Of a DNA stretch of 64,000 nt, positions 1 to 64,000 are shown piece by piece. The position numbers were made by a program, and so were the translations under genes. This DNA comes from an uncultured Eubacteriales bacterium (GTDB lineage: Bacteria > Bacillota > Clostridia > Christensenellales > CAG-138), in NCBI GenBank assembly GCA_902792295.1, contig CADAZC010000004.1, forward strand, positions 8,083 to 72,082, written 5' to 3'. The notes beneath the pieces are model-generated. The model had not been told where the DNA came from. It did no database searches and saw only the letters and a list, made by a program, of their open reading frames with translations. Within the stretch, counting starts at the first letter, position 1. Each line of letters opens with the position of its first letter.

Positions 1-55
1 AATTTGCGGGAACTTCGATCTCCATTCCGTTGATTTTCATATGAACTGTATCCAT
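1..55 (-). CDS. hydA: [FeFe]-hydrogenase catalytic subunit, first 18 codons only (gene runs off the window)
   Basis: The minus-strand ATG at 55-53 lies 5 nt after GGAGGA (rc of 61-66). It translates to MDTVHMKINGMEIEVPAN, typical of the 2Fe-2S N-domain start of HydA. It lies immediately downstream of the NuoF-like gene. Confidence 0.5.
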   Translation of the reverse strand, partial: MDTVHMKINGMEIEVPAN

Positions 56-66
56 GGTCGTCCTCC

Positions 67-1836
67 TTATTTCTTGATGATGGCCGAGAACTTACAGCCT
101 TCCATGCAGGCGCCGCACTTGATGCACTTCGACTGATCGATGACGTGCGGTTCCTTGACCTTGCCCGTGATTGCACCTGCGGGGCACTTGCGCGCGCAGA
201 GCGTGCAGCCGCGGCACTTGTCGGGCTGAATCTCATAATGCATGAGGTTCTTGCAGACGCCCGCCGGGCAGCGCTTTTCGACGACGTGCGCCTCGTACTC
301 GTCGCGGAAATACTTCAGCGTGGACAGAACCGGGTTCGGGGCCGTCTGACCGAGTGCGCACATTGCGTTCGCCTTGATGTAGTTGCAGAGCTCTTCCATC
401 TTGTCGAGATCCTCGAGCGTGCCGTTGCCCGCCGTGATCTTGTCAAGCATTTCGAGAAGACGTCTCGTACCGATACGGCACGGCGTGCACTTGCCGCAGC
501 TCTCGTCGACCGTGAAGTCGAGGAAGAAGCGCGCGACGTCGACCATACAGGTCGTTTCGTCCATGACGATCATACCGCCGGAGCCCATCATCGCGCCGAT
601 CTTGATCAGGTTGTCATAGTCGATCGGCAGATCGAGGTACTGCGCCGGGATGCAGCCGCCGGACGGACCGCCGGTCTGGACCGCTTTGAACTTCTTGCCG
701 TTCGGAATGCCGCCGCCGATGTCGTAGATGATCTCGCGGAGCGTGGTGCCCATCGGGATCTCAACAAGACCGGTGTTGACGATCTTGCCGCCGAGCGCAA
801 AGACCTTGGTGCCCTTGCTGCGTTCGGTACCCATGGATGCGAACCAATCGGCGCCCTTCAGAATGATCTGCGGGATGTTGGCGAGCGTTTCGACGTTGTT
901 GATGATCGTCGGCTGACCGAACAGACCCTTGTTCGCCGGGAACGGGGGCTTGTTTCTCGGCTCGCCGCGGTTGCCCTCGATGGAGGTCAGAAGCGCGGTC
1001 TCTTCGCCGCAAACGAACGCGCCTGCGCCGAGACGGACTTCGATGTCGAAATCGAATCCGGTGCCGAAGATATCCTTGCCGAGCAGGTTGTATTCACGTG
1101 CCTGACCGATTGCGATTTCAAGACGCTTGACCGCGATCGGGTACTCTGCACGGACGTAGATGAAGCCCTTGTTTGCGCCGATCGCATAGCCCGCGATCGC
1201 CATTGCTTCGAGGACCGCATGCGGGTCGCCTTCGAGGACGGAACGGTCCATGAACGCGCCGGGGTCGCCTTCGTCCGCGTTGCACACGACGTACTTCTGC
1301 GGAACCTTATTTCTTGCCGCGAAGTCCCACTTCATGCCGGTCGGGAAGCCCGCGCCGCCTCTGCCGCGAAGGCCGGAATCCTTCATGACCTGGATGACTT
1401 CTTCCGGGGTCATTTCGGTGAGCACCTTGCCGAGAGCGGAATAACCGTCCATCGCGATGTACTCGTCGATCTGTTCCGGGTTGATGACGCCGCAGTTGCG
1501 AAGCGCAACACGCATCTGCGTCTTGTAGAAGCCCGTTTCCTGCAGTCCCTCGGTCTCCCGATACACGAGACGGTCGACGACACGGCCCTTGAGGAGGTGT
1601 TCCGAAACGATCTCGGGAACGTCCTCGAGCTTCACGCGGCTGTAGAACGTGCCTTCAGGATACACGATCATAACCGGACCGAGTGCGCAAAGGCCGAAGC
1701 AGCCAGTGCGTACGACCTTGATTTCATCTGCAAGGCCGTTCAATGCGATCTGTTCTTCCAGCGCTTCCGCGATCTTGACGCTGCCGGAAGAGGTACAACC
1801 CGTACCGCCGCAAATCAAAACATGCGTACGAATCAT
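67..1836 (-). CDS. hydB: NADH-dependent [FeFe]-hydrogenase flavoprotein subunit (NuoF-like, HydB)
   Basis: 589-aa ORF. It has an N-terminal thioredoxin-like 2Fe-2S region (CGGTGC...CFGLC), the FMN/NADH site GRGGAGFPTGMKW, CGKCTPCR, and two C-terminal CxxCxxCxxxCP ferredoxin motifs. Confidence 0.93.
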   Translation of the reverse strand: MIRTHVLICGGTGCTSSGSVKIAEALEEQIALNGLADEIKVVRTGCFGLCALGPVMIVYPEGTFYSRVKLEDVPEIVSEHLLKGRVVDRLVYRETEGLQETGFYKTQMRVALRNCGVINPEQIDEYIAMDGYSALGKVLTEMTPEEVIQVMKDSGLRGRGGAGFPTGMKWDFAARNKVPQKYVVCNADEGDPGAFMDRSVLEGDPHAVLEAMAIAGYAIGANKGFIYVRAEYPIAVKRLEIAIGQAREYNLLGKDIFGTGFDFDIEVRLGAGAFVCGEETALLTSIEGNRGEPRNKPPFPANKGLFGQPTIINNVETLANIPQIILKGADWFASMGTERSKGTKVFALGGKIVNTGLVEIPMGTTLREIIYDIGGGIPNGKKFKAVQTGGPSGGCIPAQYLDLPIDYDNLIKIGAMMGSGGMIVMDETTCMVDVARFFLDFTVDESCGKCTPCRIGTRRLLEMLDKITAGNGTLEDLDKMEELCNYIKANAMCALGQTAPNPVLSTLKYFRDEYEAHVVEKRCPAGVCKNLMHYEIQPDKCRGCTLCARKCPAGAITGKVKEPHVIDQSKCIKCGACMEGCKFSAIIKK

Positions 1837-1851
1837 TCTGTCTTTCCTCCG

Positions 1852-2223
1852 TTATGCTTCCACCGCACCGATGGTGTATTTTGTGACGGGCTTGCCGCCG
1901 ATCAGATGCTCTTTAATGATCTCGGGAACCATTTCGGGCTTGACCTTGACGTAGGTCACGCGTTCCTTATCACCCTCAAACACCTCAACGATCGGCTCAA
2001 AGCGGCACATGCCGATGCAGCCGGTCTGCGTGACGGTCACGCGGTCGCCGAGGTTCTGCTCCGCAACCTGTTCCACAAAGGCGTTCAGAACGGGGCGCGC
2101 GCCTGCCGCGATACCGCAGGTCGCCATGCCGACGACAACACGGATTTCACCGGTGCCTTCCCGAAGAGCGACCTTGTTTTTCATTCTTTCACGAATTTGT
2201 GCAAGTTCTTCCAATGTTTTCAT
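1852..2223 (-). CDS. thioredoxin-like (2Fe-2S) ferredoxin
   Basis: 123-aa ORF carrying MATCGIAAGA ... TGCIGMCRFEP, the 2Fe-2S thioredoxin-like ferredoxin pattern. It is 15 nt upstream of hydB. Confidence 0.8.
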   Translation of the reverse strand: MKTLEELAQIRERMKNKVALREGTGEIRVVVGMATCGIAAGARPVLNAFVEQVAEQNLGDRVTVTQTGCIGMCRFEPIVEVFEGDKERVTYVKVKPEMVPEIIKEHLIGGKPVTKYTIGAVEA

Positions 2224-2262
2224 GTGATTGATCCTTTCATTAGTAGATTTTTCAGAATATCT

Positions 2263-2817
2263 TCAAGCCTCCGAAGCGTATTGCTCCGTCAGCATATCCC
2301 GGATCCAAGCGAGGACTTCGTACTCGTCCAGCGGAACGTCGTCCCCTAAAACCTGTCGGACCTCGCGCGTGTCGAGTTCGACCGTTCGGTCCGGCATCGT
2401 GTGCCGGAAAAGAAAATCCGTTTTCGCGCTTCCGCGAATCAGCAGCGTGATCGTGGAGACCACGTCGCCGAGCGGCGTAAAATCCAGGTGCGTCTTGTCG
2501 AACGTCGCGGAGATCTCCGTTCCGCAGTGTTCGGGATCGACCGCACGCTCCGTGGACCGGATCGTAAGCGCTCCCCCCGTCTGCTCTGCGGCAAGCTTCA
2601 GAAGCGGGATCCCCATGCCCACCTTGCGCGTGGTGCGCGTGGTGGAAAACGGGTCGACCACGGTTTTCAGAAAATCCTCGGACATTCCGTAGCCGTTGTC
2701 TTTGATCGTCAGCTTCAGCGAAGTTTCCGTTTCGTCCAGCAGGATCTCGATCAGCGTCGCTTCCGCACGGATCGAGTTTTGCGCAATATCGAGTATGTTT
2801 AAGCTGAGTTCCTTCAC
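2263..2817 (-). CDS. GHKL-type ATP-binding protein (histidine-kinase-like ATPase, no DHp or sensor domain)
   Basis: The GTG start at 2817 overlaps the upstream TGA (GTGA). N-box-like LDIAQNS, G1 DNGYGM and G2 GMGIPLL motifs are present. I trimmed the Arg-rich upstream extension of the ORF track. Confidence 0.75.
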   Translation of the reverse strand: MKELSLNILDIAQNSIRAEATLIEILLDETETSLKLTIKDNGYGMSEDFLKTVVDPFSTTRTTRKVGMGIPLLKLAAEQTGGALTIRSTERAVDPEHCGTEISATFDKTHLDFTPLGDVVSTITLLIRGSAKTDFLFRHTMPDRTVELDTREVRQVLGDDVPLDEYEVLAWIRDMLTEQYASEA

Positions 2818-3533
2818 AGCTTTCCCTCCCGAAGCTTTGAAAACAGCGCGTGCCGCACTGCGTTCGGATCGGTCTCGTCGGTGTCGAGCGTCATCGTGCC
2901 GCCCGCATCGCCGATTTCCCAAAGGCGATGCGCGTCCGAGCAGACGACGATCGTTCTCCCTTCGGCGAGTCCGGCGTTTTCGCGATCGCGAAGCTCCGCA
3001 ATCGGAAACGCAGGTTCCGGCGGAAATGCGCCGAGCACCGCCAGAAGCCCGTTTGCGTCGCGGTCGATGTGCGCCGGCCAGCAGACCCCGTGAAACGATG
3101 CGACCAGGTCGGCGGCAGACGAAAGATCCAGATCCGTTGCAGCGGGGAGAAAGTACGGATCCTCTCCGATCTTTTCGTCCCGCTCGTTCAGGATCGGCTG
3201 TTCGCCGAAGACCTCAACGCGGTTTTTGATCTTCATCCGGTGCTCCTTCACCGCCGCGCCGAAGGCAAGCGCCTCGTCAAGCGTTTCAAAGATGCACAGC
3301 AGATGAATATCCTCCGCCGTCGTCAGTTCCATGCCCGCGATCGGCACAATGCCGTATTCTTTGCATGCCGCGAAGAATGCCGGACAGTTGTCGACCGAGT
3401 TGTGGTCGGTCAGCGCAACGATGCCGAGTCCGACGAGATGCGCCATCCCCGCGATGTTGCAGGGCGTCATGTCCATGTCTCCGCAGGGAGACAGGCACGA
3501 ATGCAGATGCAGATCGTACGCAGCCGTCCTCAT
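2814..3533 (-). CDS. PHP-domain phosphoesterase
   Basis: 239 aa. It has DLHLHSCLSPCGD, ALTDHN and CSDAH metal-ligand motifs of the PHP fold. It overlaps both neighbouring genes by 4 nt. Confidence 0.8.
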   Translation of the reverse strand: MRTAAYDLHLHSCLSPCGDMDMTPCNIAGMAHLVGLGIVALTDHNSVDNCPAFFAACKEYGIVPIAGMELTTAEDIHLLCIFETLDEALAFGAAVKEHRMKIKNRVEVFGEQPILNERDEKIGEDPYFLPAATDLDLSSAADLVASFHGVCWPAHIDRDANGLLAVLGAFPPEPAFPIAELRDRENAGLAEGRTIVVCSDAHRLWEIGDAGGTMTLDTDETDPNAVRHALFSKLREGKL

Positions 3534-3859
3534 TTGAGCAGTGCGCCGACTTCGGTGCAGATCTCAAATGTGGACCGTTCGGAGAGCAGCAGGTTCAATC
3601 CGTGCAGCTTCGCCGCGTTGATTGCAGCTTCATCCGGACGAACGCCCTCGGAGAACACGATGCAGGCGCAGTCCGTCAGCTGCCCGACCGCCGCCACGTT
3701 CACGTTCGACATGATCGTGACCCAGCAGTCGCCGCTTTCGGCGCGTCCCATGACCCAGCTCAGAAGATCGCCCGCATAGCCGCCGGTGATCTCACGATCG
3801 CCGTCGGACAGGAGCAAAGGTTCGTATCCGGTTTTTTCGATCAGTTCGCTTACCGTCAT
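3530..3859 (-). CDS. DRTGG domain protein
   Basis: I trimmed the start to the ATG at 3859 (MTVSELIEKTGYEP...). The sequence LLSDGDREITGGYAGDLLS is DRTGG-like. The upstream gene ends at 3867. Confidence 0.7.
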   Translation of the reverse strand: MTVSELIEKTGYEPLLLSDGDREITGGYAGDLLSWVMGRAESGDCWVTIMSNVNVAAVGQLTDCACIVFSEGVRPDEAAINAAKLHGLNLLLSERSTFEICTEVGALLK

Positions 3860-3866
3860 GGCTTTC

Positions 3867-5150
3867 TCACTTTCCGTCGTCGCCTTCCAGTTCACGCAGA
3901 AGCTCACGCATGCGGATGACGCAGTCGTCAAGCTTGGATTCGCCCCGCACGACGTCCTCCGCGTGCGCACGGCAGGTCGGCGCTCCGCAGGAGCCGCAGT
4001 CCATGCCGGGCAGCATTTTCGTGATGCGTTCGATCTCCGCCATCATACGGAAGGATTGCATCCGGTCCGCGCCGAGAATTTCCGCCGTACTGTACTCGCC
4101 GGGCTCCACAGTCATCACGTCGCTCGGGATCGGTTCGTCCTCTCCGAGAATGACGTGGTTCTGCGAAACCGGCATATACCGCTGCAGCGCACGGATGCGC
4201 ACACGCGCGATATACGGATTCTCGACCGCCATGACGCCGCCGACGCAGCCGCCGGGGCAGGCGTTCATCTCGACGAATTTCAGGTCCGGGAAATGCCCCA
4301 TCTCGATATCGTCGAGCACGCGGATGATGTTCTCGATGCCGTCCGCCGCGAGGTAGTGGTCGTTCATCAGCGCGCTTGCTTCGCCGCCGGAGGACGACCA
4401 GCTCATGCCGATCATGCCGGTTTCCGACGTGATCTCCGGAACCTTCGAACGGTCCATTTTCGAAAGAACGCGGAAGTAGATGTCGCTCATGGAGACGACG
4501 TAGTCCACATAGCATTCCTTCTCTGCGGGCGTGTTCTTGACCCAGCTGACCTTGGCGGGGCACGGAGAGATGAACACCGTCTTGACGTCATCGGGCTTCA
4601 GCTCGGGATGCTCTTTGAGCGCACGTTCCTTTGCAAGCTTCCCCGCGACCTCAATCGGCGGTGAAATCGGAACCATCTTGCTGCGCAGAGACGGGAACCG
4701 GAGCGAGATGAGACGAACGACGACCGGACACGCCGTGCTGATAAACGGCGCATGCGACATGCCCATGCGCTGCATATACGTACGGGTATAGTCCGTGACC
4801 AGCTCCGCCGCCTTGGCAACCTCGAACACATCGTTGAATCCGAGATTCTTCAGTCCCTGCAGCAGATAGTCCGAATCGTCGAGATTCGCGAACTGACCGA
4901 GCAGCGAAGGCGCGGGAAGCGCGATCAGGTACTTGCTCCGGTCGAGAGAATCCCATTCGTCGAAATTCGCCCGCTTTGCCTTGTACGGGCAATGGCGGAT
5001 GCACTCGCCGCAGTCGATGCAGAGACTCGAATTGATACAAGCTTTTCCGTCGCGGATGCGGATCGCCTGCGTGGGGCAGCGGCGCAAGCAGGTAGTACAC
5101 CCCTTGCACCTGGACGCATCTAACGAGACAGAATGCTTGTAAACGATCAT
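3867..5150 (-). CDS. [FeFe]-hydrogenase-like protein, putative sensory type (H-domain plus 2x[4Fe-4S] plus a C-terminal Cys motif)
   Basis: 427 aa. CKGCTTCLRRCP and CIDCGECIRHCP are present. The H-cluster signatures are STACP (canonical TSCCP, with the first Cys replaced by Ala), SPCPAK and EMNACPGGCVGG. A C-terminal CGSCGAPTC...C motif follows. Confidence 0.85.
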   Translation of the reverse strand: MIVYKHSVSLDASRCKGCTTCLRRCPTQAIRIRDGKACINSSLCIDCGECIRHCPYKAKRANFDEWDSLDRSKYLIALPAPSLLGQFANLDDSDYLLQGLKNLGFNDVFEVAKAAELVTDYTRTYMQRMGMSHAPFISTACPVVVRLISLRFPSLRSKMVPISPPIEVAGKLAKERALKEHPELKPDDVKTVFISPCPAKVSWVKNTPAEKECYVDYVVSMSDIYFRVLSKMDRSKVPEITSETGMIGMSWSSSGGEASALMNDHYLAADGIENIIRVLDDIEMGHFPDLKFVEMNACPGGCVGGVMAVENPYIARVRIRALQRYMPVSQNHVILGEDEPIPSDVMTVEPGEYSTAEILGADRMQSFRMMAEIERITKMLPGMDCGSCGAPTCRAHAEDVVRGESKLDDCVIRMRELLRELEGDDGK

Positions 5151-5159
5151 GTTTCCTCC

Positions 5160-5594
5160 TTAAGCGGATCTGAATTTCATCTCGATCGTTGTGCCGACGC
5201 CGACGACGGAATCGATCTTGAGCTCATCCGAGTATCGCTTCATGTTCGGCAGACCCATGCCGGCGCCGAAGCCGAGCGAACGGATGTTGTCCGGAGCGGT
5301 GGAAAACCCTTCCTGCATCGCCTGCTCGACATCCTTGATGCCGGGGCCGACGTCCTTCAGGATCACCGTGATGCAGTCCGGCGTGACGTAAACGTCTGCG
5401 TCGCCGCCCTTTGCATGGATGACCATGTTGATTTCGCCCTCGTACATCGCAACGGAAATCCTGCGAATCAGATCGGGATGATATCCCATCTGCCGCAGCA
5501 TCCGCTTGACCTGTACGGATGCCTCGCCTGCGGACGTGAAGTTGTTTCCGTCCACATCGTAATGGAAATGGAGCGCGTTGCTGTCTTCCGTCAT
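5160..5594 (-). CDS. anti-sigma regulatory factor-like Ser/Thr kinase (HATPase_c_2 type)
   Basis: 144 aa with GEINMVIHAKGG, DVGPGI and GFGAGMGLPNM motifs. It has a 4-nt ATGA overlap with the upstream DRTGG gene. Confidence 0.75.
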   Translation of the reverse strand: MTEDSNALHFHYDVDGNNFTSAGEASVQVKRMLRQMGYHPDLIRRISVAMYEGEINMVIHAKGGDADVYVTPDCITVILKDVGPGIKDVEQAMQEGFSTAPDNIRSLGFGAGMGLPNMKRYSDELKIDSVVGVGTTIEMKFRSA

Positions 5595-5929
5595 CTTCCG
5601 AGCCCGCCTTCATACAATTTCCCGCTGGCCTCATACATCGTCAGCTTTGTTTCCAAAAGAGCGATCCGGTTTTCGGCGGCGAGACGCTTGATCTCCTCCG
5701 TCGCCGTCTTTCCGCGAACAATGATGATGCAGCGCATATCCAGCATGTGCGCGGTGCGGACGATCTGCGGGTTCAAAAGTCCCGTCAGCAGAACGTCGCG
5801 GTTTTCCGCAAATGCAAGAACGTCGCTCATCATGTCGCTGCCGAATGCGCCGGTCAGGTCTTCGTCGATCTGATCGGGTTCGGCATATACAACGGCGTCG
5901 ATTCGTTCGGCGATCTCCCGGATAGTCAT
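5591..5929 (-). CDS. DRTGG domain protein
   Basis: 112 aa. The sequence DVLLTGLLNPQIVRTAHMLDMRCIIIVRG fits the DRTGG family pattern. Confidence 0.7.
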   Translation of the reverse strand: MTIREIAERIDAVVYAEPDQIDEDLTGAFGSDMMSDVLAFAENRDVLLTGLLNPQIVRTAHMLDMRCIIIVRGKTATEEIKRLAAENRIALLETKLTMYEASGKLYEGGLGR

Positions 5930-5945
5930 ACTCGTTTCCTTTCGA

Positions 5946-6443
5946 TTATGCGCGGAATTTGTCCAAAATGCCCTTGACGTCGGCGGGAACCATTCTGCCG
6001 AAAACTTCGTCGTCGATCGTCATAACCGGAGCGAGACCGCAGCAGCCGAGGCAGCGCGTTGCTTCGAGCGTAAACTTGCCGTCGTTCGTGGTATGACCCG
6101 CCTTGATGCCGAGCTGACGCTCAAGCTCCGCAAGAATGTCCGCGGAACCCTTGACATAGCAGGCGGTACCGAGGCAGACGCGGATCAGATGCTCGCCCTT
6201 CGGCTCCAGCGTGAACCAGGAATAGAACGTGGAAACGCCGTAAACCTGCTCCAGCGAAACGCCGAGTCCTTCGGCGACCATCGTCTGCACCTCGATCGGC
6301 AGATAGCCGTAGATCTCCTGTGCCTTCTGCAGCACAGGCATCATTGCATCGCTGTGACCCTTGTACTGTGCAATAACTTCTTTCAGTTTGGCTTCCTGTT
6401 CGGGCGTACCCCTGAACGGGATTTCGGTGATTTTGTTCGTCAT
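5946..6443 (-). CDS. hydC: NADH-dependent [FeFe]-hydrogenase 2Fe-2S subunit (NuoE-like, HydC)
   Basis: 165 aa. The Cys ligands VCLGTACYVKG and RCLGCCGLAPV are typical of NuoE. A GGAGGATG RBS precedes the gene, which is first in the operon. Confidence 0.9.
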   Translation of the reverse strand: MTNKITEIPFRGTPEQEAKLKEVIAQYKGHSDAMMPVLQKAQEIYGYLPIEVQTMVAEGLGVSLEQVYGVSTFYSWFTLEPKGEHLIRVCLGTACYVKGSADILAELERQLGIKAGHTTNDGKFTLEATRCLGCCGLAPVMTIDDEVFGRMVPADVKGILDKFRA

Positions 6444-6690
6444 ACATCCTCCTTAAAAGATGAGATTATTGACCATCGAATATTATAGCATACACTTCCC
6501 GCAATTTCCATAGATTTTTTCAACATCTTTTTCTATATTTTTCTCTTGTTTTGACGATTAAAGAGCTTTCTTCACGAAAAATCCGCAAAAACTTTGCAAA
6601 AAATTAAGTTTGCATACTTTCCTTTTTCATTTAAATCGTGTATGATAAGGGTACACATTAGGAGTACTATATTATGGAAGGGGAATACAT

Positions 6691-7566
6691 ATGGCAAAGA
6701 AACTGAAATTCAAACCCACTCCTGCCGGTATACTGTTTCTGTCGGCGATCGGCGTTCTGTTGATCGCGATCATCATTCTGACGATCGTCGGCGTCTCTCG
6801 CTGCAAGAAGAATGACACCCGCATCAATCCCGTCACCAGCGCAGAGCCGGTCGAGAGTCTTGAACCGGTCGAATCCGTCGAACCGAGCGAAACGCCCGCC
6901 GCGGTCACTCCCGATACGAGCACGGAACCCGAGAATACGACCGATCCGGACGCATCACCCATCACCGGTGAAGCGACGCCCGCTTCCGGTGAAACGAGCG
7001 GTCCCGGCGCCATCGTGATCACCACCCCCGGCTCCGGATCGTCCACCGCAGGCACGAGCGCTTCTCCGGCGGCAACGACCAAGTATTACACTTCGCCGAC
7101 CACCACGATGAAGAACCACTCGCAGAAGGGCTATATCAATGCGGATAAGGTCAATATGCGCAAAGAGCCGAACAAGAACGCGAAGCTCGTAAAGGAGAAG
7201 ATTCCGAAGAACACCGCCGTTACGCTCTATGTTGAGCAGGAGGGCTGGTGGTTCCTGAAGTGCGGCGACAAGTACGGCTACATCAAGAAGGACTACATCA
7301 GCAAGGGCTCCGCTCCGACCGCAGCCGCTTCCAGCAGCAACGCTACCGGCAAGGTCGTCGCATCCAAGATCGCACTCAGAAAGAGCGCAGATGAAAACTC
7401 CGAGTGCATCAAGGAATACTCCAACGGCGAGCAGCTTACCATCTACTGGTCCGAGAAGGGCAAGGACGGCAAGAAATGGTATTATGTCAAGACCAGCGAC
7501 GGAAAGAAGGGCTATATGTTCGCCGAATACGTCAAGGTCACCAACGGCAAGGTCACCGCAAAATAG
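6691..7566 (+). CDS. membrane-anchored protein with two bacterial SH3 domains
   Basis: 291 aa. It has an N-terminal TM helix, a Pro/Thr/Glu/Ser-rich linker, then two SH3b-like units (GYINADKVNMRKEPN..., KVVASKIALRKSADE...). The RBS is GGAAGGGG. Confidence 0.8.
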   Translation: MAKKLKFKPTPAGILFLSAIGVLLIAIIILTIVGVSRCKKNDTRINPVTSAEPVESLEPVESVEPSETPAAVTPDTSTEPENTTDPDASPITGEATPASGETSGPGAIVITTPGSGSSTAGTSASPAATTKYYTSPTTTMKNHSQKGYINADKVNMRKEPNKNAKLVKEKIPKNTAVTLYVEQEGWWFLKCGDKYGYIKKDYISKGSAPTAAASSSNATGKVVASKIALRKSADENSECIKEYSNGEQLTIYWSEKGKDGKKWYYVKTSDGKKGYMFAEYVKVTNGKVTAK

Positions 7567-7578
7567 TCTCATGACTGC

Positions 7579-7609
7579 AAAGACCCGCGAATATCGCGGG
7601 TCTTTTTTT
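7579..7609. terminator. bidirectional intrinsic terminator between convergent genes
   Basis: An 8-bp GC stem pairs GACCCGCG (7582-7589) with CGCGGGTC (7595-7602). A T7 run follows and an A-run precedes. Confidence 0.85.
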
Positions 7610-7617
7610 ATACGCAA

Positions 7618-8442
7618 TCAGAATCCTCGGTTTTTGAGATCGTGGACAATCTCGACGTAGAAGTCCGTGATGTCGCGCACGTCCTTCCCCGTCTTTTGGG
7701 AAAACGCGGAACGGCGGAAGTCAATCTCATCCAGATGCGAAATGCCGCGGCGCGTATTGCCGCGAATCTCAATGCAGCGCTCGCCCCATCTTGCCGATTC
7801 CGCGGAGACGAGTCCGTCGTTCGGTCCCTCGATGCGGTTCAGCACGAAGCACGCCGTGGAAAGGTTGATATCCGAAAACGGACGGCGCATAACGCCTGCC
7901 ACGCTCTGATAAAACACGCCGGGCGCATCCGGGTTCTCGGCGTTGAACCGTTCCATATGCGAAACGGCAAACTCCTCGCATACGCGGCGGAAGTCCGGCT
8001 CGCGGTCGCCGATCAGCCGGATCCAGTTGTTGACCGCGAACGCGGCGATCGAAAAGAACACACGCGGCGCACGGAGAAAGATGCTGAATGTCTTGGATCC
8101 GCGGTGCGGCGTACCGATCGTGGTGATGCTTGCGATCCGGTCGGCACAGTTCAGCGAGGACGCCGCCATGCGCGCCTCGAGACCGCCCTTTGAATGCGCG
8201 ATGATGTTCACCTTCTTCGCGCCGGTCTCCTTCAGTACCGCGTCGATGCGTTCGCAGAGCGCGTGCGCATTCGTCTCCGTGCTCGCCCAGCAGTCCTGTT
8301 CGCCGAAAAAGACCGTCGCGCCGTGCGAGCGCAGAACGTTCGGAATCCGCCCCCAGTAGACCGGCGTTTTGAGATCGCGGAAGCCCGCGCCGTGCACAAG
8401 CAGGATCGGATATTCGGTTTTGCAGACGACGGATTCGATCAC
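7618..8442 (-). CDS. alpha/beta-hydrolase lipase/esterase
   Basis: 274 aa. It has the oxyanion region ILLVHG and the nucleophile elbow AHSKGG (GxSxG class, as in Bacillus LipA-type lipases). Confidence 0.8.
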   Translation of the reverse strand: MIESVVCKTEYPILLVHGAGFRDLKTPVYWGRIPNVLRSHGATVFFGEQDCWASTETNAHALCERIDAVLKETGAKKVNIIAHSKGGLEARMAASSLNCADRIASITTIGTPHRGSKTFSIFLRAPRVFFSIAAFAVNNWIRLIGDREPDFRRVCEEFAVSHMERFNAENPDAPGVFYQSVAGVMRRPFSDINLSTACFVLNRIEGPNDGLVSAESARWGERCIEIRGNTRRGISHLDEIDFRRSAFSQKTGKDVRDITDFYVEIVHDLKNRGF

Positions 8443-8888
8443 AGTTGCGAAAGGATCGCGCGCGCGGCGTCGGGATTCTTTTTCGGCTCCTTCACGTGCA
8501 GGATCGCCGCGTCCGGGAGGCGTTTTTTGATCTGCTCCTCCGCCTTCTTTGCTTCGCCGCTGCCGGAATACAGCACGAACGTAACCTTCCTGCCGGCGAA
8601 ATCGACGTCGCGAAGAACGGTATTGACCGGACAGGACAGGCGCCCGTTCCAGACCGGCGAGCCGACCACGACCTCGTCAAAGGCGGAAACGTCCGTATCG
8701 TACGGCTTCAGCGGTTCGCAATACCTGCGTCCCGCGTTGAATCCGCCCTGCAGGATTTGAAAGAAAAACGATTTCGGCGGTTTTTTCGCCGTTTCGACCT
8801 TGCGGATTGCAAAGCCATTGTCCTTCAGGCATTCCGCGGCGAAGTCGCCGTTGCCGGACAGCGTATAATAAATGAACAGCTTGCTCAT
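8439..8888 (-). CDS. flavodoxin-family protein
   Basis: 149 aa. The N-terminus IYYTLSGNG and the sequence VVVGSPVWNGR are flavodoxin-like. It overlaps the lipase gene by 4 nt. Confidence 0.65.
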   Translation of the reverse strand: MSKLFIYYTLSGNGDFAAECLKDNGFAIRKVETAKKPPKSFFFQILQGGFNAGRRYCEPLKPYDTDVSAFDEVVVGSPVWNGRLSCPVNTVLRDVDFAGRKVTFVLYSGSGEAKKAEEQIKKRLPDAAILHVKEPKKNPDAARAILSQL

Positions 8889-8898
8889 GGGGCCCTCC

Positions 8899-9969
8899 TT
8901 ATTTCAAAACGAAATGCATCTCGACCGGATTGTGATCGGAATACGCAAATCCGGTATCGACGACGTTTGCATAGACAACCTCGACGTTGTCGGTGACCAT
9001 AAAGCCGTCGATGGTCAGCGTGTACTGTCCCGCATGATACGGACCGTCGGCGTTGCGGGAGCTCGGAACCGGCTTTTTTTCATCGATCGGCGCGATCAGC
9101 GTGATGTTCCGTCCCTCGAACATGCTGTCCGGGATCGGCTGCGCCCAAGTATACTCAATGTCGGATTTGCCGAAGTATTTTGAGGAATCGCCGAGCAGGT
9201 CCTTGTTGAAATCGCCGCCCGCGACGCAGTAATTGCCCTTTTCGTATTCGGACTGCATATCGTTCAGCAGAATCTCCAGCTGCTCATAGGCGATCGTACC
9301 GTCGGACGTGTACGCCGAAAGGTGCATGTTGTAAACGATCAGCTCCGCGCCGGACGGCAGCGGGATCCGGTTTTTGCAGTAGCAGCGGTCAAGGTCCAAA
9401 AACTTGGTGAATCCCTCCTCGATCGGCAGCTCCACGCGCTCCGCGGATGCGATCGGCGCCGCGGAAAAAGTCATAAGTCCCGACCGTGCTTTGCCGAACG
9501 GCTGCGTGACCGGATAGGCAAGGAACGGCGAGTCGTAGTTCTGTGCAAACGTATACGACATCTCGGGAAGCGCATTGACCATATACGGGCGCTCCTCAAA
9601 GTAGTAGCTTCGCGTTGAACCGATGTCGATCTCCTGAATCAGGAGGATATCCGCATCCTGCGCCTGCAGGACCGTGCCGATCTCCTTCAGGTTCTTATCG
9701 AGACGTTCCTTCGACCATGCCCATGCGCGGTCGCCGCCGTCCATAAAGAAGCCGAAATCGGATTCATACGCGCCGAAACCGATATTATAGGAAATGATCT
9801 TGTACTCCGTTCCGGTCTCGATCGTGCCGTTTGCAGTCCCTTCCGGCGCGATCGGCTGACTGCCGATGCGATGGTAACGGATGAGCACATAAGCGACATA
9901 GGCGGCAAACAGAAGCACAAGGACCAGCAGGATGATCCCGATGATTTTCAGAGCTTTTTTCATACGCAT
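8899..9969 (-). CDS. membrane-anchored endonuclease/exonuclease/phosphatase (EEP) family hydrolase
   Basis: 356 aa. It has an N-terminal TM helix and the EEP motifs SYNIG, LLIQEID, GGDFN and SDHNP. Confidence 0.8.
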   Translation of the reverse strand: MRMKKALKIIGIILLVLVLLFAAYVAYVLIRYHRIGSQPIAPEGTANGTIETGTEYKIISYNIGFGAYESDFGFFMDGGDRAWAWSKERLDKNLKEIGTVLQAQDADILLIQEIDIGSTRSYYFEERPYMVNALPEMSYTFAQNYDSPFLAYPVTQPFGKARSGLMTFSAAPIASAERVELPIEEGFTKFLDLDRCYCKNRIPLPSGAELIVYNMHLSAYTSDGTIAYEQLEILLNDMQSEYEKGNYCVAGGDFNKDLLGDSSKYFGKSDIEYTWAQPIPDSMFEGRNITLIAPIDEKKPVPSSRNADGPYHAGQYTLTIDGFMVTDNVEVVYANVVDTGFAYSDHNPVEMHFVLK

Positions 9970-9978
9970 TCCTCTTTC

Positions 9979-10983
9979 TTATCCGGCGAAATTTGTTTGA
10001 TAGATCCGCTGCGCAAGCTTTGCCGAGCCGAAGTCCGTGACGATCCAGCCCTTCAGTGCGTCGTTTGAACCGAGCAGCGCGGGATTCAGCTTCTTCGCAA
10101 GCCCGTAGGGATGTCCGAATGCCGCCGTGCCCTTGGTGGAGAGGAAGTTGATCGTCAGGAACGTCTCCCCCGTCTGTCCCGCGGCGACGCCGCTCCGAAA
10201 CGCATTCAGTTTATCGGCGGGATCGTATTCGTAACGATCCTGAATGATCAGCGTGTAGCCGCCGTTTTTGTGCGTTGCGGCGTTCAGCGACACGTCGTTG
10301 TGCCCGTTCTGCGTCTGCCAGTAACACGGAAGTCCGACCGTCGGAACCGGCTGATTCTTATCCTCATAGTGCCGGACAAGAACGATCTTCCCGCGCGCTT
10401 CGCCGACGGTCGGGATCGAATCGGTCAAAAGCCACATATCGGGATCCTGCGCGATGTATGCGGAAAGCAGCGCCTCGAACTGCTCCGGCGTTTCGCTGCC
10501 GTATTCATGCTTGACGGCAAAGACGATCGCCTCCGTCGGATGTGCCTTCAAAAATGCATAGCTGTCGGAAAGAACGTCGTCATAAAACAGCGTCGACGCC
10601 CACGGCCAGCCGGATTTCAGGCAGGCGGTGAATCCGTGCATCAGCTTGAGCTTTTCTCCGCTCGCCGCAAGACGAATGTCGAGATAGCGGAAGCCCGCGT
10701 CGAGCTGTTCGGCGATCGTAAGCGCCTGACATCTGGTGATGAACGCAAGCTGCACGTTTTTCGTTGCGGCGTCATGCGTACCGGGCAGTACGACGTCGGA
10801 AAGCGGCATGTCGTCGGGAAGTCCCTTCATCCAGTCCGCGGCGCCTTCGACGGGTGTTCGGTCGACGTTCTCCAATGCCGGAACGAGGTACATCAGCGTT
10901 CCGAACAGCAGAACGATCAAAAGCGGAATGATCCACAGAAGATGCAGAAGGCGCTTTGCCCCTCCTTTTTCCCTTCCTTTCAT
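9979..10983 (-). CDS. membrane-anchored PI-PLC X-domain phosphodiesterase
   Basis: I chose the start at 10983 because GGAGG lies 8 nt upstream. A TM helix is followed by LPGTHDAAT and GFRYLDIRL, the PLC-like catalytic motifs. Confidence 0.75.
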   Translation of the reverse strand: MKGREKGGAKRLLHLLWIIPLLIVLLFGTLMYLVPALENVDRTPVEGAADWMKGLPDDMPLSDVVLPGTHDAATKNVQLAFITRCQALTIAEQLDAGFRYLDIRLAASGEKLKLMHGFTACLKSGWPWASTLFYDDVLSDSYAFLKAHPTEAIVFAVKHEYGSETPEQFEALLSAYIAQDPDMWLLTDSIPTVGEARGKIVLVRHYEDKNQPVPTVGLPCYWQTQNGHNDVSLNAATHKNGGYTLIIQDRYEYDPADKLNAFRSGVAAGQTGETFLTINFLSTKGTAAFGHPYGLAKKLNPALLGSNDALKGWIVTDFGSAKLAQRIYQTNFAG

Positions 10984-11119
10984 TTGGCTTACCTCCGATC
11001 GTGATTCCTTCATCTTAATATAAAAGTGTATCATAATCCGACGTTGCCTGCAACAGAAATCTTGCGCGGCGGGCGTTTCCGGAGCGTCGGAAATGCGCGT
11101 TCTTTTTTTCGCGGATTTC

Positions 11120-11148
11120 TTGCATCGGGAGGACCTATATGATATAAT
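11120..11148 (+). promoter_or_regulatory. sigma-A type promoter of ruvCAB
   Basis: TTGCAT (11120-11125), a 17-nt spacer, then TATAAT (11143-11148), about 30 nt upstream of the ruvC start. Confidence 0.6.
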
Positions 11149-11177
11149 AAAATGAAAATTTATGAGGAGGAACGGCT

Positions 11178-11675
11178 TTGCGGATTTTGGGGATCGACCC
11201 GGGCTATGCGATCATGGGCTACGGCGTCGTTGAAAAAAACGGTCAGTCGCTCGTGCCGGTCGATTTCGGCGTAGTGGAAACGGACAAGTCGCTTCCGTTT
11301 CCGGAGCGGCTCGAAAAGCTGTATCTCGGCACACGGCAGCTTTGCGAACTGTATCATCCCGATATGGCGGCGTTTGAGGAGCTGTTCTTTTACCACAACA
11401 TCACGACCGCGATCTCCGTGGGATCGGGACGCGGCGTTTCGATCCTCGGCGTGCAGCAGTGCGGCATTCCCATGTATGAGTTTACGCCGATGGAGATCAA
11501 GCAGTCCGTCTGCGGCAACGGTCACGCCGACAAAAAGCAGGTCCAGCAGATGATCCGCGTGCTGCTCGGGCTCAAGACCGAGCCGAAACCGGACGACGCG
11601 GCGGACGCGCTGGCGGCGGCGTTGTGTCTGGCGTTTCACGCGGGACCCGCGCAGGAAGAATACCGGATCAAATAG
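11178..11675 (+). CDS. ruvC: crossover junction endodeoxyribonuclease RuvC
   Basis: TTG start 7 nt after GAGGAGG. The product reads ILGIDPGYAIMGYGVV... with HADKKQV and DAADALAAAL, a RuvC-typical sequence. Confidence 0.92.
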   Translation: MRILGIDPGYAIMGYGVVEKNGQSLVPVDFGVVETDKSLPFPERLEKLYLGTRQLCELYHPDMAAFEELFFYHNITTAISVGSGRGVSILGVQQCGIPMYEFTPMEIKQSVCGNGHADKKQVQQMIRVLLGLKTEPKPDDAADALAAALCLAFHAGPAQEEYRIK

Positions 11676-11684
11676 GAGAACACC

Positions 11685-12281
11685 ATGTACGCATATATCA
11701 AAGGAATCGTTGAGGAATCGGGCGCGGACCGCGCCGTCGTCGAGGCGGCGGGCGTCGGATACGAACTGTTCTGCAGCACGATGACGCTGAAAACGCTGAT
11801 CGTCGGGAAACCCGCCAAGCTCTATACGCATCTGCATCTTGCGGAGGGCGTGCAGGCGCTGTACGGATTTGCCGATACCGAGGAACGCGATATGTTCCGG
11901 CGGCTTCTGAACGTTTCGCGCGTCGGACCGAAGCTGGCGATCTCGGTGCTTTCGACCATGACGCCGTCGGATGTGCGTGCGGCGATCGTGACCGACAATC
12001 CCGCGGCGTTCGACCGTGTCGTCGGCATGGGCAGAAAGACCGCGCAGCGCGTGATCCTCGAACTGCAGGAAGCGATCCGGCAGGAAACGCCGGGCGCGAT
12101 TCCGGTGAGGGCGGCCGATGCAAAGCCGTCGCTTCCCTCCCTGCAGAGCGAAGCGGTCGCGGCGCTCACGTCGCTCGGATACGACGGGCTGACCGCGTCG
12201 CGTGCGGTTGCGAAGATCAAGGAAGCGGACACGGTGGAAGAACTGATCACCAAAGCGCTGAAAAGCATGGCAAAGGGGTAA
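11685..12281 (+). CDS. ruvA: Holliday junction DNA helicase RuvA
   Basis: 198 aa. MYAYIKG... GVGYEL ... the HhH region FRRLLNVSRVGPKLA ... and the domain III tail. Confidence 0.92.
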   Translation: MYAYIKGIVEESGADRAVVEAAGVGYELFCSTMTLKTLIVGKPAKLYTHLHLAEGVQALYGFADTEERDMFRRLLNVSRVGPKLAISVLSTMTPSDVRAAIVTDNPAAFDRVVGMGRKTAQRVILELQEAIRQETPGAIPVRAADAKPSLPSLQSEAVAALTSLGYDGLTASRAVAKIKEADTVEELITKALKSMAKG

Positions 12282-12284
12282 AAC

Positions 12285-13313
12285 ATGCAGGACGATCGAC
12301 TGATTTCTTCTTCCCTTCAGGAGGAGGACACCAAAAACGAATACAGCATCCGCCCGCATTTTTTGTCCGAGTACATCGGTCAGGAAAGCGTGAAGGAGCA
12401 TATGCAGATCTATATCGAAGCGGCAAAGTCCCGCGGCGAGTCGCTGGATCATGCGCTTCTGTACGGACCTCCGGGTCTCGGCAAAACGACGCTCGCAGGC
12501 ATTATTGCAAATGAGATGGGCGTCAGTCTGCGCGTGACGAGCGGTCCCGCCATCACGCATGCGGGCGATCTTGCCGCACTTTTAACAAACCTCAGCCCGG
12601 GCGACGTGCTCTTTATCGACGAGATCCACCGGCTGAATCCGAACGTCGAGGAGGTCCTGTACCCCGCGATGGAGGATTTCGCGCTCGATATCATTATCGG
12701 CAAAGGTCCCGGCGCGCGGAGCATCCGTCTCGATCTGCCTCGGTTCACGCTGATCGGCGCAACCACGCGGCTCGGCATGCTCTCCTCCCCGCTGCGCGAC
12801 CGTTTCGGCATCAAGGAACAGCTGGAACTGTATACGCCCGAAAGCTTAAAGGAAATCGTCACGCGCAGCGCGGACATTCTGCACATCGACATCGACGAGG
12901 AAGGCGCGCTGGAAATTGCGTCCCGCTCACGCGGAACGCCGCGTATCGCAAACCGGCTTCTTCGCCGTGTGCGCGACTATTCGCAGGTGCGCGGAAGCGG
13001 CGTGATCGACCTCGAAACTGCGCAGAACGCGCTCGCCATGCTGAAGATCGACGAGCTCGGTCTGGACGCGGTCGACCGCAAGATGCTCACCGCCATGATC
13101 GAAACGTTCCGCGGCGGTCCCGTGGGGCTCGATACCATTGCCGCCTACACCGGCGAGGATGCCGGCACGGTCGAGGACGTCTATGAACCGTATCTTCTGA
13201 AGCTCGGCTTCATTGCCCGCACCACGCGCGGCAGGATCGTTTTGCCGGATGCATACCGGCATTTGGACTACCCCGTACCCGTAACGGTGCAGCAGGATCG
13301 TCTGGAGGTTTAA
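12285..13313 (+). CDS. ruvB: Holliday junction DNA helicase RuvB
   Basis: 342 aa. It has Walker [10 protein letters not shown], Walker [11 protein letters not shown] and sensor [11 protein letters not shown]. Confidence 0.95.
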
Positions 13314-13314
13314 C

Positions 13315-14064
13315 ATGTTCGGCAAGAAACAGCGCATCATCGCAGAGCAGCAGGAACGCATCACCGCGCTCGAACAGCAGTTGGAAACGCTCACCGCCGA
13401 CAATAAGCGGCTGAAGGACCGCATCATCGACGTGGAACGCCGTGAGCGCGGCATCGGACGCGCGCTGAACGAAGCGACCGCGACCGCCGACAATATGATC
13501 GCAGACGCGCAGCGCAAGGCGGGCGTCATTCTTGAACAGACGCAGGGCGAATGCGATTCGCTGCGCAAAAAAGCGGAACGCACCGTCGACGATGCCTACC
13601 GCAGCGCACGCGAGATCATCCGCGAAGCGGAGGACGAAGGCGTCAAAAAGCGCGAGGAGTTTCAGCAGCAGATCGAACAGTACGCCGCGCTGCTCACCGG
13701 TTATGACAACATGGTGCAGGAGCAGCTTCAGATGGCGCAGGACAGCGCGAAGCGGTTCGCAGAGCTTTCCCGCGCGCTGCACGAAGCGGTCCCGCAGCTT
13801 CTCGGCGCGGACGGCTCGCCCCTGCCCGGGCTCGGCACGACCGACTCCGACAAAGGAAAGCCGAACGGCGATCCGTCCTATCTCCGTGAGGATATCCCCG
13901 ATTATCAGGCGACGCCCTTAAACTATGAGCCGAGCCGCGAAAGCGAATCGGACGGTCCGCTCTGGACGGTCGACCAGATCGCAAAGGACGATCCCGAAAA
14001 GGAAAGCTCCGACGTCGATCAGATCATCGACGAGATCCTTGCCGCTGCGGAGGACGAAGCATGA
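13315..14064 (+). CDS. coiled-coil protein, DivIVA-like N-terminal half with an acidic C-terminal tail (function unknown)
   Basis: 249 aa, with heptad-rich sequence (ITALEQQLETLTADNKRLKDRI...). It starts 2 nt after ruvB and overlaps the next gene by 4 nt. Confidence 0.6.
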   Translation: MFGKKQRIIAEQQERITALEQQLETLTADNKRLKDRIIDVERRERGIGRALNEATATADNMIADAQRKAGVILEQTQGECDSLRKKAERTVDDAYRSAREIIREAEDEGVKKREEFQQQIEQYAALLTGYDNMVQEQLQMAQDSAKRFAELSRALHEAVPQLLGADGSPLPGLGTTDSDKGKPNGDPSYLREDIPDYQATPLNYEPSRESESDGPLWTVDQIAKDDPEKESSDVDQIIDEILAAAEDEA

Positions 14065-14756
14065 AGCTGACGCTTTTGGGCGTTTACGGTCCGTTTCCCG
14101 CGGCGGGAAAGGGCTGTTCGTCCTACCTGGTTGAGGACGGCGATACGCGGATCCTGCTGGACTGCGGCAGCGGGTCTTTAAGCCGGCTTCGCGCTTTGAT
14201 CCCCGGACGGATGCGCCTTGACGCAATCGTGCTTTCGCATCTGCACGCGGATCATTGCGGAGAAATCGATCTCTTTCGGTATCTCATGGAATTCGGGCTG
14301 TGCGACGCGCCGGTCACGCTGTTTTCGCCGGAGATCGAGCGATTCACCTCCCCCGTGTTCCGTCCGGTCCGCACATATGACGGCTTCGAGGCAAAGATCG
14401 GAACCGTGACGCTGCGGTTTTCGGAGGTTCGCCACGCGGTGAAAACCACGGGCGTGCGGATCACGGACGAAAACGGCCGATCCCTGTTCTACACGGGCGA
14501 CAGCGCGTGGTTCGACGGAATCGAAGATATCACGAAGGATGCCGATCTGCTGCTTGCGGACGCGTGTCTCGTCGACGAATCGAACGAAAAAGCGCTGAAA
14601 AACCACATGACCGTTTTCGAGGTCATGCGGCTCAGAGCGGCGGCGCATTGCGGACGCGCCGTGCTTACCCACCGCTTCGGCGGCGAAACATACCTTCCCG
14701 CGCTTTCGGACCCGTTCTGCGAATATGCCGAGGAAGGCGCGGTCTATGAGATTTGA
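14061..14756 (+). CDS. MBL-fold metallo-hydrolase
   Basis: 231 aa with the SHLHADHCG (HxHxDH) motif. Confidence 0.8.
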   Translation: MKLTLLGVYGPFPAAGKGCSSYLVEDGDTRILLDCGSGSLSRLRALIPGRMRLDAIVLSHLHADHCGEIDLFRYLMEFGLCDAPVTLFSPEIERFTSPVFRPVRTYDGFEAKIGTVTLRFSEVRHAVKTTGVRITDENGRSLFYTGDSAWFDGIEDITKDADLLLADACLVDESNEKALKNHMTVFEVMRLRAAAHCGRAVLTHRFGGETYLPALSDPFCEYAEEGAVYEI

Positions 14757-14813
14757 AATGATGCGAGCGATCGCTTCATGATATAAGGAAATTCAGGAAA
14801 GGAATATAGAACT

Positions 14814-16751
14814 ATGGCAAAAATGACAATCGAAGACGTCAACGTAGAAGGCAAGAGAGTTCTTGTGCGCGTGGACTTCAATGTTCCGCTCGCAGAGGAC
14901 GGTACCGTTTCGGATGACAAGCGCATCGTTGCTGCGCTTCCGACGATCAAGTACCTCCTGGACCACAAAGCGAAGGTCATCCTTTGCTCGCATCTCGGCA
15001 GACCCAAAGGAGAAGTCAATCCGAAGTACTCTCTGGAACCCGTCGGTCAGCGCCTTGCGGAGCTGCTGCCGGATACGCGCGTATGGTTTGCGACCGACAC
15101 GATCGGCGAAAGCGCAAAGACCGCGATCGCGGACATGAAGGAAGGCGAAATCGTCCTGCTCGAGAACACGCGCTTCCATAAGGAAGAGGAAAAGAACGAT
15201 CCGGAATTCGCAAAGCAGCTTGCTTCCCTCGCGGACCTGTTCGTCTCCGACGCGTTCGGCACCGTGCATCGCGCGCATGCGTCCACGGCGGGCGTTGCGG
15301 ACTACATCCCCGCAGTCGCCGGATATCTCATCGGCAAGGAACTCGGCGTGATGGGCGAAGCGCTCGAAAACCCGGTCCGCCCGTTTGTGGCGATCCTCGG
15401 CGGCGCAAAAGTTGCGGATAAGATCGGCGTCATCAAGAACCTTCTCGCAAAGTGCGACAGTCTGATCATCGGCGGCGGCATGGCATACACGTTCTTCAAG
15501 GCAATGGGCTATGAGATCGGCACCTCGCTGCTCGACGAAAACAGCATCGACCTCGCGAAGGACCTGATGGCGGAAGCCAAAGAACGCGGCGTAAACCTGC
15601 TGCTTCCGGTCGACACCGTGGTCGCAAAGGAATATGCGGCGGACGCGGAGCACAAGACGGTTCCCGCCGACGCGATCCCCGAGGGCTGGATGGGTCTCGA
15701 TATCGGCGAGAAGAGCTGCGAGCTGTTCCGCAAGACGATCCTCGAAGCAAAAACCGTTATCTGGAACGGACCGATGGGCGTGTTTGAATTCCCGGCGTTT
15801 GCGGAGGGCACCAAGAAGGTCGCCGAAGCATGCGCGGACTGCGAGGGTACGACGATCATCGGCGGCGGCGATTCCGCTTCCGCTGTGAAAAAGCTCGGCT
15901 TTGCCAAGAAGATGACGCACATCTCCACCGGCGGCGGCGCATCGCTCGAGTTCCTCGAAGGCAAGGTTCTTCCCGGTGTGGCGGTTCTGAACGACAAGCC
16001 GGAAGGCAGACGTCCGATCATCGCCGGCAACTGGAAGATGAACAAGACGCCCGAAGAGGCGGTCGAGCTCGTCGAAGCGCTGATCCCGCTCGTAAAGGAT
16101 GCGAAGTGCGAAGTCGTCGTCTGCCCGCCGTACGTGGATCTCTGCTGCGTGGGCAAGACGATCAAGGGAACCAACATCAAGCTCGGCGCGCAGAACATCC
16201 ATTGGGCGGAAAAGGGCGCGTTCACCGGCGAGATCTCCGCGGACATGCTGAAAGCACGCGGCGTGGAATTCGCGATCGTCGGTCATTCCGAGCGCCGTCA
16301 GTATTTCGGCGAAACGGACGAGACCGTGAACAAGCGCGCGCTTGCCGCTCTGAACGCGGGCATCACCCCCATCATCTGCGTCGGCGAATCGCTGGAGCAG
16401 CGTGAAGCGGGCGTGACGGACGAACTCGTTTCCAACCAGACCGTTGCGGCGTTGAAGGACATGACGAACGCGCAGGTCGAATCCGTCGTGATCGCATACG
16501 AGCCCATCTGGGCGATCGGTACCGGCAAGACCGCGACGAAGGAAGACGCGAATGCGACCATCGGCGTGATCCGCAAGGCGATCGCCGGCGTGTTCGGCGA
16601 TGCGACGGCGAATAAGGTCCGCATCCAATACGGCGGCAGCATGAATCCGAAGAACGCAAGCGAACTCATGGCAATGCCGGAGATCGACGGCGGTCTGATC
16701 GGCGGTGCAAGCTTGAAAGCCGAAGACTTCTCGAAGGTGGTTCATTTCTGA
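14814..16751 (+). CDS. pgk/tpiA: bifunctional phosphoglycerate kinase / triosephosphate isomerase fusion
   Basis: A single 645-aa ORF. PGK occupies about residues 1-395 ([24 protein letters not shown]). A PEG linker is followed by TPI from about residue 399 ([27 protein letters not shown]). There is no stop or start codon at the junction. Confidence 0.9.
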
Positions 16752-18292
16752 TGAAGCCGATTACAGCATTGATCATCCTCGACGGCTTCGGCTATCGGGA
16801 AGAAAAAAAGTATAACGCGATCCTCACCGACGGCGCAGAGAACTTCATGCGTCTCTGGAAAACCTATCCGCACACGCTGATCGGCGCGAGCGGCATGGAC
16901 GTCGGTCTGCCCGACGGACAGATGGGCAATTCCGAGGTCGGTCACACGAACATCGGCGCGGGGCGCATCGTCTATCAGGAGCTGACCCGTATCACGAAAG
17001 CGATCAAGGACGGCGATTTCTTTGAGAATCCCGCCTTCCTCGGCGCGATCGAAAACTGCAAGGCGCACGATTCCTCGCTGCACCTGATGGGGCTCTGCTC
17101 CGACGGCGGCGTGCACAGTCACCTTGAGCATCTGTATGCGCTGGTCGAGCTTGCGAAGCGCAACGGTCTCAAAAAGGTCTACGTCCACTGCTTCATGGAC
17201 GGGCGCGACGTTCCCCCGTCCTCCGGCAAGGGCTACCTTGAACAGCTCGACGCAAAGCTCAAAGAGATCGGCTGCGGAAAGATCGCGACGGTCATGGGCA
17301 GATTCTACGCAATGGATCGCGACAACCGGTTCGAGCGCGTACAGCGCGCGTATGCCGCGCTGACCTACGGCGAAGGCATGACCGCCGCCTCCGGTCCCGA
17401 AGCGATGCAGCTGAGTTATGATCGCGGCGATACCGACGAGTTCGTACAGCCGACCGTGATCCTGACCGACGGCAAGCCCACCGCAACGATCGGTCAAAAT
17501 GACAGCGTAATCTTCTTTAACTTCCGTCCGGACAGAGCAAGAGAGATCTCGCGCGCGTACATCTTCGAGGACTTCGACGGCTTCGAGCGCAGATTCGGCT
17601 TCTTCCCGCTGTACTACGTTTCGATGACGCAGTACGACAAGACGTTCGAGAACAACCTGCACGTTGCGTTCAAACCGCAGTCGCTGAACAACACGTTCGG
17701 CGCCTACGTTGCGGACAACGGACTGACGCAGCTTCGCATTGCGGAGACCGAAAAGTACGCGCACGTCACGTTCTTCTTCAACGGCGGCGTGGAAGCGCCG
17801 AACGCGAACGAGGATCGCTGCCTCATCCCCTCGCCGAAGGTCGCAACCTACGATCTGAAGCCCGAGATGAGCGCGTATGAAGTCGCGGCGGAAGCGAAAG
17901 CCCGGATCGAAAGCGGCAAGTATGACGTGATGATCCTGAACTTCGCGAACCCCGACATGGTCGGACACACCGGCGTGATGGAAGCGGCGGTGAAAGCGGT
18001 CCATGCCGTCGACGAATGTCTCCATACGGTCGTGACCGCGATCCTCAAGACAGGCGGCCGCTGCATCGTGACCGCGGACCACGGCAACTGCGAGCTGATG
18101 TGGGACGAAGCGCAGAATGCGCCGTTTACCGCGCACACGACGCTTCCCGTGCCGTGCATTCTGGTCGACGATACGCGTAAGGACGTTACGCTCCGCAAAG
18201 GCGGACGGCTGTGCGACCTTGCTCCGACGCTGCTTACGCTGATGGGTCTGCCCGTGCCGCAGGAAATGACGGGCAAATCGCTGGTAGAATAA
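16751..18292 (+). CDS. gpmI: 2,3-bisphosphoglycerate-independent phosphoglycerate mutase
   Basis: 513 aa. ILDGFG, GNSEVGH and ADHGN are iPGM motifs. Its start overlaps the pgk-tpi stop. Confidence 0.93.
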   Translation: MKPITALIILDGFGYREEKKYNAILTDGAENFMRLWKTYPHTLIGASGMDVGLPDGQMGNSEVGHTNIGAGRIVYQELTRITKAIKDGDFFENPAFLGAIENCKAHDSSLHLMGLCSDGGVHSHLEHLYALVELAKRNGLKKVYVHCFMDGRDVPPSSGKGYLEQLDAKLKEIGCGKIATVMGRFYAMDRDNRFERVQRAYAALTYGEGMTAASGPEAMQLSYDRGDTDEFVQPTVILTDGKPTATIGQNDSVIFFNFRPDRAREISRAYIFEDFDGFERRFGFFPLYYVSMTQYDKTFENNLHVAFKPQSLNNTFGAYVADNGLTQLRIAETEKYAHVTFFFNGGVEAPNANEDRCLIPSPKVATYDLKPEMSAYEVAAEAKARIESGKYDVMILNFANPDMVGHTGVMEAAVKAVHAVDECLHTVVTAILKTGGRCIVTADHGNCELMWDEAQNAPFTAHTTLPVPCILVDDTRKDVTLRKGGRLCDLAPTLLTLMGLPVPQEMTGKSLVE

Positions 18293-18362
18293 GCGGAACG
18301 ATCAAAGCCCTGCAAAGCGGACGATGCAGGCATAAAACGATCCAAAGTTTTTCGTTTTATGC

Positions 18363-18391
18363 TTGCATTTCCGAAAGGTGCGTGTTATAAT
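18363..18391 (+). promoter_or_regulatory. sigma-A type promoter of secG
   Basis: TTGCAT (18363-18368), a 17-nt spacer, then TATAAT (18386-18391) with a TGn extended -10. Confidence 0.6.
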
Positions 18392-18422
18392 CATTCCCGC
18401 AGATATTTTTGGAGGAACTGAT

Positions 18423-18683
18423 ATGGATATTTTGATGTGGGTTGTGGCCGGTATTCTGGTACTTTCGTCGATTCTGATGTGCGTGGTCGTGCTGATCCAA
18501 CAGACCAAGTCTTCCGGTCTCGGCGCAGCATACGGCAGCGACACCGTTTCTTTTTCGCAGCGCGGAAAGGCCGCAAGCCGTGAAGCCAAGCTGCAGAAGA
18601 TCACCGTTGTTCTCGCGATCATCATCGCGGTCATGGCGATTGCGTTGATGCTGATCGCCAGATTCGCAGGCAAATCGATCTGA
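18423..18683 (+). CDS. secG: preprotein translocase subunit SecG
   Basis: The ATG at 18423 lies 7 nt after GGAGG. The 86-aa product has two TM segments and [11 protein letters not shown], the SecG signature. Confidence 0.85.
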
Positions 18684-18704
18684 TCGCAACAGAAAAGAAC
18701 TTGC

Positions 18705-18736
18705 AACGGTGCATCGCTCGATGCACCGTTTCTATT
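18705..18736 (+). terminator. stem-loop after secG (possible terminator or attenuator)
   Basis: AACGGTGCATCG (18705-18716) pairs with CGATGCACCGTT (18719-18730). The downstream T tract is weak (TTCTATT). Confidence 0.4.
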
Positions 18737-18756
18737 CGGAGAAAGGAGGACGTGCC

Positions 18757-19224
18757 GTGCCGGTACACAAGGGAATCAAGATCGCCGCGCAGAACCGCAA
18801 GGCGCGTCACGATTATTTTATTGAAGACACATACGAATGCGGAATCGTATTGCAGGGAACCGAGGTCAAGTCGATCCGCAACGGCGCACTGAACCTCAAG
18901 GACAGCTATGCGCAGGTCAAAAACGGCGAACTCTATTTGATCGGGATGCATGTGAGCCCCTACGAACAGGGCAACATCTATAACCACGATCCGTTCCGCA
19001 CGAGAAAGCTCCTTGCGCATGCGCGCGAGATCCGAAAGCTCCTCACCCAGTCGCAGGCGGAGGGCTACAGTCTCGTTCCCCTGTCCGTCTATTTCAAGGA
19101 TGGCAAGGTCAAGGTCGAGCTGGCGGTTGCAAAGGGCAAAAAGCTCTATGACAAGCGCGCGAGCATCGCGGACCGCGACGCCGACCGCGACATCGAACGG
19201 AACATCAAAAAGCAGTATCGCTGA
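18757..19224 (+). CDS. smpB: SsrA-binding protein SmpB
   Basis: The GTG at 18757 lies 6 nt after AAAGGAGGA. The product contains [15 protein letters not shown] and GTEVKS, a typical SmpB sequence. Confidence 0.9.
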
Positions 19225-19266
19225 CGAAAGCCGGCATACTATATGAACAACCACTTTATCGATCTC

Positions 19267-19622
19267 GGGGGCGAAATGGTTTCGACGGGGATCGCGGAAG
19301 TGGGATCAGCGAGCCGAAGCCCCGTGCTTCGTTAAAAACGGGAACTGTCTAAAATAACTGACAACAATCACACTCAACTCGCAGCTGCATAAACGCAGCT
19401 ACGCGTCCGCCCGAAGAAACTTACCGCTTCGGAACCGGGCGTCATCAGGGTAGGGAACGAACCTGCGTAAGCTTTGCCGCAGGCCGGACTTCATGAAGCT
19501 ACCGTAACGCGGAGCCTGTCGGAGGGCGCCGCGCGAGGGGAATCCCAAAACACCGACTGCGCTCGGAGAAGATCCTGCCAACGGATTTTCGGACGGGAGT
19601 TCGACTCTCCCCGCCTCCACCA
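19267..19622 (+). ncRNA. ssrA: tmRNA (transfer-messenger RNA), CCA encoded
   Basis: The 5' GGGGGCG pairs with the 3' CGCCTCC-ACCA, including the G3:U pair. GGTTTCGACGGGG lies near the 5' end and the T-arm is GGGAGTTCGACTCTCCC. The tag ORF at 19360-19392 reads DNNHTQLAAA-stop. The gene lies directly downstream of smpB. Confidence 0.92.
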
Positions 19623-19626
19623 AAAA

Positions 19627-19661
19627 GAAAACAGGGCATTCCGATGCCCTGTTTTCTTTTT
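19627..19661 (+). terminator. intrinsic terminator of ssrA
   Basis: A 13-bp stem pairs GAAAACAGGGCAT with ATGCCCTGTTTTC around a TCCG loop, followed by T5. Confidence 0.85.
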
Positions 19662-19754
19662 CCGATAACAAGGGGAGAGTCGAACCGGCGCGGGGGTGAA
19701 TGAAGCCGCAGTGCGGCTTCAGAGCCGCGCCGTGACCGAGCCGCAGCGAGAGGA

Positions 19755-19774
19755 GACTCCCCCCGCCTCCACCA
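19755..19774 (+). repeat. direct copy (19/20) of the terminal 20 nt of ssrA
   Basis: GACTCCCCCCGCCTCCACCA here compares with GACTCTCCCCGCCTCCACCA at 19603-19622. A perfect inverted copy of tmRNA 19599-19612 also lies at 19672-19685. Confidence 0.85.
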
Positions 19775-19775
19775 C

Positions 19776-19814
19776 GTCGCCGCGAACGTCGCATCGCTCG
19801 CGGCGACTTTTTTT
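19776..19814 (+). terminator. second intrinsic terminator, directly after the ssrA 3'-end copy
   Basis: GTCGCCGCGA (19776-19785) pairs with TCGCGGCGAC (19798-19807), followed by T7. Confidence 0.8.
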
Positions 19815-20003
19815 GCTTTGCTGAAAAGTCACCGCTTGCCCTCTCCGTTGCGGCTCCTTTCCGCAGTCGATCACGCTTGCTTCAGCTGCTCGTTTGTAAA
19901 CGCACTCGCAACGCTTCCGCTGCGCTACCAATCGCCTGCGGGATTCCCGCGCCGTGACCGAGCCGTGGAAAGAGTTGCGGTGCGCCGTCGGCGCTGCAAG
20001 CGG

Positions 20004-20036
20004 AAAAAAGAAGAACCCCGGCGATCTGCCGGGGTG
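20004..20036 (-). terminator. intrinsic terminator of the CotH-family gene
   Basis: On the minus strand, ACCCCGGC pairs with GCCGGGGT (20015-20035), followed by a T-rich run (plus-strand A-run 20004-20014). Confidence 0.8.
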
Positions 20037-20041
20037 TTTTC

Positions 20042-23000
20042 TTACGGATTGCTGTATTTGGCGATCAGGGCGTTCATCTCGTCCTTTGAGATCTTCAGTT
20101 CCTTGCGGATCTGTTCGAGCACGACCGTCGGTCGCTTTTCGACCTTATTGCGCAGCGTCGCGACTTCGCTTTCCCACTTCGACATGGATTTCGGATGCCC
20201 CCACTTTTTGATGTGACGCTCCATCTCCGGCCGGTATTCCTCGACGACCTGATCGAACAGCTTCAGAAGGTTTTCCGCGGTGAACTTCGTCATCACGACT
20301 TCCACATAGCGTTCGAAGAACCGGTGCTTCCATTCCTCGTTGGTTTTCAGCGAAACGGTGAAATAGAACTTGGTCAGCGATCCGTGCGCCGCCGCTACGC
20401 CGTCCTTATTGAAGTAGACGTGCATCATGTCGCGGTCGTACTTGCTCATGAAGCAATAGTCGAGATCGTACAGGATCGGACGCCACTTGATCTTATAGTC
20501 GACGGTGCGCCAGTATTTTTGATTGAACGTATCGGTCTCCAGCATGAACGTGCGGCAAATGACGTAATCCATGAACGCGTCAGCATCGACCTTTTCGGTA
20601 TAGCTCTGATACGCGCTTTCGCTCGACAGCGTCTGCGCCTTAAAGATCTTCTTGAATTCGGTATTACTGCCCTTCATCGCGATCGAGCCGTTGCGCATGA
20701 TGGTATTGACCGTGTCGGGATCCACGCCGTAATGCGTGGCAAGATACTTGGAATTCAGCTCCTCGTTGAAATCGTACACGCCGTAATACGTGCCGTTGAT
20801 ATAGAGCACGCAGCAGCGCGAATTGGCGCAGTCGACGTTCAGTCCCATGCAGGCGCGGGTGACGAACGTATCGCGCATGCGCGCCATGTCGTAATCCTGT
20901 CCCGCGTTTCGCAGTGCGAACGCGCCGAACTCCGTGAACTCGTACCCCGGGAAGAACGGATAGTCGACCGTCTTCATGCCGTACTCCGCGCGAAGCCCGA
21001 ACGTCAGCGATTTCTGCGCGTACGTCAGCGTACCGCGTCCCTTTGCCTTGACGTCGCACGGGAACGACGTGCCGATCCGTCCGTCCGGCTCGTAGTAATT
21101 CACGTAGCCCTTCCGTTCCTTGATGTTCTTATGCTCCTTGACCTTATAGACGGTGTTGAAATCGGTCGGATCCATCGCAAGGCATACGACCGGAACGGTA
21201 TGCGGTTCCTCAAACAAATAATGGAACGTGACGATCTCGCTCGGCAGCATGCCGTCGACATACGCGATCGCGCGGATCACGGCGTTCTTTGAGATCGTGA
21301 TCGGACCGGAATAGAACGTCGAGCTTTTGCTCGGTTCGCTGCCGTTGGTCGTGTAATAGATTGTCGCATTCGGGCTTAACGATGTGATCGAAAGGTCGAA
21401 GGACTGCGTGTGATAGAGCGCGTTCTCCGAAAAGACCGGCATGGACGCGTATCCGCGATACGGCGAATCGCTGTTCTTCTTGCCTTTTGTCTTGGTCGTG
21501 AAGAATACGCGGCTGATCTGATTGTTGCCCTCTACCCTGCCGCTCGTGATGCCGTTTCGCTGTACGCCGGTTTCAAAGATATCCCGGATGATGCCGTTTG
21601 CATCGGAAAGATACAGTTTTTCGCCGGAAGGGCTCACGCCGAACGGCGCGTCGCTGCTCTTGCGATCCCCGTAGGAAGCGGTCGCTTCGATCACTGCATA
21701 GTCGTTCGCTTTCAGAGACAGGGACGAGATCCTGTACTTTTTCGGCTCGTCGAGCGAATCGCTCAGATACCAGCCGTCCAGCGAGACGGTGCTCTGTGAA
21801 CCGTTATACAGTTCGATCCAGTCCTTTTCGTTGCTTCCCCGATCGTGAATGGCGCATACCTCGGAGATGTATACGCCGTCAGATTGAAAAAAACCGATCG
21901 CCTCCGCCGTCTTTTCGCCGTGTCCGTTCGGCGCGCCGGGTGTCGGATACCGGTAATAAACCTGCTCGTTCGCCTCGTTCAGACCGATCGAAACATTGTC
22001 CGGAAGCTCCGGAACCGTGATCCAGTCGAGCCGTCCGGTCTGTGCGTTGTAAAGGTACAGCGTTTCGCCCGTGCCGAGCGAAAAGCTCGCGTGAAGCTCG
22101 TTTGCGATGCCCGTCTTGCCGGACAGGAAGATGATGAGATACTGTCCGCCGGAGAGCGACATGCTCTCGGGCAGCGCCCATTTTTTGAGATTTTTCGGGT
22201 TATCCGAAAGGTACCAGTCGCGCAGCGAAACCGCCTGGTCGGTCGGGTTATAAAGCTCGACCCAGTCGCAGCGTTCGCCCTCGCTGTCCGCGATGCTGTA
22301 GGTGTTCTTCGGAAGCGCTTCGCTGATGCGCAGCGACTCGGGACGTTTTGCGTTCAGCGTCGGATCGACGGGTTCGTCCTCATTCTGCTCGTCCGGATCG
22401 GGCTCCGGCGTTTCCTCCGGGCGGTACGGCGGCTCGTCGGTGATTTCCGTCGTGTTCGCCTCGCCGGGCGTCGGCGTTTCACAGAAACCGAACGTGCCGT
22501 CCGCACGGCGCGCATAACTCACGTCCTTATAGGGGATCTCGGGCATCTGGCACGTTTCCAGTTCAAAGCCGTTCGGATCGAACAGATACAGCGTTTCTCC
22601 GTACCGGCTGACGCCGAGATCGACACACACGTGCCCGTCCTTCGTCGAGCAGTTTTTATCGCAGCAGAATACGACGAGATAGCCGTTTGCGGGCAGTACG
22701 CCGGAAAGATTCGCATCGTCGTAATCGCTCGGCTCGTCGCACAGCGTGAAGCCGTCAAGCGCGATATCCGCGTTTGTGGTGTTGTGCAGCTCCACCCAGT
22801 CGCATTTGAGACATCCGCCGCAGGACAAAAGCGTATTGCGCGCGGAGATCTCGCTGATCTCGACGCCGGTCATCGGTTCGGGCGCTTCCGGCTCCTTCAC
22901 CTCCGGCTGACGGTCGGAAATCTTCGTTGTGTTTGCGCTGCCGGGCGTTGGCTCTTCACAGTAGCCGTAGGTGCCGTTCTCGCGGCGCGCATAGGAGATG

Positions 23001-23467
23001 TCACGGTGCAGTTCCGGCACGGCAAGCTCGTCGATCGTCTGCATATGCGGGTTGATCAAAACGAGGTCCTCCCCCGCCGATTTCAGCGAAAACCCGAGGC
23101 AGATGGGGCTTGTGCCGTCCCATGCAAGCGTGTCGGTCTTTTCCATCTTGGTCGCAAGCAGCAAAAGGTATCCGTCCGCCGGAAGAATGATCTCCGGCAT
23201 CGTGAACGCCTTGTCGGAATTTCTGATATTGTCGGTAATGCCCCAGCCGAGCAGATTGATCGGCTGATCCGATTCGTTGTGCAGCTCGATCCAGTCCGGC
23301 GAACCGTAATAGTCGTGCTCGTAGCTCTTGCCGTTGCTGGAAACGACTTCGCTGATCACAAGCCCTTTCTTTGCGCCGTCGGATTCCGTGCCGCACGCGG
23401 CAAAGGACGCCGCCGTGCCGAGCACCAGAAGCCACGCAAGGATTTTTTTCAAACGTACAGATCGCAT
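20042..23467 (-). CDS. CotH-kinase-family lipoprotein with about five lamin-tail (LTD) repeats and a chitobiase/FN3-associated-like module
   Basis: 1141 aa. A signal peptide is followed by Cys (LGTAASFAAC). The motifs SxxxDWIELxN and GWxLSD recur about five times. ATIYYTTNGSEPS follows, and the C-terminal ~450 aa are CotH-like (YVNYYEPDG..., NGTYYGVYDF, NQKYWRT). Confidence 0.8.
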   Translation of the reverse strand: MRSVRLKKILAWLLVLGTAASFAACGTESDGAKKGLVISEVVSSNGKSYEHDYYGSPDWIELHNESDQPINLLGWGITDNIRNSDKAFTMPEIILPADGYLLLLATKMEKTDTLAWDGTSPICLGFSLKSAGEDLVLINPHMQTIDELAVPELHRDISYARRENGTYGYCEEPTPGSANTTKISDRQPEVKEPEAPEPMTGVEISEISARNTLLSCGGCLKCDWVELHNTTNADIALDGFTLCDEPSDYDDANLSGVLPANGYLVVFCCDKNCSTKDGHVCVDLGVSRYGETLYLFDPNGFELETCQMPEIPYKDVSYARRADGTFGFCETPTPGEANTTEITDEPPYRPEETPEPDPDEQNEDEPVDPTLNAKRPESLRISEALPKNTYSIADSEGERCDWVELYNPTDQAVSLRDWYLSDNPKNLKKWALPESMSLSGGQYLIIFLSGKTGIANELHASFSLGTGETLYLYNAQTGRLDWITVPELPDNVSIGLNEANEQVYYRYPTPGAPNGHGEKTAEAIGFFQSDGVYISEVCAIHDRGSNEKDWIELYNGSQSTVSLDGWYLSDSLDEPKKYRISSLSLKANDYAVIEATASYGDRKSSDAPFGVSPSGEKLYLSDANGIIRDIFETGVQRNGITSGRVEGNNQISRVFFTTKTKGKKNSDSPYRGYASMPVFSENALYHTQSFDLSITSLSPNATIYYTTNGSEPSKSSTFYSGPITISKNAVIRAIAYVDGMLPSEIVTFHYLFEEPHTVPVVCLAMDPTDFNTVYKVKEHKNIKERKGYVNYYEPDGRIGTSFPCDVKAKGRGTLTYAQKSLTFGLRAEYGMKTVDYPFFPGYEFTEFGAFALRNAGQDYDMARMRDTFVTRACMGLNVDCANSRCCVLYINGTYYGVYDFNEELNSKYLATHYGVDPDTVNTIMRNGSIAMKGSNTEFKKIFKAQTLSSESAYQSYTEKVDADAFMDYVICRTFMLETDTFNQKYWRTVDYKIKWRPILYDLDYCFMSKYDRDMMHVYFNKDGVAAAHGSLTKFYFTVSLKTNEEWKHRFFERYVEVVMTKFTAENLLKLFDQVVEEYRPEMERHIKKWGHPKSMSKWESEVATLRNKVEKRPTVVLEQIRKELKISKDEMNALIAKYSNP

Positions 23468-23625
23468 ATTCGATCCTCCATCCGGTTCCCCGTCGTGCGG
23501 AAACCGATATTTCCCATTTTGTTTCTACAGTATACCACGGTTCCCCCATCTTGAAAAGCCGCGCGGCAGGCGCTTTCGCAAAATAGTTGTAAGACGATTG
23601 TAAACAATTTGCAAAACGGAGGTAT

Positions 23626-25413
23626 TTAGCCGTCGGATCGTCCGTCAAGCGCATTTTTGAGCCGGTAAATCTTGCTCTCCTCCAGCATGGCGACGACGTG
23701 TGTGCCGTCCGCCTCGTGCGATTCCGAAAGCACCGTGCCGATCTCGTGCAGCACACGGATCGCATCGTACCGGTCGTACGGAATCACCAGTTCCACGCGC
23801 TGCTGCGTGCGGTTCAGTTCCGTTTCGATCCGTTCAAGCAATGCCGGAATCCCCATGCCCGTCCTTGCGCTGATCGCCACGGCGTTCTCGCGCTTCGAAG
23901 GGATCGCTTCGGGCAGATCGCACTTGTTATAAACTTCAATGCACGGCGTATTGCCCGCGCCGAGCCCCTCCAGCACCTGTTCCGTCACGCGCATCTGCAC
24001 CTCATAGTACGGACAGCCCGCGTCGACGACGTGCAGGATCAGATCGGCGTCCTTCACTTCCTCGAGCGTGGAACGGAACGCCTGCACAAGATCGTGCGGC
24101 AGCTTGTTGATGAACCCGACGGTGTCCGAAAGCAGACACGGCGTGCCGTTCGGCAGCGTGACGCCGCGCACCACGGGATCGAGCGTTGCAAACAGCTTGT
24201 CCTCGGCAAGCACGTCGCTGTTTGACAGCACGTTCAGAAGCGTACTCTTGCCGGCGTTCGTATATCCGACCAGCGCGACGACCGGCGTTTCGCTCTTCTT
24301 GCGCACGGAGCGGCGGATCCCGCGTTGTTTTTCGACCTCTTTGAGTTCCTGTTCGAGTTCATAGATGCGGCGATGGATGCGGCGGCGGTCGATCTCGAGT
24401 TTTTTCTCACCGGGACCGCGCATGCCGACGCCGCTTGCGCCCTGACGCGACATCGCCACGCCGACGCCCAGAAGCCGCGGCAGACGGTATTTGAGCTGAC
24501 TGAGTTCCACCTGCAGCTTGCCCTCACGCGTGGTCGCGCGGGAGGCGAAGATATCGAGGATCAGCATCGTGCGGTCGATGACCGGCGCGCCGAGGATACT
24601 TTCGAGATTGCGGATCTGGATCGCGGTAAGCTCGTCGTCGAAGATGAAAACGTCCGCTTCCGTCGCGCTGCCGATCAGCCGCAGCTCATCCGCTTTTCCG
24701 GAGCCGATATAGGTTCCGTTGTCGATGGGGCGCTTGCGCTGGCGCTCCATGTGCACGACGTTGACGCCTGCGGTGTCCGCAAGCGCTTTCAATTCCTCGA
24801 GGGTATCGTAACCGTCGTCGTTGTCGATGCCGACAAGCACCGCACGCTCCGGCTCCGCCTGTGTAACCGCATACGCCGGCGCTTTCAGACGGTTATCCGC
24901 TTCGATCAAAGCGGAGAGCAGCGCATCCTGCGGAAGGCGGTCTGCGCGAATCGGTCCGTAGATCAGCGGTTTGCGCTCCTCGCCCTCCATCTCGCCGACA
25001 AACGCAACGTACACCGACGTCGGCTGTCCGTCCTTCACCCCGACCGCCGCCATCGCGTCGAGCCGCATGGAGTTCAGCGTGCCGAGATCGACGTCGGAAA
25101 GGTATCCGCTGCCGTTCGGATGCGTATGGATGCAGCGCACGCCCGCAAGCCGGTCTGCGTTGCGCACAAGGCGCATATCGGGCATGGAAACCGTTGTGGC
25201 GTCGCCGATCGAAACGTCCCGCACCGCGCCGCTGCGCGACAGATAGACCGAGATCTCGCGTCCGATGCGTCCGGTGAAATCGGCAAGTTTATAAAGCAGG
25301 TCCGCAGATGCAAACACGCCGCTCGGCTGTGTTTCGTCATACAGCGAGCGCATTTCGTCCAGAATGGTATCGCGGATGCCCGCGACGTTTCCGTGTATCT
25401 TCTTTTCTTCCAT
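23626..25413 (-). CDS. hflX: GTPase HflX with an N-terminal extension of about 185 aa carrying a JAMM/MPN+ motif
   Basis: 595 aa. The HflX N/M domains start near ERAVLVGI. The G-domain has GYTNAGKST, DTVGF and NKCD. The extension contains HTHPNGSGYLSDVD (H-x-H-x7-S-x2-D). Confidence 0.9.
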   Translation of the reverse strand: MEEKKIHGNVAGIRDTILDEMRSLYDETQPSGVFASADLLYKLADFTGRIGREISVYLSRSGAVRDVSIGDATTVSMPDMRLVRNADRLAGVRCIHTHPNGSGYLSDVDLGTLNSMRLDAMAAVGVKDGQPTSVYVAFVGEMEGEERKPLIYGPIRADRLPQDALLSALIEADNRLKAPAYAVTQAEPERAVLVGIDNDDGYDTLEELKALADTAGVNVVHMERQRKRPIDNGTYIGSGKADELRLIGSATEADVFIFDDELTAIQIRNLESILGAPVIDRTMLILDIFASRATTREGKLQVELSQLKYRLPRLLGVGVAMSRQGASGVGMRGPGEKKLEIDRRRIHRRIYELEQELKEVEKQRGIRRSVRKKSETPVVALVGYTNAGKSTLLNVLSNSDVLAEDKLFATLDPVVRGVTLPNGTPCLLSDTVGFINKLPHDLVQAFRSTLEEVKDADLILHVVDAGCPYYEVQMRVTEQVLEGLGAGNTPCIEVYNKCDLPEAIPSKRENAVAISARTGMGIPALLERIETELNRTQQRVELVIPYDRYDAIRVLHEIGTVLSESHEADGTHVVAMLEESKIYRLKNALDGRSDG

Positions 25414-25418
25414 ACTGT

Positions 25419-26861
25419 TTATTGTACCATATCGATCACGTCGCTTGCAAGCAGCGCGCGTTCTCCCAAAAGCTTCATGGCGCGATCCGCGGACGTACCC
25501 AAAAGATACGCGCCCGCCCGCGCCGCGTCAAAGGCGGAAAGCCCCTGCGCAAGCAGCGCGGTGACGAGCCCCGTCAGTACATCGCCGCTGCCGCCTTTTG
25601 CCAAACCGGGGTTCCCGAACGTCAGAAACGCCGTCCGCTCGTTTGCATGCACCAGCGTGGTCGCGCCCTTCAGGAGCGTTGTGCACCGGAACGCTTTGAC
25701 TGCGCCGAGCGGATCGGAAAGGACGTCCGAAACGGTGCAGTCCAAAAGCCGCGCCATTTCGCCTGCGTGCGGCGTCAGAACGACATTCTCATGCAGAAGA
25801 TGCAGGAGCGATCGGTCTTTCGCCATCTGATTCAGCGCGTCCGCGTCCAGTACGAGCTTCGTCCCCGATCTGAGCGCCGCTTCGATCACCGGAAGGAGAT
25901 TTCCCTTTCCCCCGCCGCTTCCCACGGCGATCGCCTGTTTGTTCTCCATCGCCGCGATCGCTCTTTCGGCGGCGGCTTCGCACCAGTCGTCCGTGCCGGT
26001 CGGGATCGTGATTGCTTCCGGAACCGCCGCAAAAAACGGGCGCACCGGATCCGGCGTGCAGACGGACACAAGTCCCGCCCCGCCGCGCAAAGCCGCGCGC
26101 GCCGAAAGCAGCGCGGCGCCCGGATAGGTCTTCGAACCCACGCACAAAAGCGCATGCCCGTTCATTCCCTTGTGTGAATCGAACGGCCGCTTCGGCAAAA
26201 GCGCTGCAATTTCGGCTTCCTCCTGATAAAAAAGCTCCGGCTCGCCTTCGTCTGCGTACAGCGGCTGTACCGTGACCGTCCCGCAAAGCGCGCGTCCCTG
26301 TCCGAGCAGCATGCCCGCCTTTTTCGCCTGCATCGTGACGGTTCGCGCCGCATGCACCGCAGCGCCCATGATTTCACCGCTGTCGGCGTGCAGTCCCGAT
26401 GGGATGTCTGCGGAAACGATCGACTTGCCGCTTTCGTTCATCCGCCCGATCAGATCCCGCACCGCGCCCTCGACCGGGCGGTTCAGCCCCACGCCGAACA
26501 GCGCGTCGATCAGGATTTCATGTTCCTTCGGCTCCCACTCCGCAAAGACCGGAACACCGTCCGCCTTTGCCGCGCCGAGATAGTATGCCGCATCGGGCGT
26601 GCAGTTTTTTTCGTCGCCGGAAAGAACGATCCGCGCGTCGACGCCTTCCCGTTTGAGAAGCCATGCGGCGGCGATCCCGTCACCGCCGTTGTTGCCGGTG
26701 CCCGAGATCGCGGTCACGCTCTCCCCGTTTTTGCGCAGGTCTTTTACGGCGGAGGCGAGCCCCTCCGCGGCGGTTCGCATCAGCGCGAGCGACGAAACGC
26801 CCGACGCGATGACCTCGCGGTCCCGCTGCTTTGCCTGCGCCGCCGTTACGATTCGCTCCAT
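25419..26861 (-). CDS. nnr: bifunctional NAD(P)H-hydrate repair enzyme (epimerase / ADP-dependent dehydratase)
   Basis: 480 aa. It has an N-terminal YjeF_N domain (GTGNNGGDG) and a C-terminal carbohydrate-kinase-like domain (GPGLAKGGSGDVLTG). Confidence 0.88.
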   Translation of the reverse strand: MERIVTAAQAKQRDREVIASGVSSLALMRTAAEGLASAVKDLRKNGESVTAISGTGNNGGDGIAAAWLLKREGVDARIVLSGDEKNCTPDAAYYLGAAKADGVPVFAEWEPKEHEILIDALFGVGLNRPVEGAVRDLIGRMNESGKSIVSADIPSGLHADSGEIMGAAVHAARTVTMQAKKAGMLLGQGRALCGTVTVQPLYADEGEPELFYQEEAEIAALLPKRPFDSHKGMNGHALLCVGSKTYPGAALLSARAALRGGAGLVSVCTPDPVRPFFAAVPEAITIPTGTDDWCEAAAERAIAAMENKQAIAVGSGGGKGNLLPVIEAALRSGTKLVLDADALNQMAKDRSLLHLLHENVVLTPHAGEMARLLDCTVSDVLSDPLGAVKAFRCTTLLKGATTLVHANERTAFLTFGNPGLAKGGSGDVLTGLVTALLAQGLSAFDAARAGAYLLGTSADRAMKLLGERALLASDVIDMVQ

Positions 26862-27340
26862 GTTTCCTCCTCCGAAAGCGCGGCTTCCAACGCTTTCCGC
26901 GAAACGTCATAGGTAAACCCGCGCGCGATGAGCCGCGAAAGCACACGCTCGCGGCGCTTTTCCGATTCAAGCGAAGAAAACTGCCGTGCGAATTTCACCG
27001 CAATCACGCGCGCGTTTTCCGCTTCTCCGTCGGTATCGACCGCATCCAGCGCGGCGTTGATATACGCGTCGTCGACGCCGTGGCTTTTCAGCTGTTCCCA
27101 AAGGTGTCGGCGGCTCACGGGCTTCGACGCAAGGCGCGTTTCCACGAAGCGCTGCGCATAGCGCTCGTCGTTCAAAAGTCCGAGTTCAAGAAGGCGGTTG
27201 ACCGTTGCGTCCACGTCCGCCTCGCCGAACTCCTTTCCGTCAAGATATGCCTGCATTTCCGACACCGTGCGGTCCTTCCCCGTGAGATACTTCATCGCGT
27301 ATTCCATCGGCGAAAGCGATTTCTTCGGCTGCTCTTTCAT
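26846..27340 (-). CDS. recX: recombination regulator RecX
   Basis: The start at 27340 follows GAGGAG. The 164-aa product has three-helix repeats (YAMKYLTGKDRTVSEM..., RFVETRL..., RGF). Confidence 0.8.
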   Translation of the reverse strand: MKEQPKKSLSPMEYAMKYLTGKDRTVSEMQAYLDGKEFGEADVDATVNRLLELGLLNDERYAQRFVETRLASKPVSRRHLWEQLKSHGVDDAYINAALDAVDTDGEAENARVIAVKFARQFSSLESEKRRERVLSRLIARGFTYDVSRKALEAALSEEETWSES

Positions 27341-27599
27341 TGCGTGCTCCTCTGTTCCTTTCGATGCAGACAGTATAACACATTCGCGTCGATCTGAAAA
27401 GAAATCCCGAAAAATCTGCAACCTTTTATTCTTCTCACACGTCTTATTCTATGAGAGACGCTTTGCGCGGCATTTCCCCGCGCGGATGTATAAAAGATGT
27501 GCCTAAAATGTAACTTATTAGTAAATGCTTTTCGAAAAGGATGGTTTTTTCGAAAAAAGCGTGTAAAATGAAAGCATCAATGGAGAAGGAAACGAATCT

Positions 27600-29342
27600 A
27601 TGAACAAAAAACATGTATTTTGGCTGCTGCCGCTTCTGTCGGCGCTCCTGATTCTGTGTCTCGCATGCAACGGATCGGGAACCGACACGCAGGTGGATTA
27701 CAATCCGAGCACCGGCGAAAAGATCGATCCGAACAGCTCCGCACAAACAGAGCAGATTTCGATCGTAACGCCCGAGCCCGATCTGCATCGGGAGGAGCTC
27801 GACGCGATTCTGAAGCGCACCACCATGCTTGAGGGCGTTACCGTCAACGGCGTGAATGTCGGCGGCATGACGAAGGAAGAAGCGAAGGCAGCCGTTCTGC
27901 CGTCGCTGGAAGAAAGCAAAAAGGCGCTGTGCATCAACGTCACGCTCGGCGATGCTTCCGAGGCGTTCTCCGGCGAAACAATCGCAACGACGGACAACCT
28001 CGACGAGCTGATCGAAGAGGCTTTCAATCTCGTGCGTGAAGACAAGGGCTTTGAAGCCGTCTCCGCCGAGGTCGAACAGATCAAGGCGCAGGGAAAGGAT
28101 TTCCCCATTACGCTCGCATTCGACGAGGAAGCCCTGAAAGCCGCGGTGAACGCGTTTGCAGACGCGCATGACACCAAGCCGGTCGACGCATCCTTTGCCT
28201 ATAACAAGAAGGAAAACAAGATCGAATTCACGCAGGACGTTCCCGGACGCACCGTTGACCGTGAAGCGCTCCTTGCCGCGCTGCTCAATGCGCAGGCAGG
28301 CGAAACGCTGACGGCGCCCGCAGAAGAGACGGCTGCGGCGATTACGCTTGCAAATGCGAAGGAACACTATGTTCTGCGCAAGTCCTATACGACCAATTAC
28401 AGCAAGAGCAACAAAAACCGTAAGGAAAATATCCGCCACGGCGCTATGGACCTTCTGACCGGTACGGTCGTTCACCCCGGCGAGGTCTTTTCCATGAACC
28501 AGTGTCTCGGCACCCGCAGAAACGACGGACATTGGAAGATCGCGACCGCGTTCCAGCAGGGCAAGCACGTCAAGGAATACGGCGGCGGCGTCTGTCAGAT
28601 CTCGTCCACGCTCTATAACTGCGCGGTTATGGCGGATATGGAGATCGTTTTCCGTCAGAATCACTCGATGCCGGTCGACTATGTCGACAAGGGACGCGAC
28701 GCCACGATCAATTCCCTCGGCAACATCATTGATTTTAAGTTCAGAAACTCCAGCAAAGCGGATATCCTCATCATTGCGAACGCAAACGGAAGCACCCTGA
28801 CCATCGAAATCTGGGGCATCCCGATCATTGAGGACTCCAACGGCGAGTATGACGAGATCCGCATCCCGACGCCCAAGAAGACAAAGACGCTGAAGCCGTC
28901 CGGCGAGGTACTCTATACGGTCGACGCCTCCAAGCCGGTCGGATACAAAGAAAAGGTTGCGGGCAGACGCGACGGTTCCGTTTGGCAGAGCATGAAGGAA
29001 TACTACCTGAACGGTGTTCTCGTCAAGAGCGAAAAGCTCGCGGTTTCGACCTACAAGGCGTACGCCGGCGAATACATCGTCGGTCCGGATGCAACGGAAG
29101 CGCCCGACACGCCGAAGCCCAGCGATCCGGGTTCCGATACCCCGAAGCCCAGCGATCCGGGTTCCGATACCCCGAAACCGAGTGATCCGGGCTCCGATAC
29201 GCCCAAGCCCACCGAAGAACCGACGACGCCGAAGCCCACGGAGGAACCGCCGAAACCCACGGAGGAGCCGACGACGCCGAAGCCCACCGAGGAACCGCCG
29301 AAGCCGACCGAACCTTCCGGCGGCGACGACGGCGGAGAATAA
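27600..29342 (+). CDS. VanW-family lipoprotein with a G5 domain and a Pro-rich repeat tail
   Basis: 580 aa with a lipobox-like LCLAC. The VanW core has GGGVCQISSTLYN. A G5-like region is followed by PSDPGSDTPK x3 and PTEEP(TT)PK repeats. Confidence 0.85.
   Translation: MNKKHVFWLLPLLSALLILCLACNGSGTDTQVDYNPSTGEKIDPNSSAQTEQISIVTPEPDLHREELDAILKRTTMLEGVTVNGVNVGGMTKEEAKAAVLPSLEESKKALCINVTLGDASEAFSGETIATTDNLDELIEEAFNLVREDKGFEAVSAEVEQIKAQGKDFPITLAFDEEALKAAVNAFADAHDTKPVDASFAYNKKENKIEFTQDVPGRTVDREALLAALLNAQAGETLTAPAEETAAAITLANAKEHYVLRKSYTTNYSKSNKNRKENIRHGAMDLLTGTVVHPGEVFSMNQCLGTRRNDGHWKIATAFQQGKHVKEYGGGVCQISSTLYNCAVMADMEIVFRQNHSMPVDYVDKGRDATINSLGNIIDFKFRNSSKADILIIANANGSTLTIEIWGIPIIEDSNGEYDEIRIPTPKKTKTLKPSGEVLYTVDASKPVGYKEKVAGRRDGSVWQSMKEYYLNGVLVKSEKLAVSTYKAYAGEYIVGPDATEAPDTPKPSDPGSDTPKPSDPGSDTPKPSDPGSDTPKPTEEPTTPKPTEEPPKPTEEPTTPKPTEEPPKPTEPSGGDDGGE
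29111..29200 (+). repeat. 3 x 30-bp in-frame tandem repeat (PKPSDPGSDT units), followed by a looser ~48-bp repeat running to about 29310
   Basis: CCGAAGCCCAGCGATCCGGGTTCCGATACC occurs at 29111-29140 and 29141-29170. A diverged third copy lies at 29171-29200. Confidence 0.9.
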
Positions 29343-29351
29343 TATCAAAAC

Positions 29352-29381
29352 GGGACTGTCTCTTTCGACAGTCCCTTCTTT
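29352..29381 (+). terminator. intrinsic terminator of the VanW-family gene
   Basis: GGGACTGTC (29352-29360) pairs with GACAGTCCC (29367-29375), followed by a T-rich tail. Confidence 0.7.
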
Positions 29382-29408
29382 GCAGTTTTACGGATCAATG
29401 AGGTGCCT

Positions 29409-29939
29409 ATGAACATTCGAATTCTGGATCCCGCTTCCCGCCGCGAAACGGCTTGGAGCGGCGGAAAAACGACAGAGCTGTATCTCTTTCCCGCCGACGG
29501 GTCCTATGCGGAGCGCCGGTTTGCATTTCGCATCAGTTCGGCGACCGTCGATCTGAGCGAGTCGCGCTTCACGAAGCTCGACGGCGTCACACGGTATCTG
29601 ACGCCGCTTTCGGAGGGCTTTTATCTGAAACGCGGCGGAAGCTGGCAGTTCCTTGCAAAAGGCAGCGTGCTCTGTTTTTCGGGAGAAGAGGATATCCTGT
29701 GCCGCGGCAGCGGACGCGATCTCAACCTGATGCTGAAGGGCGCGCGCGGTGAAATGCGCATCCTGCCCGCAGGCGATCACGCGCTGACGCTCCACGCGTT
29801 TCTGTTTCTCTACTGTCCGGAGGAAACGAACGTCAGCGGAACGGTCATCCCGAAGGACGGCTTCGCCGAGATCACAGGCGCGGGATTTTCGATCCTGCGC
29901 GTTTCCGCGCCCGTCGCTCTCTTTTCCGTCGACGTATGA
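29409..29939 (+). CDS. HutD/Ves-family protein
   Basis: The ATG at 29409 lies 6 nt after TGAGG. The 176-aa product reads IRILDP...ETAWSGGKTTELYLFP, typical of the HutD family. Confidence 0.7.
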   Translation: MNIRILDPASRRETAWSGGKTTELYLFPADGSYAERRFAFRISSATVDLSESRFTKLDGVTRYLTPLSEGFYLKRGGSWQFLAKGSVLCFSGEEDILCRGSGRDLNLMLKGARGEMRILPAGDHALTLHAFLFLYCPEETNVSGTVIPKDGFAEITGAGFSILRVSAPVALFSVDV

Positions 29940-29964
29940 AAAAAGCCGCCCGCCGGGCAGCTTT

Positions 29965-30177
29965 TCAGTATTCGGAATCCTCGTCGCTTCGCCCGTCCCC
30001 CTGCGCTTCCCTGAGCAGCGCGAGCATGCGCAGCGAGTCGATGTCCAGCGGCTTTCCGCCCTCCGTACTCACGCACGCGGAGCAGACAAAGAAGCATTCG
30101 GGACAGATGCAGCGGCTTTGCACGCCCTTTTCATCCTGAACCATATACGTTCCGCAACGTTGACAACTGCAGCGCAT
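29965..30177 (-). CDS. small Cys-rich (zinc-ribbon-like) protein with an acidic tail, function unknown
   Basis: 70 aa. A strong RBS GGAGGTGAT lies 3 nt before the ATG. There are 8 Cys in the first 35 residues (CxCxxC-14-CxCxxC-3-CxxC). Confidence 0.65.
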   Translation of the reverse strand: MRCSCQRCGTYMVQDEKGVQSRCICPECFFVCSACVSTEGGKPLDIDSLRMLALLREAQGDGRSDEDSEY

Positions 30178-30254
30178 CCGATCACCTCCGTGCGTATTGT
30201 ACCACCGAAATCCGCACTTTTCAAGCGGCGGAAAACATGATATAATTGATGTGT

Positions 30255-30977
30255 ATGAAACGAATCCTTCCGATCCTTCTCGTTCTGCTGCTGCTCCCCG
30301 TTTTCGGGGTCCGCGCAGACGAAGAAGAAAAACTCATAGTGTCCGGCGACAAGGGCGAAGAGGTCGTGCGCGTGCAGGAACGGCTCTTCGACCTGGGTTA
30401 TTATACCTATAAACCGACGGGCAGCTTCCGCACGGTCACGAAGACCGCGGTGATGTCCTATCAGGCGGCGTCCGGAATGATGAGCGACGGAAGCGTCGGC
30501 AGCGAAACGCTGCGCGCGCTCTTTTCCCGCGAGGCGAAGCGCGTCGAGTTTCATGCGCAGATCCCCCTGTCCTTTACCGCGCAGGGAACGATCACGCAGA
30601 AGGGAACCGCGCTTGACTGGAAGACCGTCCGTGAAATGCTCACGGAGAACGGCTTTTACCGTGTGCGCAACGCAGCGACCGGAGAGGACGTCGTCCTTGC
30701 CTTCATTTCCGGCGAGAACCATGCGGAGATGAAGATCGCGTTTCAGTCGATCACACAGCGCAACAACAACACCCGGAGTCTGGAAAAATGGCTCGGCACC
30801 GACAACAGCTTCTATAAATGCGCGGTGCTGTTCGAGCTGGACGGACAATGGATCGCCGCTTCGATGCAATGGGACGGTTCGGAGCACATCTGCGTATACT
30901 TTAAGGACAGCCGTTCAAACGTGCTCGGTTTTGCCGACGCGGAGCATGCGTCAAATATCAAAAAAGTCAGCTATTGA
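30255..30977 (+). CDS. secreted peptidoglycan-binding (PG_binding_1-like) domain protein
   Basis: It has a signal peptide (MKRILPILLVLLLLPVFGVRA) and the sequence GDKGEEVVRVQERLFDLGYY...DGSVGSETLRAL. The start could instead be 30246 or 30249. There is no SD, and TATAAT lies at 30241-30246. Confidence 0.7.
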   Translation: MKRILPILLVLLLLPVFGVRADEEEKLIVSGDKGEEVVRVQERLFDLGYYTYKPTGSFRTVTKTAVMSYQAASGMMSDGSVGSETLRALFSREAKRVEFHAQIPLSFTAQGTITQKGTALDWKTVREMLTENGFYRVRNAATGEDVVLAFISGENHAEMKIAFQSITQRNNNTRSLEKWLGTDNSFYKCAVLFELDGQWIAASMQWDGSEHICVYFKDSRSNVLGFADAEHASNIKKVSY

Positions 30978-30980
30978 ACG

Positions 30981-31005
30981 GGACCGAATAACCGGTCCTT
31001 TTTTT
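30981..31005. terminator. terminator between convergent genes
   Basis: GGACCG (30981-30986) pairs with CGGTCC (30993-30998), followed by T7. Confidence 0.7.
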
Positions 31006-31807
31006 ATTTGTGTGCAATCAGCAATTCGACGTCGATCGTGATTTCGGAAAGGGAACCGGCGTCGAGCGAATCCGGCGCGATCCCGAACGTCAGCGGCGTC
31101 ATCGACAGAAAGTCCCTCGCCTGTTCTTCGGTCAGCGGAAAGGTGTTCGCGATGCGGACGCGGTCCGTAAGAGAAAACCGTTCCGAAAGGCGGGATATGA
31201 CCGCCTCGTTGGAATAGGTTTCCCTGCGCAGGCGATCGCCCAGAAGCGCGCGGATCTCGCGAAGATACGATTCGCCCGGAACGAGCTTCAGAAGCGTTCC
31301 GTCGGGCTTCAGAACGCGGGCAAACTCCGCGTAGTGCGCCGGTGAAAACAGATTCAGAAGCACGTCGACCGAACCGTCGCGCAGCGGGATCGCCGTCAGA
31401 TCGCCGACCGCCCACAGGACCGGACCGCCGCCGCCTGCGGCAAGCAGGATCGCGTCCTTCGAAAGATCGAGACCGACCGTCGTTTTCCCCTGCAGCGCCT
31501 TTGTAAACGTGCCGTCGCCGCAGCCCGCGTCCAGCACGACCTCGGCATCCTTCGGCATTGCGTGCCGGATCGTTTCGATCACCGTATCGTAAAACCCGGC
31601 GCGCATGATCCGACGCCGCGCTTCGAACAGCGCCTTGTCGTATCGGGACGGCGCGGCGTTCGGCGCAAAATGCACATACCCCTTTCGGGACGGATCGAAG
31701 GTGTGTCCGTTTGCACAGCGAAGCGACGCGCCGTACGTTGAAAACGCCGTCCCGCAGACGGGACAGCGCAAAAGATCGATGGAATTGAAAAACTTTTCGG
31801 CGCTCAC
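31004..31807 (-). CDS. class I SAM-dependent methyltransferase with an N-terminal zinc ribbon (RlmA-like rRNA methyltransferase)
   Basis: 267 aa. It has CPVCG...CANGH and the SAM motif VLDAGCGDG, which resembles 23S rRNA G745/G748 methyltransferases. Confidence 0.75.
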   Translation of the reverse strand: MSAEKFFNSIDLLRCPVCGTAFSTYGASLRCANGHTFDPSRKGYVHFAPNAAPSRYDKALFEARRRIMRAGFYDTVIETIRHAMPKDAEVVLDAGCGDGTFTKALQGKTTVGLDLSKDAILLAAGGGGPVLWAVGDLTAIPLRDGSVDVLLNLFSPAHYAEFARVLKPDGTLLKLVPGESYLREIRALLGDRLRRETYSNEAVISRLSERFSLTDRVRIANTFPLTEEQARDFLSMTPLTFGIAPDSLDAGSLSEITIDVELLIAHK

Positions 31808-32103
31808 TGTTTCCGTTCTTCTGTTTCTTCAAATTCGAACGCGTCCTTCGGAAGCGCGGTTTCCGCTTCCTCCGGCTGTTCCTCCTGCTCCTTCGCCGCT
31901 TCTTCCTTTTCGCGGCGGCGACGGATCGAACGCGCAAACTCGTCGCTGATCAGAAACAGGATCACGACGCCGACGATCGGATACGTCAGCACCGTAACGT
32001 CCCTGTCCGTCAGCTTCAGCACAAGCAGAAGAACGAGCAGCGCCGCGCCGATCGCACCGAACACGATCTCAAGGATCTTCCAGAGTTTCTCGTTGTTTTT
32101 CAT
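31804..32103 (-). CDS. small membrane protein with a Glu-rich tail (unknown function)
   Basis: 99 aa with two predicted TM helices and a 4-nt overlap with the downstream gene. Confidence 0.55.
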   Translation of the reverse strand: MKNNEKLWKILEIVFGAIGAALLVLLLVLKLTDRDVTVLTYPIVGVVILFLISDEFARSIRRRREKEEAAKEQEEQPEEAETALPKDAFEFEETEERKQ

Positions 32104-32122
32104 TCGGTTTTCCTCCGTTGTT

Positions 32123-32995
32123 TCAGACCTTGTTGAGTGTTCCGGAAAGAAATGCCTCGGCGATCCCCTCCATGCCGTCCCGATCGGACGGAATCACGCA
32201 ATCCGTGTGCGTGCGCGTCATCATGTATTTGAGGATCGTCGCACCCTGCAGGATCACGTCCCCGCGCTTCACAAGAAGCGGATGCTTCATGCGCGCGGGT
32301 TCCGGGATCGCGGCAAGCTGCCGGATCAGCCGGTCCAGCTTTGACGGTGTGACGGACGCAAGATTGTCCGGATCGAACCGCGTCTGCGAGGCGAGCAGCG
32401 CGCCGATCGTCGAGATCGTACCGCCGACGCCGTAAACCGGCGCGGGAACGCGTTCCGGCACGCAGGTTTTTTCATCCATCCAGCAAAAGAGCTCGCGTTC
32501 GAGCGTATCCGTATCGCCTGCGTCGCAGCGTTCCTTTGCGCGGACACAGCCGCACGGAAAGCTCTGCGCGCATGTGCGCGTGACGATCTGAAAACTGCCT
32601 CCGCCGATGTCGAACACGGTCCCTTCCCCGCCGGTCACGGCGGAAAAGGCAAGCCGCCCCTCCTCCTCGCCGGAAAGCACGCGAATCACCAGGCCCGTTC
32701 GCTCCCTGACGAGCGCCGTAAACGCATCCCGGTTGCCGGCGTCGCGCACCGCGCTGGTCGCATAGGCGATGACGGGGACGTCGTATTGCTTTGCGGCGCC
32801 GAAGAACGCTTCGATCGCATCGACCGTATCCCGTACGCGATCCGGCGCAAGACAGCCCGTCGCATCGATCCCTTTTGCAAGACGCGTTGTGTTCAGCCGC
32901 TTTGCAATCGAACGTACACGACCGCTCTCCGCCGCGGCAAGCATCAGCCGCACGGAGTTGCTTCCGATGTCGATCACCGCGATATCCGGTTTCAT
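32123..32995 (-). CDS. Ppx/GppA-family phosphatase
   Basis: 290 aa. AVIDIGSNSVRL and DIGGGS are the ASKHA phosphatase motifs. Confidence 0.8.
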   Translation of the reverse strand: MKPDIAVIDIGSNSVRLMLAAAESGRVRSIAKRLNTTRLAKGIDATGCLAPDRVRDTVDAIEAFFGAAKQYDVPVIAYATSAVRDAGNRDAFTALVRERTGLVIRVLSGEEEGRLAFSAVTGGEGTVFDIGGGSFQIVTRTCAQSFPCGCVRAKERCDAGDTDTLERELFCWMDEKTCVPERVPAPVYGVGGTISTIGALLASQTRFDPDNLASVTPSKLDRLIRQLAAIPEPARMKHPLLVKRGDVILQGATILKYMMTRTHTDCVIPSDRDGMEGIAEAFLSGTLNKV

Positions 32996-33312
32996 TCCGT
33001 TATCGTTGCGACACTGTCGTCCTGGATGAGCTTGTCCTCCTGATAGTGCCAGCCGTATTTGATCATGCCCTGCTGAATCTTATAGGTATCCGTGCGCATA
33101 AACTGCAGGTTTTCCCGTTCCTGCGCATAGGTACGCTTGGTCTGGTTCAGAACGTCCACGCGCGCGTTGTACTCGTCCTGCGCGGACCGGATGCGCAGGC
33201 GCTGCGGAATCAGCACCACGAGCAAAACGATCACACAGGCGATCAGCACGAGAACGAAGTGAACCAGCTTAAAGCGAATGGTTCTGACGATTTTTTTCGG
33301 CGATTCTTCCAT
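32992..33312 (-). CDS. septum formation initiator (FtsB/DivIC-like)
   Basis: I trimmed the start to the ATG at 33312. The 106-aa product has one TM helix followed by a coiled coil. It lies downstream of yabP-yabQ, as in Bacillus. Confidence 0.65.
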   Translation of the reverse strand: MEESPKKIVRTIRFKLVHFVLVLIACVIVLLVVLIPQRLRIRSAQDEYNARVDVLNQTKRTYAQERENLQFMRTDTYKIQQGMIKYGWHYQEDKLIQDDSVATITE

Positions 33313-33349
33313 AAAATACAGTATAGCAGAATCCGATCCAAAACGGAAC

Positions 33350-33655
33350 CTATTTTTTTCGGATTTTTTGTGTGATTCTTGCAAACAACGGCGCAAACAG
33401 TATGTAAACCGCCGCAAAGCCGAGCAGAAACGACGCGCTGAGGAATCCGCGGACCGTTCCGTAATTGGCAAGAAACAGATATGCGGCGAAAAGCGCCGCG
33501 CCGGTCAGTACGAACACGGCGTCGCAGAGGTGCGTGACGAACCGCCTGTTTGCGCGGGTCCGCACGACCCTGAGAAGCAGATAGACCAGTCCCGCGACTG
33601 CGCCGCCGTGCATGAGCAGCAGCGCCTCAAACGGCTGTCCGGTGACGTCTCTCAT
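33350..33655 (-). CDS. yabQ: spore cortex biosynthesis protein YabQ
   Basis: A 101-aa polytopic membrane protein with a 4-nt overlap with yabP. Confidence 0.7.
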   Translation of the reverse strand: MRDVTGQPFEALLLMHGGAVAGLVYLLLRVVRTRANRRFVTHLCDAVFVLTGAALFAAYLFLANYGTVRGFLSASFLLGFAAVYILFAPLFARITQKIRKK

Positions 33656-33936
33656 TTTTTGCGGAAGAAGAACGACCGGCGTTCCGGTTCCGGCTGCTCA
33701 TATTCGATCGAGACGATATTGCCCTCCAGAAGCACCTGCCCGTCTTCCGGATTGAGCTTGCCGAGCTTCAATCCTTCGCCCCAGACCGTCAGCGCGCCCG
33801 CCTGCGTGATCACCGTCATCTCATCCTCCTGAAAGCTCTCCACGTCGATCACGCCGGTGATCCGCATGCGTCTGCGGCCCTCGATCGTCACGCTGTGCGC
33901 CGACGGCTGCATCAGTTCCTTTTCCCGTTTTTCCAT
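33652..33936 (-). CDS. yabP: sporulation protein YabP
   Basis: The ATG at 33936 lies 7 nt after GGAGGA. HSVTIEGRRRMRITGV...LGKLN is YabP-like. CATACAAT (rc of 33963-33970) resembles a sigma-E/K -10, but I saw no convincing -35. Confidence 0.8.
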   Translation of the reverse strand: MEKREKELMQPSAHSVTIEGRRRMRITGVIDVESFQEDEMTVITQAGALTVWGEGLKLGKLNPEDGQVLLEGNIVSIEYEQPEPERRSFFFRKK

Positions 33937-34031
33937 GAATACATCCTCCGTGCCTTTGCTGCATTGTATGCGTATTCCCCCGTTCTTACGCGTCGAAAAC
34001 GCGCCGATATCCGCAAATTTTGCCGAAAAGC

Positions 34032-34060
34032 TTGACAAGTTTTTCGATCGCCCATAAAAT
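34032..34060 (+). promoter_or_regulatory. sigma-A type promoter of rho
   Basis: TTGACA (34032-34037), a 17-nt spacer, then TAAAAT (34055-34060). Confidence 0.65.
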
Positions 34061-34129
34061 GGAATCAACAAATCCGTTTTCTCATATTTTTTATCCAATC
34101 AGAAATCATTATCATACCGGAGGCCATTT

Positions 34130-35773
34130 GTGAATCTAACCGAATTGGAAGTATTGACGATCAACGAGCTGTATTCGCTTGCGAAACAGCACGGGATTCC
34201 CTCTTTCCGCAAATACAAAAAAGCCCAGCTGATTGAGCTTTTGCAGGCGCCCGCGCCGGAAAAGAAAAAGCGCGGCAGACCGGCGAAAACCGCCGTGCCC
34301 GAAAAAGAAGCGCCCGCGCCGGAAGAAAAAGCGCCGAAAAAGCGCGGCAGACCGGCGAAAACCGCCGTGCCCGAAAAAGAAGCGCCTGCGCCGCAGCCCG
34401 AAGCGCCTGCGGAACAGCCCGCTGCGCCCGAAAAGCCACAGGAGCGTCCGAACGCCGAACCGTACCGCCGCGGCAATTTCCGTCCGCAGAACAACCGGCA
34501 GAACCAGAACCGCGCGTACCGGAACAACCGCCAGCCGTATCATGCGCCGGAAAGCGAGCAGAAGCCCGAAAAGCCCGCGGAGCCCGTTTCCCTTCCCGAG
34601 ACCGGCACCGCCGCAGGCGTGCTGGAAATCATGGAGGGCTACGGTTTTCTGCGCGTGCAGAATTACGACGCCGGTCCGAACGACGTGTACGTCGCAAATG
34701 CGCAGATCCGCCGCTGCAATCTGAAAAACGGCGATTTCGTGGAAGGGCGCACCCGTGCGCGCCGCGAAGGCGACAAATACGAAGCGCTTTTGTATGTGGA
34801 CCGCGTGAACGGCAGGGATCCGGACGAGAATGCGCAAAGCCGCGTCAACTACGAGGACCTCGTCCCCATCTTCCCGAACGAGCGCTACACGCTGGAAACG
34901 CCCGGCAGAGCAAATAATCTGTCCGTGCGGCTCATCGACCTGATCGCGCCGATCGGCAAGGGACAGCGCGCGATGATCGTGTCGCAGCCGAAAGCGGGCA
35001 AAACGACGCTCTTAAAGCAGATCGCAAACGGCATCACGGAAAATTATCCCGACACGCATCTCATCGTGCTGCTCATTGACGAGCGCCCCGAAGAGGTCAC
35101 CGATATGCGCCGCAGCATCAAGGGCGAGGTCGTTGCGTCCACGTTCGACGAGCTTCCCGAGCATCATACGCGCATTGCGGAAATGGTACAGGAGCGCGCC
35201 ATGCGTCTTGTGGAAAACGGCAAGGACGTCGTGATCCTTCTGGACTCGCTGACGCGTCTCACCCGCGCATACAACCTGGTCATCCCGCCGACCGGACGCA
35301 CGCTGTCCGGCGGTATGGACCCGGGTGCGCTGCACAAGCCGAAGCGCTTTTTCGGCGCGGCAAGAAACATCGAAAACGGCGGGAGTTTGACCGTGATCGC
35401 GACGGCGCTGGTCGAAACCGGCAGCCGCATGGACGACATCGTCTATGAGGAATTCAAGGGCACGGGCAACATGGAGATCCACCTTGACAGGCGGCTCAGC
35501 GAAAAACGCATCTTCCCCGCGATCGACGTGTATAAATCCGGCACGCGGCGCGACGATCTGCTTCTCTCGCAAACGGAGCTCGACGGCGTGCGGATGCTCA
35601 GGCGCGTGCTCGCAAACGGCGCGACCGGCGATGTGACCGAGAATCTTGTCAACATGATGGATAAGACCTCGAACAATGAAGAGTTCCTCATCCGTCTGCG
35701 CGAATGGATCCGTATTTTCGAGAAAGAGGGCTACACTTCTTCACACGGACAGCAGAACCGTTACGGCCAGTAA
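34130..35773 (+). CDS. rho: transcription termination factor Rho with an N-terminal insertion domain of about 130 aa
   Basis: GTG start 6 nt after GGAGG. The Rho_N region (LNELYSLAKQHGI) is followed by the insertion, then the CSD (GVLEIMEGYGFLR), Walker A PKAGKT and the RecA-like core. Confidence 0.93.
   Translation: MNLTELEVLTINELYSLAKQHGIPSFRKYKKAQLIELLQAPAPEKKKRGRPAKTAVPEKEAPAPEEKAPKKRGRPAKTAVPEKEAPAPQPEAPAEQPAAPEKPQERPNAEPYRRGNFRPQNNRQNQNRAYRNNRQPYHAPESEQKPEKPAEPVSLPETGTAAGVLEIMEGYGFLRVQNYDAGPNDVYVANAQIRRCNLKNGDFVEGRTRARREGDKYEALLYVDRVNGRDPDENAQSRVNYEDLVPIFPNERYTLETPGRANNLSVRLIDLIAPIGKGQRAMIVSQPKAGKTTLLKQIANGITENYPDTHLIVLLIDERPEEVTDMRRSIKGEVVASTFDELPEHHTRIAEMVQERAMRLVENGKDVVILLDSLTRLTRAYNLVIPPTGRTLSGGMDPGALHKPKRFFGAARNIENGGSLTVIATALVETGSRMDDIVYEEFKGTGNMEIHLDRRLSEKRIFPAIDVYKSGTRRDDLLLSQTELDGVRMLRRVLANGATGDVTENLVNMMDKTSNNEEFLIRLREWIRIFEKEGYTSSHGQQNRYGQ
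34265..34393 (+). repeat. 57-bp direct repeat (56/57 identical) with 72-bp period inside rho, encoding KKRGRPAKTAVPEKEAPAP twice
   Basis: 34265-34321 and 34337-34393 differ at one base. Confidence 0.9.
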
Positions 35774-35802
35774 AAAAAGTTGCAAAAAACAAAAAATTTT
35801 TC

Positions 35803-35830
35803 TTGCTTTTTTGCGGCGGCATGGTATAAT
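35803..35830 (+). promoter_or_regulatory. sigma-A type promoter of rpmE
   Basis: TTGCTT (35803-35808), a 16-nt spacer, then TGgTATAAT (TATAAT at 35825-35830). Confidence 0.6.
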
Positions 35831-35871
35831 AGCCGTTGGTAATGCATTACACGACGAAGGAGTGATAATAC

Positions 35872-36055
35872 ATGAAGAAAAATATTCATCCGTCTTACGG
35901 CGAAGCGGTCGTGCGCTGTGCCTGCGGCGAGACCCACCAAGGGCGAGCTGAAGGTCGAAATCTGCAGCAAGTGCCACCCGTTCTTCACGGGCCGTCAGAA
36001 GCTGGTCGACAGCGGCGGACGAGTAGATCGCTTCAAGAAGCGCTACGGTCTGTAA
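35872..36055 (+). pseudogene. rpmE: 50S ribosomal protein L31 gene, frameshifted
   Basis: From the ATG at 35872, frame 0 gives [21 protein letters not shown] and then non-L31 sequence. The +1 frame from 35936 gives [39 protein letters not shown]-stop at 36053-36055. About 5 residues between the CxC and CxxC motifs are also missing. Confidence 0.8.
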
Positions 36056-36080
36056 GAACAACATTGAACTCCGACAAAAC

Positions 36081-36109
36081 ACAGAGTCGCATTTGCGGCT
36101 CTGTTTTTG
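36081..36109 (+). terminator. intrinsic terminator after rpmE
   Basis: ACAGAGTCGC pairs with GCGGCTCTGT (one G:U pair) around an ATTT loop, followed by T5. Confidence 0.75.
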
Positions 36110-36146
36110 TATTGCTTTTTCGCAGGATTTGGACTATACTGGAGAC

Positions 36147-37148
36147 ATGAAAAAGATATTATTGATCGGAACGGGCGGTACGATTGCCTCGGAAATGACG
36201 GATGACGGGCTTGCGCCCAAGCTCGGCTCAAATCAGCTTTTGAACTACATCCCCCGCGTCAGCGAAATCTGCGACGTGGATTGTATGCAGCTCATGAGTG
36301 TGGACAGCACGAACATGACGCCGGAAAACTGGCTGACGATCGCAAGCTGCATCGAAGCGTATTACGACGCCTACGACGGCTTTGTGGTCAGTCACGGTAC
36401 GGACACGATGGCGTACACCGCCGCCGCGCTCTCCTACCTCGTCCGGCGGTCGAAAAAGCCGATCGTGCTGACCGGCGCGCAAAAGCCCATCAGCATGGAC
36501 GTGACCGACTCGAAGCAGAATCTTCTGGACGCGTTCACCTACGCGTGCGACGACCGCGCATGCGGCGTTTCGATCGTGTTCAACGGCAGCGTCATTCTCG
36601 GAACGCGTGCAAAGAAGGTGCGGAGCAAGAGCTTTTCCGCGTTCGCAAGCATCAATTATCCCGAGCTCGCGGTTTTGCAGGACGGACGCGTGCTGCATTA
36701 CATCGACCTCGGCTACCGCGAGCGCGCAAAGTTCTCGCACACGCTGAACGACAGCGTGGGACTCGTCAAGCTGATTCCCGGCACCGACGCGGGCATGCTC
36801 AGTTACGCGCTCGATCGCTACGACGCCGTCATCATCGAGAGCTTCGGCGTCGGCGGACTGCCCGAAGGTACGAATGGCTGTTTCCGTTCGGTCATCGAAC
36901 GCGGCGTGAAGGCGGGCAAGCTGATCGTGATCACCACGCAGGTGCAGAACGAAGGCAGCAACCTCACCGTCTATCAGGTCGGGCACGCTTTAAAGCAGCA
37001 GAACATCATCGAAGCGTACGATATGACCACCGAAGCGGCGGTCGCAAAGCTCATGTGGATCATGGGCGAAACGCGCGATCCGGACCGCGTACGCGAACGC
37101 TTCTATACGCCTTTGAGCCACGATATTCTGTATACCGAGGCGGAATAA
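36147..37148 (+). CDS. ansA: type I L-asparaginase
   Basis: Start at 36147. The 333-aa product has LIGTGGTIAS and HGTDTM, the asparaginase catalytic Thr motifs. Confidence 0.88.
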   Translation: MKKILLIGTGGTIASEMTDDGLAPKLGSNQLLNYIPRVSEICDVDCMQLMSVDSTNMTPENWLTIASCIEAYYDAYDGFVVSHGTDTMAYTAAALSYLVRRSKKPIVLTGAQKPISMDVTDSKQNLLDAFTYACDDRACGVSIVFNGSVILGTRAKKVRSKSFSAFASINYPELAVLQDGRVLHYIDLGYRERAKFSHTLNDSVGLVKLIPGTDAGMLSYALDRYDAVIIESFGVGGLPEGTNGCFRSVIERGVKAGKLIVITTQVQNEGSNLTVYQVGHALKQQNIIEAYDMTTEAAVAKLMWIMGETRDPDRVRERFYTPLSHDILYTEAE

Positions 37149-37162
37149 ACAAAAATCTTTCC

Positions 37163-37189
37163 CCGCTCCGCGCAAACGGAGCGGTTTTT
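37163..37189 (+). terminator. intrinsic terminator after the asparaginase gene
   Basis: CCGCTCCG pairs with CGGAGCGG, followed by T5. Confidence 0.8.
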
Positions 37190-37191
37190 GA

Positions 37192-37220
37192 TTGACAAAC
37201 GGTCTTGTTTTTCATAAAAT
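37192..37220 (+). promoter_or_regulatory. sigma-A type promoter of the short AlaRS-like gene
   Basis: TTGACA (37192-37197), a 17-nt spacer, then TAAAAT (37215-37220). The leader is only about 30 nt, so there is no room for a T-box. Confidence 0.65.
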
Positions 37221-37256
37221 AAAGTTTGATCGTATTTTACGAAAGGAAACGAATTT

Positions 37257-39053
37257 ATGCGTTCATTAACCACAAAGGAATTGCGCAATCTTTATCTGGA
37301 CTTTTTCCGTTCCAAGGGACATGCGGTGATCTCCTCCGCCTCCCTGATCCCCGAAAACGACCCGACCGTGCTCTTTACCACGGCGGGCATGCATCCGCTC
37401 GTACCGTATCTGATGGGCGAAAAGCACCCGGAAGGCAAGCGGCTGTGCGACGTGCAGAAATGCGTCCGTACCGGCGACATTGACGAGGTCGGCGACGCTT
37501 CGCACTGCACCTTCTTTGAGATGCTCGGGAACTGGTCGCTGGGCGACTACTTCAAGAAGGAGAGCATCGCGTTTTCGTGGGAGTTTCTGACCGACGAAAA
37601 GTGGCTCGGCATTCCGAAGGACAAGCTGTATTTCACCTGCTTCGAGGGCGACAAGGACGCGCCGCGCGACACCGTTGCGCACGACCGCTGGGTGGAAATG
37701 GGCGTGGATCCCTCTCACATCGTGTATCTTCCGAAAAAGAACAACTGGTGGGGTCCTGCCGGACAGACCGGTCCGTGCGGTCCGGATACCGAGATCTTTT
37801 ACGATACCGGCAGACCCGCCTGCGGTCCCGACTGCAAAGCGGGCTGTGACTGCGGCAAGTATCTCGAGATCTGGAACAACGTGTTCATGGAATACAACAA
37901 GGTCGCAGACGGCGTTTTTGAGCCGCTTGAGCAGAAAAACGTCGATACCGGCATGGGGCTCGACCGCACGGTCGCTACGCTGCAGGGCGTGGAGAGCGTA
38001 TTCGACACCGATGCGTTCTCCGGCATCATCGCGCTCATCGCGGAGCTGTCGCACAAGGGCTATCACGACGATCCCGAAACGACGCGCGCGTTCCGCATTA
38101 TTGCGGACCACACCCGCTGCGCCGTGTTCATCCTCGGCGACCAGCGCGGCGTGACGCCGTCGAACGTCGACCAGGGCTATATCCTCCGCCGCCTCATCCG
38201 CCGCAGCATCCGCTTCGCGTCGCAGCTCAACATGCCGCGCTACGCGCTCTGCACGATTGCGGAAAAGGTCATCGACCAGTACGGCGAGGTCTACAACGAG
38301 CTCATCGACAACCGCGAAAAAATCCTCTCCGAGCTGCGCAAGGAGGAAAACCGCTTTGCCGACACGCTGAAGAAGGGCATCAAGGAATTCAACAAGCTGA
38401 TCGCGAATCTCAACGGCGATGCGATCGACGGCGTTTCCGCCTTCCACCTCTATGACACCTACGGCTTCCCGATCGAGCTCACCGTGGAGCTTGCAAAGGA
38501 AAAGGGCGTTACGGTCGACGAGAAGGGCTTTGCCGCTGCGTTCGAGGAACATCAGAAGAAATCCCAGGCGGGCGCCGAACAGCGCTTTAAGGGCGGCCTG
38601 GCGGACAACAGCGAAGCGACGGCGGCGCTGCATTCCGCAACGCATCTTTTGCAGGCGGCGCTCCGGAAGGTTCTGAACGACGACACCGTTTCGCAGAAGG
38701 GCAGCAACATCACCGCTGAACGTCTGCGCTTTGACTTCAGTTTCGGCCGCAAGGTCACGCCCGAAGAGCTCAAAGAGGTCGAACGGCTCGTGAATGAGGC
38801 GATTCAGGCGAAGGTCCCGATCACCTGCGAAGAGATGACCGTCGAAGAAGCGAAGGCGCAGGGCGCGATCGGTCTCTTCGAGAGCAAGTACGGCGAGAAG
38901 GTCAAGGTCTACACGATGGGCAAGTTCAGTAAAGAGATCTGCGGCGGTCCGCATGCGAAGAACACCGGCGACCTCGGACGCTTCGAAATCAAAAAGGAGG
39001 AAGCATCCTCCAGCGGCGTGCGCCGTATCAAGGCAGTCCTGATCCATGACTGA
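37257..39053 (+). CDS. alanine--tRNA ligase homologue lacking the C-terminal C-Ala/DHHA1 domain (catalytic, tRNA-recognition and editing domains present)
   Basis: 598 aa. It has FTTAGMHP, GNWSLGDYFK and IWNNVFMEY. The editing-domain Zn motifs are HSATHLL and CGGPH. The protein ends right after GVRRIKAV. Confidence 0.85.
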   Translation: MRSLTTKELRNLYLDFFRSKGHAVISSASLIPENDPTVLFTTAGMHPLVPYLMGEKHPEGKRLCDVQKCVRTGDIDEVGDASHCTFFEMLGNWSLGDYFKKESIAFSWEFLTDEKWLGIPKDKLYFTCFEGDKDAPRDTVAHDRWVEMGVDPSHIVYLPKKNNWWGPAGQTGPCGPDTEIFYDTGRPACGPDCKAGCDCGKYLEIWNNVFMEYNKVADGVFEPLEQKNVDTGMGLDRTVATLQGVESVFDTDAFSGIIALIAELSHKGYHDDPETTRAFRIIADHTRCAVFILGDQRGVTPSNVDQGYILRRLIRRSIRFASQLNMPRYALCTIAEKVIDQYGEVYNELIDNREKILSELRKEENRFADTLKKGIKEFNKLIANLNGDAIDGVSAFHLYDTYGFPIELTVELAKEKGVTVDEKGFAAAFEEHQKKSQAGAEQRFKGGLADNSEATAALHSATHLLQAALRKVLNDDTVSQKGSNITAERLRFDFSFGRKVTPEELKEVERLVNEAIQAKVPITCEEMTVEEAKAQGAIGLFESKYGEKVKVYTMGKFSKEICGGPHAKNTGDLGRFEIKKEEASSSGVRRIKAVLIHD

Positions 39054-39780
39054 TTGGCTGAAGTACGAATGGGAATGGAACGAGCGGGAAGCGGTTTTTC
39101 AGGTTGATCTGCAATACTGGGAACTGCTTCCCACTTTGGCGTACTCCCAGCTCGTCTTTGTCAGCATTGCGCCGAAAGAGCCGGACGCCGTGTTCTCGCG
39201 TTCGGAGGAACGCCGCGCGACGGCGCTGCAGCACCTGCTTGCGGAACAGATCGAGGACGCCGCGATCTTTGTCGGCGGTATCGGCATGAAGGACCTCCTA
39301 CAATTCTATTTTTATACGTCCGACGATGCGCTGATCCACCGCGTTTCCGCGATCTGCCGCGCCGAAACGAAGCTGTCCGTCACCTGCGGGCACGTGGCAG
39401 AGCCGCATTACGCGACCTATTACTGTCTGCTGTTTCCCGACGACGCCAAACTGCAGTCGGTGGAGAACGCGGCGTACATCAAGTCCGTCCAGCACCGCGA
39501 CGGCGATCTGAGTCTTGTCCGGCGCGTGCGATTGACGATGGCGTTCGTTTCCGAGGAGGCGTGCGACGCGTTTATCTCCGAGATCCCGCACCTCGGCTTC
39601 ACGATGGGCGGGCGCGAGAGCGTCGGCAATACGACGCATCCCTATCGCGTCGAACTGAACGGGTTTTCCACGCTGAAGCTTCCCGATCTGAACCGGTTTA
39701 CCGCGCGCGCGATCAACGGCGCGCTCCCCTACGGCGGGGTTCTCGATCATCTGACCGCGGACTTCATCAACCGACATTGA
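39046..39780 (+). CDS. DUF695-like N-terminal domain plus RraB-like C-terminal domain protein (function unknown)
   Basis: 244 aa. The ATG overlaps the upstream stop region by 8 nt. The family call is made from memory of these domain patterns and has moderate certainty. Confidence 0.6.
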   Translation: MTDWLKYEWEWNEREAVFQVDLQYWELLPTLAYSQLVFVSIAPKEPDAVFSRSEERRATALQHLLAEQIEDAAIFVGGIGMKDLLQFYFYTSDDALIHRVSAICRAETKLSVTCGHVAEPHYATYYCLLFPDDAKLQSVENAAYIKSVQHRDGDLSLVRRVRLTMAFVSEEACDAFISEIPHLGFTMGGRESVGNTTHPYRVELNGFSTLKLPDLNRFTARAINGALPYGGVLDHLTADFINRH

Positions 39781-39789
39781 AAGACAGCA

Positions 39790-39821
39790 AAAGAGCAGGC
39801 ATTCCGCCTGCTCTTTTTTTG
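39790..39821. terminator. terminator between convergent genes
   Basis: AGAGCAGGC (39792-39800) pairs with GCCTGCTCT (39806-39814), followed by T6. Confidence 0.8.
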
Positions 39822-39828
39822 ATTTGAA

Positions 39829-40740
<912 letters not shown>

Positions 40741-40868
40741 AATGCTCCTTTGTTTCGGCGAATTCCGATAAAATCGGACATGTTCGCATTTTCTGTCTTG
40801 TATTATAGCACAGTTGTGATAAAATAGATACAGAATTTTATATATTCATTCAGAAAGAAGGAATGCGC

Positions 40869-42335
40869 ATGAAACGTGCGGCTGGTATTTTGATGCATGT
40901 GACCTCGCTGCCGAGCCGGTTCGGCGTCGGTACGCTCGGAAAGGAAGCGTATGCGTTTGTCGATTTCCTGTCCGCCGCCGGACAGACCTATTGGCAGATG
41001 CTGCCCGTCAACCCGACCGGCTATGCCGATTCGCCGTATCAGAGCAGCTCGACCTATGCGGGCAATCCGTACCTCATCGATCTCGAGGCGCTGATCGCCA
41101 ACGGGCTTCTGACCGAGGAAGAATGCGATCTCGACTGGGGCGACGATCCGACCCGCGTCGATTACGGCAAGCTGTGGGAAAACCGCTTTACCGTATTGAG
41201 AAAGGCGTTCGCGCGCTTCGACCGGAACAAGATGGCGGACTTCGTGCGCGAGAACGCGTGGTGGCTCGACACCTATGCGCTGTTCTGCGCGGTCAAAACG
41301 CACTTTGACAATGCGGCGTGGTATCAGTGGCCGGATCCCGAGATCCAGGATCGCACGCCGGAAGCCGTTGCGAAGTATTCCGCGCTTTTGAAGGATGACG
41401 TCGACTTCCAGCGCTTCATGCAGTACGAGTTTGACAAGCAATGGAAGCCGCTCCGTGCCTATGCGAACGAGCACGGCATAAAGCTGATCGGCGACATTCC
41501 GATCTACGTTCCGCATGACAGCGCGGACGTGTGGGCGGATCCCGACCTGTTTTTGATGGACAAGCGCCATCTGCCGACGCTCGTTGCAGGCGTGCCGCCG
41601 GATTATTTCTCCGAGCTCGGTCAGCTCTGGGGCAACCCGATCTACCGTTGGGATGCGCACGAGGCGGACGGATTCCAATGGTGGCGCCGCCGCGTTTCGG
41701 CGGTTGCGACGCGCTTTGACGTGATCCGCATCGACCATTTCCGCGGTCTCGAAAGCTACTGGGCGGTTCCCTACGGATCGGAGGACGCACGTCCGGGCGC
41801 ATGGTATCCCGGTCCCGGCATGAAGCTGATCCGTGCGATCAAGGAGGAATGTCCCGGTCTGCCGATCATTGCGGAGGACCTCGGATATCTTACGCCGGAA
41901 GTCAAAAAGCTGCTGTCCGATTCCGGCTTCCCCGGCATGCGCGTCATGCAGTTCGGCTTCGATCCGTGCGGCAATTCCAGAGAGCTTCCGCACAACTACC
42001 CCGTGCACAGCATCGCCTATACCGGCACGCACGACAACACGCCGATCATGGGCTGGGTGGAAACCGCGCCGGCGGAATGCGTCGCGTTTGCGGTGGACTA
42101 TCTCGGGCTCAACGAACGCGAGGGCATGCCGTTCGGGTTTGCGCGCGGCGTGTTGAATTCCGTGGCGGAGCTTGCGATCCTGCAGATGCAGGATTATCTG
42201 GGGCTCGGCGACGACTGCCGCATGAACAACCCGAGCTCGACCGGCTGCTGGCGCTGGCGTGCCGAAAAGAAGGACTTTACGCCCGAGCTTGCAAAGCGTA
42301 TCCTCTACTATACGCGGATGTCGGCGCGCATCTGA
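40869..42335 (+). CDS. malQ: 4-alpha-glucanotransferase (amylomaltase)
   Basis: GILMHVTSLPS, IRIDHFRG and GTHDN are present. I prefer the start at 40869 because of AAGGA spacing, though 40863 is possible. Confidence 0.9.
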   Translation: MKRAAGILMHVTSLPSRFGVGTLGKEAYAFVDFLSAAGQTYWQMLPVNPTGYADSPYQSSSTYAGNPYLIDLEALIANGLLTEEECDLDWGDDPTRVDYGKLWENRFTVLRKAFARFDRNKMADFVRENAWWLDTYALFCAVKTHFDNAAWYQWPDPEIQDRTPEAVAKYSALLKDDVDFQRFMQYEFDKQWKPLRAYANEHGIKLIGDIPIYVPHDSADVWADPDLFLMDKRHLPTLVAGVPPDYFSELGQLWGNPIYRWDAHEADGFQWWRRRVSAVATRFDVIRIDHFRGLESYWAVPYGSEDARPGAWYPGPGMKLIRAIKEECPGLPIIAEDLGYLTPEVKKLLSDSGFPGMRVMQFGFDPCGNSRELPHNYPVHSIAYTGTHDNTPIMGWVETAPAECVAFAVDYLGLNEREGMPFGFARGVLNSVAELAILQMQDYLGLGDDCRMNNPSSTGCWRWRAEKKDFTPELAKRILYYTRMSARI

Positions 42336-42341
42336 ACAAAC

Positions 42342-42376
42342 AAAAAACCGCCGGACCGTTTCGGTCCGGCTTTTTT
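42342..42376. terminator. bidirectional intrinsic terminator
   Basis: GCCGGACC (42350-42357) pairs with GGTCCGGC (42363-42370). It is flanked by an A6 run (42342-42347) and a T6 run (42371-42376). Confidence 0.85.
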
Positions 42377-42777
42377 CATGCGTTCTGTTTTCGTCGCAGA
42401 AACACCGCCGTCGCGGCGGACCCGATCGCAAAGCACATCAGCACGTCCGCGGCAAGGTTCCATGTCGGCTTGAACGAGCCGGTATAGACCGCCATCAGCG
42501 CAACCGATACCGACAGTGCGAGCACCGCGGCGATCCCGCCGAAATACCACGGCGTTCTTTCCCGCCCGATCCCGATGAAAACGCCCGCCGCAAGCGCCGT
42601 CAGGACCTTGATCACCGTATTTCCGGCAGGAATTGCGGATTCCGGCAGCCATTCGAGGTACACGAGCAGCGTCATAACGAGAACTGCAAGAATCAGCACG
42701 CCTAAAGCAAGCGCCGCGCTTCGCAGCAGCGGACGCCATGCGGTTCCCGTCCGTTTTTTTCGTTTACCCGATGCCAT
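42376..42777 (-). CDS. small polytopic membrane protein (TIGR04086/YrzE-like)
   Basis: 133 aa with four hydrophobic segments and a basic N-terminus. Confidence 0.6.
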   Translation of the reverse strand: MASGKRKKRTGTAWRPLLRSAALALGVLILAVLVMTLLVYLEWLPESAIPAGNTVIKVLTALAAGVFIGIGRERTPWYFGGIAAVLALSVSVALMAVYTGSFKPTWNLAADVLMCFAIGSAATAVFLRRKQNA

Positions 42778-42833
42778 GCTTTCCCACCCCCTTGCCGCAT
42801 CCTATGCACAGAAACGGGTCCGCATGACAAAAG

Positions 42834-42856
42834 AAAAAGCCCGGATCGCTCCGGGC
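42834..42856 (-). terminator. intrinsic terminator after yajC
   Basis: On the minus strand, GCCCGGA pairs with TCCGGGC (42839-42856), followed by T5 (plus-strand A-run 42834-42838). Confidence 0.75.
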
Positions 42857-42869
42857 CGAAAACGCCTGA

Positions 42870-43268
42870 TCAGTCTTTGATTTCTTCGCTCATGGTATTC
42901 TCTACGCCCGCATCCTCGACCTGCGAGATCGCTCCGCGCGCAAAGACGAGCTTGACCTTGTCGGGTCCGACGGAAAGAACGATGACGTCATCCTTGATCG
43001 AAGAGATCGTTCCGTAAATACCGCCGATGGTGCGGACACGGTCGCCCTGCTTCAAAGAGCTCAGCATATCCTTGACCTTCTTGTCGCGGCGACGCTGCGG
43101 GATAATCATCACAACGAGCAGCACAACGACCATCAGAAGCGGCAAAAGCATCGTCATCATGCTGCCGCCCGCGCATCCGCCTGCTGCGGAATCCCCGCCG
43201 CCGGAAAGACCGCTGAGGCAGGAGGTGTCGGCGCCGTAGAAAACAGACTGGACATAATTCAAAACCAT
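42870..43268 (-). CDS. yajC: preprotein translocase subunit YajC
   Basis: The C-terminal ~95 aa are YajC-like (LLPLLMVVVLLVVMIIPQRRRDKK...GDRVRTIGGIYGTI). The start is uncertain: 43268, or an internal MMTM. Confidence 0.8.
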   Translation of the reverse strand: MVLNYVQSVFYGADTSCLSGLSGGGDSAAGGCAGGSMMTMLLPLLMVVVLLVVMIIPQRRRDKKVKDMLSSLKQGDRVRTIGGIYGTISSIKDDVIVLSVGPDKVKLVFARGAISQVEDAGVENTMSEEIKD

Positions 43269-43298
43269 AATCGTAATTCCTTTCCTGTGTCTTTCGAT

Positions 43299-43327
43299 AT
43301 TATACGAAAAATCGACGCTTTCGTCAA
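43299..43327 (-). promoter_or_regulatory. sigma-A type promoter of yajC
   Basis: On the minus strand, TTGACG (rc of 43322-43327), a 17-nt spacer, then TATAAT (rc of 43299-43304). Confidence 0.65.
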
Positions 43328-43355
43328 TACTCGATTGTGAAAACTTTGCAACATA

Positions 43356-43388
43356 CAAAAACGGTCTGTTGAGTTCTTCAACAGACCG
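43356..43388 (-). terminator. intrinsic terminator after the 49-aa ORF / iscR-nifSU operon
   Basis: A 10-bp stem spans 43362-43371 and 43379-43388. On the minus strand T5 follows (plus-strand A-run 43357-43361). Confidence 0.8.
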
Positions 43389-43393
43389 AATCC

Positions 43394-43543
43394 TTATAGA
43401 TGCATCATCCGCTGTGTTTTCTGGATGACCTTCTTCCCGTCCCGCTTCATGCGCCGCGGGATATCCGGGTACAGCGTGCACATCGCGGTCGCGGCGGCGG
43501 CTGCGCCGACCGCCATGCCGATTCCGAGCATTGCCATTCGCAT
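43394..43543 (-). CDS. 49-aa small membrane protein (unknown)
   Basis: GAGGTGAT lies 5 nt before the ATG at 43543. The product is MRMAMLGIGMAVGAAAAATAMCTLYPDIPRRMKRDGKKVIQKTQRMMHL, one hydrophobic helix plus a basic tail. Confidence 0.5.
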   Translation of the reverse strand: MRMAMLGIGMAVGAAAAATAMCTLYPDIPRRMKRDGKKVIQKTQRMMHL

Positions 43544-43592
43544 GCGATCACCTCTTTCTTTTTTGAGGTTAGTATGCGAAATGCCGGTTCGA

Positions 43593-43991
43593 TTATTCCG
43601 CTTTCGGCGTTTCCTCTTTTTGTTTTTTTGCACGATAATCCGCGATCGCCGCCTGCACCGCTTCCTGCGCAAGCACCGAGCAGTGGATCTTCACGGGCGG
43701 AAGTCCCTCAAGCGCCTCCACGACCGCTTCGTTGGTCAGCTTTTCGACCTCTGCAAGCGGCTTGCCCTTGATGAGCTCGGTCGCCATCGAGCTGGTCGCG
43801 ATCGCCGCGCCGCAGCCGAAGGTCTTAAACTTGACGTCCTCGACGATCTCATCGTCGTTGATTTTCAAAAACATCTGCATGATGTCGCCGCATTTGGCGT
43901 TGCCGACGGTGCCGACGCCCGACGCATCGGGAATCTCACCGACATTTCTCGGATGCTGAAAATGATCCAAAACTTTTTCCGAATACTGCAT
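43593..43991 (-). CDS. nifU: Fe-S cluster assembly scaffold NifU/IscU
   Basis: The ATG at 43991 overlaps the nifS TAA (TAATG). The three scaffold Cys lie in GNAKCGD, FGCGAAIA and IHCSVLA. Confidence 0.9.
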   Translation of the reverse strand: MQYSEKVLDHFQHPRNVGEIPDASGVGTVGNAKCGDIMQMFLKINDDEIVEDVKFKTFGCGAAIATSSMATELIKGKPLAEVEKLTNEAVVEALEGLPPVKIHCSVLAQEAVQAAIADYRAKKQKEETPKAE

Positions 43992-45188
43992 TATTGTACT
44001 CCTCCTTTGGGATAAATCGGGGACATATCTCTGAGCCGCTGCACGATCGGCGGCAGAATCTCCAGCACATAGTCGATCTCTTCTTCGGTCGTGAACTCCG
44101 AAAGCGTCATGCGAAGCGATCCGTTCGCCTCCTCGTGCGAAATGCCCATGGCGAGCAGCACGTGCGACGGATCGAGCGAACCGGACGTGCACGCGGAGCC
44201 GGATGACGCCGCAACGCCCTTGAGGTCGAGCATCAGCAAAATGCTTTCGCTTTCGATGTAGCGAATGCCGAAGTTGACATTGTTCGGAAGGCGCTTTGTG
44301 CGATCGCCGTTCAGATGCACGGCGGGGATCCTCTCCTCCACGCCCGCGATCAGCTTGTCGCGAAGCGCCGTCATCTTTTTCATGTTCGCTTCAAGGTTCT
44401 CCGTCTGGATCTCCAGCGCCTTTGCAAGACCGACGATGCCGGGGACGTTCTCCGTGCCCGCGCGCTTTTTGTTCTCCTGCCCGCCGCCGGTGATCATTGC
44501 GGGAACGCGGACGCCCTTTCGGATATAGACCGCGCCGACGCCCTTCGGACCGTGGAACTTGTGCGCCGTGAGCGTCAGAAGGTCGATGTTCATGTCCTGC
44601 ACGTCCATCGGGATGTGCCCGATCGCCTGCACCGCGTCGGTATGGAACAGCACGCCCGCTTCACGGCAGACCGCGCCGATCTCCCTGATCGGTTCGATCG
44701 TGCCGACTTCGTTGTTCGCCGTCATGATCGAAACAAGGATCGTTTCGGGACGGATCGCGGCACGCACCGCCTCGGGATCGACGAGACCGTTCTCATCGAC
44801 GTCGAGATACGTGACCGTTATAAGTCCCTTATCCTCGAGTTCGTTGAGCGTATGCAGGATCGCGTGGTGCCGTATGCAGGATCGCGTGGTGCTCGATCTT
44901 CGACGTGATGATGTGATTGCCCTTCTTGCGGTACGCCTGCGCCACGCCGCGCAGGATCATGTTGTCGCCCTCGCTGCCGCCGCCGGTAAAGTAGATCTCG
45001 GCGGGATTCGCCGCATTCAGGCACTTTGCAACCGTGCGCCGCGCGTCGTCCAGTCCCTTGTGCGCGTCGCGCGCAAAGCTGTGGAAGCTCGACGGATTGC
45101 CGTAAAACTCCGTGTAGTACGGGATCATCGCTTCGATGACCTCGGGCAGCACCTTTGTGGTTGCCGCATTGTCAAGATAAACGTGCAT
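43991..45188 (-). pseudogene. nifS: cysteine desulfurase NifS/IscS gene disrupted by a 22-bp tandem duplication
   Basis: The gene is split into a 119-aa ORF (44829-45188) and a 258-aa ORF (43991-44767). Deleting one copy of the duplicated 22-mer restores a continuous ~391-aa NifS with the PLP Lys (TAHKFHGPKG) and catalytic Cys (SSGSACTSG). Confidence 0.85.
44849..44892. repeat. perfect 2 x 22-bp tandem duplication
   Basis: CGTATGCAGGATCGCGTGGTGC occurs at 44849-44870 and again at 44871-44892. Confidence 0.97.
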
Positions 45189-45618
45189 GTTCGATCCTCT
45201 TTTTCTGTTCGATATGATCTTCGGTAAGCTCTCCGACGGTCGTTTCCTCCAGTACGGCGTTGATACGGCTCTGCAGCTTCAGAAACAACGGACGCGCCGA
45301 GCACGTGCAGGCGTTTTCACAGACGTTTGCGCCGCTGCCGATGCAGTCGACCACGTCCGTGCTGCCCTCCAATGCCCGAAGCACCTCCAGAACGCTGATC
45401 TTCAACGGCTCCCTCGTCAACAGATACCCGCCGCTTTTGCCGCGCGCGGTTTTGACGATCCCCGCCTTTTTCAGCGATCGCATGAGCTGCTCGAGATACG
45501 CCTCCGAGATGCCCTGTTCCGTCGCCACCGCCGCAAGCGATACGGGTCCTTCCCCGTAACGCGTCGCAAGCTCGACGACAGCCCGCAATCCGTATGTGCC
45601 TTTCGTTGAAAACTTCAT
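45172..45618 (-). CDS. iscR: Rrf2-family transcriptional regulator (IscR-like)
   Basis: 148 aa. It has the STKGTYGLRA wHTH N-terminus and a Cys cluster CENACTCSARP. It overlaps the nifS start by 17 nt. Confidence 0.85.
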   Translation of the reverse strand: MKFSTKGTYGLRAVVELATRYGEGPVSLAAVATEQGISEAYLEQLMRSLKKAGIVKTARGKSGGYLLTREPLKISVLEVLRALEGSTDVVDCIGSGANVCENACTCSARPLFLKLQSRINAVLEETTVGELTEDHIEQKKRIEHARLS

Positions 45619-45648
45619 CGTTAATCCCTACCGTTTCACTCGGCTTTT

Positions 45649-45677
45649 ATCTTACAGAGATTGTTCCCAAAAGTCAA
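45649..45677 (-). promoter_or_regulatory. sigma-A type promoter of iscR-nifS-nifU
   Basis: On the minus strand, TTGACT (rc of 45672-45677), a 17-nt spacer, then TAAGAT (rc of 45649-45654). Confidence 0.5.
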
Positions 45678-45769
45678 GTGTTTTACTCGTCTTTTCACAA
45701 TATACTTTTGGGTGACAAACGTCGAAGGGTATGGTATGATATCGGTATCGGCAAAGCGAGGGAACGAAC

Positions 45770-46939
45770 ATGATCAAAACGGTTTTATGGGACGTCGACG
45801 GAACGCTTCTGGACTTTGAAGCGGCGCAGGCCGCGGCGATGCGCACGCTGTTTTCGGAGTTCGGACTCGGCCCGTGCACGGATGAAATGCTCGCGCGCTA
45901 CGACGCGATCAATCACGGTTTCTGGCAGCGCCTTGAGCGCGGTGAGATCACGAAGCGACAGGTCCTGATCGGACGTTTCGAGCAGTTCTTTAAAGAATAC
46001 GGGATCGACCCCGCCGTTTCCGTACCGTACAATGACCGGTATCAGCTCTGTCTCGGCGACACGATCGTGCACCGCGACGACTGTCTCTCCCTCATCGACC
46101 TGCTGAAGGGCAGGGTTCGTCAGTACATCGTTTCAAACGGCACGGTTGCCGCGCAGACAAAAAAGCTGGACCGCTCCGGCATCGGCAAGCGGATGGACGG
46201 TGTCTTTCTTTCGGAAGCGCTCGGCGCGGAAAAGCCGAGCCCGGCGTTTTTTGAGAAGGTTTTCGATGCGATCGGCCCGGTCGACCGCAGCGAGGTCATG
46301 ATCGTCGGCGATTCGCTGACCAGCGACATGCAGGGCGGCATGAACGCAGGGATCCTGACCTGCTGGTATAACCCGGACGGAATGCCCATCCCCGCGGGTT
46401 ACCGCATCGATTATGTGATCCGGAATCTCAACGAACTGCTGCCGATCCTCGGGCTCGCCCGCGCGCCGCAGATCACGGTCAAGCCGATGGAAACCGACGA
46501 GGAGATCAGGGGCAAGGCGTATGTGCATTGGTCCTGCTGGCACGAGGCATACGCCGGCATCGTCAGTCCGGCGTATCTTGAAAAGCTGACGCTCGAAAAA
46601 TGCGGGCAGATGGCGTTTCAATGGCGGGACAACGTTCTTATTGCAAAGGACGGCGAGCGCGTCGTGGGCTTTGCGGGATACGGCGAATCGGATCCGGACA
46701 CCGGCGAGCTCTTTGCGCTGTACGTTTTGAAAGAATACCGCGGGACCGGCGCTGCGCAGTCGCTGATGAGCGCGGCGGCGGAGAGACTTTCCGCTTACCC
46801 GAAGATCGGACTTTGGGTGCTCAAAGAAAACCCGCGCGCGATCCGCTTCTATGAAAAATGCGGTTTTTCGGCGACCGGCGAGGAGCAGTACCTTCCCTCC
46901 GTCGGGGCGGCGGAGATTCGAATGGTTTTGCATCGATAA
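45770..46939 (+). CDS. HAD-superfamily (YjjG-like) hydrolase fused to a GNAT N-acetyltransferase
   Basis: 389 aa. The HAD motifs are LWDVDGTL, SNG and VGDSLTSD, running to about residue 230. A GNAT fold follows (GELFALYVLKEYRGTGAAQSLM, RAIRFYEKCGF). Confidence 0.8.
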   Translation: MIKTVLWDVDGTLLDFEAAQAAAMRTLFSEFGLGPCTDEMLARYDAINHGFWQRLERGEITKRQVLIGRFEQFFKEYGIDPAVSVPYNDRYQLCLGDTIVHRDDCLSLIDLLKGRVRQYIVSNGTVAAQTKKLDRSGIGKRMDGVFLSEALGAEKPSPAFFEKVFDAIGPVDRSEVMIVGDSLTSDMQGGMNAGILTCWYNPDGMPIPAGYRIDYVIRNLNELLPILGLARAPQITVKPMETDEEIRGKAYVHWSCWHEAYAGIVSPAYLEKLTLEKCGQMAFQWRDNVLIAKDGERVVGFAGYGESDPDTGELFALYVLKEYRGTGAAQSLMSAAAERLSAYPKIGLWVLKENPRAIRFYEKCGFSATGEEQYLPSVGAAEIRMVLHR

Positions 46940-46954
46940 TGCTTGATACAGCAA

Positions 46955-46988
46955 ACGGGAGAGGCAACTGCCTCCCCCGTCTTTTTTA
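46955..46988 (+). terminator. intrinsic terminator between convergent genes
   Basis: ACGGGAGAGG pairs with CCTCCCCCGT (one mismatch), followed by T6. Confidence 0.7.
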
Positions 46989-46998
46989 TTATTTGGCT

Positions 46999-47319
46999 TT
47001 ACAGGACCTGCTCGATGAACGCGGCGAGCTGCGCCTTCGGGCGCGCGCCTGCGCTCTGGTCCACGACGTCGCCGTCCTTGAACAGGACGAGATTCGGGAT
47101 CGAGCTCACCCGATACTTTTCGCAAAGCGCGGGCTCCTCATCGACGTTGACCTTCATAAACGCAACTTTGCCTTCGTATTCGTCCGCAAGCTGCTCGACG
47201 AACGGCGCGATCATGCGGCACGGGCCGCACCAGGTCGCCCAGAAGTCCACCAGAACGGGAAGATCGCCGTTGATGACCTCGTTGAAGTTTTCGGATGTAC
47301 CGGTAATGATGTTTGCCAT
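46999..47319 (-). CDS. trxA: thioredoxin
   Basis: 106 aa with the active site WCGPC. Confidence 0.93.
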   Translation of the reverse strand: MANIITGTSENFNEVINGDLPVLVDFWATWCGPCRMIAPFVEQLADEYEGKVAFMKVNVDEEPALCEKYRVSSIPNLVLFKDGDVVDQSAGARPKAQLAAFIEQVL

Positions 47320-47346
47320 GGTTTCTGCTCCTTTCTTGAGATAAGA

Positions 47347-49140
47347 TCATTCTTCCTCGGGAACGACCGCGATATGCAGTTCCTCGAGCTGTTTTGCGTC
47401 GACCGGATCGGGCGCGTTCGTCAGCGGGCAGGACGCGTTCTGCACCTTCGGGAACGCGATGACGTCGCGGATACTCTGCGCGCCGCAGATCAGCATGGTC
47501 ACGCGGTCAAGCCCGTACGCCAGTCCGCCGTGCGGCGGCGTGCCGTACTTCAATGCCTCCAGGAGGAACTTGAACCGTGCCTCCGCCTGTTCCTTGCTGA
47601 GTCCGATGACGTCGAACATCTTTGCCTGCAGCTCGGTCGAATGGATACGGATCGAACCGCCGCCGATCTCGTTGCCGTTCAGCACGATATCATACGCCTT
47701 TGCGCGAACCTTGCCGGGATCGGTGTCGAGCAGCGGAAGGTCCTCGTCCATCGGGCTTGTGAACGGATGGTGCATCGCAACGAAGCGGTTTTCCTCCTCG
47801 CTCCACTCCAGGAGCGGGAATTCGACGACCCACAGAAGATTGAACTTCTTGGGATCGATGAGTCCCAGCTTGTCGCCGAGCTTCAGACGCAGCGCGCCGA
47901 GCGCCGCCCAGACGACCGGGTTTTTGTCCGCCACGATGAACATGACGTCGCCCTGCTCGAAGTTCGCCTTCGCCTTGATCGCGTTCATCTCGTCCTCGGT
48001 GAGGAACTTCGCGATCGGGGACTGCAGACCCTCGGGCTTCCAGTTCATCCACGCAAGTCCCTTTGCCTTGTACGTCTTGACAAACTCACCGAGCGCGTCG
48101 ATCTCTTTCCGGCTGAAGTGTGCCGTCGCGCCCTTTGCGACGATGCAGCGAACGCTGCCGCCTGCCGCGAGCGCATTCTGGAACACGGAGAAGCCGCAGT
48201 TCTTCACGCAGTCGGAAAGGTCCGTAAGTTCCATATCGAACCGCGTATCGGGCTTATCGGAGCCGTAGCGGTCCATGGCGTCCTGCCACGTGATACGCGG
48301 CAGCGGAAGCTGAACGTCGAAGTCCAGCGTTTCTTTGAACAGACGCTTAATGAAGCCCTCGTTCATCGCCATGACGTCGTCCGCTTCGACGAACGACATT
48401 TCAAGGTCGATCTGCGTAAAGTCCGGCTGACGGTCCGCACGAAGGTCCTCGTCGCGGAAGCAGCGCGCGATCTGCATGTAGCGGTCGAATCCTGAAAGCA
48501 TCAGAAGCTGCTTGAAGAGCTGCGGGCTCTGCGGCAGCGCGTAGAAGCTGCCCGGATGCACACGGCTGGGCACGAGATAGTCGCGCGCGCCCTCCGGCGT
48601 GCTCTTGGTCAGCATCGGCGTTTCGATCTCCAGAAAGCCGTTTTCCGCGAAGTATTCATGCGTGATCCGCGTGATCTCGTTGCGCATCATGAGATTCCGC
48701 TGCATACAGGGACGCCGAAGATCCAGATAACGGTACTTCAGGCGCAGCAGTTCGCCCGCGTTGCAGTCGTCGCTCGTATCGATCGGCGGTGTCTCGGCGG
48801 CGCTCAGGATCTTGAACTCCCGAACCTTCACTTCGATCTCGCCGGTCTTCATGTTCGGATTGATCATGTTGCCGGTGCGCGCTTCCAGAACGCCCCTGAC
48901 CGCAAGAACATACTCGGAACGGATCGTGCTTGCGCGATCGAAATCCTCCTTCGACAGCGTCGACGAATCGAAGACGATCTGCATCAATCCCGTGCGGTCA
49001 CGAAGCTGCACAAAGATCAGCGCGCCGAGGTCGCGGCGAACATTCGTCCACCCCATCAGCGTCACTTCTCTGCCGACGTCCTCTTTCGAAAGCTCCGTGC
49101 AGTAGCACGTGCGTTTCCATCCGCTCAAAAACTCTCCCAT
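47347..49140 (-). CDS. aspS: aspartate--tRNA ligase
   Basis: Start at 49140 after AGGGGG. The 597-aa product has the OB fold, the class II motifs FRDEDLRADRQPEF-like and GGGSIRIH, and the GAD insertion. Confidence 0.93.
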   Translation of the reverse strand: MGEFLSGWKRTCYCTELSKEDVGREVTLMGWTNVRRDLGALIFVQLRDRTGLMQIVFDSSTLSKEDFDRASTIRSEYVLAVRGVLEARTGNMINPNMKTGEIEVKVREFKILSAAETPPIDTSDDCNAGELLRLKYRYLDLRRPCMQRNLMMRNEITRITHEYFAENGFLEIETPMLTKSTPEGARDYLVPSRVHPGSFYALPQSPQLFKQLLMLSGFDRYMQIARCFRDEDLRADRQPDFTQIDLEMSFVEADDVMAMNEGFIKRLFKETLDFDVQLPLPRITWQDAMDRYGSDKPDTRFDMELTDLSDCVKNCGFSVFQNALAAGGSVRCIVAKGATAHFSRKEIDALGEFVKTYKAKGLAWMNWKPEGLQSPIAKFLTEDEMNAIKAKANFEQGDVMFIVADKNPVVWAALGALRLKLGDKLGLIDPKKFNLLWVVEFPLLEWSEEENRFVAMHHPFTSPMDEDLPLLDTDPGKVRAKAYDIVLNGNEIGGGSIRIHSTELQAKMFDVIGLSKEQAEARFKFLLEALKYGTPPHGGLAYGLDRVTMLICGAQSIRDVIAFPKVQNASCPLTNAPDPVDAKQLEELHIAVVPEEE

Positions 49141-49144
49141 TTTC

Positions 49145-50410
49145 TTACCCCCTCTGTATCGAGTTCGCAATCTCGTCCGCATCGAGGCGGACCATGACCG
49201 ACTCGCCGTTCGTCATGGATTTCATGTTCGCGGCGTCGTTTTTGATCTCTTCATCGCCGATGACGAGCGTATACAGCGCGCCCGTCTTGTCGGCGTACTT
49301 CATCTGTGCCTTCACGCTGCGGTCCATCAGGTCGAGATCGACCGAAACCCCCAGCTTGCGAAGCGCCCTTGCAAGCGTAAAGCACCGGTCCTTCGCCTCT
49401 GTGCCGAGCCCGATCAGCATCACGTCGTAGCGCACCGGTTTCGGCACCTCCACGCCGAGCTGGCTCATGATGAGCAGCAGGCGCTCCATCCCGAGCCCGA
49501 AGCCGACCGCGGGCATGTCCGGACCGCCCAGTTCCTTGATGAGCCCGTCGTACCGTCCGCCGCCGCACAGCGTTCCCTGCGCGCCCGGCATGCCGGAAAC
49601 GATCTCGAACACGGTTTTGGTGTAGTAATCCAGTCCGCGCACGAGCATCGGATCGATCTCATAGCGGATGCCCGCAAGATCGAGCAGACGCATCAGCTCG
49701 TTCATGTGCGCGCGGCAGTCGTCGCAGACGTAGTCCATGGTGTGCGGCGCGTCCTTCACGATCTCCTTGCAGGTGTCGACCTTGCAGTCGAGAATGCGCA
49801 GCGGGTTCGTCTCAAACCGGCCGCGGCAGGTTTCGCAAAGCTCGTCGAGCCGTCCGCCGAGGTACTCCTTTAATGCCTGCTGATAGCGTGCGCGGCACTT
49901 CGGGCATCCGATGCTGTTCAGTTTAATCGTCAGATCCGAGCAGCCGAGCGTTTCGAAGATCTCCGACGCGATCGAAATGACCTCTGCGTCCGCCGCGGGA
50001 CTCGGCGATCCGAAGATCTCCACGCCGAACTGGTGATGCTCGCGGAGCCGTCCCGCCTGCGGGCGTTCATAGCGGAACACCGGGCAGTAGAGATAATACA
50101 TCTTGGTGGGCTGCGCTTCGGAAAAGAGTCCGTTTTCCACGAACATGCGCACTGCACCCGCCGTGCCCTCGGGCTTTAACGTGATGCTGCGGTCGCCCTT
50201 GTCCGTGAACGTATACATTTCCTTCTGCACGATATCCGTCGTGTCGCCCACGCCGCGCAGAAACAGCTCGGTGTGCTCGATGCACGGGGTACGCGCTTCC
50301 AGAAGCCCGTACTTTCTGACGATCTTACGGATCGTGCTTTCCAGATACTGCCAGCGATAGCTCTCCTCCGGGAGAACGTCCTTTGTGCCTTTCGGCGCTT
50401 TGTATGCCAT
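49145..50410 (-). CDS. hisS: histidine--tRNA ligase
   Basis: 421 aa with PKGTKD, FRYERPQAGR and GGGRYD motifs. Confidence 0.93.
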   Translation of the reverse strand: MAYKAPKGTKDVLPEESYRWQYLESTIRKIVRKYGLLEARTPCIEHTELFLRGVGDTTDIVQKEMYTFTDKGDRSITLKPEGTAGAVRMFVENGLFSEAQPTKMYYLYCPVFRYERPQAGRLREHHQFGVEIFGSPSPAADAEVISIASEIFETLGCSDLTIKLNSIGCPKCRARYQQALKEYLGGRLDELCETCRGRFETNPLRILDCKVDTCKEIVKDAPHTMDYVCDDCRAHMNELMRLLDLAGIRYEIDPMLVRGLDYYTKTVFEIVSGMPGAQGTLCGGGRYDGLIKELGGPDMPAVGFGLGMERLLLIMSQLGVEVPKPVRYDVMLIGLGTEAKDRCFTLARALRKLGVSVDLDLMDRSVKAQMKYADKTGALYTLVIGDEEIKNDAANMKSMTNGESVMVRLDADEIANSIQRG

Positions 50411-50655
50411 AGCTTCCTCCTATGAAAAAATCGCGGTCTTCTGCCCCGAATAGGGACGGAAGAACCGCGGTGCCACCCTGATTCGCAGCTTATCGCTGCG
50501 CGCTTTCCCCCGATAACGAAGGGTCTCCGTCATGCCTTTTCCTTCCGGCATGAAGCTTGCGGATGTCCTTCCCGACCGTCTCTCCGCACGCCTTTCAGCC
50601 GCGGGCGCGCTCTCTTTGGGACGATTCGACCGGTACTCTTCCGTTCAACGCTTTG
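50411..50655 (-). promoter_or_regulatory. T-box riboswitch leader of hisS-aspS(-trxA)
   Basis: On the minus strand: AGUA and AGAGAG elements and a GCUGAAAGG distal loop. The Specifier-loop candidate is GAAGGACAUCC. The T-box sequence is AAUCAGGGUGGCACCGCGG (rc of about 50466-50484). A terminator stem (50432-50441 with 50459-50469) is followed by U6. Confidence 0.85.
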
Positions 50656-50660
50656 CGCTT

Positions 50661-50688
50661 ATTATACCATGCAAAACCGGTATGTCAA
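50661..50688 (-). promoter_or_regulatory. sigma-A type promoter driving the T-box leader
   Basis: On the minus strand, TTGACA (rc of 50683-50688), a 16-nt spacer, then TGgTATAAT (TATAAT is rc of 50661-50666). Confidence 0.7.
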
Positions 50689-50694
50689 GAAAAA

Positions 50695-52134
50695 TCAAGG
50701 TAAAAACAGCTTTCTTTTGGCTTTGTCGAGCGTTTCGAGCTTTGCGCCGTAGGTCGGCACATCCTTCGGGTTCGGAATGCGCTCGACGCGGTTCTCATTT
50801 CCGAACACGCGCTTGCTCATTGCGCCCGCGCCGTGAGCGAGGATCGAGGTCGTCTCCTCCATCATGTCGATGTTGTAGACGCACAGCTTTCCGTTCGCCG
50901 CATAGCCGACGTTCTCGAGGTTGCCGTTCTGATACTTCTGCCGGTACATATAGTACGGCCAGAGTCCGATCTCCCTCGCTGTCGAAAAGCCCATGTCGAT
51001 CATCGTTTCCACGTCCGTGCGCGGCGGCAGCGGGTACTGTTCCAGCTGATCCTTAAGCCGGCTCGAACGCTTGATCGCAAGCGTATGTACGGTGAGATTG
51101 TCGGGTCTGAGCGCCTTGATCCGCTCCAGCGTGCGCGCAAATTCGGCGACCGTTTCCCCGGGCAGCCCCGCAATGAGGTCCATGTTGATCGAGGAAAAAC
51201 CCATCGATCGAGCAAGCGCGAACGCCTCCTCGATCTGTTCCGCGGTGTGCGCGCGTCCGATGCGACGAAGCGTTTCGTTCGACATCGTCTGCGGATTGAT
51301 CGAGATGCGTTCCACGCCGTGATCGCGCAGAACCCGCAGCTTTTCCTTTGTGATCGTATCCGGTCTGCCCGCTTCCACGGTGCACTCCGCACCGTAACCC
51401 GCATAGTTCTTTTCAAAATGCCCGAGAAGCGCGTCCAGTTCGTCCGCCGAAAGAACGGTCGGCGTGCCGCCGCCGAGATACGTTGCACGGACGCGGTATC
51501 CGCCGTCACCGACAAGCCGCGCGCCGTTTTCGATATCCCTGAACAGGAACGGCAGGTATTCCGCGATCGCGTTCTTTTTGGCGATCTCCGCACCGAACGA
51601 GCAGTAAAGACAGCGTGTCTTGCAGTACGGAATGCCGACGTAGATATCGATGTCGTCCGGACGCACCGATTCGATGACCGGTTTCTGCACGGCGTTGATC
51701 GTCGCGGCAAGGCGGAGCTTGTCGATGCGCACCGAGAAGACGTCGCGGAACTGCCGCACGGCTTCCTCCTCCCCCACGCGCTCGCACAGCTCGCGCAAAA
51801 GCTTGGTCGGGCGGATGCCCGTTAAACTGCCCCACGGCATTTCGGCAGGATGGATCTGCTGCATCAGCGCATAGACCGCGCGTTTCAACGCGCGTTTCTC
51901 CTGCCGCTTCCGATCCAGCGGATCGGCTGCGTCGAACGCATACGGGATCACGACCGGTTCCGCGTCCGAAGCCGTCGCCGTCGCGGTCATCGCCGTTTCG
52001 TCAAGCGTCGCCGTGATCGTCAGCTGCGTTTCGGGCGTCTCCTCCGGCGTAATCGGAACAATGCCGAGGAACATGCGGATTTCCTCGGCGATATCGTTGA
52101 AATATTGCGGTGTGTCGGTAATCAGTCGAACCAT
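50695..52134 (-). CDS. hemZ: radical SAM coproporphyrinogen-dehydrogenase-like protein (HemZ/HemN family)
   Basis: 479 aa with the radical SAM motif CKTRCLYCSF and a HemN-like C-terminal region. Confidence 0.8.
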   Translation of the reverse strand: MVRLITDTPQYFNDIAEEIRMFLGIVPITPEETPETQLTITATLDETAMTATATASDAEPVVIPYAFDAADPLDRKRQEKRALKRAVYALMQQIHPAEMPWGSLTGIRPTKLLRELCERVGEEEAVRQFRDVFSVRIDKLRLAATINAVQKPVIESVRPDDIDIYVGIPYCKTRCLYCSFGAEIAKKNAIAEYLPFLFRDIENGARLVGDGGYRVRATYLGGGTPTVLSADELDALLGHFEKNYAGYGAECTVEAGRPDTITKEKLRVLRDHGVERISINPQTMSNETLRRIGRAHTAEQIEEAFALARSMGFSSINMDLIAGLPGETVAEFARTLERIKALRPDNLTVHTLAIKRSSRLKDQLEQYPLPPRTDVETMIDMGFSTAREIGLWPYYMYRQKYQNGNLENVGYAANGKLCVYNIDMMEETTSILAHGAGAMSKRVFGNENRVERIPNPKDVPTYGAKLETLDKAKRKLFLP

Positions 52135-52763
52135 AGGCCCTCAAAATTGATCGGATTGCTGCGTTTCTCCGTTTCGACCGTCGTGGGCTCCTCATGCCCC
52201 GGATAGAGCCGGTAATCGTCCGGCAGCGCAAACAGCACATTCCGGATCGACCCGGACAGCGCGGCAAAATCGCCGCCCGGAAGATCGTACCTGCCGTACC
52301 CGCCGGCAAACAGCGTGTCGCCGACAAACGCGCAGCGCTCTTCATCGCAGACAAACGCAACGCCGCCCGCGGTGTGCCCCGGCGTTTCGAGAACGCGGAT
52401 GTCGAGCCCCGCCGCCGTGAACGTATCGCCGTCGTGCAGAAGCACGTCCGGCTCGACCGGCTCCTGCGGGATGCGTACCAGTTCCGAAAGACTCGCCTCG
52501 GCGCTTCGCAGTCCGTCGGCGTCCGTTTCGGAGATATAGACCGTTGCGCCGGTCGATTTTTTCAGTCCGGAGACGCCGAGCAGATGATCGAAATGCCCGT
52601 GCGTAACGAGGATATCGGTAAGACGCCAGCCGTGTTCTTTGAGAATCGCAAGCGCAAGATCGGCGTCCGACGGATCGACGACCGCGACGTCCTTTGCGCC
52701 GTCGCGTCCGAAAAAGATCATGTTTGCCGAAACCGGACCGCAGGGACAACTGAATAAAAGCAT
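52122..52763 (-). CDS. MBL-fold hydrolase (glyoxalase II-like)
   Basis: 213 aa with THGHFDH and TPGHT motifs. It starts 1 nt after the dtd stop. Confidence 0.8.
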   Translation of the reverse strand: MLLFSCPCGPVSANMIFFGRDGAKDVAVVDPSDADLALAILKEHGWRLTDILVTHGHFDHLLGVSGLKKSTGATVYISETDADGLRSAEASLSELVRIPQEPVEPDVLLHDGDTFTAAGLDIRVLETPGHTAGGVAFVCDEERCAFVGDTLFAGGYGRYDLPGGDFAALSGSIRNVLFALPDDYRLYPGHEEPTTVETEKRSNPINFEGLWFD

Positions 52764-52764
52764 A

Positions 52765-53211
52765 TCAAAACCCTTTCTTGGAATCGAGCAGGATCGTAAA
52801 CGGTCCGTCGTTTACGATCGAAACCTTCATATCCGCGCCGAAGCGTCCCGTTTCGACCGGAACGACCGCGCGAAGCCGCTCGATACAGCGCTCGTACAGC
52901 GGGATCGCCGTTTCGGGACGCGCCGCGTCGATATAGCTCGGACGCCTTCCCTTTCGCGCGTCGCCCAGGAGCGTGAACTGCGAGATCAGAAGGATCGCGC
53001 CGTTTGTGTCGACGACCGACCGGTTCGGAACGCCGTTTTCGTCGTCAAAGATGCGAAGCCCGATGAGCTTGTCCGAAATATAGTCGGCGTCCGGTTCCGT
53101 ATCGTCGACCGAAACGCCCAAAAGCACGCAGAGACCGTTTCGGATCGCGCCGACCGTTTCGCCGCCGATCGAAACGCTTGCCTCCGTCACGCGCTGTACC
53201 ACCGCACGCAT
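52765..53211 (-). CDS. dtd: D-aminoacyl-tRNA deacylase
   Basis: 148 aa. MRAVVQRV..., SQFTL and NDGPFT are Dtd signatures. Confidence 0.93.
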   Translation of the reverse strand: MRAVVQRVTEASVSIGGETVGAIRNGLCVLLGVSVDDTEPDADYISDKLIGLRIFDDENGVPNRSVVDTNGAILLISQFTLLGDARKGRRPSYIDAARPETAIPLYERCIERLRAVVPVETGRFGADMKVSIVNDGPFTILLDSKKGF

Positions 53212-53220
53212 GGTTCCTCC

Positions 53221-55395
53221 TTATGCGCGGAACACGTCCACGACCTGTTTGATCTTTTTGAGATTGCTGATGATCACATCCAGCTGCTCCGCGCTCTCGA
53301 CCGTGCAGGTGATCTCCATCGCGGCATACCCGTCGTCGGTCGATTTGCTCGAAAGGTCTGTCATGTTGACGTTCAGACCGAGCAGCACCTTGGAAACCTC
53401 CAGAAGCGAGCCCGGACGGTCCTCGATGAACACGCGGATCGTTGCGCTGAAGTTCGTGCGCGCGTCGGTTGCCCACTCGACCTCGATGATGCGGTCCGCA
53501 TCCTGCATCAGACTTTGTACGTTCTTGCAGTCCGCACGGTGTACCGAAACGCCTCTGCCGCGCGTGACATAGCCGATGATCGGATCGCCCGGCAAGGGGT
53601 TGCAGCAGTTTCCGAAGAACACCGCCATGCCCGGATCGCCGTGTACATAGATTCCCTTCGGATTCGCCCTGTTCACCGGCTTCTTCGCAGAATCCTTTTC
53701 GGACTCTTCGAACCGTTTCTGCAGCTCGTCGAGACGCTCCTCCTTGCGGTGCATGTCGATGAGTTTGTGCACGACCTGTCCCGCGGACACGCCGCCGAAC
53801 CCGATCGCGGAATAGAGATCGTCGAGCGTCGCCAGACTGTGACGCTTCAGAACCTCGTTATAGTATTCCGGCTTCATCAGGATCGCCAAGCTCTGCCCGT
53901 GCCGCTTCGCGGTCTCCTCGAGCATCTCCTTGCCGCGCTGGATGTTCTCCTCGCGGTTCTCGTGCTTGAACCATTGCCGGATCCGGTTCTTCGCCGACTG
54001 CGTCTTGACGATCGAAAGCCAGTCGCGGCTCGGTCCCGCCTGCGAGTTGGACGTAATGATCTCGACGACGTCGTTGGTTTTGAGCTTGTAATCGAGCCGG
54101 ACCACGTTTCCGTTGACGCGCGCGTGCTGACAATGGTGCCCGACGTTCGTGTGGATGCGGTACGCAAAGTCCAGCGGCGTCGAGCCGACGGGCAGGTCGA
54201 TGATCTCGCCCTTCGGCGTCAGCACGAAGACGTACTCGCCGAGGAAGTCCTTTAAGATGTTGTCGACGAATTCTTTGCTGTCCTCGGTCGTTTCATCGGC
54301 TTCCAGCACCTGTCGGAGCCACGACGTTCTGCGGTCGAGCTCCGTCATCGACTGGCGGCCTTCCTTATACATCCAATGCGCCGCAATGCCGTATTCCGCC
54401 GTCGCGTGCATCTCCTTCGTGCGGATCTGCACCTCGAACGGAATGCCCTTTTCGTCCATGACCGTCGTATGCAGCGAGCGGTACAGGTTCGGCTTCGGCA
54501 TGGCGATATAATCCTTGAACCGACCGGGAAGCGGCTTCCATGTGGCGTGAATGACGCCGAGCGCCGCGTAGCAGTCCGTCACCGTGTCGACGATGATGCG
54601 GATCGCAATCAGGTCGTACAGTTCGTGCAGCGTACAGTTGTTGCGCTGCATCTTGCGGTATGAGGAATACAGATGCTTCGGGCGTCCGGAAATGTTTCCG
54701 TCGATGTTCGCCTCTTTCAGGAGCGCTTTCATCTTTTCCATTGCGCTGGACAACAGTTCGAGACGCTCCTTTTGCTGTACGTCGACCTGTGCCTTGATGG
54801 CATTGTACTCCTCGGGCATCAGGTACTTGAACGACAGATCCTCGAGCTCGCTGCGGATCGCGCCCATGCCGAAGCGGTGCGCGAGCGGCGCGTAAACCTC
54901 CAGCGTTTCGCGGGATTTCTTGATCTGCTTCTGCGGCGAACACACGTCGATCGTGCGCATGTTGTGCAGGCGGTCGGCGAGCTTGATGATGACGACGCGA
55001 ACGTCCTCCGCAATCGCAAGGAAGAGCTTGCGGAGATTTTCCGTCTGCTCCTGTTTTTTGGTCACATAGGTCTGTTTCCCGGACTTAGTCAGCTTTGTGA
55101 CGCCGTCGACGAGGAATGCGACTTCCTTTCCGAACATCTTCTGGATGTCTTCGATCTGCACGTTGTCCCCGTCCTCGACGGTGTCGTGCAGCACGCCCGC
55201 GATCACGGTCGGCGCGTCCATGCCCATTTCCAGAAGATAGGATGCGACGGTCAGGGGATGCGTGAGAAAAGGCGTGCCGTCGTCACGCTTTTGATTGCAA
55301 TGTACGCGCGCGGCAAACGAGACGGCTTCCGTCATCTGTTTCGCCGCTTCTTCGCCGAACCGTTCGGCAAACTGCGCGATCAAACGTTCCTCCAT
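53221..55395 (-). CDS. relA: bifunctional (p)ppGpp synthetase/hydrolase
   Basis: Start at 55395 after GGGAGGA. The 724-aa product has an HD domain (HDTVED), the synthetase motifs (RPKHLYSSYRKM, YRSLHT), and TGS and ACT domains. Confidence 0.93.
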   Translation of the reverse strand: MEERLIAQFAERFGEEAAKQMTEAVSFAARVHCNQKRDDGTPFLTHPLTVASYLLEMGMDAPTVIAGVLHDTVEDGDNVQIEDIQKMFGKEVAFLVDGVTKLTKSGKQTYVTKKQEQTENLRKLFLAIAEDVRVVIIKLADRLHNMRTIDVCSPQKQIKKSRETLEVYAPLAHRFGMGAIRSELEDLSFKYLMPEEYNAIKAQVDVQQKERLELLSSAMEKMKALLKEANIDGNISGRPKHLYSSYRKMQRNNCTLHELYDLIAIRIIVDTVTDCYAALGVIHATWKPLPGRFKDYIAMPKPNLYRSLHTTVMDEKGIPFEVQIRTKEMHATAEYGIAAHWMYKEGRQSMTELDRRTSWLRQVLEADETTEDSKEFVDNILKDFLGEYVFVLTPKGEIIDLPVGSTPLDFAYRIHTNVGHHCQHARVNGNVVRLDYKLKTNDVVEIITSNSQAGPSRDWLSIVKTQSAKNRIRQWFKHENREENIQRGKEMLEETAKRHGQSLAILMKPEYYNEVLKRHSLATLDDLYSAIGFGGVSAGQVVHKLIDMHRKEERLDELQKRFEESEKDSAKKPVNRANPKGIYVHGDPGMAVFFGNCCNPLPGDPIIGYVTRGRGVSVHRADCKNVQSLMQDADRIIEVEWATDARTNFSATIRVFIEDRPGSLLEVSKVLLGLNVNMTDLSSKSTDDGYAAMEITCTVESAEQLDVIISNLKKIKQVVDVFRA

Positions 55396-55426
55396 ACGCG
55401 TCCTCCCTTCTTTCAACCTTTATATT

Positions 55427-57403
55427 TTACTCCAAACACAGCACCGGATACAAGAGGGCATTTTGAATTTGTTTCTTTTCCTGCACCGGTTCTGCATAAA
55501 ATCTGCCGTTTTGAAACCCCACGACGCCGATTTCGAGCAGCGGAAGCAGCGCGGTCTGTTCCTTTTCGGAAAGGCACTCGCGCAACGCGCCGTTTCTGAG
55601 CCGCGGCAAAAGCTCGCGGAAGATCGCGCGGATCTCCGCTTCCGGCACCTTCGTAAGCCGATCCAGCACGGCTTTCTCCGGCAGTTCCCGCCTGTTTTTG
55701 ATCGCGCGGATACACGCGGTGATCGCGTCGTTTTTCGTTTCGTCGATCGGCAGCGCAAGCGCCTGCGCAAAGACCGAAACCTCCGGTCTGCCCATGTAGC
55801 TGCCGAGCTCGATCGAAACGTACGCCCGCGCAAAGCCGACTGCGCTCCAGTCCGCATAAGCGTCGCCGCTTCCGAACGAAACAAAGCGGACCGACGCTTC
55901 CGCATCGGAGAGCTTTGCACCGAGATGGCTGCCGTCCCGCCCCATCGTGCGCACGTTTGAAAGCGTTCCCTCGATCAGAAACAGCGGCGCGCGGTTCTCC
56001 TCGCCGAACGGCGCAAGCGACTGCAGCTCGCGCGCAAACTGCGGCGTGATCTCCGAAAGCGCAAGCCGGTCTTCGACGACGCACGTTTCTTCCGGCAGTC
56101 CCAGCGGGAATCGTTCGGAAAGGTCGTTCTGCAATGCCGTTTTCAGCGTCTCAAACGCGTTGATTTCGATCGTTGCGCCCGCGGCGAGCCGATGCCCGCC
56201 GAAGCGCAAAAGCAGTTCCTTTCGTCCTGTCAGAAGCTGAAACAGATCGACTGTCGGCACACTGCGTCCCGATCCGATCAGAACGCCGTTGACCTCGGAA
56301 AACAGCAGCACGGGGCAGCGGAAGCGCTCGACGAGCCGCGACGCCACGATCCCGATCACACCGGTGTTCCAGTCCGTTCCGCAGAGTACGAGGATGCGGG
56401 GATCGTTTTCGTCGATCTGCGCCTCCGCCTCCTTCAGGATCCGCATTTCCTCGGCGCGGCGGCGGACGTTCTCGCTCTCCAGTTCGGCGGAAAGCGCTTT
56501 TCGCTCCGCTTCGTCATCCGTCAGAAGCAGACGAACGGCGCGTTCTGCGTCGCCCATACGCCCCGCGGCGTTGATCCGCGGCGCGAGAATGAACGAAAGC
56601 GTGCTTTCCCCGGCGACCTCCGAAACGCCTGCCGCGTCCAGAAGCGCAGACAGTCCCGGATGCATGCCGACAAGCGGCAGCCCTCTTCTGACGATCGCGC
56701 GGTTCAGCTCGGTCAGCGGAACGACGTCCGCCATCGTCGCAAGCGCGGCGACGGGCAGAAACCCAGCGATCCGTACGCCGAGCGCGGACGCGAGCAGCAT
56801 GGCGACCGAAGTCCCGCAGAGGCATTTTAACGCGGGGTCCTGATCATCCCGCGATGCGCACACGACCGCCGAAGCGCCGGGCAGCGTTTCATGGCAGCGA
56901 TGATGATCGGTAACGACCGTGTCCATGCCGGTTTCCTTCGCGTAGGCGATCTCGTCATGCGCGGAAATGCCGTTGTCGACGGTGACGATCAGTCGGACGC
57001 CGTCCCGCTTCATTGCATCGACCGCGTTCCGGTTCAGTCCGTATCCCTCACCCTGCCGGCTCGGCAGCAGAAACGACGCGTCTGCGCCGATCGAACGGAG
57101 CGCATCAAGCAGGATCGCCGTTGCGCACACGCCGTCGGTGTCGTAGTCGCCGTACACGCAGATCCGCTCGTTCGCTTCGATCGCCCTCCGGATGCGCGAA
57201 ACCGCACGGTCCATGTCGGCAAGCGCGAACGGATCGGGCAGCGGCTGCGATTCGGGGTGCAGGAACGATTCGATCGCGGCGTCATCGACGAGACCGCGCC
57301 GCGCAAGCATGGCGGCAAACGGTCTCGAAAAGCCGAACCGGGTACTCAGATCACGTATGACGGCGTCCGAAGCGTCCGTGTTTGTGCGCAGTACATATCG
57401 CAT
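55427..57403 (-). CDS. recJ: single-stranded-DNA-specific exonuclease RecJ
   Basis: 658 aa with DHH motifs (YGDYDTDG, VDNG, TDHH) and a DHHA1 domain. Confidence 0.9.
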   Translation of the reverse strand: MRYVLRTNTDASDAVIRDLSTRFGFSRPFAAMLARRGLVDDAAIESFLHPESQPLPDPFALADMDRAVSRIRRAIEANERICVYGDYDTDGVCATAILLDALRSIGADASFLLPSRQGEGYGLNRNAVDAMKRDGVRLIVTVDNGISAHDEIAYAKETGMDTVVTDHHRCHETLPGASAVVCASRDDQDPALKCLCGTSVAMLLASALGVRIAGFLPVAALATMADVVPLTELNRAIVRRGLPLVGMHPGLSALLDAAGVSEVAGESTLSFILAPRINAAGRMGDAERAVRLLLTDDEAERKALSAELESENVRRRAEEMRILKEAEAQIDENDPRILVLCGTDWNTGVIGIVASRLVERFRCPVLLFSEVNGVLIGSGRSVPTVDLFQLLTGRKELLLRFGGHRLAAGATIEINAFETLKTALQNDLSERFPLGLPEETCVVEDRLALSEITPQFARELQSLAPFGEENRAPLFLIEGTLSNVRTMGRDGSHLGAKLSDAEASVRFVSFGSGDAYADWSAVGFARAYVSIELGSYMGRPEVSVFAQALALPIDETKNDAITACIRAIKNRRELPEKAVLDRLTKVPEAEIRAIFRELLPRLRNGALRECLSEKEQTALLPLLEIGVVGFQNGRFYAEPVQEKKQIQNALLYPVLCLE

Positions 57404-57408
57404 GCCAC

Positions 57409-57440
57409 ATAAAAAGGGCCGCGGAAGCGAATCCGCAGCC
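57409..57440 (-). terminator. intrinsic terminator after ackA
   Basis: On the minus strand, GGGCTGCGGA pairs with TCCGCGGCCC (one mismatch), followed by T5. Confidence 0.65.
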
Positions 57441-57451
57441 CTGTTGCGTTT

Positions 57452-58654
57452 TTACAGTGCGATCGCGGCGGTATCTCTTGCGATCGCAAGCTCTTCGTCG
57501 GTCGGAAGCACCATGACGGTGACCTTCGAGCCGGGCTTCGAAAGCACAACCTCTTTGCCTCTCGGCGCGGTGCGGTTCAGCTCGAAATCGAAGTCGATGC
57601 CGAGGTAGTCCATGTTCTGCATGACCAGCTCGCGCGTTGCCGCGTCGTTCTCGCCGACGCCCGCGGTGAAGACGATGCAGTCCACGCCGTCCATTTCGGC
57701 GGAATAGCCGCCGATGAGGCGCTTAACGCCCTGCGAGAACATATCAAGCGCCAATGCCGCGCGCTCGTTGCCCTCGGCCTTTGCCGCCCACAGATCGCGG
57801 AAGTCGCTGGAAACGCCGGAAACGCCGAGCATGCCGCTCTTTTTGTTCATCATGGTATCGACTTCCTTCGCCGTCACGCCCATGCGGTTCACGAGGAACG
57901 GGACGATCGCCGGGTCGATGCTGCCGCAGCGGGTGCCCATCGGGAGTCCTTCCAACGGCGTGAGGCCCATGGAGGTGTTCACGCACTTGCCGCCCTTCGA
58001 GCAGCTTACGGACGAACCGTTGCCGAGGTGGCAGGAAATTACGCGGACGTTCGGATCGCCCTCGCGGCCGAGGCGCTTGATCGCTTCGCCGGTGACGAAC
58101 ATGTGCGACGTGCCGTGGAAACCGTAACGGCGGACTTCGTAGTTCTCATAGACCTCATACGGCAGCGCATAGAGGAAGTTTTTCGGCTCCATGCTCATGC
58201 CCCACGCGGTGTCGAACACGGCGACCATCGGGGTATCCGGCATGACGGCGCGGCAGGCGTTGATGCCCATGAGGTTTGCGGGGTTGTGAAGAGGCGCAAG
58301 CGGGATGCACTCCTCGATCATCTTGATGACGTCGTCGGTGATCAGCACGGACTTGGTGAACTTCGTGCCGCCGTGAACGACGCGATGCCCGACCGCCACG
58401 ATGGATTTCATGTCGGAAATCACGCCGATCTCGGGATCCGCAAGCACGTCGAGGACCATTGCGATCGCTTCCTGATGCGTCGGCATCGCCGCGTCCTTTT
58501 CGAGCTTGTCGCCGCCCGTGGGCTTATAGGTCAGCTTGCCGTCGATGCCTATGCGCTCACAAAGACCCTTTGCGAGAACGCTCTCGCTGTCGATGTCGAT
58601 GAGCTGATACTTCAGAGAGGAACTGCCTGCGTTGATAACAAGAATGGATCTCAT
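57452..58654 (-). CDS. ackA: acetate kinase
   Basis: Start at 58654. The 400-aa product has INAGSSSLKY, RYGFHGTSH and a GIGEN-like VGEND motif. Confidence 0.93.
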   Translation of the reverse strand: MRSILVINAGSSSLKYQLIDIDSESVLAKGLCERIGIDGKLTYKPTGGDKLEKDAAMPTHQEAIAMVLDVLADPEIGVISDMKSIVAVGHRVVHGGTKFTKSVLITDDVIKMIEECIPLAPLHNPANLMGINACRAVMPDTPMVAVFDTAWGMSMEPKNFLYALPYEVYENYEVRRYGFHGTSHMFVTGEAIKRLGREGDPNVRVISCHLGNGSSVSCSKGGKCVNTSMGLTPLEGLPMGTRCGSIDPAIVPFLVNRMGVTAKEVDTMMNKKSGMLGVSGVSSDFRDLWAAKAEGNERAALALDMFSQGVKRLIGGYSAEMDGVDCIVFTAGVGENDAATRELVMQNMDYLGIDFDFELNRTAPRGKEVVLSKPGSKVTVMVLPTDEELAIARDTAAIAL

Positions 58655-58667
58655 AGTCTTTCCTTTC

Positions 58668-59666
58668 TCACATGTTCTGTGCCTGCACCGCCGTGATCGC
58701 AACGACGGAAACGATGTCCTCGATGCTGCAGCCGCGGCTCAGATCGTTGATCGGCGCCGCAAAGCCCTGGCAGATCGGGCCGATGGCTTCCGCACCCGCG
58801 AGACGCTGGACGAGCTTGTAGCCGATGTTGCCCGCCTGGAGGTCCGGGAAGACGAGAACGTTCGCCTTGCCGGCAACGGGGCTGCCCGGGCTCTTCAGCT
58901 GCCCGACGGATTCGACGAGCGCCGCGTCCGCCTGCAGTTCGCCGTCCACCATCAGCTCCGGCGCGCGTTCGTGCACCATCTCGGTCGCGATACGGACCTT
59001 GTCGACGTTGTCGTGCTTGGCGCTGCCCTTCGTGGAGAACGAAAGCATTGCGATGCGCGCATCCATGCCGCAGAGCGCCTTTGCGCTCGCCGCGGACGAG
59101 ATCGCGATTTCGGCAAGCTGTTCGGAGGTCGGATCGATGTTGACCGCGCAGTCCGCGAAGATCATCAGACCGTCGTCGCCGTATTTCTTGTTCGGGATCT
59201 CCATGATGAAGAAGCTGGAAACCGTGTTGATGCCCGGCTTCATCTTGATGATCTGCAGACCCGGACGGAGCGTGTTGCCCGTGGTGTTGATCGCGCCGGA
59301 AACGAAGCCGTCGCCCTTGCCGTCCTTGATCATCATCGCCGCGAAGAACAGCGGGTTCTTGATCATATCGGCGGCCTTTTCGGGCGTGACACCCTTCGCC
59401 TTGCGCATTTCATAGAACCGGTCGACATACGCCGCATAATCCGGATGCGTTTCGGGATCGATCGTGTCGATGCCTTCGAGCGATACGTTGAACTTCTTCG
59501 CAACCGCTTCGATCTCATCGCGCTTGCCGAACAGCGTGACCTTCGCGATTCCCTCCGCCGTGATACGGGCAGCCGCCTGCACGGTGCGTTCTTCGGTTCC
59601 CTCGGGCAGCAGAATGTGCTTCTGATCCGCCTTTGCTTTTGCCTTGATCTGGTCCATCAATGACAT
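58668..59666 (-). CDS. pta: phosphate acetyltransferase
   Basis: The ATG at 59666 lies 7 nt after GGAGGA. The 332-aa PTA_PTB domain contains ILLPEG and SRGCS. Confidence 0.92.
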   Translation of the reverse strand: MSLMDQIKAKAKADQKHILLPEGTEERTVQAAARITAEGIAKVTLFGKRDEIEAVAKKFNVSLEGIDTIDPETHPDYAAYVDRFYEMRKAKGVTPEKAADMIKNPLFFAAMMIKDGKGDGFVSGAINTTGNTLRPGLQIIKMKPGINTVSSFFIMEIPNKKYGDDGLMIFADCAVNIDPTSEQLAEIAISSAASAKALCGMDARIAMLSFSTKGSAKHDNVDKVRIATEMVHERAPELMVDGELQADAALVESVGQLKSPGSPVAGKANVLVFPDLQAGNIGYKLVQRLAGAEAIGPICQGFAAPINDLSRGCSIEDIVSVVAITAVQAQNM

Positions 59667-59772
59667 AACAAAATCCTCCATAATAGATTTACAAATTATT
59701 CTAACACATCTGCTCAAAAAATGATATACTTGATTTGGATATATTTTCGTTTTTTGAGAGGAGTGTACCATC

Positions 59773-60975
59773 ATGCGCGTCGTCGGGATCATCGCGGAGT
59801 ACAATCCGCTGCATAACGGACACATCTATCACATGGAAGAATCCAAAAAACAGGCAGGAACCGAGTTCTGCATCGTCGCCATGTCCGGCAACTTCGTGCA
59901 GCGCGGCGAGCCCGCCTGCACCGACAAGTTCACCCGTGCCGAATGGGCGGTCATGGGCGGCGCAGACCTCGTGGTGGAGATCCCGACCGCATACGCGGTC
60001 TCTTCCGCGGAACGCTTTGCGGAGGGCGCGGTGAAAACGCTTGCCGCAACCGGCGTCGTCACCGATCTCGCCTTCGGCGTGGAGACCGAAAACGTGAACG
60101 CGCTCTATCACCTTGCCGATCTTCTGGGCCGCGAGCCGCCGAATCTGCGCATCTATCTCATGCACCATCTCAAGCAGGGCAAGTCCTATCCGCGCGCGCA
60201 GCACGACGCGCTTGCCGATTACGGCGTGCCGGAGGACGAGCTTGAGATCCTGCAGCAGCCGAACAACATCCTTGCCGTCGAATACCTGAAATCCCTGCGC
60301 CGCTTCGCGCCGGAGATCCGTCCTCTGCCGATCCAGCGGATCGGAAACCGCTATAACAGTACGGTTCTGACCGGAAAGCTATCGAGCGCCACCGCGATCC
60401 GCGAAGCGCTTCTGGGCGGCGACGAATCCGTGTACGACACCATGCCGATGAGCGTTGCCGCGGCGATGCGGTTCGACGAGCAGTTCCCCGTCACCTTCGA
60501 CAAATTTGCCCCGATGCTCTTATACCGGCTGCGGTCTATGACGATCGAGGAGCTGCAGGCGCTTCCCGACGTCGGCGAGGGCTTTGAGCAGGTTCTGTAC
60601 CGTGCCGCGCGCGAGTCGGTCGATCTCCCCTCCCTTCTGGAAGCGATCAAGTCCAAGCGCTATACGCTCGCACGGTGCAAGCGCATTCTGGTTTCCGCGC
60701 TGCTGCACGTTCCGGACGGCATGACCGCCGCGCTCGGGAAGAACGTCGACGATCTGTATCTGCATGTTCTCGGGCTGAAGCGCGTGGGTCGCGGTCTGCT
60801 TGCCGCAATGGCGAGCAACGCAAAGGCGCCGGTGATCCTGCGGCATTCCGATCTGATGAACTGTTCCGAGATCGCGCGTGCCTCGATCGCGATCGACGCG
60901 CTGTCCACCGATCTCTACGCCTATGCGCTCGGACGCGAGCTGCACAGGGATGCGCAGAGCGCCGTCACGGTTTGA
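59773..60975 (+). CDS. tmcAL: tRNA(Met) cytidine acetate ligase (nucleotidyltransferase, DUF795)
   Basis: 400 aa. The GIIAEYNPLHNGH N-terminus and SGNFVQRGEP are typical of TmcAL. Confidence 0.85.
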   Translation: MRVVGIIAEYNPLHNGHIYHMEESKKQAGTEFCIVAMSGNFVQRGEPACTDKFTRAEWAVMGGADLVVEIPTAYAVSSAERFAEGAVKTLAATGVVTDLAFGVETENVNALYHLADLLGREPPNLRIYLMHHLKQGKSYPRAQHDALADYGVPEDELEILQQPNNILAVEYLKSLRRFAPEIRPLPIQRIGNRYNSTVLTGKLSSATAIREALLGGDESVYDTMPMSVAAAMRFDEQFPVTFDKFAPMLLYRLRSMTIEELQALPDVGEGFEQVLYRAARESVDLPSLLEAIKSKRYTLARCKRILVSALLHVPDGMTAALGKNVDDLYLHVLGLKRVGRGLLAAMASNAKAPVILRHSDLMNCSEIARASIAIDALSTDLYAYALGRELHRDAQSAVTV

Positions 60976-60986
60976 TTTTTGACAGC

Positions 60987-61027
60987 AAAACGCCCCGGGA
61001 AAACCTCCCGGGGCGTTTCTTTGTTTT
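60987..61027. terminator. bidirectional intrinsic terminator
   Basis: A 13-bp stem pairs AAACGCCCCGGGA (60988-61000) with TCCCGGGGCGTTT (61006-61018), flanked by an A-run and a T-rich run. Confidence 0.85.
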
Positions 61028-61028
61028 C

Positions 61029-63740
61029 TTATTCGAAGGTCAGCGCTTCCGTCCAGAACTCGTTGCCGTAGATGTCGGTCAGGCAATAGCTGACGTCGCA
61101 TGCCGCGCCGCCGATGTCCATGTAGCCGACGGTGAGCTTTCCGTTGTAGACGATCGGATCGCCGATATAATAGGTCGCCTCGTACGTGCCGTCCGCGCCG
61201 TAATAGTCGCAGAGGAAGTCGATTCTGTCACCCTTATTGAGCTGCACGAAGCCCTTTGCAACGGTGATCGATTCGGTCTCGTCATAGACGCGCTGCGCGC
61301 CCGCGACATAGCCGTCCTCGTGTCCTGCGATCTCGTTGTCGAATACGATGAGCAGATCGTACCGCTCGCCGTTCAGCATAACGGGAACGCGTCCCGCCGT
61401 CGCCCAGTTCTTACCGTCCTCAACATGCTCGAGGAAGTAGTATGCAACGGGCTGCTTGTTGATCGTGAGCCACGTGTTGTCGAATTCGATCTTGAGGTCG
61501 CCGTCGGCGTCGAACTCGTACTGATCGTCCATGCCGAGGTCCAGATAGCCGTCCATCTCGTCGTCCTTGACGAACAGGTTGATCTGCACGTTCTTCACAA
61601 GGTCCCACTTGTCCTTGCTCATGGAGAGCACGTATTCGCCTTCGCTCTTCTCCGTCAGTTCGAGATCGGAAAGCGTCAGACTGTTCTCGGTGTAATTGTC
61701 CTTGTTCCGGAGCACACGTCCCGAATCGAACCAGCTTTCGGATCCGCCGCCGAGGATGCCGCCGAGGAGATCCATCGCGCCGCCGGAGGACGAACCGCCG
61801 TACAGGGACTGCGAACCGCCGAAGATCGAGGACAGCGGATCATTGCTGCCCGAACCGCCGAGATAGCTGCCGAGCAGGGTCGAAAGCATATCGCCCGAGG
61901 AGTACGAGGAGCTGTCCGAATAGTTGCCGAACAGCGAGCCGAACGGCGAACCCGCTGTGCCGCCGGTTGCGATCTGACCGCCCGCAGCAAGTGATGCAAA
62001 GTTCTTGATGCAGCGGGAATACTCGCCGGAAATGCCGATGTTATCGTACAGCGCAACGGCGGAATTCATGCTCTTGAAGCTCGAATACGGGAAGTAGATC
62101 GAAAGCCCGTTCGAATTTTTCATCGAAACGGAAGTGCGGTTGTACTTCACGCAGCCGGAAAGCGCCTTGACGAGCGCGTTCGCATTCGAGGTGCCGATCT
62201 TCTTTGCAAAGTCGATCACGTCGATGTGGTTGACCTGCGCGGAAACGCCGAATTCACGCGCGTCGGCGCGAGCGTCCGCGACCTGCTTATAGTCGTCGCT
62301 GTCGAGCATCTTGCCGATATCGCCGGAGAAGCTGTTGAACGCGGCGGGAACGGTGCCCGCAAACTCCGCGAGGTCGACGATCGAAAGCGTCGTGTTGCAG
62401 CCGGGATAGTTCTTTTTGCTGACGTCGGTAAAGTCGTCGATCAGGGTTTTGGAAAGTTCCACCGTGCCGATCGACGGATTCTTCGAAAGTGCGGTCAGCC
62501 AGTTCGTATAATACCAGCCGGTGCCGGGCTCCGCTTCCTCGGACGCGATCAGATAGTCCGCGTACTGCTCGGTGACGACCGCGGTTTCCAGCGTTCCCAT
62601 CAGGCACGCATCGAAGCCGATGAAATCGAACTTCACGCCGCCCTTCTTGAGCGCATTGTTCAGCTTGTCAAGCGTCATCGTGCCGCTCGCCGTCTGATCA
62701 TAGCCGTAGCCGGAGATCGCGCCGCCGCCGTGATCCCACAGGATCAGCATATAACGGTTTGCGGGATAGTTCTTCGCGCAGAACTGGATGAAATCGGTGA
62801 GCGTGTCCGGATTGACCATGCTCTTTTTGCCGACGTCCTTGTTCAGGATCTGGATCCCGCGGCTCGTGACGCGGTACAGCTGGTTGGTCTTGTTCGAGAT
62901 GACCGAATTGTTCCACTTCTTCGCGCCGCCCGTTTCGACGATGATGTTGACCTTGTCGTCGTTCAGGTTTGCGTGAAGCATCTCGTTGAGGTCCGACGTT
63001 GCCATGCCGTGCTCGCTCTCAAGGTCGCTGCCGCACAGATAGATCATCAGCGTAACGGCGTCCTTTCCGCCGCCCTTGATCGTCGTGTACTTCGAACGCG
63101 ACTTGTTCGATACGGTATAGTCCGCATCCGAGTACGACGTGCTCGACGTGACCGCCGCGGGCGCGTTGTTGTCCGTTTCGTCAAACGAGTTGACGGTCGG
63201 GAACAGCTGCGAAAGAAGATCGGAACCGTAGCCCTGCTGCACGGAGCTGTCCGGAATCGCATCGCTGCCGCCGATGTTCTGCGTAATATCGCTTTCATCG
63301 GGGAGCAATTCCGGCATCGAACACGCACAGCTGCTTCCGAAGACGCAGCGGATCAGCAGAAAGATCGCAATGCCGATCAGAATAAAGATCAGGATCTTGC
63401 CGAACTCCGTGCCGAACAGTCCCTTGCCGGTGCTGCCGGTGCTGCCCGTGCCGCCGCTGTTGAGCGACGAATAGGTCGGCTGCGTGCCCTGGCTCTGGCT
63501 GCTCTGGCTCTGCTGATTCTGGCTCTGCGCGCCGCCGAACAGAGAGGAAAGCGGCGTTCCGCTCTGCTCCGTGCCGCCGGAGGGCTTTTGTGAACCGTAC
63601 TGCGTTCTTCTGCCCTGGTAGCCGTCCTTTCTTCCGACCGGACCGTTTGTGCCGACCGGATTGTCGTCGCGGCGCTTTACGCTTGCCGTGCCGGAAATGA
63701 TCCTCTTTTTGCGCTTGTTGGAATCCGAAGTGTTGTTCAT
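61029..63740 (-). CDS. membrane-anchored clostripain-family (C11) cysteine peptidase with large C-terminal extensions
   Basis: 903 aa. A Gly/Ser/Gln-rich cytoplasmic N-terminus and one TM helix are followed by the C11 core, with the His-Cys dyad context ILWDHGGG and GFDACLM. Confidence 0.8.
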   Translation of the reverse strand: MNNTSDSNKRKKRIISGTASVKRRDDNPVGTNGPVGRKDGYQGRRTQYGSQKPSGGTEQSGTPLSSLFGGAQSQNQQSQSSQSQGTQPTYSSLNSGGTGSTGSTGKGLFGTEFGKILIFILIGIAIFLLIRCVFGSSCACSMPELLPDESDITQNIGGSDAIPDSSVQQGYGSDLLSQLFPTVNSFDETDNNAPAAVTSSTSYSDADYTVSNKSRSKYTTIKGGGKDAVTLMIYLCGSDLESEHGMATSDLNEMLHANLNDDKVNIIVETGGAKKWNNSVISNKTNQLYRVTSRGIQILNKDVGKKSMVNPDTLTDFIQFCAKNYPANRYMLILWDHGGGAISGYGYDQTASGTMTLDKLNNALKKGGVKFDFIGFDACLMGTLETAVVTEQYADYLIASEEAEPGTGWYYTNWLTALSKNPSIGTVELSKTLIDDFTDVSKKNYPGCNTTLSIVDLAEFAGTVPAAFNSFSGDIGKMLDSDDYKQVADARADAREFGVSAQVNHIDVIDFAKKIGTSNANALVKALSGCVKYNRTSVSMKNSNGLSIYFPYSSFKSMNSAVALYDNIGISGEYSRCIKNFASLAAGGQIATGGTAGSPFGSLFGNYSDSSSYSSGDMLSTLLGSYLGGSGSNDPLSSIFGGSQSLYGGSSSGGAMDLLGGILGGGSESWFDSGRVLRNKDNYTENSLTLSDLELTEKSEGEYVLSMSKDKWDLVKNVQINLFVKDDEMDGYLDLGMDDQYEFDADGDLKIEFDNTWLTINKQPVAYYFLEHVEDGKNWATAGRVPVMLNGERYDLLIVFDNEIAGHEDGYVAGAQRVYDETESITVAKGFVQLNKGDRIDFLCDYYGADGTYEATYYIGDPIVYNGKLTVGYMDIGGAACDVSYCLTDIYGNEFWTEALTFE

Positions 63741-63826
63741 ATGTTCGTCCTCCCTTTGGATGCAACCATTATATCAAATTCTCGCGGAAAGAAAAGATTT
63801 TTTTGACGAATTGTGCAAAATTGAAC

Positions 63827-63860
63827 GAAAAAGCCCGGGATGCGCTCCCGGGCTTTTTTT
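63827..63860 (-). terminator. intrinsic terminator after gap
   Basis: AGCCCGGGA (63832-63840) pairs with TCCCGGGCT (63846-63854). On the minus strand T5 follows. The T7 run on the plus side makes it symmetric. Confidence 0.8.
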
Positions 63861-63871
63861 ACTTTTGCAGC

Positions 63872-64000
63872 TTACAGTTCCGCGAAGTACTTGATGGTAC
63901 GAACCATCTGCGAGGTGTAGCTGTTCTCGTTGTCGTACCAGGACACGACCTGCACTTGATAAGTGTTGTCGTCGATCTTCTGGACCATGGTCTGGTTCGC
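63872..64000 (-). CDS. gap: type I glyceraldehyde-3-phosphate dehydrogenase, C-terminal 42 codons (gene runs off the window)
   Basis: The minus-strand translation ends ...VQVVSWYDNENSYTSQMVRTIKYFAEL-stop (TAA at 63874-63872). WYDNE is the GAPDH C-terminal signature. Confidence 0.85.
   Translation of the reverse strand, partial: ANQTMVQKIDDNTYQVQVVSWYDNENSYTSQMVRTIKYFAEL

What the first reader, a model, noticed from the sequence alone, without database searches (positions are those of the whole stretch)
2263..5929. An uncharacterised sensory-hydrogenase / kinase-like / DRTGG / PHP cassette is embedded between hydC and hydB
Ten co-directional genes (6443 down to 1) are separated by 4-nt overlaps or gaps of at most 40 nt. 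The order is hydC, DRTGG, anti-sigma-kinase-like ATPase, a hydrogenase-like protein, DRTGG, PHP phosphoesterase, GHKL ATPase, 2Fe-2S ferredoxin, hydB, hydA.

The 427-aa hydrogenase-like protein keeps all H-cluster ligating motifs (STACP, SPCPAK, EMNACPGGCVGG), two N-terminal 4Fe-4S motifs and a C-terminal CGSCGxxxC...C motif. The first Cys of canonical TSCCP, which is the proton-relay Cys of catalytic enzymes, is Ala. There is no PAS domain.

From memory, this matches the putative sensory 'group D / M2e' type studied in Thermoanaerobacter mathranii HydS.

No DNA-binding output protein is encoded in the operon. This suggests a partner-switching or phosphorylation circuit acting post-translationally on HydABC, or on a factor encoded elsewhere. 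The neighbourhood is widely annotated in anaerobes, but as far as I know its signalling logic is not established.
Basis: partly seen in the sequence, partly recalled or inferred. Interest (0 to 1): 0.55.

Follow-up and report, generated by a model that had tools for sequence, protein, structure and literature searches.

The report
Hydrogen-sensor signalling genes inside a hydrogenase operon
This is a real, widely conserved gene cluster in which a hydrogenase-like putative hydrogen sensor (the known "group D" HydS type) and five small signalling proteins sit inside the operon for an energy-conserving hydrogenase. The kind is already known, but how it signals is not, and gene fusions in other organisms point to one small kinase-like protein as the sensor's direct partner.

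Summary
Ten co-directional genes run from position 6443 to the window edge: hydC, DRTGG1, K1 (SpoIIAB-like ATPase), HydS, DRTGG2, PHP, K2 (GHKL ATPase), 2Fe-2S ferredoxin, hydB, hydA. They have one promoter-like site, 4-nt overlaps or gaps of at most 39 nt, and no convincing internal terminator.

HydS is a group D (M2e) putative sensory [FeFe]-hydrogenase:
- 45% identity to TamHydS.
- All four H-cluster Cys in register, with the relay Cys replaced by Ala.
- No PAS domain and a C-terminal Cx2Cx4Cx16C motif.
- All four group-D-specific proton-path residues.

The ten-gene set recurs in every one of 80 rumen/gut Clostridia loci long enough to show it. It also recurs in Thermoanaerobacter, Caldicellulosiruptor, Coprothermobacter and others. 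There the five-gene sensor module lies upstream of hydC, so only the position of hydC is special in this window.

New here: among 150 representatives of K1 homologues, 29 are K1::HydS fusions, 11 are DRTGG1::K1, one is K1::DRTGG2 and about 30 are CBS-pair::K1. The minimal module is DRTGG1-K1-HydS. PHP resembles nucleotide or nucleic-acid phosphoesterases, not protein phosphatases.

Verdict: a new member of a known kind. The signalling mechanism is still inferred, but it is now sharply testable.

The parts
6482..6510 (-). Promoter-like site upstream of hydC (TGGAAA-17 nt-TATAAT with a TG extension)
   Evidence: It is the only minus-strand promoter-like site in 1-6660 and scores 10 of 12. This is a consensus match only.
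5946..6443 (-). hydC, the NuoE-like [2Fe-2S] subunit of the bifurcating hydrogenase. It is the first gene of the operon in this lineage.
   Evidence: Pfam 2Fe-2S_thioredx at 1.4e-53. NCBIfam NuoE/HoxE family. Its position differs from the classical order.
5591..5929 (-). DRTGG1, a 112-aa single-domain DRTGG protein. Its stop overlaps the K1 start by 4 nt.
   Evidence: Pfam DRTGG at 27.2 bits, above the cut-off. Conserved SD[LM]MSDVL and LLTGLxNxQVxRTA motifs across lineages. Found fused N-terminally to K1 in 11 representative clusters.
5160..5594 (-). K1, a 144-aa SpoIIAB/RsbW-like GHKL ATPase and putative Ser/Thr kinase
   Evidence: Pfam HATPase_c_2 at 2.3e-10. Full-length match to anti-sigma F factor 1TH8 at E 7e-9. 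The N-box (YEgEiNmviH), G1 (DvGPGI) and G2 (GFGAGMGLPN) motifs are invariant. It is the best-conserved accessory gene, about 68% identical where HydS is about 55%. Fusions to HydS, DRTGG or CBS occur elsewhere.
3867..5150 (-). HydS, a 427-aa group D (M2e) putative H2-sensing [FeFe]-hydrogenase
   Evidence: Carries two N-terminal [4Fe-4S] motifs. H-cluster Cys are C141, C197, C298 and C302. A140 replaces the proton-relay Cys and S195 replaces CpI M353. S254, E257, D270 and E294 correspond to TamHydS S249, E252, D265 and E289. The C-terminal motif is Cx2Cx4Cx16C (PF04060). No PAS domain.
3530..3859 (-). DRTGG2, a 109-aa paralogue of DRTGG1. Its stop overlaps the PHP start by 4 nt.
   Evidence: hhalign against the DRTGG1 family gives 99.4%, E 1.4e-21, over the full length. 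Pfam gives weak DRTGG and Hpr_kinase_N hits. It lies downstream of HydS in all full clusters.
2814..3533 (-). PHP-family metal-dependent phosphoesterase, 239 aa
   Evidence: Pfam PHP at 9.7e-10. Invariant metal-ligand motifs are DLHxH, TDHN, GxExxTxExxH, AHxxR and SDxH, plus an invariant LSPC. The AF2 model has pLDDT 89. Nearest folds are EndoQ, RNase AM, TrpH-like proteins and the Pol III PHP domain.
2263..2817 (-). K2, a 184-aa stand-alone GHKL ATPase. It has a histidine-kinase-type catalytic domain without a DHp/His domain, followed by an unassigned C-terminal domain of about 80 aa.
   Evidence: Pfam HATPase_c at 5.9e-12 and HATPase_c_3 at 2.6e-10. Best PDB matches are histidine-kinase CA domains. 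A profile of the C-terminal domain finds nothing in the PDB. K2 is present in every HydABC-linked cluster examined.
1852..2223 (-). Small thioredoxin-like [2Fe-2S] ferredoxin. From my own knowledge it corresponds to 'HydD' of the Thermoanaerobacter enzyme.
   Evidence: Pfam 2Fe-2S_thioredx at 7.5e-6. NCBIfam 2Fe-2S ferredoxin. Conserved between K2 or hydC and hydB in all clusters.
67..1836 (-). hydB, the NuoF-like flavin/NADH subunit, with an N-terminal [2Fe-2S] domain and two C-terminal [4Fe-4S] motifs
   Evidence: Pfam Complex1_51K at 1e-48, NADH_4Fe-4S at 4.6e-36, and Fer4.
1..55 (-). Start of hydA, the catalytic group A [FeFe]-hydrogenase. It is cut by the window edge.
   Evidence: The 18 N-terminal residues match the 580-aa HydA of loci L002, L006 and L019. 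Those orthologues carry Fer2_4, NADH-G_4Fe-4S_3, Fe_hyd_lg_C and Fe_hyd_SSU in the distant loci.

Best explanation
**What it is (shown).** This is an electron-bifurcating HydABC [FeFe]-hydrogenase operon. It also carries the conserved accessory set of group D (M2e) putative H2-sensing hydrogenases. In this lineage hydC has moved to the head of the operon, so the sensor module is co-transcribed inside the structural genes.

**How it most likely works (inferred).**
1. HydS binds H2 at an H-cluster whose proton relay is disabled. It reports H2 or redox state by a conformational change rather than by turnover.
2. Its direct partner is K1, a SpoIIAB-like serine-kinase/ATPase. K1 forms a complex with HydS and with the paralogous small proteins DRTGG1 and DRTGG2. 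DRTGG1-K1-HydS is the minimal sensor-kinase unit.
3. The DRTGG proteins occupy the position that an adenine-nucleotide-binding CBS pair takes in related fusions. They may act as regulatory or partner-switching subunits, and possibly as phospho-acceptors. The Ser in the D-x-[LM]-S motif is invariant in both paralogues, but it is only a candidate.
4. PHP and K2 accompany the module only when HydABC is present. They form the effector or reset arm that couples the signal to HydABC activity or expression. PHP hydrolyses a phospho-ester; whether this is on a protein or a nucleotide is not resolved.
5. The net function is to adjust the bifurcating hydrogenase to ambient H2, and probably to energy charge.
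For: **Identity of HydS**
- 45% identity to TamHydS over the full length (E 4e-125).
- H-cluster ligands in register.
- Group-D-specific residues: A140 at the relay-Cys position, S195 at CpI M353, and S254/E257/D270/E294 matching the TamHydS proton path (PMC10407848).
- No PAS domain.

**Operon**
- One promoter-like site and no convincing terminator.
- Overlapping start and stop codons.

**Synteny**
- Identical ten-gene order in 80 species-level genomes.
- The same ten genes in Thermoanaerobacter, Caldicellulosiruptor bescii, Coprothermobacter, Caldicoprobacter, Thermoanaerobacterium and a metagenome contig. These differ only in the position of hydC.

**K1 as the direct partner**
- 29 of the 150 best 50%-identity representatives of K1 homologues are K1::HydS fusions. 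Eleven are DRTGG1::K1 and one is K1::DRTGG2.
- Two fusions were verified on their contigs inside otherwise identical clusters: L088/L089 and L090.

**Minimal core**
- L084 has only DRTGG1-K1-HydS, without HydABC, PHP or K2.
- L091 has DRTGG1-CBS::K1-HydS-DRTGG2, also without PHP or K2.

**Catalytic competence**
- The N, G1 and G2 boxes of K1 and the PHP metal ligands are invariant across lineages.
- K1 is more conserved than HydS itself.

**CBS analogy**
- All 14 tested representatives with N-terminal extensions that lacked a DRTGG match have a CBS pair fused to K1.

**Literature**
- TamHydS has high H2 affinity and low turnover, and H2 changes its secondary structure (PMC8163306, PMC13104023).
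Against: - No biochemical data exist for any accessory protein.
- No phospho-acceptor is identified. The conserved Ser in the DRTGG proteins may simply belong to the general DRTGG fold motif.
- K1 scores far below the SpoIIAB equivalog cut-off (60.8 against 135 bits). No STAS protein, PP2C phosphatase or sigma factor is in the operon, so the classical partner-switching parts list is not met.
- The nearest structural relatives of PHP act on nucleotides or nucleic acids. CpsB/YwqE-type protein phosphatases are absent from the significant hits.
- K2 lacks a DHp/His domain. Its C-terminal domain is unassigned.
- Rex (L090) and an NtrC-type activator (L088/L089) sit next to the module in some lineages. 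This hints at transcriptional output rather than direct control of the enzyme.
- Fusion counts come from unannotated metagenome-derived representatives, and only three fusion types were checked on contigs.
Confidence: 0.55

Rival explanations
1. Transcriptional control. K1 acts like an anti-sigma factor. Depending on the state of HydS, it sequesters or phosphorylates a transcription factor encoded elsewhere, such as a sigma factor, Rex or an enhancer-binding protein. It thereby sets hyd operon transcription. The DRTGG proteins act as the antagonists that release the factor.
For: - K1's best named relatives are anti-sigma F and RsbW.
- In L090 a Rex gene overlaps the DRTGG1::K1 start by 4 nt. 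An exact Rex operator lies upstream of it.
- In L088/L089 an NtrC-type sigma-54 activator lies immediately upstream of DRTGG1.
- In the classical arrangement a 100-300 nt gap separates the sensor module from hydC-K2-fdx-hydB-hydA. This is consistent with a separately regulated promoter.
- Earlier genome papers proposed H2-dependent transcriptional control (PMC3492117, PMC3561251).
Against: - No sigma factor, Rex gene or other DNA-binding gene lies in or next to the cluster in the window, nor in the 80 related loci within 10 kb.
- No Rex operator lies upstream of hydC in the window.
- The regulator neighbours differ between lineages, so none is a conserved part of the system.
- PHP and K2 track HydABC rather than any regulator.
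Confidence: 0.25
2. Nucleotide or energy-charge circuit rather than protein phosphorylation. The DRTGG proteins, like CBS pairs, bind adenine nucleotides or a nucleotide messenger. The two GHKL ATPases act as nucleotide-dependent switches. PHP degrades a nucleotide signal such as pAp, a short oligonucleotide or a dinucleotide. HydS adds the H2 or redox input.
For: - The closest folds to PHP are EndoQ, RNase AM, TrpH-like BAD_1165, TM0559, the Pol III PHP domain and the pAp phosphatase Cv1693 (weak sequence matches; NCBIfam nucleoside-bisphosphate phosphatase hit).
- About 30 of the 150 K1-clade representatives carry an N-terminal CBS pair, and 14 of 14 tested do. From established knowledge of the family, CBS pairs bind adenosine ligands.
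- DRTGG occupies the same position as the CBS pair in other fusions, and one protein (P0422) has both.
Against: - K1 keeps every motif of an active SpoIIAB-type kinase.
- No nucleotide cyclase or synthetase is in the cluster.
- TM-scores for the PHP matches are only 0.5-0.64, and substrate cannot be read from the fold.
- Ligand binding by DRTGG domains is not established.
Confidence: 0.15
3. Not a sensor. HydS is a slow auxiliary catalytic hydrogenase or an extra electron-transfer subunit of the HydABC complex. On this reading the small proteins are assembly or maturation factors.
For: - TamHydS does catalyse H+/H2 interconversion at low rates (PMC8163306).
- HydS carries three accessory [4Fe-4S] clusters.
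- The genes are co-transcribed with the structural genes in this window.
Against: - Fusion of a SpoIIAB-type signalling kinase to HydS in 29 independent clusters.
- The DRTGG1-K1-HydS trio occurs without any HydABC, next to chemotaxis and GGDEF genes (L084).
- The proton-relay Cys is lost.
- From my own knowledge of Soboh et al. 2004, not checked here, the purified Thermoanaerobacter enzyme contains HydA-D only.
Confidence: 0.05

Closest known systems
Group D (M2e) putative sensory [FeFe]-hydrogenase, type example TamHydS of Thermoanaerobacter mathranii (Land et al. 2020, PMC8163306; PMC10407848; PMC13104023)
   Same: - Same domain architecture: 2x[4Fe-4S], H-domain, and a Cx2Cx4Cx16C cluster domain, with no PAS.
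- 45% identity over the full length.
- Relay Cys replaced by Ala.
- CpI M353 replaced by Ser.
- E252, E289, S249 and D265 equivalents are conserved.
- Encoded with a trimeric bifurcating group A hydrogenase.
- Flanked by the same DRTGG, K1, PHP and K2 genes in Thermoanaerobacter (L081).
   Different: - Mesophilic rumen/gut Clostridia lineage (MAGs labelled Clostridia or Christensenellales).
- hydC is relocated to the head of the operon, so the sensor module lies inside one ten-gene transcription unit instead of upstream of hydC.
- CpI M497 is Asn here and Leu in TamHydS. That position is variable in the group.
Sensory-hydrogenase / bifurcating-hydrogenase gene pairs described in Clostridia genome surveys. 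Source read here: Carere et al. 2012, PMC3561251, Table 6 (Athe_1292, TTE0887, Cthe_0335, Cphy_3798). Calusinska et al. 2010 is cited from memory and was not read.
   Same: A 'D M2e' monomeric sensory hydrogenase lies a few genes upstream of an 'A1 TR(M3)' trimeric hydrogenase. The two are separated by kinase-like genes. I confirmed the C. bescii locus directly (L082).
   Different: Those papers speak only of 'histidine/serine kinases' and 'phosphatases'. In the papers I could search, the two DRTGG paralogues, the SpoIIAB-like nature of K1, the PHP type and the fusions are not described (one search found no relevant paper combining DRTGG and hydrogenase).
Group C (M2f) sensory hydrogenases with a PAS domain: TmHydS, R. 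albus HydS, and HfsB of the T. saccharolyticum hfsABCD cluster
   Same: - H-cluster protein lacking the relay Cys.
- C-terminal extra [4Fe-4S] cluster.
- Encoded with a bifurcating hydrogenase and with Ser/Thr-kinase and phosphatase genes. The group C parts list is from the literature and my own knowledge.
   Different: - Group C has a fused PAS domain and, from my own knowledge, a PP2C (SpoIIE-type) phosphatase.
- Here there is no PAS domain and no PP2C. DRTGG proteins and a PHP esterase are present instead.
SpoIIAB/SpoIIAA/SpoIIE and RsbW/RsbV/RsbU partner-switching modules
   Same: K1 is a full-length homologue of SpoIIAB with intact ATP-binding motifs. It is encoded with small single-domain proteins and a phosphoesterase. 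Translational coupling suggests complexes.
   Different: - No STAS antagonist, no PP2C phosphatase and no sigma factor.
- K1 scores below the equivalog thresholds.
- The partner proteins are DRTGG domains.
- The input is a hydrogenase-like protein that is fused to the kinase in some lineages.
Regulatory [NiFe]-hydrogenase HoxBC-HoxJ-HoxA of Cupriavidus necator (H2 sensing through a histidine kinase)
   Same: Same logic: a catalytically slow hydrogenase homologue bound to a kinase reports H2 and controls a metabolic hydrogenase.
   Different: Unrelated metal site and protein families. HoxJ is a PAS histidine kinase with a response regulator, and its output is known. Here the kinase is SpoIIAB-like and the output is unknown.

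Membership tests
Group D (M2e) [FeFe]-hydrogenase (HydS) | H-domain with the four H-cluster cysteine ligands in register (L1, L2 and L3 motifs) | tested here: met
   C141, C197, C298 and C302 align with the ligands of the D. desulfuricans enzyme and of TamHydS. Pfam Fe_hyd_lg_C at 6.3e-33.
Group D (M2e) [FeFe]-hydrogenase (HydS) | Proton-relay Cys (CpI C299) absent. CpI M353 replaced by Ser or Thr. | tested here: met
   STACP, with A140 at the C299 position. ISPCPAK, with S195 at the M353 position. Both match TamHydS (SSACP, ISPCAAK; PMC8163306).
Group D (M2e) [FeFe]-hydrogenase (HydS) | Group-D-exclusive alternative proton-path residues (TamHydS S249, E252, D265, E289) | tested here: met
   S254, E257, D270 and E294 in the ungapped BLASTP block. 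E257, D270 and E294 are invariant, and S254 is at least 98% conserved, in the alignments. The residues are defined in PMC10407848.
Group D (M2e) [FeFe]-hydrogenase (HydS) | Two N-terminal [4Fe-4S] motifs, a C-terminal Cx2Cx4Cx16C motif, and no PAS domain | tested here: met
   Sequence. Pfam gives Fer4 families and PF04060 at residues 380-411, with no PAS hit.
Group D (M2e) [FeFe]-hydrogenase (HydS) | Phylogenetic placement within group D rather than groups A, B or C | tested here: inconclusive
   No tree was built. Identity is 45% to TamHydS, against 22-25% to the HydA of the related loci. The PDB group A enzymes match at E 1e-13 to 1e-20. No group C sequence was at hand for comparison.
Group D (M2e) [FeFe]-hydrogenase (HydS) | High H2 affinity, low turnover, H2-dependent conformational change | not testable with these tools
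   These are biochemical properties, reported only for TamHydS (PMC8163306, PMC13104023).
Electron-bifurcating HydABC (trimeric group A, with the small HydD ferredoxin) | NuoE-like HydC, NuoF-like HydB with FMN/NADH and Fe-S domains, and a multi-domain HydA, all encoded together | tested here: met
   Pfam and NCBIfam for HydC and HydB. Only the first 18 residues of HydA lie in the window, but they match 580-aa HydA orthologues. The domain set of those orthologues is shown. Bifurcating activity itself was not tested.
SpoIIAB/RsbW anti-sigma serine kinases (for K1) | Full-length HATPase_c_2 domain with N, G1 and G2 ATP-binding boxes | tested here: met
   Pfam at 2.3e-10. Residues 8-140 align to residues 5-135 of 1TH8, with E/N, DxGxG and GxG conserved. 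The motifs are invariant in 15 diverse orthologues.
SpoIIAB/RsbW anti-sigma serine kinases (for K1) | Orthology to SpoIIAB or RsbW (curated equivalog score) | tested here: not met
   TIGR01925 scores 60.8 bits against a cut-off of 135. The RsbW model scores 20.2 against 145.
Partner-switching module (kinase + STAS antagonist + PP2C phosphatase + sigma factor) | STAS-domain antagonist, PP2C phosphatase and target sigma factor encoded with the kinase | tested here: not met
   None of the ten operon products or the four upstream neighbours has STAS, PP2C or sigma domains. DRTGG and PHP proteins stand in their places. The module works like one at most by analogy.
DRTGG domain proteins (PF07085) | Match to the family model above the gathering score | tested here: met
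   DRTGG1 scores 27.2 bits against 25.2. DRTGG2 alone scores 17.8, below the cut-off. DRTGG2 is a full-length paralogue of DRTGG1 by profile-profile comparison (99.4%). Orthologues of both score as DRTGG in other loci.
PHP metal-dependent phosphoesterases | PHP fold with the conserved His/Asp/Glu metal ligands | tested here: met
   Pfam at 39.5 bits against 26.4. H9, H11, D43/H44, E69, H77, H155 and D200/H202 are invariant in 30 sequences. The AF2 model has pLDDT 89 and matches PHP structures at probability 1.0.
PHP-type protein phosphatases (CpsB/YwqE) | Closest structural or sequence relatives are protein tyrosine phosphatases of the PHP family | tested here: not met
   None is among the 31 Foldseek hits with E <= 0.001 or the further hits listed up to rank 37, nor among the phmmer hits. 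The top hits are EndoQ, TrpH-like proteins, RNase AM, TM0559 and the Pol III PHP domain.
Two-component histidine kinases (for K2) | DHp/HisKA dimerisation domain with a phospho-acceptor His, plus a CA domain | tested here: not met
   Only the CA (HATPase_c) domain is present, at residues 8-108. There is no HisKA hit. The C-terminal 80 aa match nothing.

The most novel reading that the evidence does not exclude
DRTGG1-K1-HydS-DRTGG2, with PHP and K2 as the effector arm, may be a previously undescribed kind of partner-switching or serine-kinase signalling system. In it, DRTGG-domain proteins replace STAS antagonists and a PHP esterase replaces the PP2C phosphatase. A hydrogenase-like protein supplies an H2 input, and CBS/DRTGG modules supply an energy-charge input. 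The output would act post-translationally on the bifurcating hydrogenase HydABC. This would be the first defined signalling pathway for an [FeFe]-type H2 sensor.
Probability: 0.3. Interest if true: 0.7.

Novelty: new member of a known kind. Interest (0 to 1): 0.45.

Why it matters
H2 partial pressure decides whether fermenters in the rumen and gut can dispose of electrons through bifurcating hydrogenases. That choice sets acetate, ethanol and methane yields.

Group C and D HydS proteins have been called H2 sensors for over a decade, yet no interaction partner or output has been shown. A 2026 study of TamHydS names identification of the partners as the critical next step.

This window adds no new kind of system. 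The comparative work it prompted gives concrete, testable answers:
- K1 is fused to HydS in many lineages, so it is the prime candidate for the direct partner.
- DRTGG1-K1-HydS is the minimal module.
- PHP and K2 belong to the HydABC-linked arm.
- PHP is probably not a classical protein phosphatase.

The cluster is also abundant in rumen Clostridia, with 80 species-level genomes found here. It is therefore relevant to work on methane mitigation.

Tried and rejected
- **Rfam scan** of 1-7000 at E <= 1 found no RNA family, so there is no riboswitch or leader explanation.
- **Rex operator.** A search for TTGTKAANNNNTTMACAA with up to 3 mismatches found no site upstream of hydC, and the count equals chance. 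Among 91 loci only L090 has an exact site. Rex control is therefore not general.
- **Tsac_1856.** The predicted Rex site of T. saccharolyticum 'PHP domain protein' Tsac_1856 (PMC5886521) is not in the Thermoanaerobacterium hyd locus L086. I dropped the idea that it is this PHP gene.
- **DRTGG1 against the PDB** by sequence gave only chance-level hits.
- **K2 structure.** A single-sequence AF2 model reached pLDDT 52 and is unusable, so it was not fold-searched. A concatenated PHP+K2 query, meant to collect homologues of both, returned only PHP proteins plus one PHP::K2 fusion. No K2 alignment could be built for structure prediction.
- **K2 C-terminal domain.** A profile search against the PDB gave no hit.
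- **Literature.** A search for DRTGG together with hydrogenase found two irrelevant papers. The review of multimeric hydrogenases does not discuss the regulatory genes.
- **Phospho-site idea.** I considered reading the conserved D-x-[LM]-S of the DRTGG proteins as a phosphorylation site by analogy with SpoIIAA Ser58. I kept it only as a candidate, because it may be part of the general DRTGG fold motif.
- **Artefact fusions.** I considered that the fusions are gene-calling artefacts at 4-nt overlaps. I rejected this for K1::HydS and DRTGG1::K1. There are 29 and 11 clusters respectively, each more than 50% divergent from the others. Two were verified as open reading frames on independent contigs. 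The single PHP::K2 fusion (P0273) may well be an artefact.

Full report
**1. Observation**

The minus strand from 6443 down to the window edge carries ten genes:

| Gene | Coordinates | Note |
|---|---|---|
| hydC | 5946-6443 | |
| DRTGG1 | 5591-5929 | |
| K1 | 5160-5594 | |
| HydS | 3867-5150 | 427 aa |
| DRTGG2 | 3530-3859 | |
| PHP | 2814-3533 | |
| K2 | 2263-2817 | |
| 2Fe-2S ferredoxin | 1852-2223 | |
| hydB | 67-1836 | |
| hydA | from 55 | cut by the window edge |

- Two starts differ from the mechanical ORF list. DRTGG2 begins at the ATG at 3859. K2 begins at a GTG at 2817 that overlaps the PHP stop as GTGA.
- Spacers are 16, -4, 9, 7, -4, -4, 39, 15 and 11 nt.
- One sigma-70-like site (TGGAAA-17-TATAAT with a TG extension) lies upstream of hydC at 6510-6482. 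No further minus-strand promoter-like site and no convincing minus-strand terminator lie inside the ten genes.
- No Rfam family matches.
DRTGG2 alone is below the Pfam cut-off. It is a full-length paralogue of DRTGG1 by profile-profile comparison (99.4%, E 1.4e-21).
- The 18 hydA residues in the window match the N-terminus of 580-aa HydA proteins in related loci.

**2. HydS is a group D (M2e) putative sensory hydrogenase**

Against solved [FeFe]-hydrogenases the three H-cluster motifs are in register. The Ala of STACP sits at the position of the proton-relay Cys.

I rebuilt the TamHydS protein from the codon-optimised gene printed in the supplement of PMC13104023. The rebuilt sequence places C379, S249, E252, D265 and E289 exactly where the papers number them.

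- The window protein is 45% identical to TamHydS over 420 residues (E 4e-125).
- It shares the two N-terminal [4Fe-4S] motifs and the Cx2Cx4Cx16C motif, and it has no PAS domain.
- Ser stands at the CpI M353 position.
- All four residues of the group-D-specific proton path described in PMC10407848 are present (S254, E257, D270, E294).
- I did not build a tree, so formal placement is by signature and identity only.

**3. Synteny**

- A scan of one genome per species returned 80 loci with HydS at 94-53% identity. All come from rumen or gut Clostridia MAGs, including Christensenellales, Oscillospiraceae, Acutalibacteraceae and 'Flemingiibacterium'.
- A tblastn with the nine window proteins shows the same order in every locus as far as the contig reaches: HydC, DRTGG1, K1, HydS, DRTGG2, PHP, K2, Fdx, HydB, HydA.
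- Where HydS is about 55% identical, K1 is about 68%. HydB is about 76%, Fdx about 63% and HydC about 58%. PHP and K2 are about 50%, DRTGG1 about 47% and DRTGG2 about 40%. All accessory genes are thus under purifying selection, and K1 is the most constrained.
- A search with TamHydS gave distant group D proteins, and I looked up their contigs. Thermoanaerobacter (L081), Caldicellulosiruptor bescii (L082, the Athe_1292 locus), Coprothermobacter platensis (L083), Caldicoprobacter (L085), Thermoanaerobacterium (L086) and a metagenome contig (L087) all show the same order. That order is DRTGG1, K1, HydS, DRTGG2, PHP, a gap of about 100-300 nt, then HydC, K2, Fdx, HydB, HydA.

The same ten genes are therefore conserved across at least two phyla. 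In the window's lineage the only change is that hydC stands first, which places the five-gene sensor module inside one transcription unit. K2 and the ferredoxin lie between hydC and hydB in the classical order as well, so the six genes of the finding are not a single inserted cassette.

**4. What the cluster's variants say**

- A Peptococcaceae MAG (L084) has only DRTGG1-K1-HydS. It lacks DRTGG2, PHP, K2 and HydABC, and the trio sits among CheW, MCP, STAS and PAS-GGDEF genes.
- Locus L091 has DRTGG1, CBS::K1, HydS and DRTGG2 next to rnfCDGEAB, again without PHP or K2.
- PHP and K2 were seen only where the HydC-Fdx-HydB-HydA set is adjacent.

This splits the set into a sensor core and a HydABC-linked arm.

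**5. Fusions**

A library-wide phmmer search with K1 found 1920 homologues. Of these, 82 have E below 1e-30. I scored the best 150 representatives (50%-identity clusters) with HMMs of the window families, and ran Pfam on a sample of them.

| Architecture | Count among 150 | Detail |
|---|---|---|
| K1::HydS | 29 | K1 at residues ~5-137, then 2x[4Fe-4S], the H-domain and PF04060; 435-586 aa |
| DRTGG1::K1 | 11 | |
| K1::DRTGG2 | 1 | |
| CBS-pair::K1 | about 30 | 14 of 14 tested |

Contig checks:
- The K1::HydS protein P0483 lies on two independent contigs. Its context is NtrC-type regulator, DRTGG1, K1::HydS, DRTGG2, PHP, K2, HydC, Fdx, HydB.
- The DRTGG1::K1 protein P0368 lies on ten contigs. 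Its context is Rex, DRTGG1::K1, HydS, DRTGG2, PHP, HydC, K2, Fdx, HydB, HydA, RnfC.
- A CBS::K1 protein elsewhere sits next to recG without HydS. The K1 clade is therefore a broader signalling family that takes HydS as one of several inputs.

The fused HydS proteins keep all four H-cluster Cys, both N-terminal clusters and the C-terminal cluster. The Lys of the L2 motif (CpI K358) is Gln in these proteins.

In my reading these Rosetta-stone fusions are the strongest available evidence that K1 binds HydS and the DRTGG proteins.

**6. The individual accessory proteins**

- *K1* aligns end to end with anti-sigma F factor SpoIIAB (1TH8) and keeps the Glu/Asn, DxGxG and Gly-rich boxes. It is far below the SpoIIAB and RsbW equivalog thresholds, so it is a relative, not an orthologue.
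- *K2* has a histidine-kinase-type catalytic domain but no DHp/His domain. Its last 80 residues or so match nothing in Pfam or the PDB. A single-sequence model was too poor to use.
- *PHP* keeps all metal ligands plus an invariant LSPC motif. Its model has pLDDT 89. It resembles EndoQ, TrpH-like BAD_1165, RNase AM, TM0559, the Pol III PHP domains and the pAp phosphatase Cv1693. It does not resemble the CpsB/YwqE protein phosphatases.
- *DRTGG1 and DRTGG2* share an invariant D-x-[LM]-S motif. I regard that Ser only as a candidate phospho-acceptor.

**7. Mechanism**

Shown:
- The identity of HydS.
- The operon structure.
- Deep conservation of the parts list.
- Physical linkage of K1 with HydS and the DRTGG proteins through fusions.
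- Intact catalytic motifs in K1, K2 and PHP.

Inferred:
- HydS reports H2 to K1.
- The DRTGG proteins act as regulatory or switching partners. They stand where CBS pairs stand in related kinases, which suggests an adenine-nucleotide or energy-charge input.
- PHP and K2 couple the signal to HydABC.

Rivals:
- Transcriptional output through a factor encoded elsewhere. Rex and NtrC neighbours in two lineages hint at this. None is present in the window or in the 80 related loci.
- A nucleotide-based rather than phosphoprotein-based circuit, suggested by the PHP fold and the CBS fusions.
- A non-sensory, catalytic or assembly role, which the kinase fusions and the HydABC-free trio make unlikely.

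**8. What is known**

- Group D/M2e and its position next to bifurcating hydrogenases are in the literature. I read PMC3561251 Table 6 and PMC8163306; Calusinska 2010 I cite from memory.
- Land et al. noted a 'histidine kinase-like ATPase' beside TamHydS.
- Rydzak et al. [quoted passage not shown]
- PMC11216029 (2024) still calls group D functionally undefined.
- PMC13104023 (2026) states that the interaction partners must be identified. It also shows that the C-terminal cluster is not reduced by H2.
- In the papers I could search I found no description of the DRTGG paralogues, of the SpoIIAB-like nature of K1, of the type of PHP domain, or of the fusions. That library lacks most subscription papers, so this absence is weak evidence.

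**9. Verdict**

- The finding is real and correctly identified.
- As a genomic object it is a new member of a known kind, with a lineage-specific relocation of hydC.
- Its interest lies in the recognised open question of how [FeFe]-type H2 sensors signal. The comparative data gathered here supply specific candidates and experiments for that question.

Noticed in passing
window 5946-6443, compared with L081-L083, L085-L087 and L088/L089: There are three gene orders for the same parts. In the window lineage hydC comes first. In the classical order hydC lies between PHP and K2. In L088/L089 K2 precedes hydC (PHP-K2-HydC-Fdx-HydB). PHP-K2 adjacency with a 4-nt overlap is shared by the window and L088/L089.
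   Followed up: yes
P0385, P0399, P0417, P0483, P0490 and 24 more; L088 3241-4842: This is a clade of K1::HydS fusion proteins (435-586 aa). They keep all H-cluster Cys and all accessory clusters, but the L2 motif Lys (CpI K358, which contacts a CN ligand) is Gln (CPxQ). The H-cluster environment may be unusual, or the site may not be matured.
   Followed up: partly
L090 7269-8004: A Rex gene (Put_DNA-bind_N + CoA_binding) overlaps the start of DRTGG1::K1 by 4 nt. An exact Rex operator (TTGTKAANNNNTTMACAA) precedes it at 7269-7286. This is the only such site in 91 loci. RnfC follows hydA in this locus.
   Followed up: partly
L088 1065-2471 and L089 579-1985: An NtrC-type response regulator (receiver + sigma-54 activator + HTH_8) lies directly upstream of DRTGG1 in the fused-sensor lineage. 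In L088 it is preceded by a 138-aa HATPase_c protein.
   Followed up: no
L084 7496-10329: The DRTGG1-K1-HydS trio occurs without DRTGG2, PHP, K2 or HydABC. It is flanked by CheW, an MCP, a STAS protein and a PAS-GGDEF protein. An H2 sensor may be wired to other outputs here.
   Followed up: no
L091 7646-16169: DRTGG1, CBS-pair::K1, a longer HydS (506 aa) and DRTGG2 sit directly upstream of rnfCDGEAB. They lie downstream of a different hydrogenase whose HydB is fused to a GltD-like domain (1039 aa).
   Followed up: no
window 2263-2505 (K2 residues ~105-184): The C-terminal domain of K2, about 80 aa, is conserved (invariant Asp and Pro, a DTREIR-like stretch). It has no Pfam match and no PDB match by profile. 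It is an unassigned domain.
   Followed up: partly
window 3480-3510 (PHP residues 9-17): PHP has H-x-H-S-C-L-S-P-C where TrpH-type PHP enzymes usually have H-x-H-T-x-x-S-D-G (the TrpH motif is from my own knowledge, not checked here). The LSPC Cys is invariant in all 14 diverse and 30 close sequences. It is a possible extra metal or redox ligand.
   Followed up: no
P0273: This is a single 404-aa PHP::K2 fusion on one 2.3-kb contig. Because the two genes overlap by 4 nt, it may be a frameshift artefact.
   Followed up: no
window 145-2349 (+) and other long antisense ORFs in 1-6500: The mechanical ORF list shows long ORFs (up to 734 aa) on the strand opposite hydB, the ferredoxin gene and the 3' end of K2. 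They have a low-complexity Arg/Ala-rich composition. They look like shadow ORFs of high-GC coding sequence, not genes.
   Followed up: no
window 6691-9969: The upstream neighbours appear unrelated to the operon. They are a divergently transcribed SH3_3 protein with a Pro/Ser/Thr-rich linker, an alpha/beta hydrolase (lipase-like), a flavodoxin-like protein, and an endonuclease/exonuclease/phosphatase-family protein.
   Followed up: partly

Follow-up and report, generated by a model that had tools for sequence, protein, structure and literature searches.

Is the broken nifS gene at this locus a lesion carried by the bacterium, or one introduced into its deposited sequence? The window, that is, the whole 64,000-nucleotide stretch of an uncultured Eubacteriales genome analysed here, encodes a cysteine desulfurase whose reading frame is split by a perfect 22-bp tandem duplication. 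The first-pass annotation of this DNA had noticed the duplication and left three explanations standing: a real loss-of-function allele, a reversible duplication, and an artefact of assembly or consensus calling.

The interrupted gene and its repair

The two copies of the 22-mer, which the first-pass annotation had placed back to back, were reproduced at 100% identity across 44849–44892 (Table 1). The novel junction at 44870/44871 reads CCTGCATACG joined directly to GCACCACGCG, and the corresponding single-copy context is GATCGAGCACCACGCGATCCTGCATACGCTCAACG. No third copy of CGTATGCAGGATCGCGTGGTGC lies elsewhere in the 64-kb window on either strand. Bases i and i+22 agree over a run of exactly 22 positions, so the borders of the unit are unambiguous and the flanking microhomology is 0 bp. 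A search of these borders for a hairpin or direct-repeat template returned only trivial matches of 8–9 nt, none of which accounts for the event, and the wild-type site is unique sequence with no prior repeat tract. Both copies carry the species' own allele (GCACCACG...), where the sister species has GCATCACG, and the duplicate was thus copied from resident sequence.

Given the base composition of the window, chance alone would produce 6.9e-9 perfect 22-bp tandem duplications in 64 kb. The 22-bp duplication is the only one of its length in the window, too few to show a recurring k−1 (k = 23) overlap signature of concatenated graph contigs. Among perfect tandem repeats with periods of 12 bp or longer, the window has just one more, a coding 30-bp repeat at 29112. 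Towards its 3′ end, a VanW/PG_binding_4 protein gene contains coding tandem repeats of 27–48 bp that form a Pro/Thr/Glu/Lys-rich linker.

Table 1. Coordinates of the nifS locus and other features of the window, with indels relative to the closest strain
Feature	Position	Strand	Description
Rrf2-family (IscR/CymR-like) regulator	45172..45618	(-)	First operon gene, overlaps nifS start; TIGR00738, 131 bits
nifS, 5′ fragment	44829..45188	(-)	119 aa: 106 native residues, 13 out-of-frame residues (APRDPAYAQRTRG), stop
22-bp unit, copy 1	44849..44870	(-)	Plus strand CGTATGCAGGATCGCGTGGTGC, coding strand GCACCACGCGATCCTGCATACG
22-bp unit, copy 2	44871..44892	(-)	Same as copy 1
nifS, 3′ remainder	43991..44848	(-)	Other frame; residues 107–391
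Longest ORF in nifS 3′ remainder	43991..44767	(-)	258 aa, GTG start
nifU scaffold	43593..43991	(-)	132 aa; TIGR03419 NifU_clost, 201 bits (cutoff 188)
Small ORF between nifU and yajC	43394..43543	(-)	49 aa, no Pfam match
HAD-hydrolase/GNAT-acetyltransferase fusion gene	45770..46939	(+)	389 aa, adjoins the Rrf2 regulator
hisS	49145..50410		
T-box leader	50449..50657	(-)	Rfam RF00230, 114 bits; upstream of hisS
rpmE (ribosomal protein L31)	35872..36055	(+)	Private 14-bp deletion between 35933 and 35934, CTTCCTTACCGGCT missing
rho	34130..35773	(+)	
rho, N-terminal K/E/P/A-rich tandem-repeat insert	34247..34428		
VanW/PG_binding_4 protein gene	27600..29342	(+)	
Coding tandem repeats in the VanW/PG_binding_4 protein gene	29104..29312		27–48 bp
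tmRNA gene	19267..19622		
tmRNA gene with the strain-variable site after it	19267..20041		Site nearly empty in the window
Indel in nifS relative to closest strain			+22 bp, frame-breaking
Indel in rho relative to closest strain			+3 bp, in frame, in the K/E/P/A-rich repeat
Indel in rpmE relative to closest strain			-14 bp, frame-breaking

As the first-pass annotation had read it, the coding strand runs through ...SKIEHHAILHT, where the native part ends, and passes into the aberrant tail APRDPAYAQRTRG and a stop. The truncated product keeps the EHHA motif but has neither the PLP lysine nor the catalytic cysteine; HTDAVQ (175), K203 in AHKFHGPKG and C326 in SSGSACTS are all encoded by the 3′ remainder. 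An uninterrupted ORF for the whole enzyme is not present in the sequence as deposited, in which the frame breaks after residue 106, and nifS in the deposited record is a pseudogene.

Deleting one copy yields an ORF of 1176 nt that joins the 119-aa and 258-aa ORFs into a NifS of 391 aa with both the PLP lysine and the catalytic cysteine, an outcome that had been predicted from the first reading. With one copy removed, the protein scores 577.1 bits against the TIGR03402 equivalog model (cutoff 530.75), covering model positions 1–379 of 379. Residues 3–387 align with solved cysteine desulfurases (E = 1e-126), and in the solved desulfurase 9wep the segments matching those of K203 (TAHKFHGPKG) and C326 (SSGSACTS) are AHKMYGPKG and ASGSAC. 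The repaired protein also matches a public protein (P0121, encoded on three contigs) at every residue. By these likenesses the repaired gene would specify an ordinary NifS-type (class I, PLP-dependent) cysteine desulfurase, predicted to be active and to transfer sulfur to NifU.

Operon context

The Rrf2-family regulator and the NifU-type scaffold flank nifS on one strand, with genes that overlap or abut, and this order is common to all relatives. The iscR-nifS-nifU operon proposed in the first-pass annotation is borne out by profile matches as Rrf2(IscR-like)-nifS-nifU, the regulator scoring under the cutoffs of both the IscR and the CymR equivalog models. Its view of the downstream nifU as intact also holds: the nifU ATG overlaps the nifS stop (TAATG), the gene has its own ribosome-binding site (AAGGAGGAG), and its product matches NifU_clost above cutoff.

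The arrangement follows the clostridial Rrf2-nifS(iscS)-nifU(iscU) type, exemplified by cpe1786-cpe1784 of Clostridium perfringens, in the order regulator, desulfurase, NifU_clost scaffold (PMC2940859). The C. perfringens Rrf2-iscS-iscU operon is regarded as the sole Fe-S assembly system of that organism (PMC2940859). Unlike that operon, the present one is interrupted by the duplication after codon 106 of the desulfurase gene, and nifU is followed not by mnmA/trmU but by a conserved 49-aa ORF and then yajC. Neither a SUF gene nor a second desulfurase gene is present within the 64-kb window, which encodes a hydrogenase-like protein, a radical SAM protein and a 2Fe-2S protein as Fe-S enzymes.

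Several neighbours of the operon have features of their own. Gene calling gives the 49-aa ORF in all conspecific and sister-species contigs that reach past nifU, and its product resembles a small hydrophobic or membrane peptide (MRMAMLGIGMAVGAAAAATAM...). On the other side of the operon, five conspecific contigs (L101, L104, L111, L114 and L116) have a 229-aa HAD gene and three separate GNAT genes in place of the HAD-hydrolase/GNAT-acetyltransferase fusion gene. Further away, hisS is preceded by a T-box leader.

The same locus in relatives

The comparison set was made up of contigs encoding exactly the window's IscR-like, NifU or HisS proteins, or the repaired NifS. It comprised 33 conspecific loci on 22 distinct contigs from different samples, together with six sister-species contigs. 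The conspecific contigs share 97.3–99.9% nucleotide identity with the window, are fully syntenic with it, and include the NCBI genome GCA_030529965.1.

Each of the 33 conspecific loci (22 distinct contigs) has one copy of the 22-mer, as does each of the six sister-species contigs. The junction 20-mer is absent from each of the 33 conspecific loci, and none of the six sister-species contigs has the junction. Every conspecific or sister-species contig that spans the whole gene encodes a 391-aa NifS, with 0–2 amino-acid changes across the 22 conspecific contigs. Alignment with close relatives likewise shows no split, each relative having an uninterrupted gene of 390–391 aa. More widely, the best 120 homologues listed are all single proteins, nearly all of 387–396 aa, the top one 97% identical; a contig search with the repaired NifS gave relatives at most 78% identical among the matches listed. 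The species thus keeps nifS intact under purifying selection.

In a collection of 15 billion proteins, the truncated 119-aa product occurs on one contig only, of 83,276 bp and deposited at both NCBI and ENA. The window's other private protein alleles are carried on a contig of this same length, which is therefore evidently the source of the window. The duplication is private to one public record. The other member of the cluster to which the 119-aa product belongs (P0226) was considered as a second carrier of the lesion and rejected, being an unrelated, divergent partial sequence in which the lesion is absent. In the JGI metagenomes neither the two-copy junction nor the single-copy context was found; the species is absent from that collection, so failure to find the junction there carries no information.

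A second private frameshift

Two scaffolds of a single ENA sample are the closest public contigs; they were rebuilt and compared with positions 3315–64000 of the window. Judging by its name alone, the sample would belong to a cattle-rumen study (PMC6785717). Over ~60 kb the two strains differ by 52 SNPs, of which 29 are synonymous and 14 non-synonymous within 53 kb of called CDS. None of the 56 other genes has an internal stop relative to the closest strain, and this, with the excess of synonymous changes, makes purifying selection visible. The SNPs are clustered, as in ordinary strain variation, and the window is free of scattered errors. The repaired nifS CDS differs from that of the closest strain by a single synonymous base, from which it follows that the lesion is recent, as the first-pass annotation had supposed, and has undergone no secondary decay.

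Against this background, no 1-bp coding indel separates the two strains over ~60 kb, and only two indels, in nifS and rpmE, break a frame. The rpmE deletion, 9 kb from the nifS lesion and outside its operon, shifts the frame of a 65-aa gene after residue 21. Its junction joins GGCGAGAC to CCACCAAGG, with microhomology of at most 1 bp, and the three other conspecific contigs that cover rpmE all retain CTTCCTTACCGGCT. With this second private frameshift, which the first-pass annotation had not seen, the artefact explanation gains weight.

Length variation of other kinds is also seen in the window. The rho gene has one extra in-frame AAA codon at ~34374, in its tandem-repeat insert, compared with the two other contigs covering the site. 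The site following the tmRNA gene varies between strains, and its cargo in conspecific contigs includes a serine-recombinase island (L133), a GNAT gene and a methyltransferase gene (L131), a gene of the beta-lactamase family (L138), and a 23S_rRNA_IVP gene with a methyltransferase gene (L137). It is exactly at this site that the assembly of the closest sample breaks.

Origin of the duplication

The duplication is a one-off, non-adaptive and private lesion that arose either through an error of assembly or as a null mutation of very recent date. An artefact of assembly or consensus calling is put slightly ahead of a genuine recent null allele, and has about an even chance of being correct. A single step copied 22 bases in tandem without microhomology, destroying the nifS frame; on this reading, that step would have taken place during production of the sequence, not in cells. 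The presumed technical cause may have been an untrimmed overlap at joined contig or consensus-window ends, local reassembly, or polishing. The organism itself would then keep a normal 391-aa NifS.

The grounds for the slight lean towards an artefact are as follows. Two private frameshifts of middling size (22 and 14 bp) fall in the conserved core genes nifS and rpmE; purifying selection is visible in the SNPs, yet two frame-breaking indels lie within 9 kb; and 1-bp frameshifts are missing, with microhomology of 0–1 bp at both lesions. Spontaneous frameshifts in bacteria are mostly 1-bp events in homopolymers, and duplications and deletions of middling size usually arise between short direct repeats. 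Contig or consensus-window joins that are wrongly trimmed, with mis-estimated overlaps or gaps, would be expected to give one gain and one loss, as seen here. A literature search on duplication artefacts at assembly joins yielded nothing usable. Such artefacts would resemble the present lesions as perfect gains or losses of 14–22 bp of unique sequence in an otherwise clean contig; the window differs in having no N runs, and it holds one duplication of such a size in 64 kb.

Somewhat short of even, and next in weight, is the chance that the duplication is a genuine and very recent loss-of-function allele in the strain dominating the sampled population. Translation would end after 106 native residues, the operon would supply no functional desulfurase, and nifU might suffer polarity, although it has its own strong ribosome-binding site. 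Sulfur for Fe-S clusters would come from a SUF system, a second desulfurase, or the direct use of abundant gut or rumen sulfide; alternatively, the allele would be mildly deleterious and transient. No backup desulfurase or SUF gene lies within the window to support the first two routes, the window encodes Fe-S enzymes, and the homologous C. perfringens operon is considered the only Fe-S assembly system there (PMC2940859). In favour of a real allele, the duplication stands in the public record itself, the surrounding sequence is clean and free of 1-bp indels over ~60 kb against the closest strain, and the lack of decay agrees with a recent origin.

Spontaneous mutation is known to produce tandem duplications. 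Most metagenome-assembled genomes are made by De Bruijn graph assemblers from short reads, in which a duplicated stretch of 44 bp needs k-mers from reads. For a source assembled in this way, it is probable that the sample itself contained the allele. Frameshift pseudogenes formed by short tandem duplication offer a close likeness, with a perfect copy placed head to tail and of a length not divisible by three, a premature stop, and restoration of the gene by precise loss of one copy. They differ from the present case, in which flanking microhomology is absent, the lesion is private, and rpmE carries a second private frameshift. Two pseudogenised genes out of 59 are within the range of real bacterial genomes; set against this, two lesions beside 14 non-synonymous SNPs would be unusual for a naturally selected strain, the duplication formed without microhomology, and nifS is intact in 22 of 22 conspecific contigs and hence under selection. 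In an improbable reading, the duplication is real and has become fixed in a strain whose abundance allowed an 83-kb contig to assemble. The strain would then be a natural knockout, with a NifS/NifU cysteine-desulfurase route that is dispensable in the sulfide-rich gut or rumen through direct use of sulfide or replacement by a SUF-type system, and collapse of the duplication would permit reversion whenever sulfur from cysteine was required.

Still less probable, and very unlikely overall, is a reversible on/off switch in which slipped-strand gain and loss of one copy would maintain a mixture of nifS-ON and nifS-OFF cells. Replication slippage can remove one of two perfect, adjacent direct repeats with precision, and loss of one copy here would restore the reading frame exactly, much as a change in repeat number toggles the frame at phase-variable contingency loci. 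Those loci carry short tracts in many copies; here there are two copies of a unique 22-bp unit, and one copy in every relative. The wild-type site offers no repeat tract or microhomology that would favour recurrent formation, the forward event would be far rarer than reversion, and a housekeeping gene for Fe-S biogenesis is atypical as a contingency locus. Copy number is invariant across the 33 loci, and the reversible slipped-strand duplication entertained in the first-pass annotation finds no support in the 22 conspecific contigs, none of which varies in copy number.

A functional split, by ribosomes bypassing 22 nt between identical codons or by a two-piece enzyme made from separate fragments, has a negligible chance and was rejected for want of conservation and of start or stop signals: each codon of copy 1 does have an identical landing site 22 nt downstream, but this is geometry only, no stop codon directly follows a take-off codon, the GTG at 44767 has GAGG just 2 nt upstream (a poor spacing for initiation), and the two ORFs would miss residues 107–133 and divide the PLP-binding domain. 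Recoding sites and split genes are features that relatives share, and this arrangement is found in no relative.

Implications

The locus does not represent a new kind of system; short tandem duplications that shift a frame are familiar as mutations and as errors of assembly alike. Private frameshifts affect at least two core genes of the contig, nifS and rpmE, which serves as a quality flag, and conclusions on gene content or metabolism, for instance that the organism 'lacks NifS' or 'lacks L31', are therefore not safe to draw from this genome at face value. The biological weight of the finding is small. A real allele would give a natural example of an anaerobe with a nifS null and would have a modest bearing on the dispensability of cysteine desulfurases where sulfide is plentiful.
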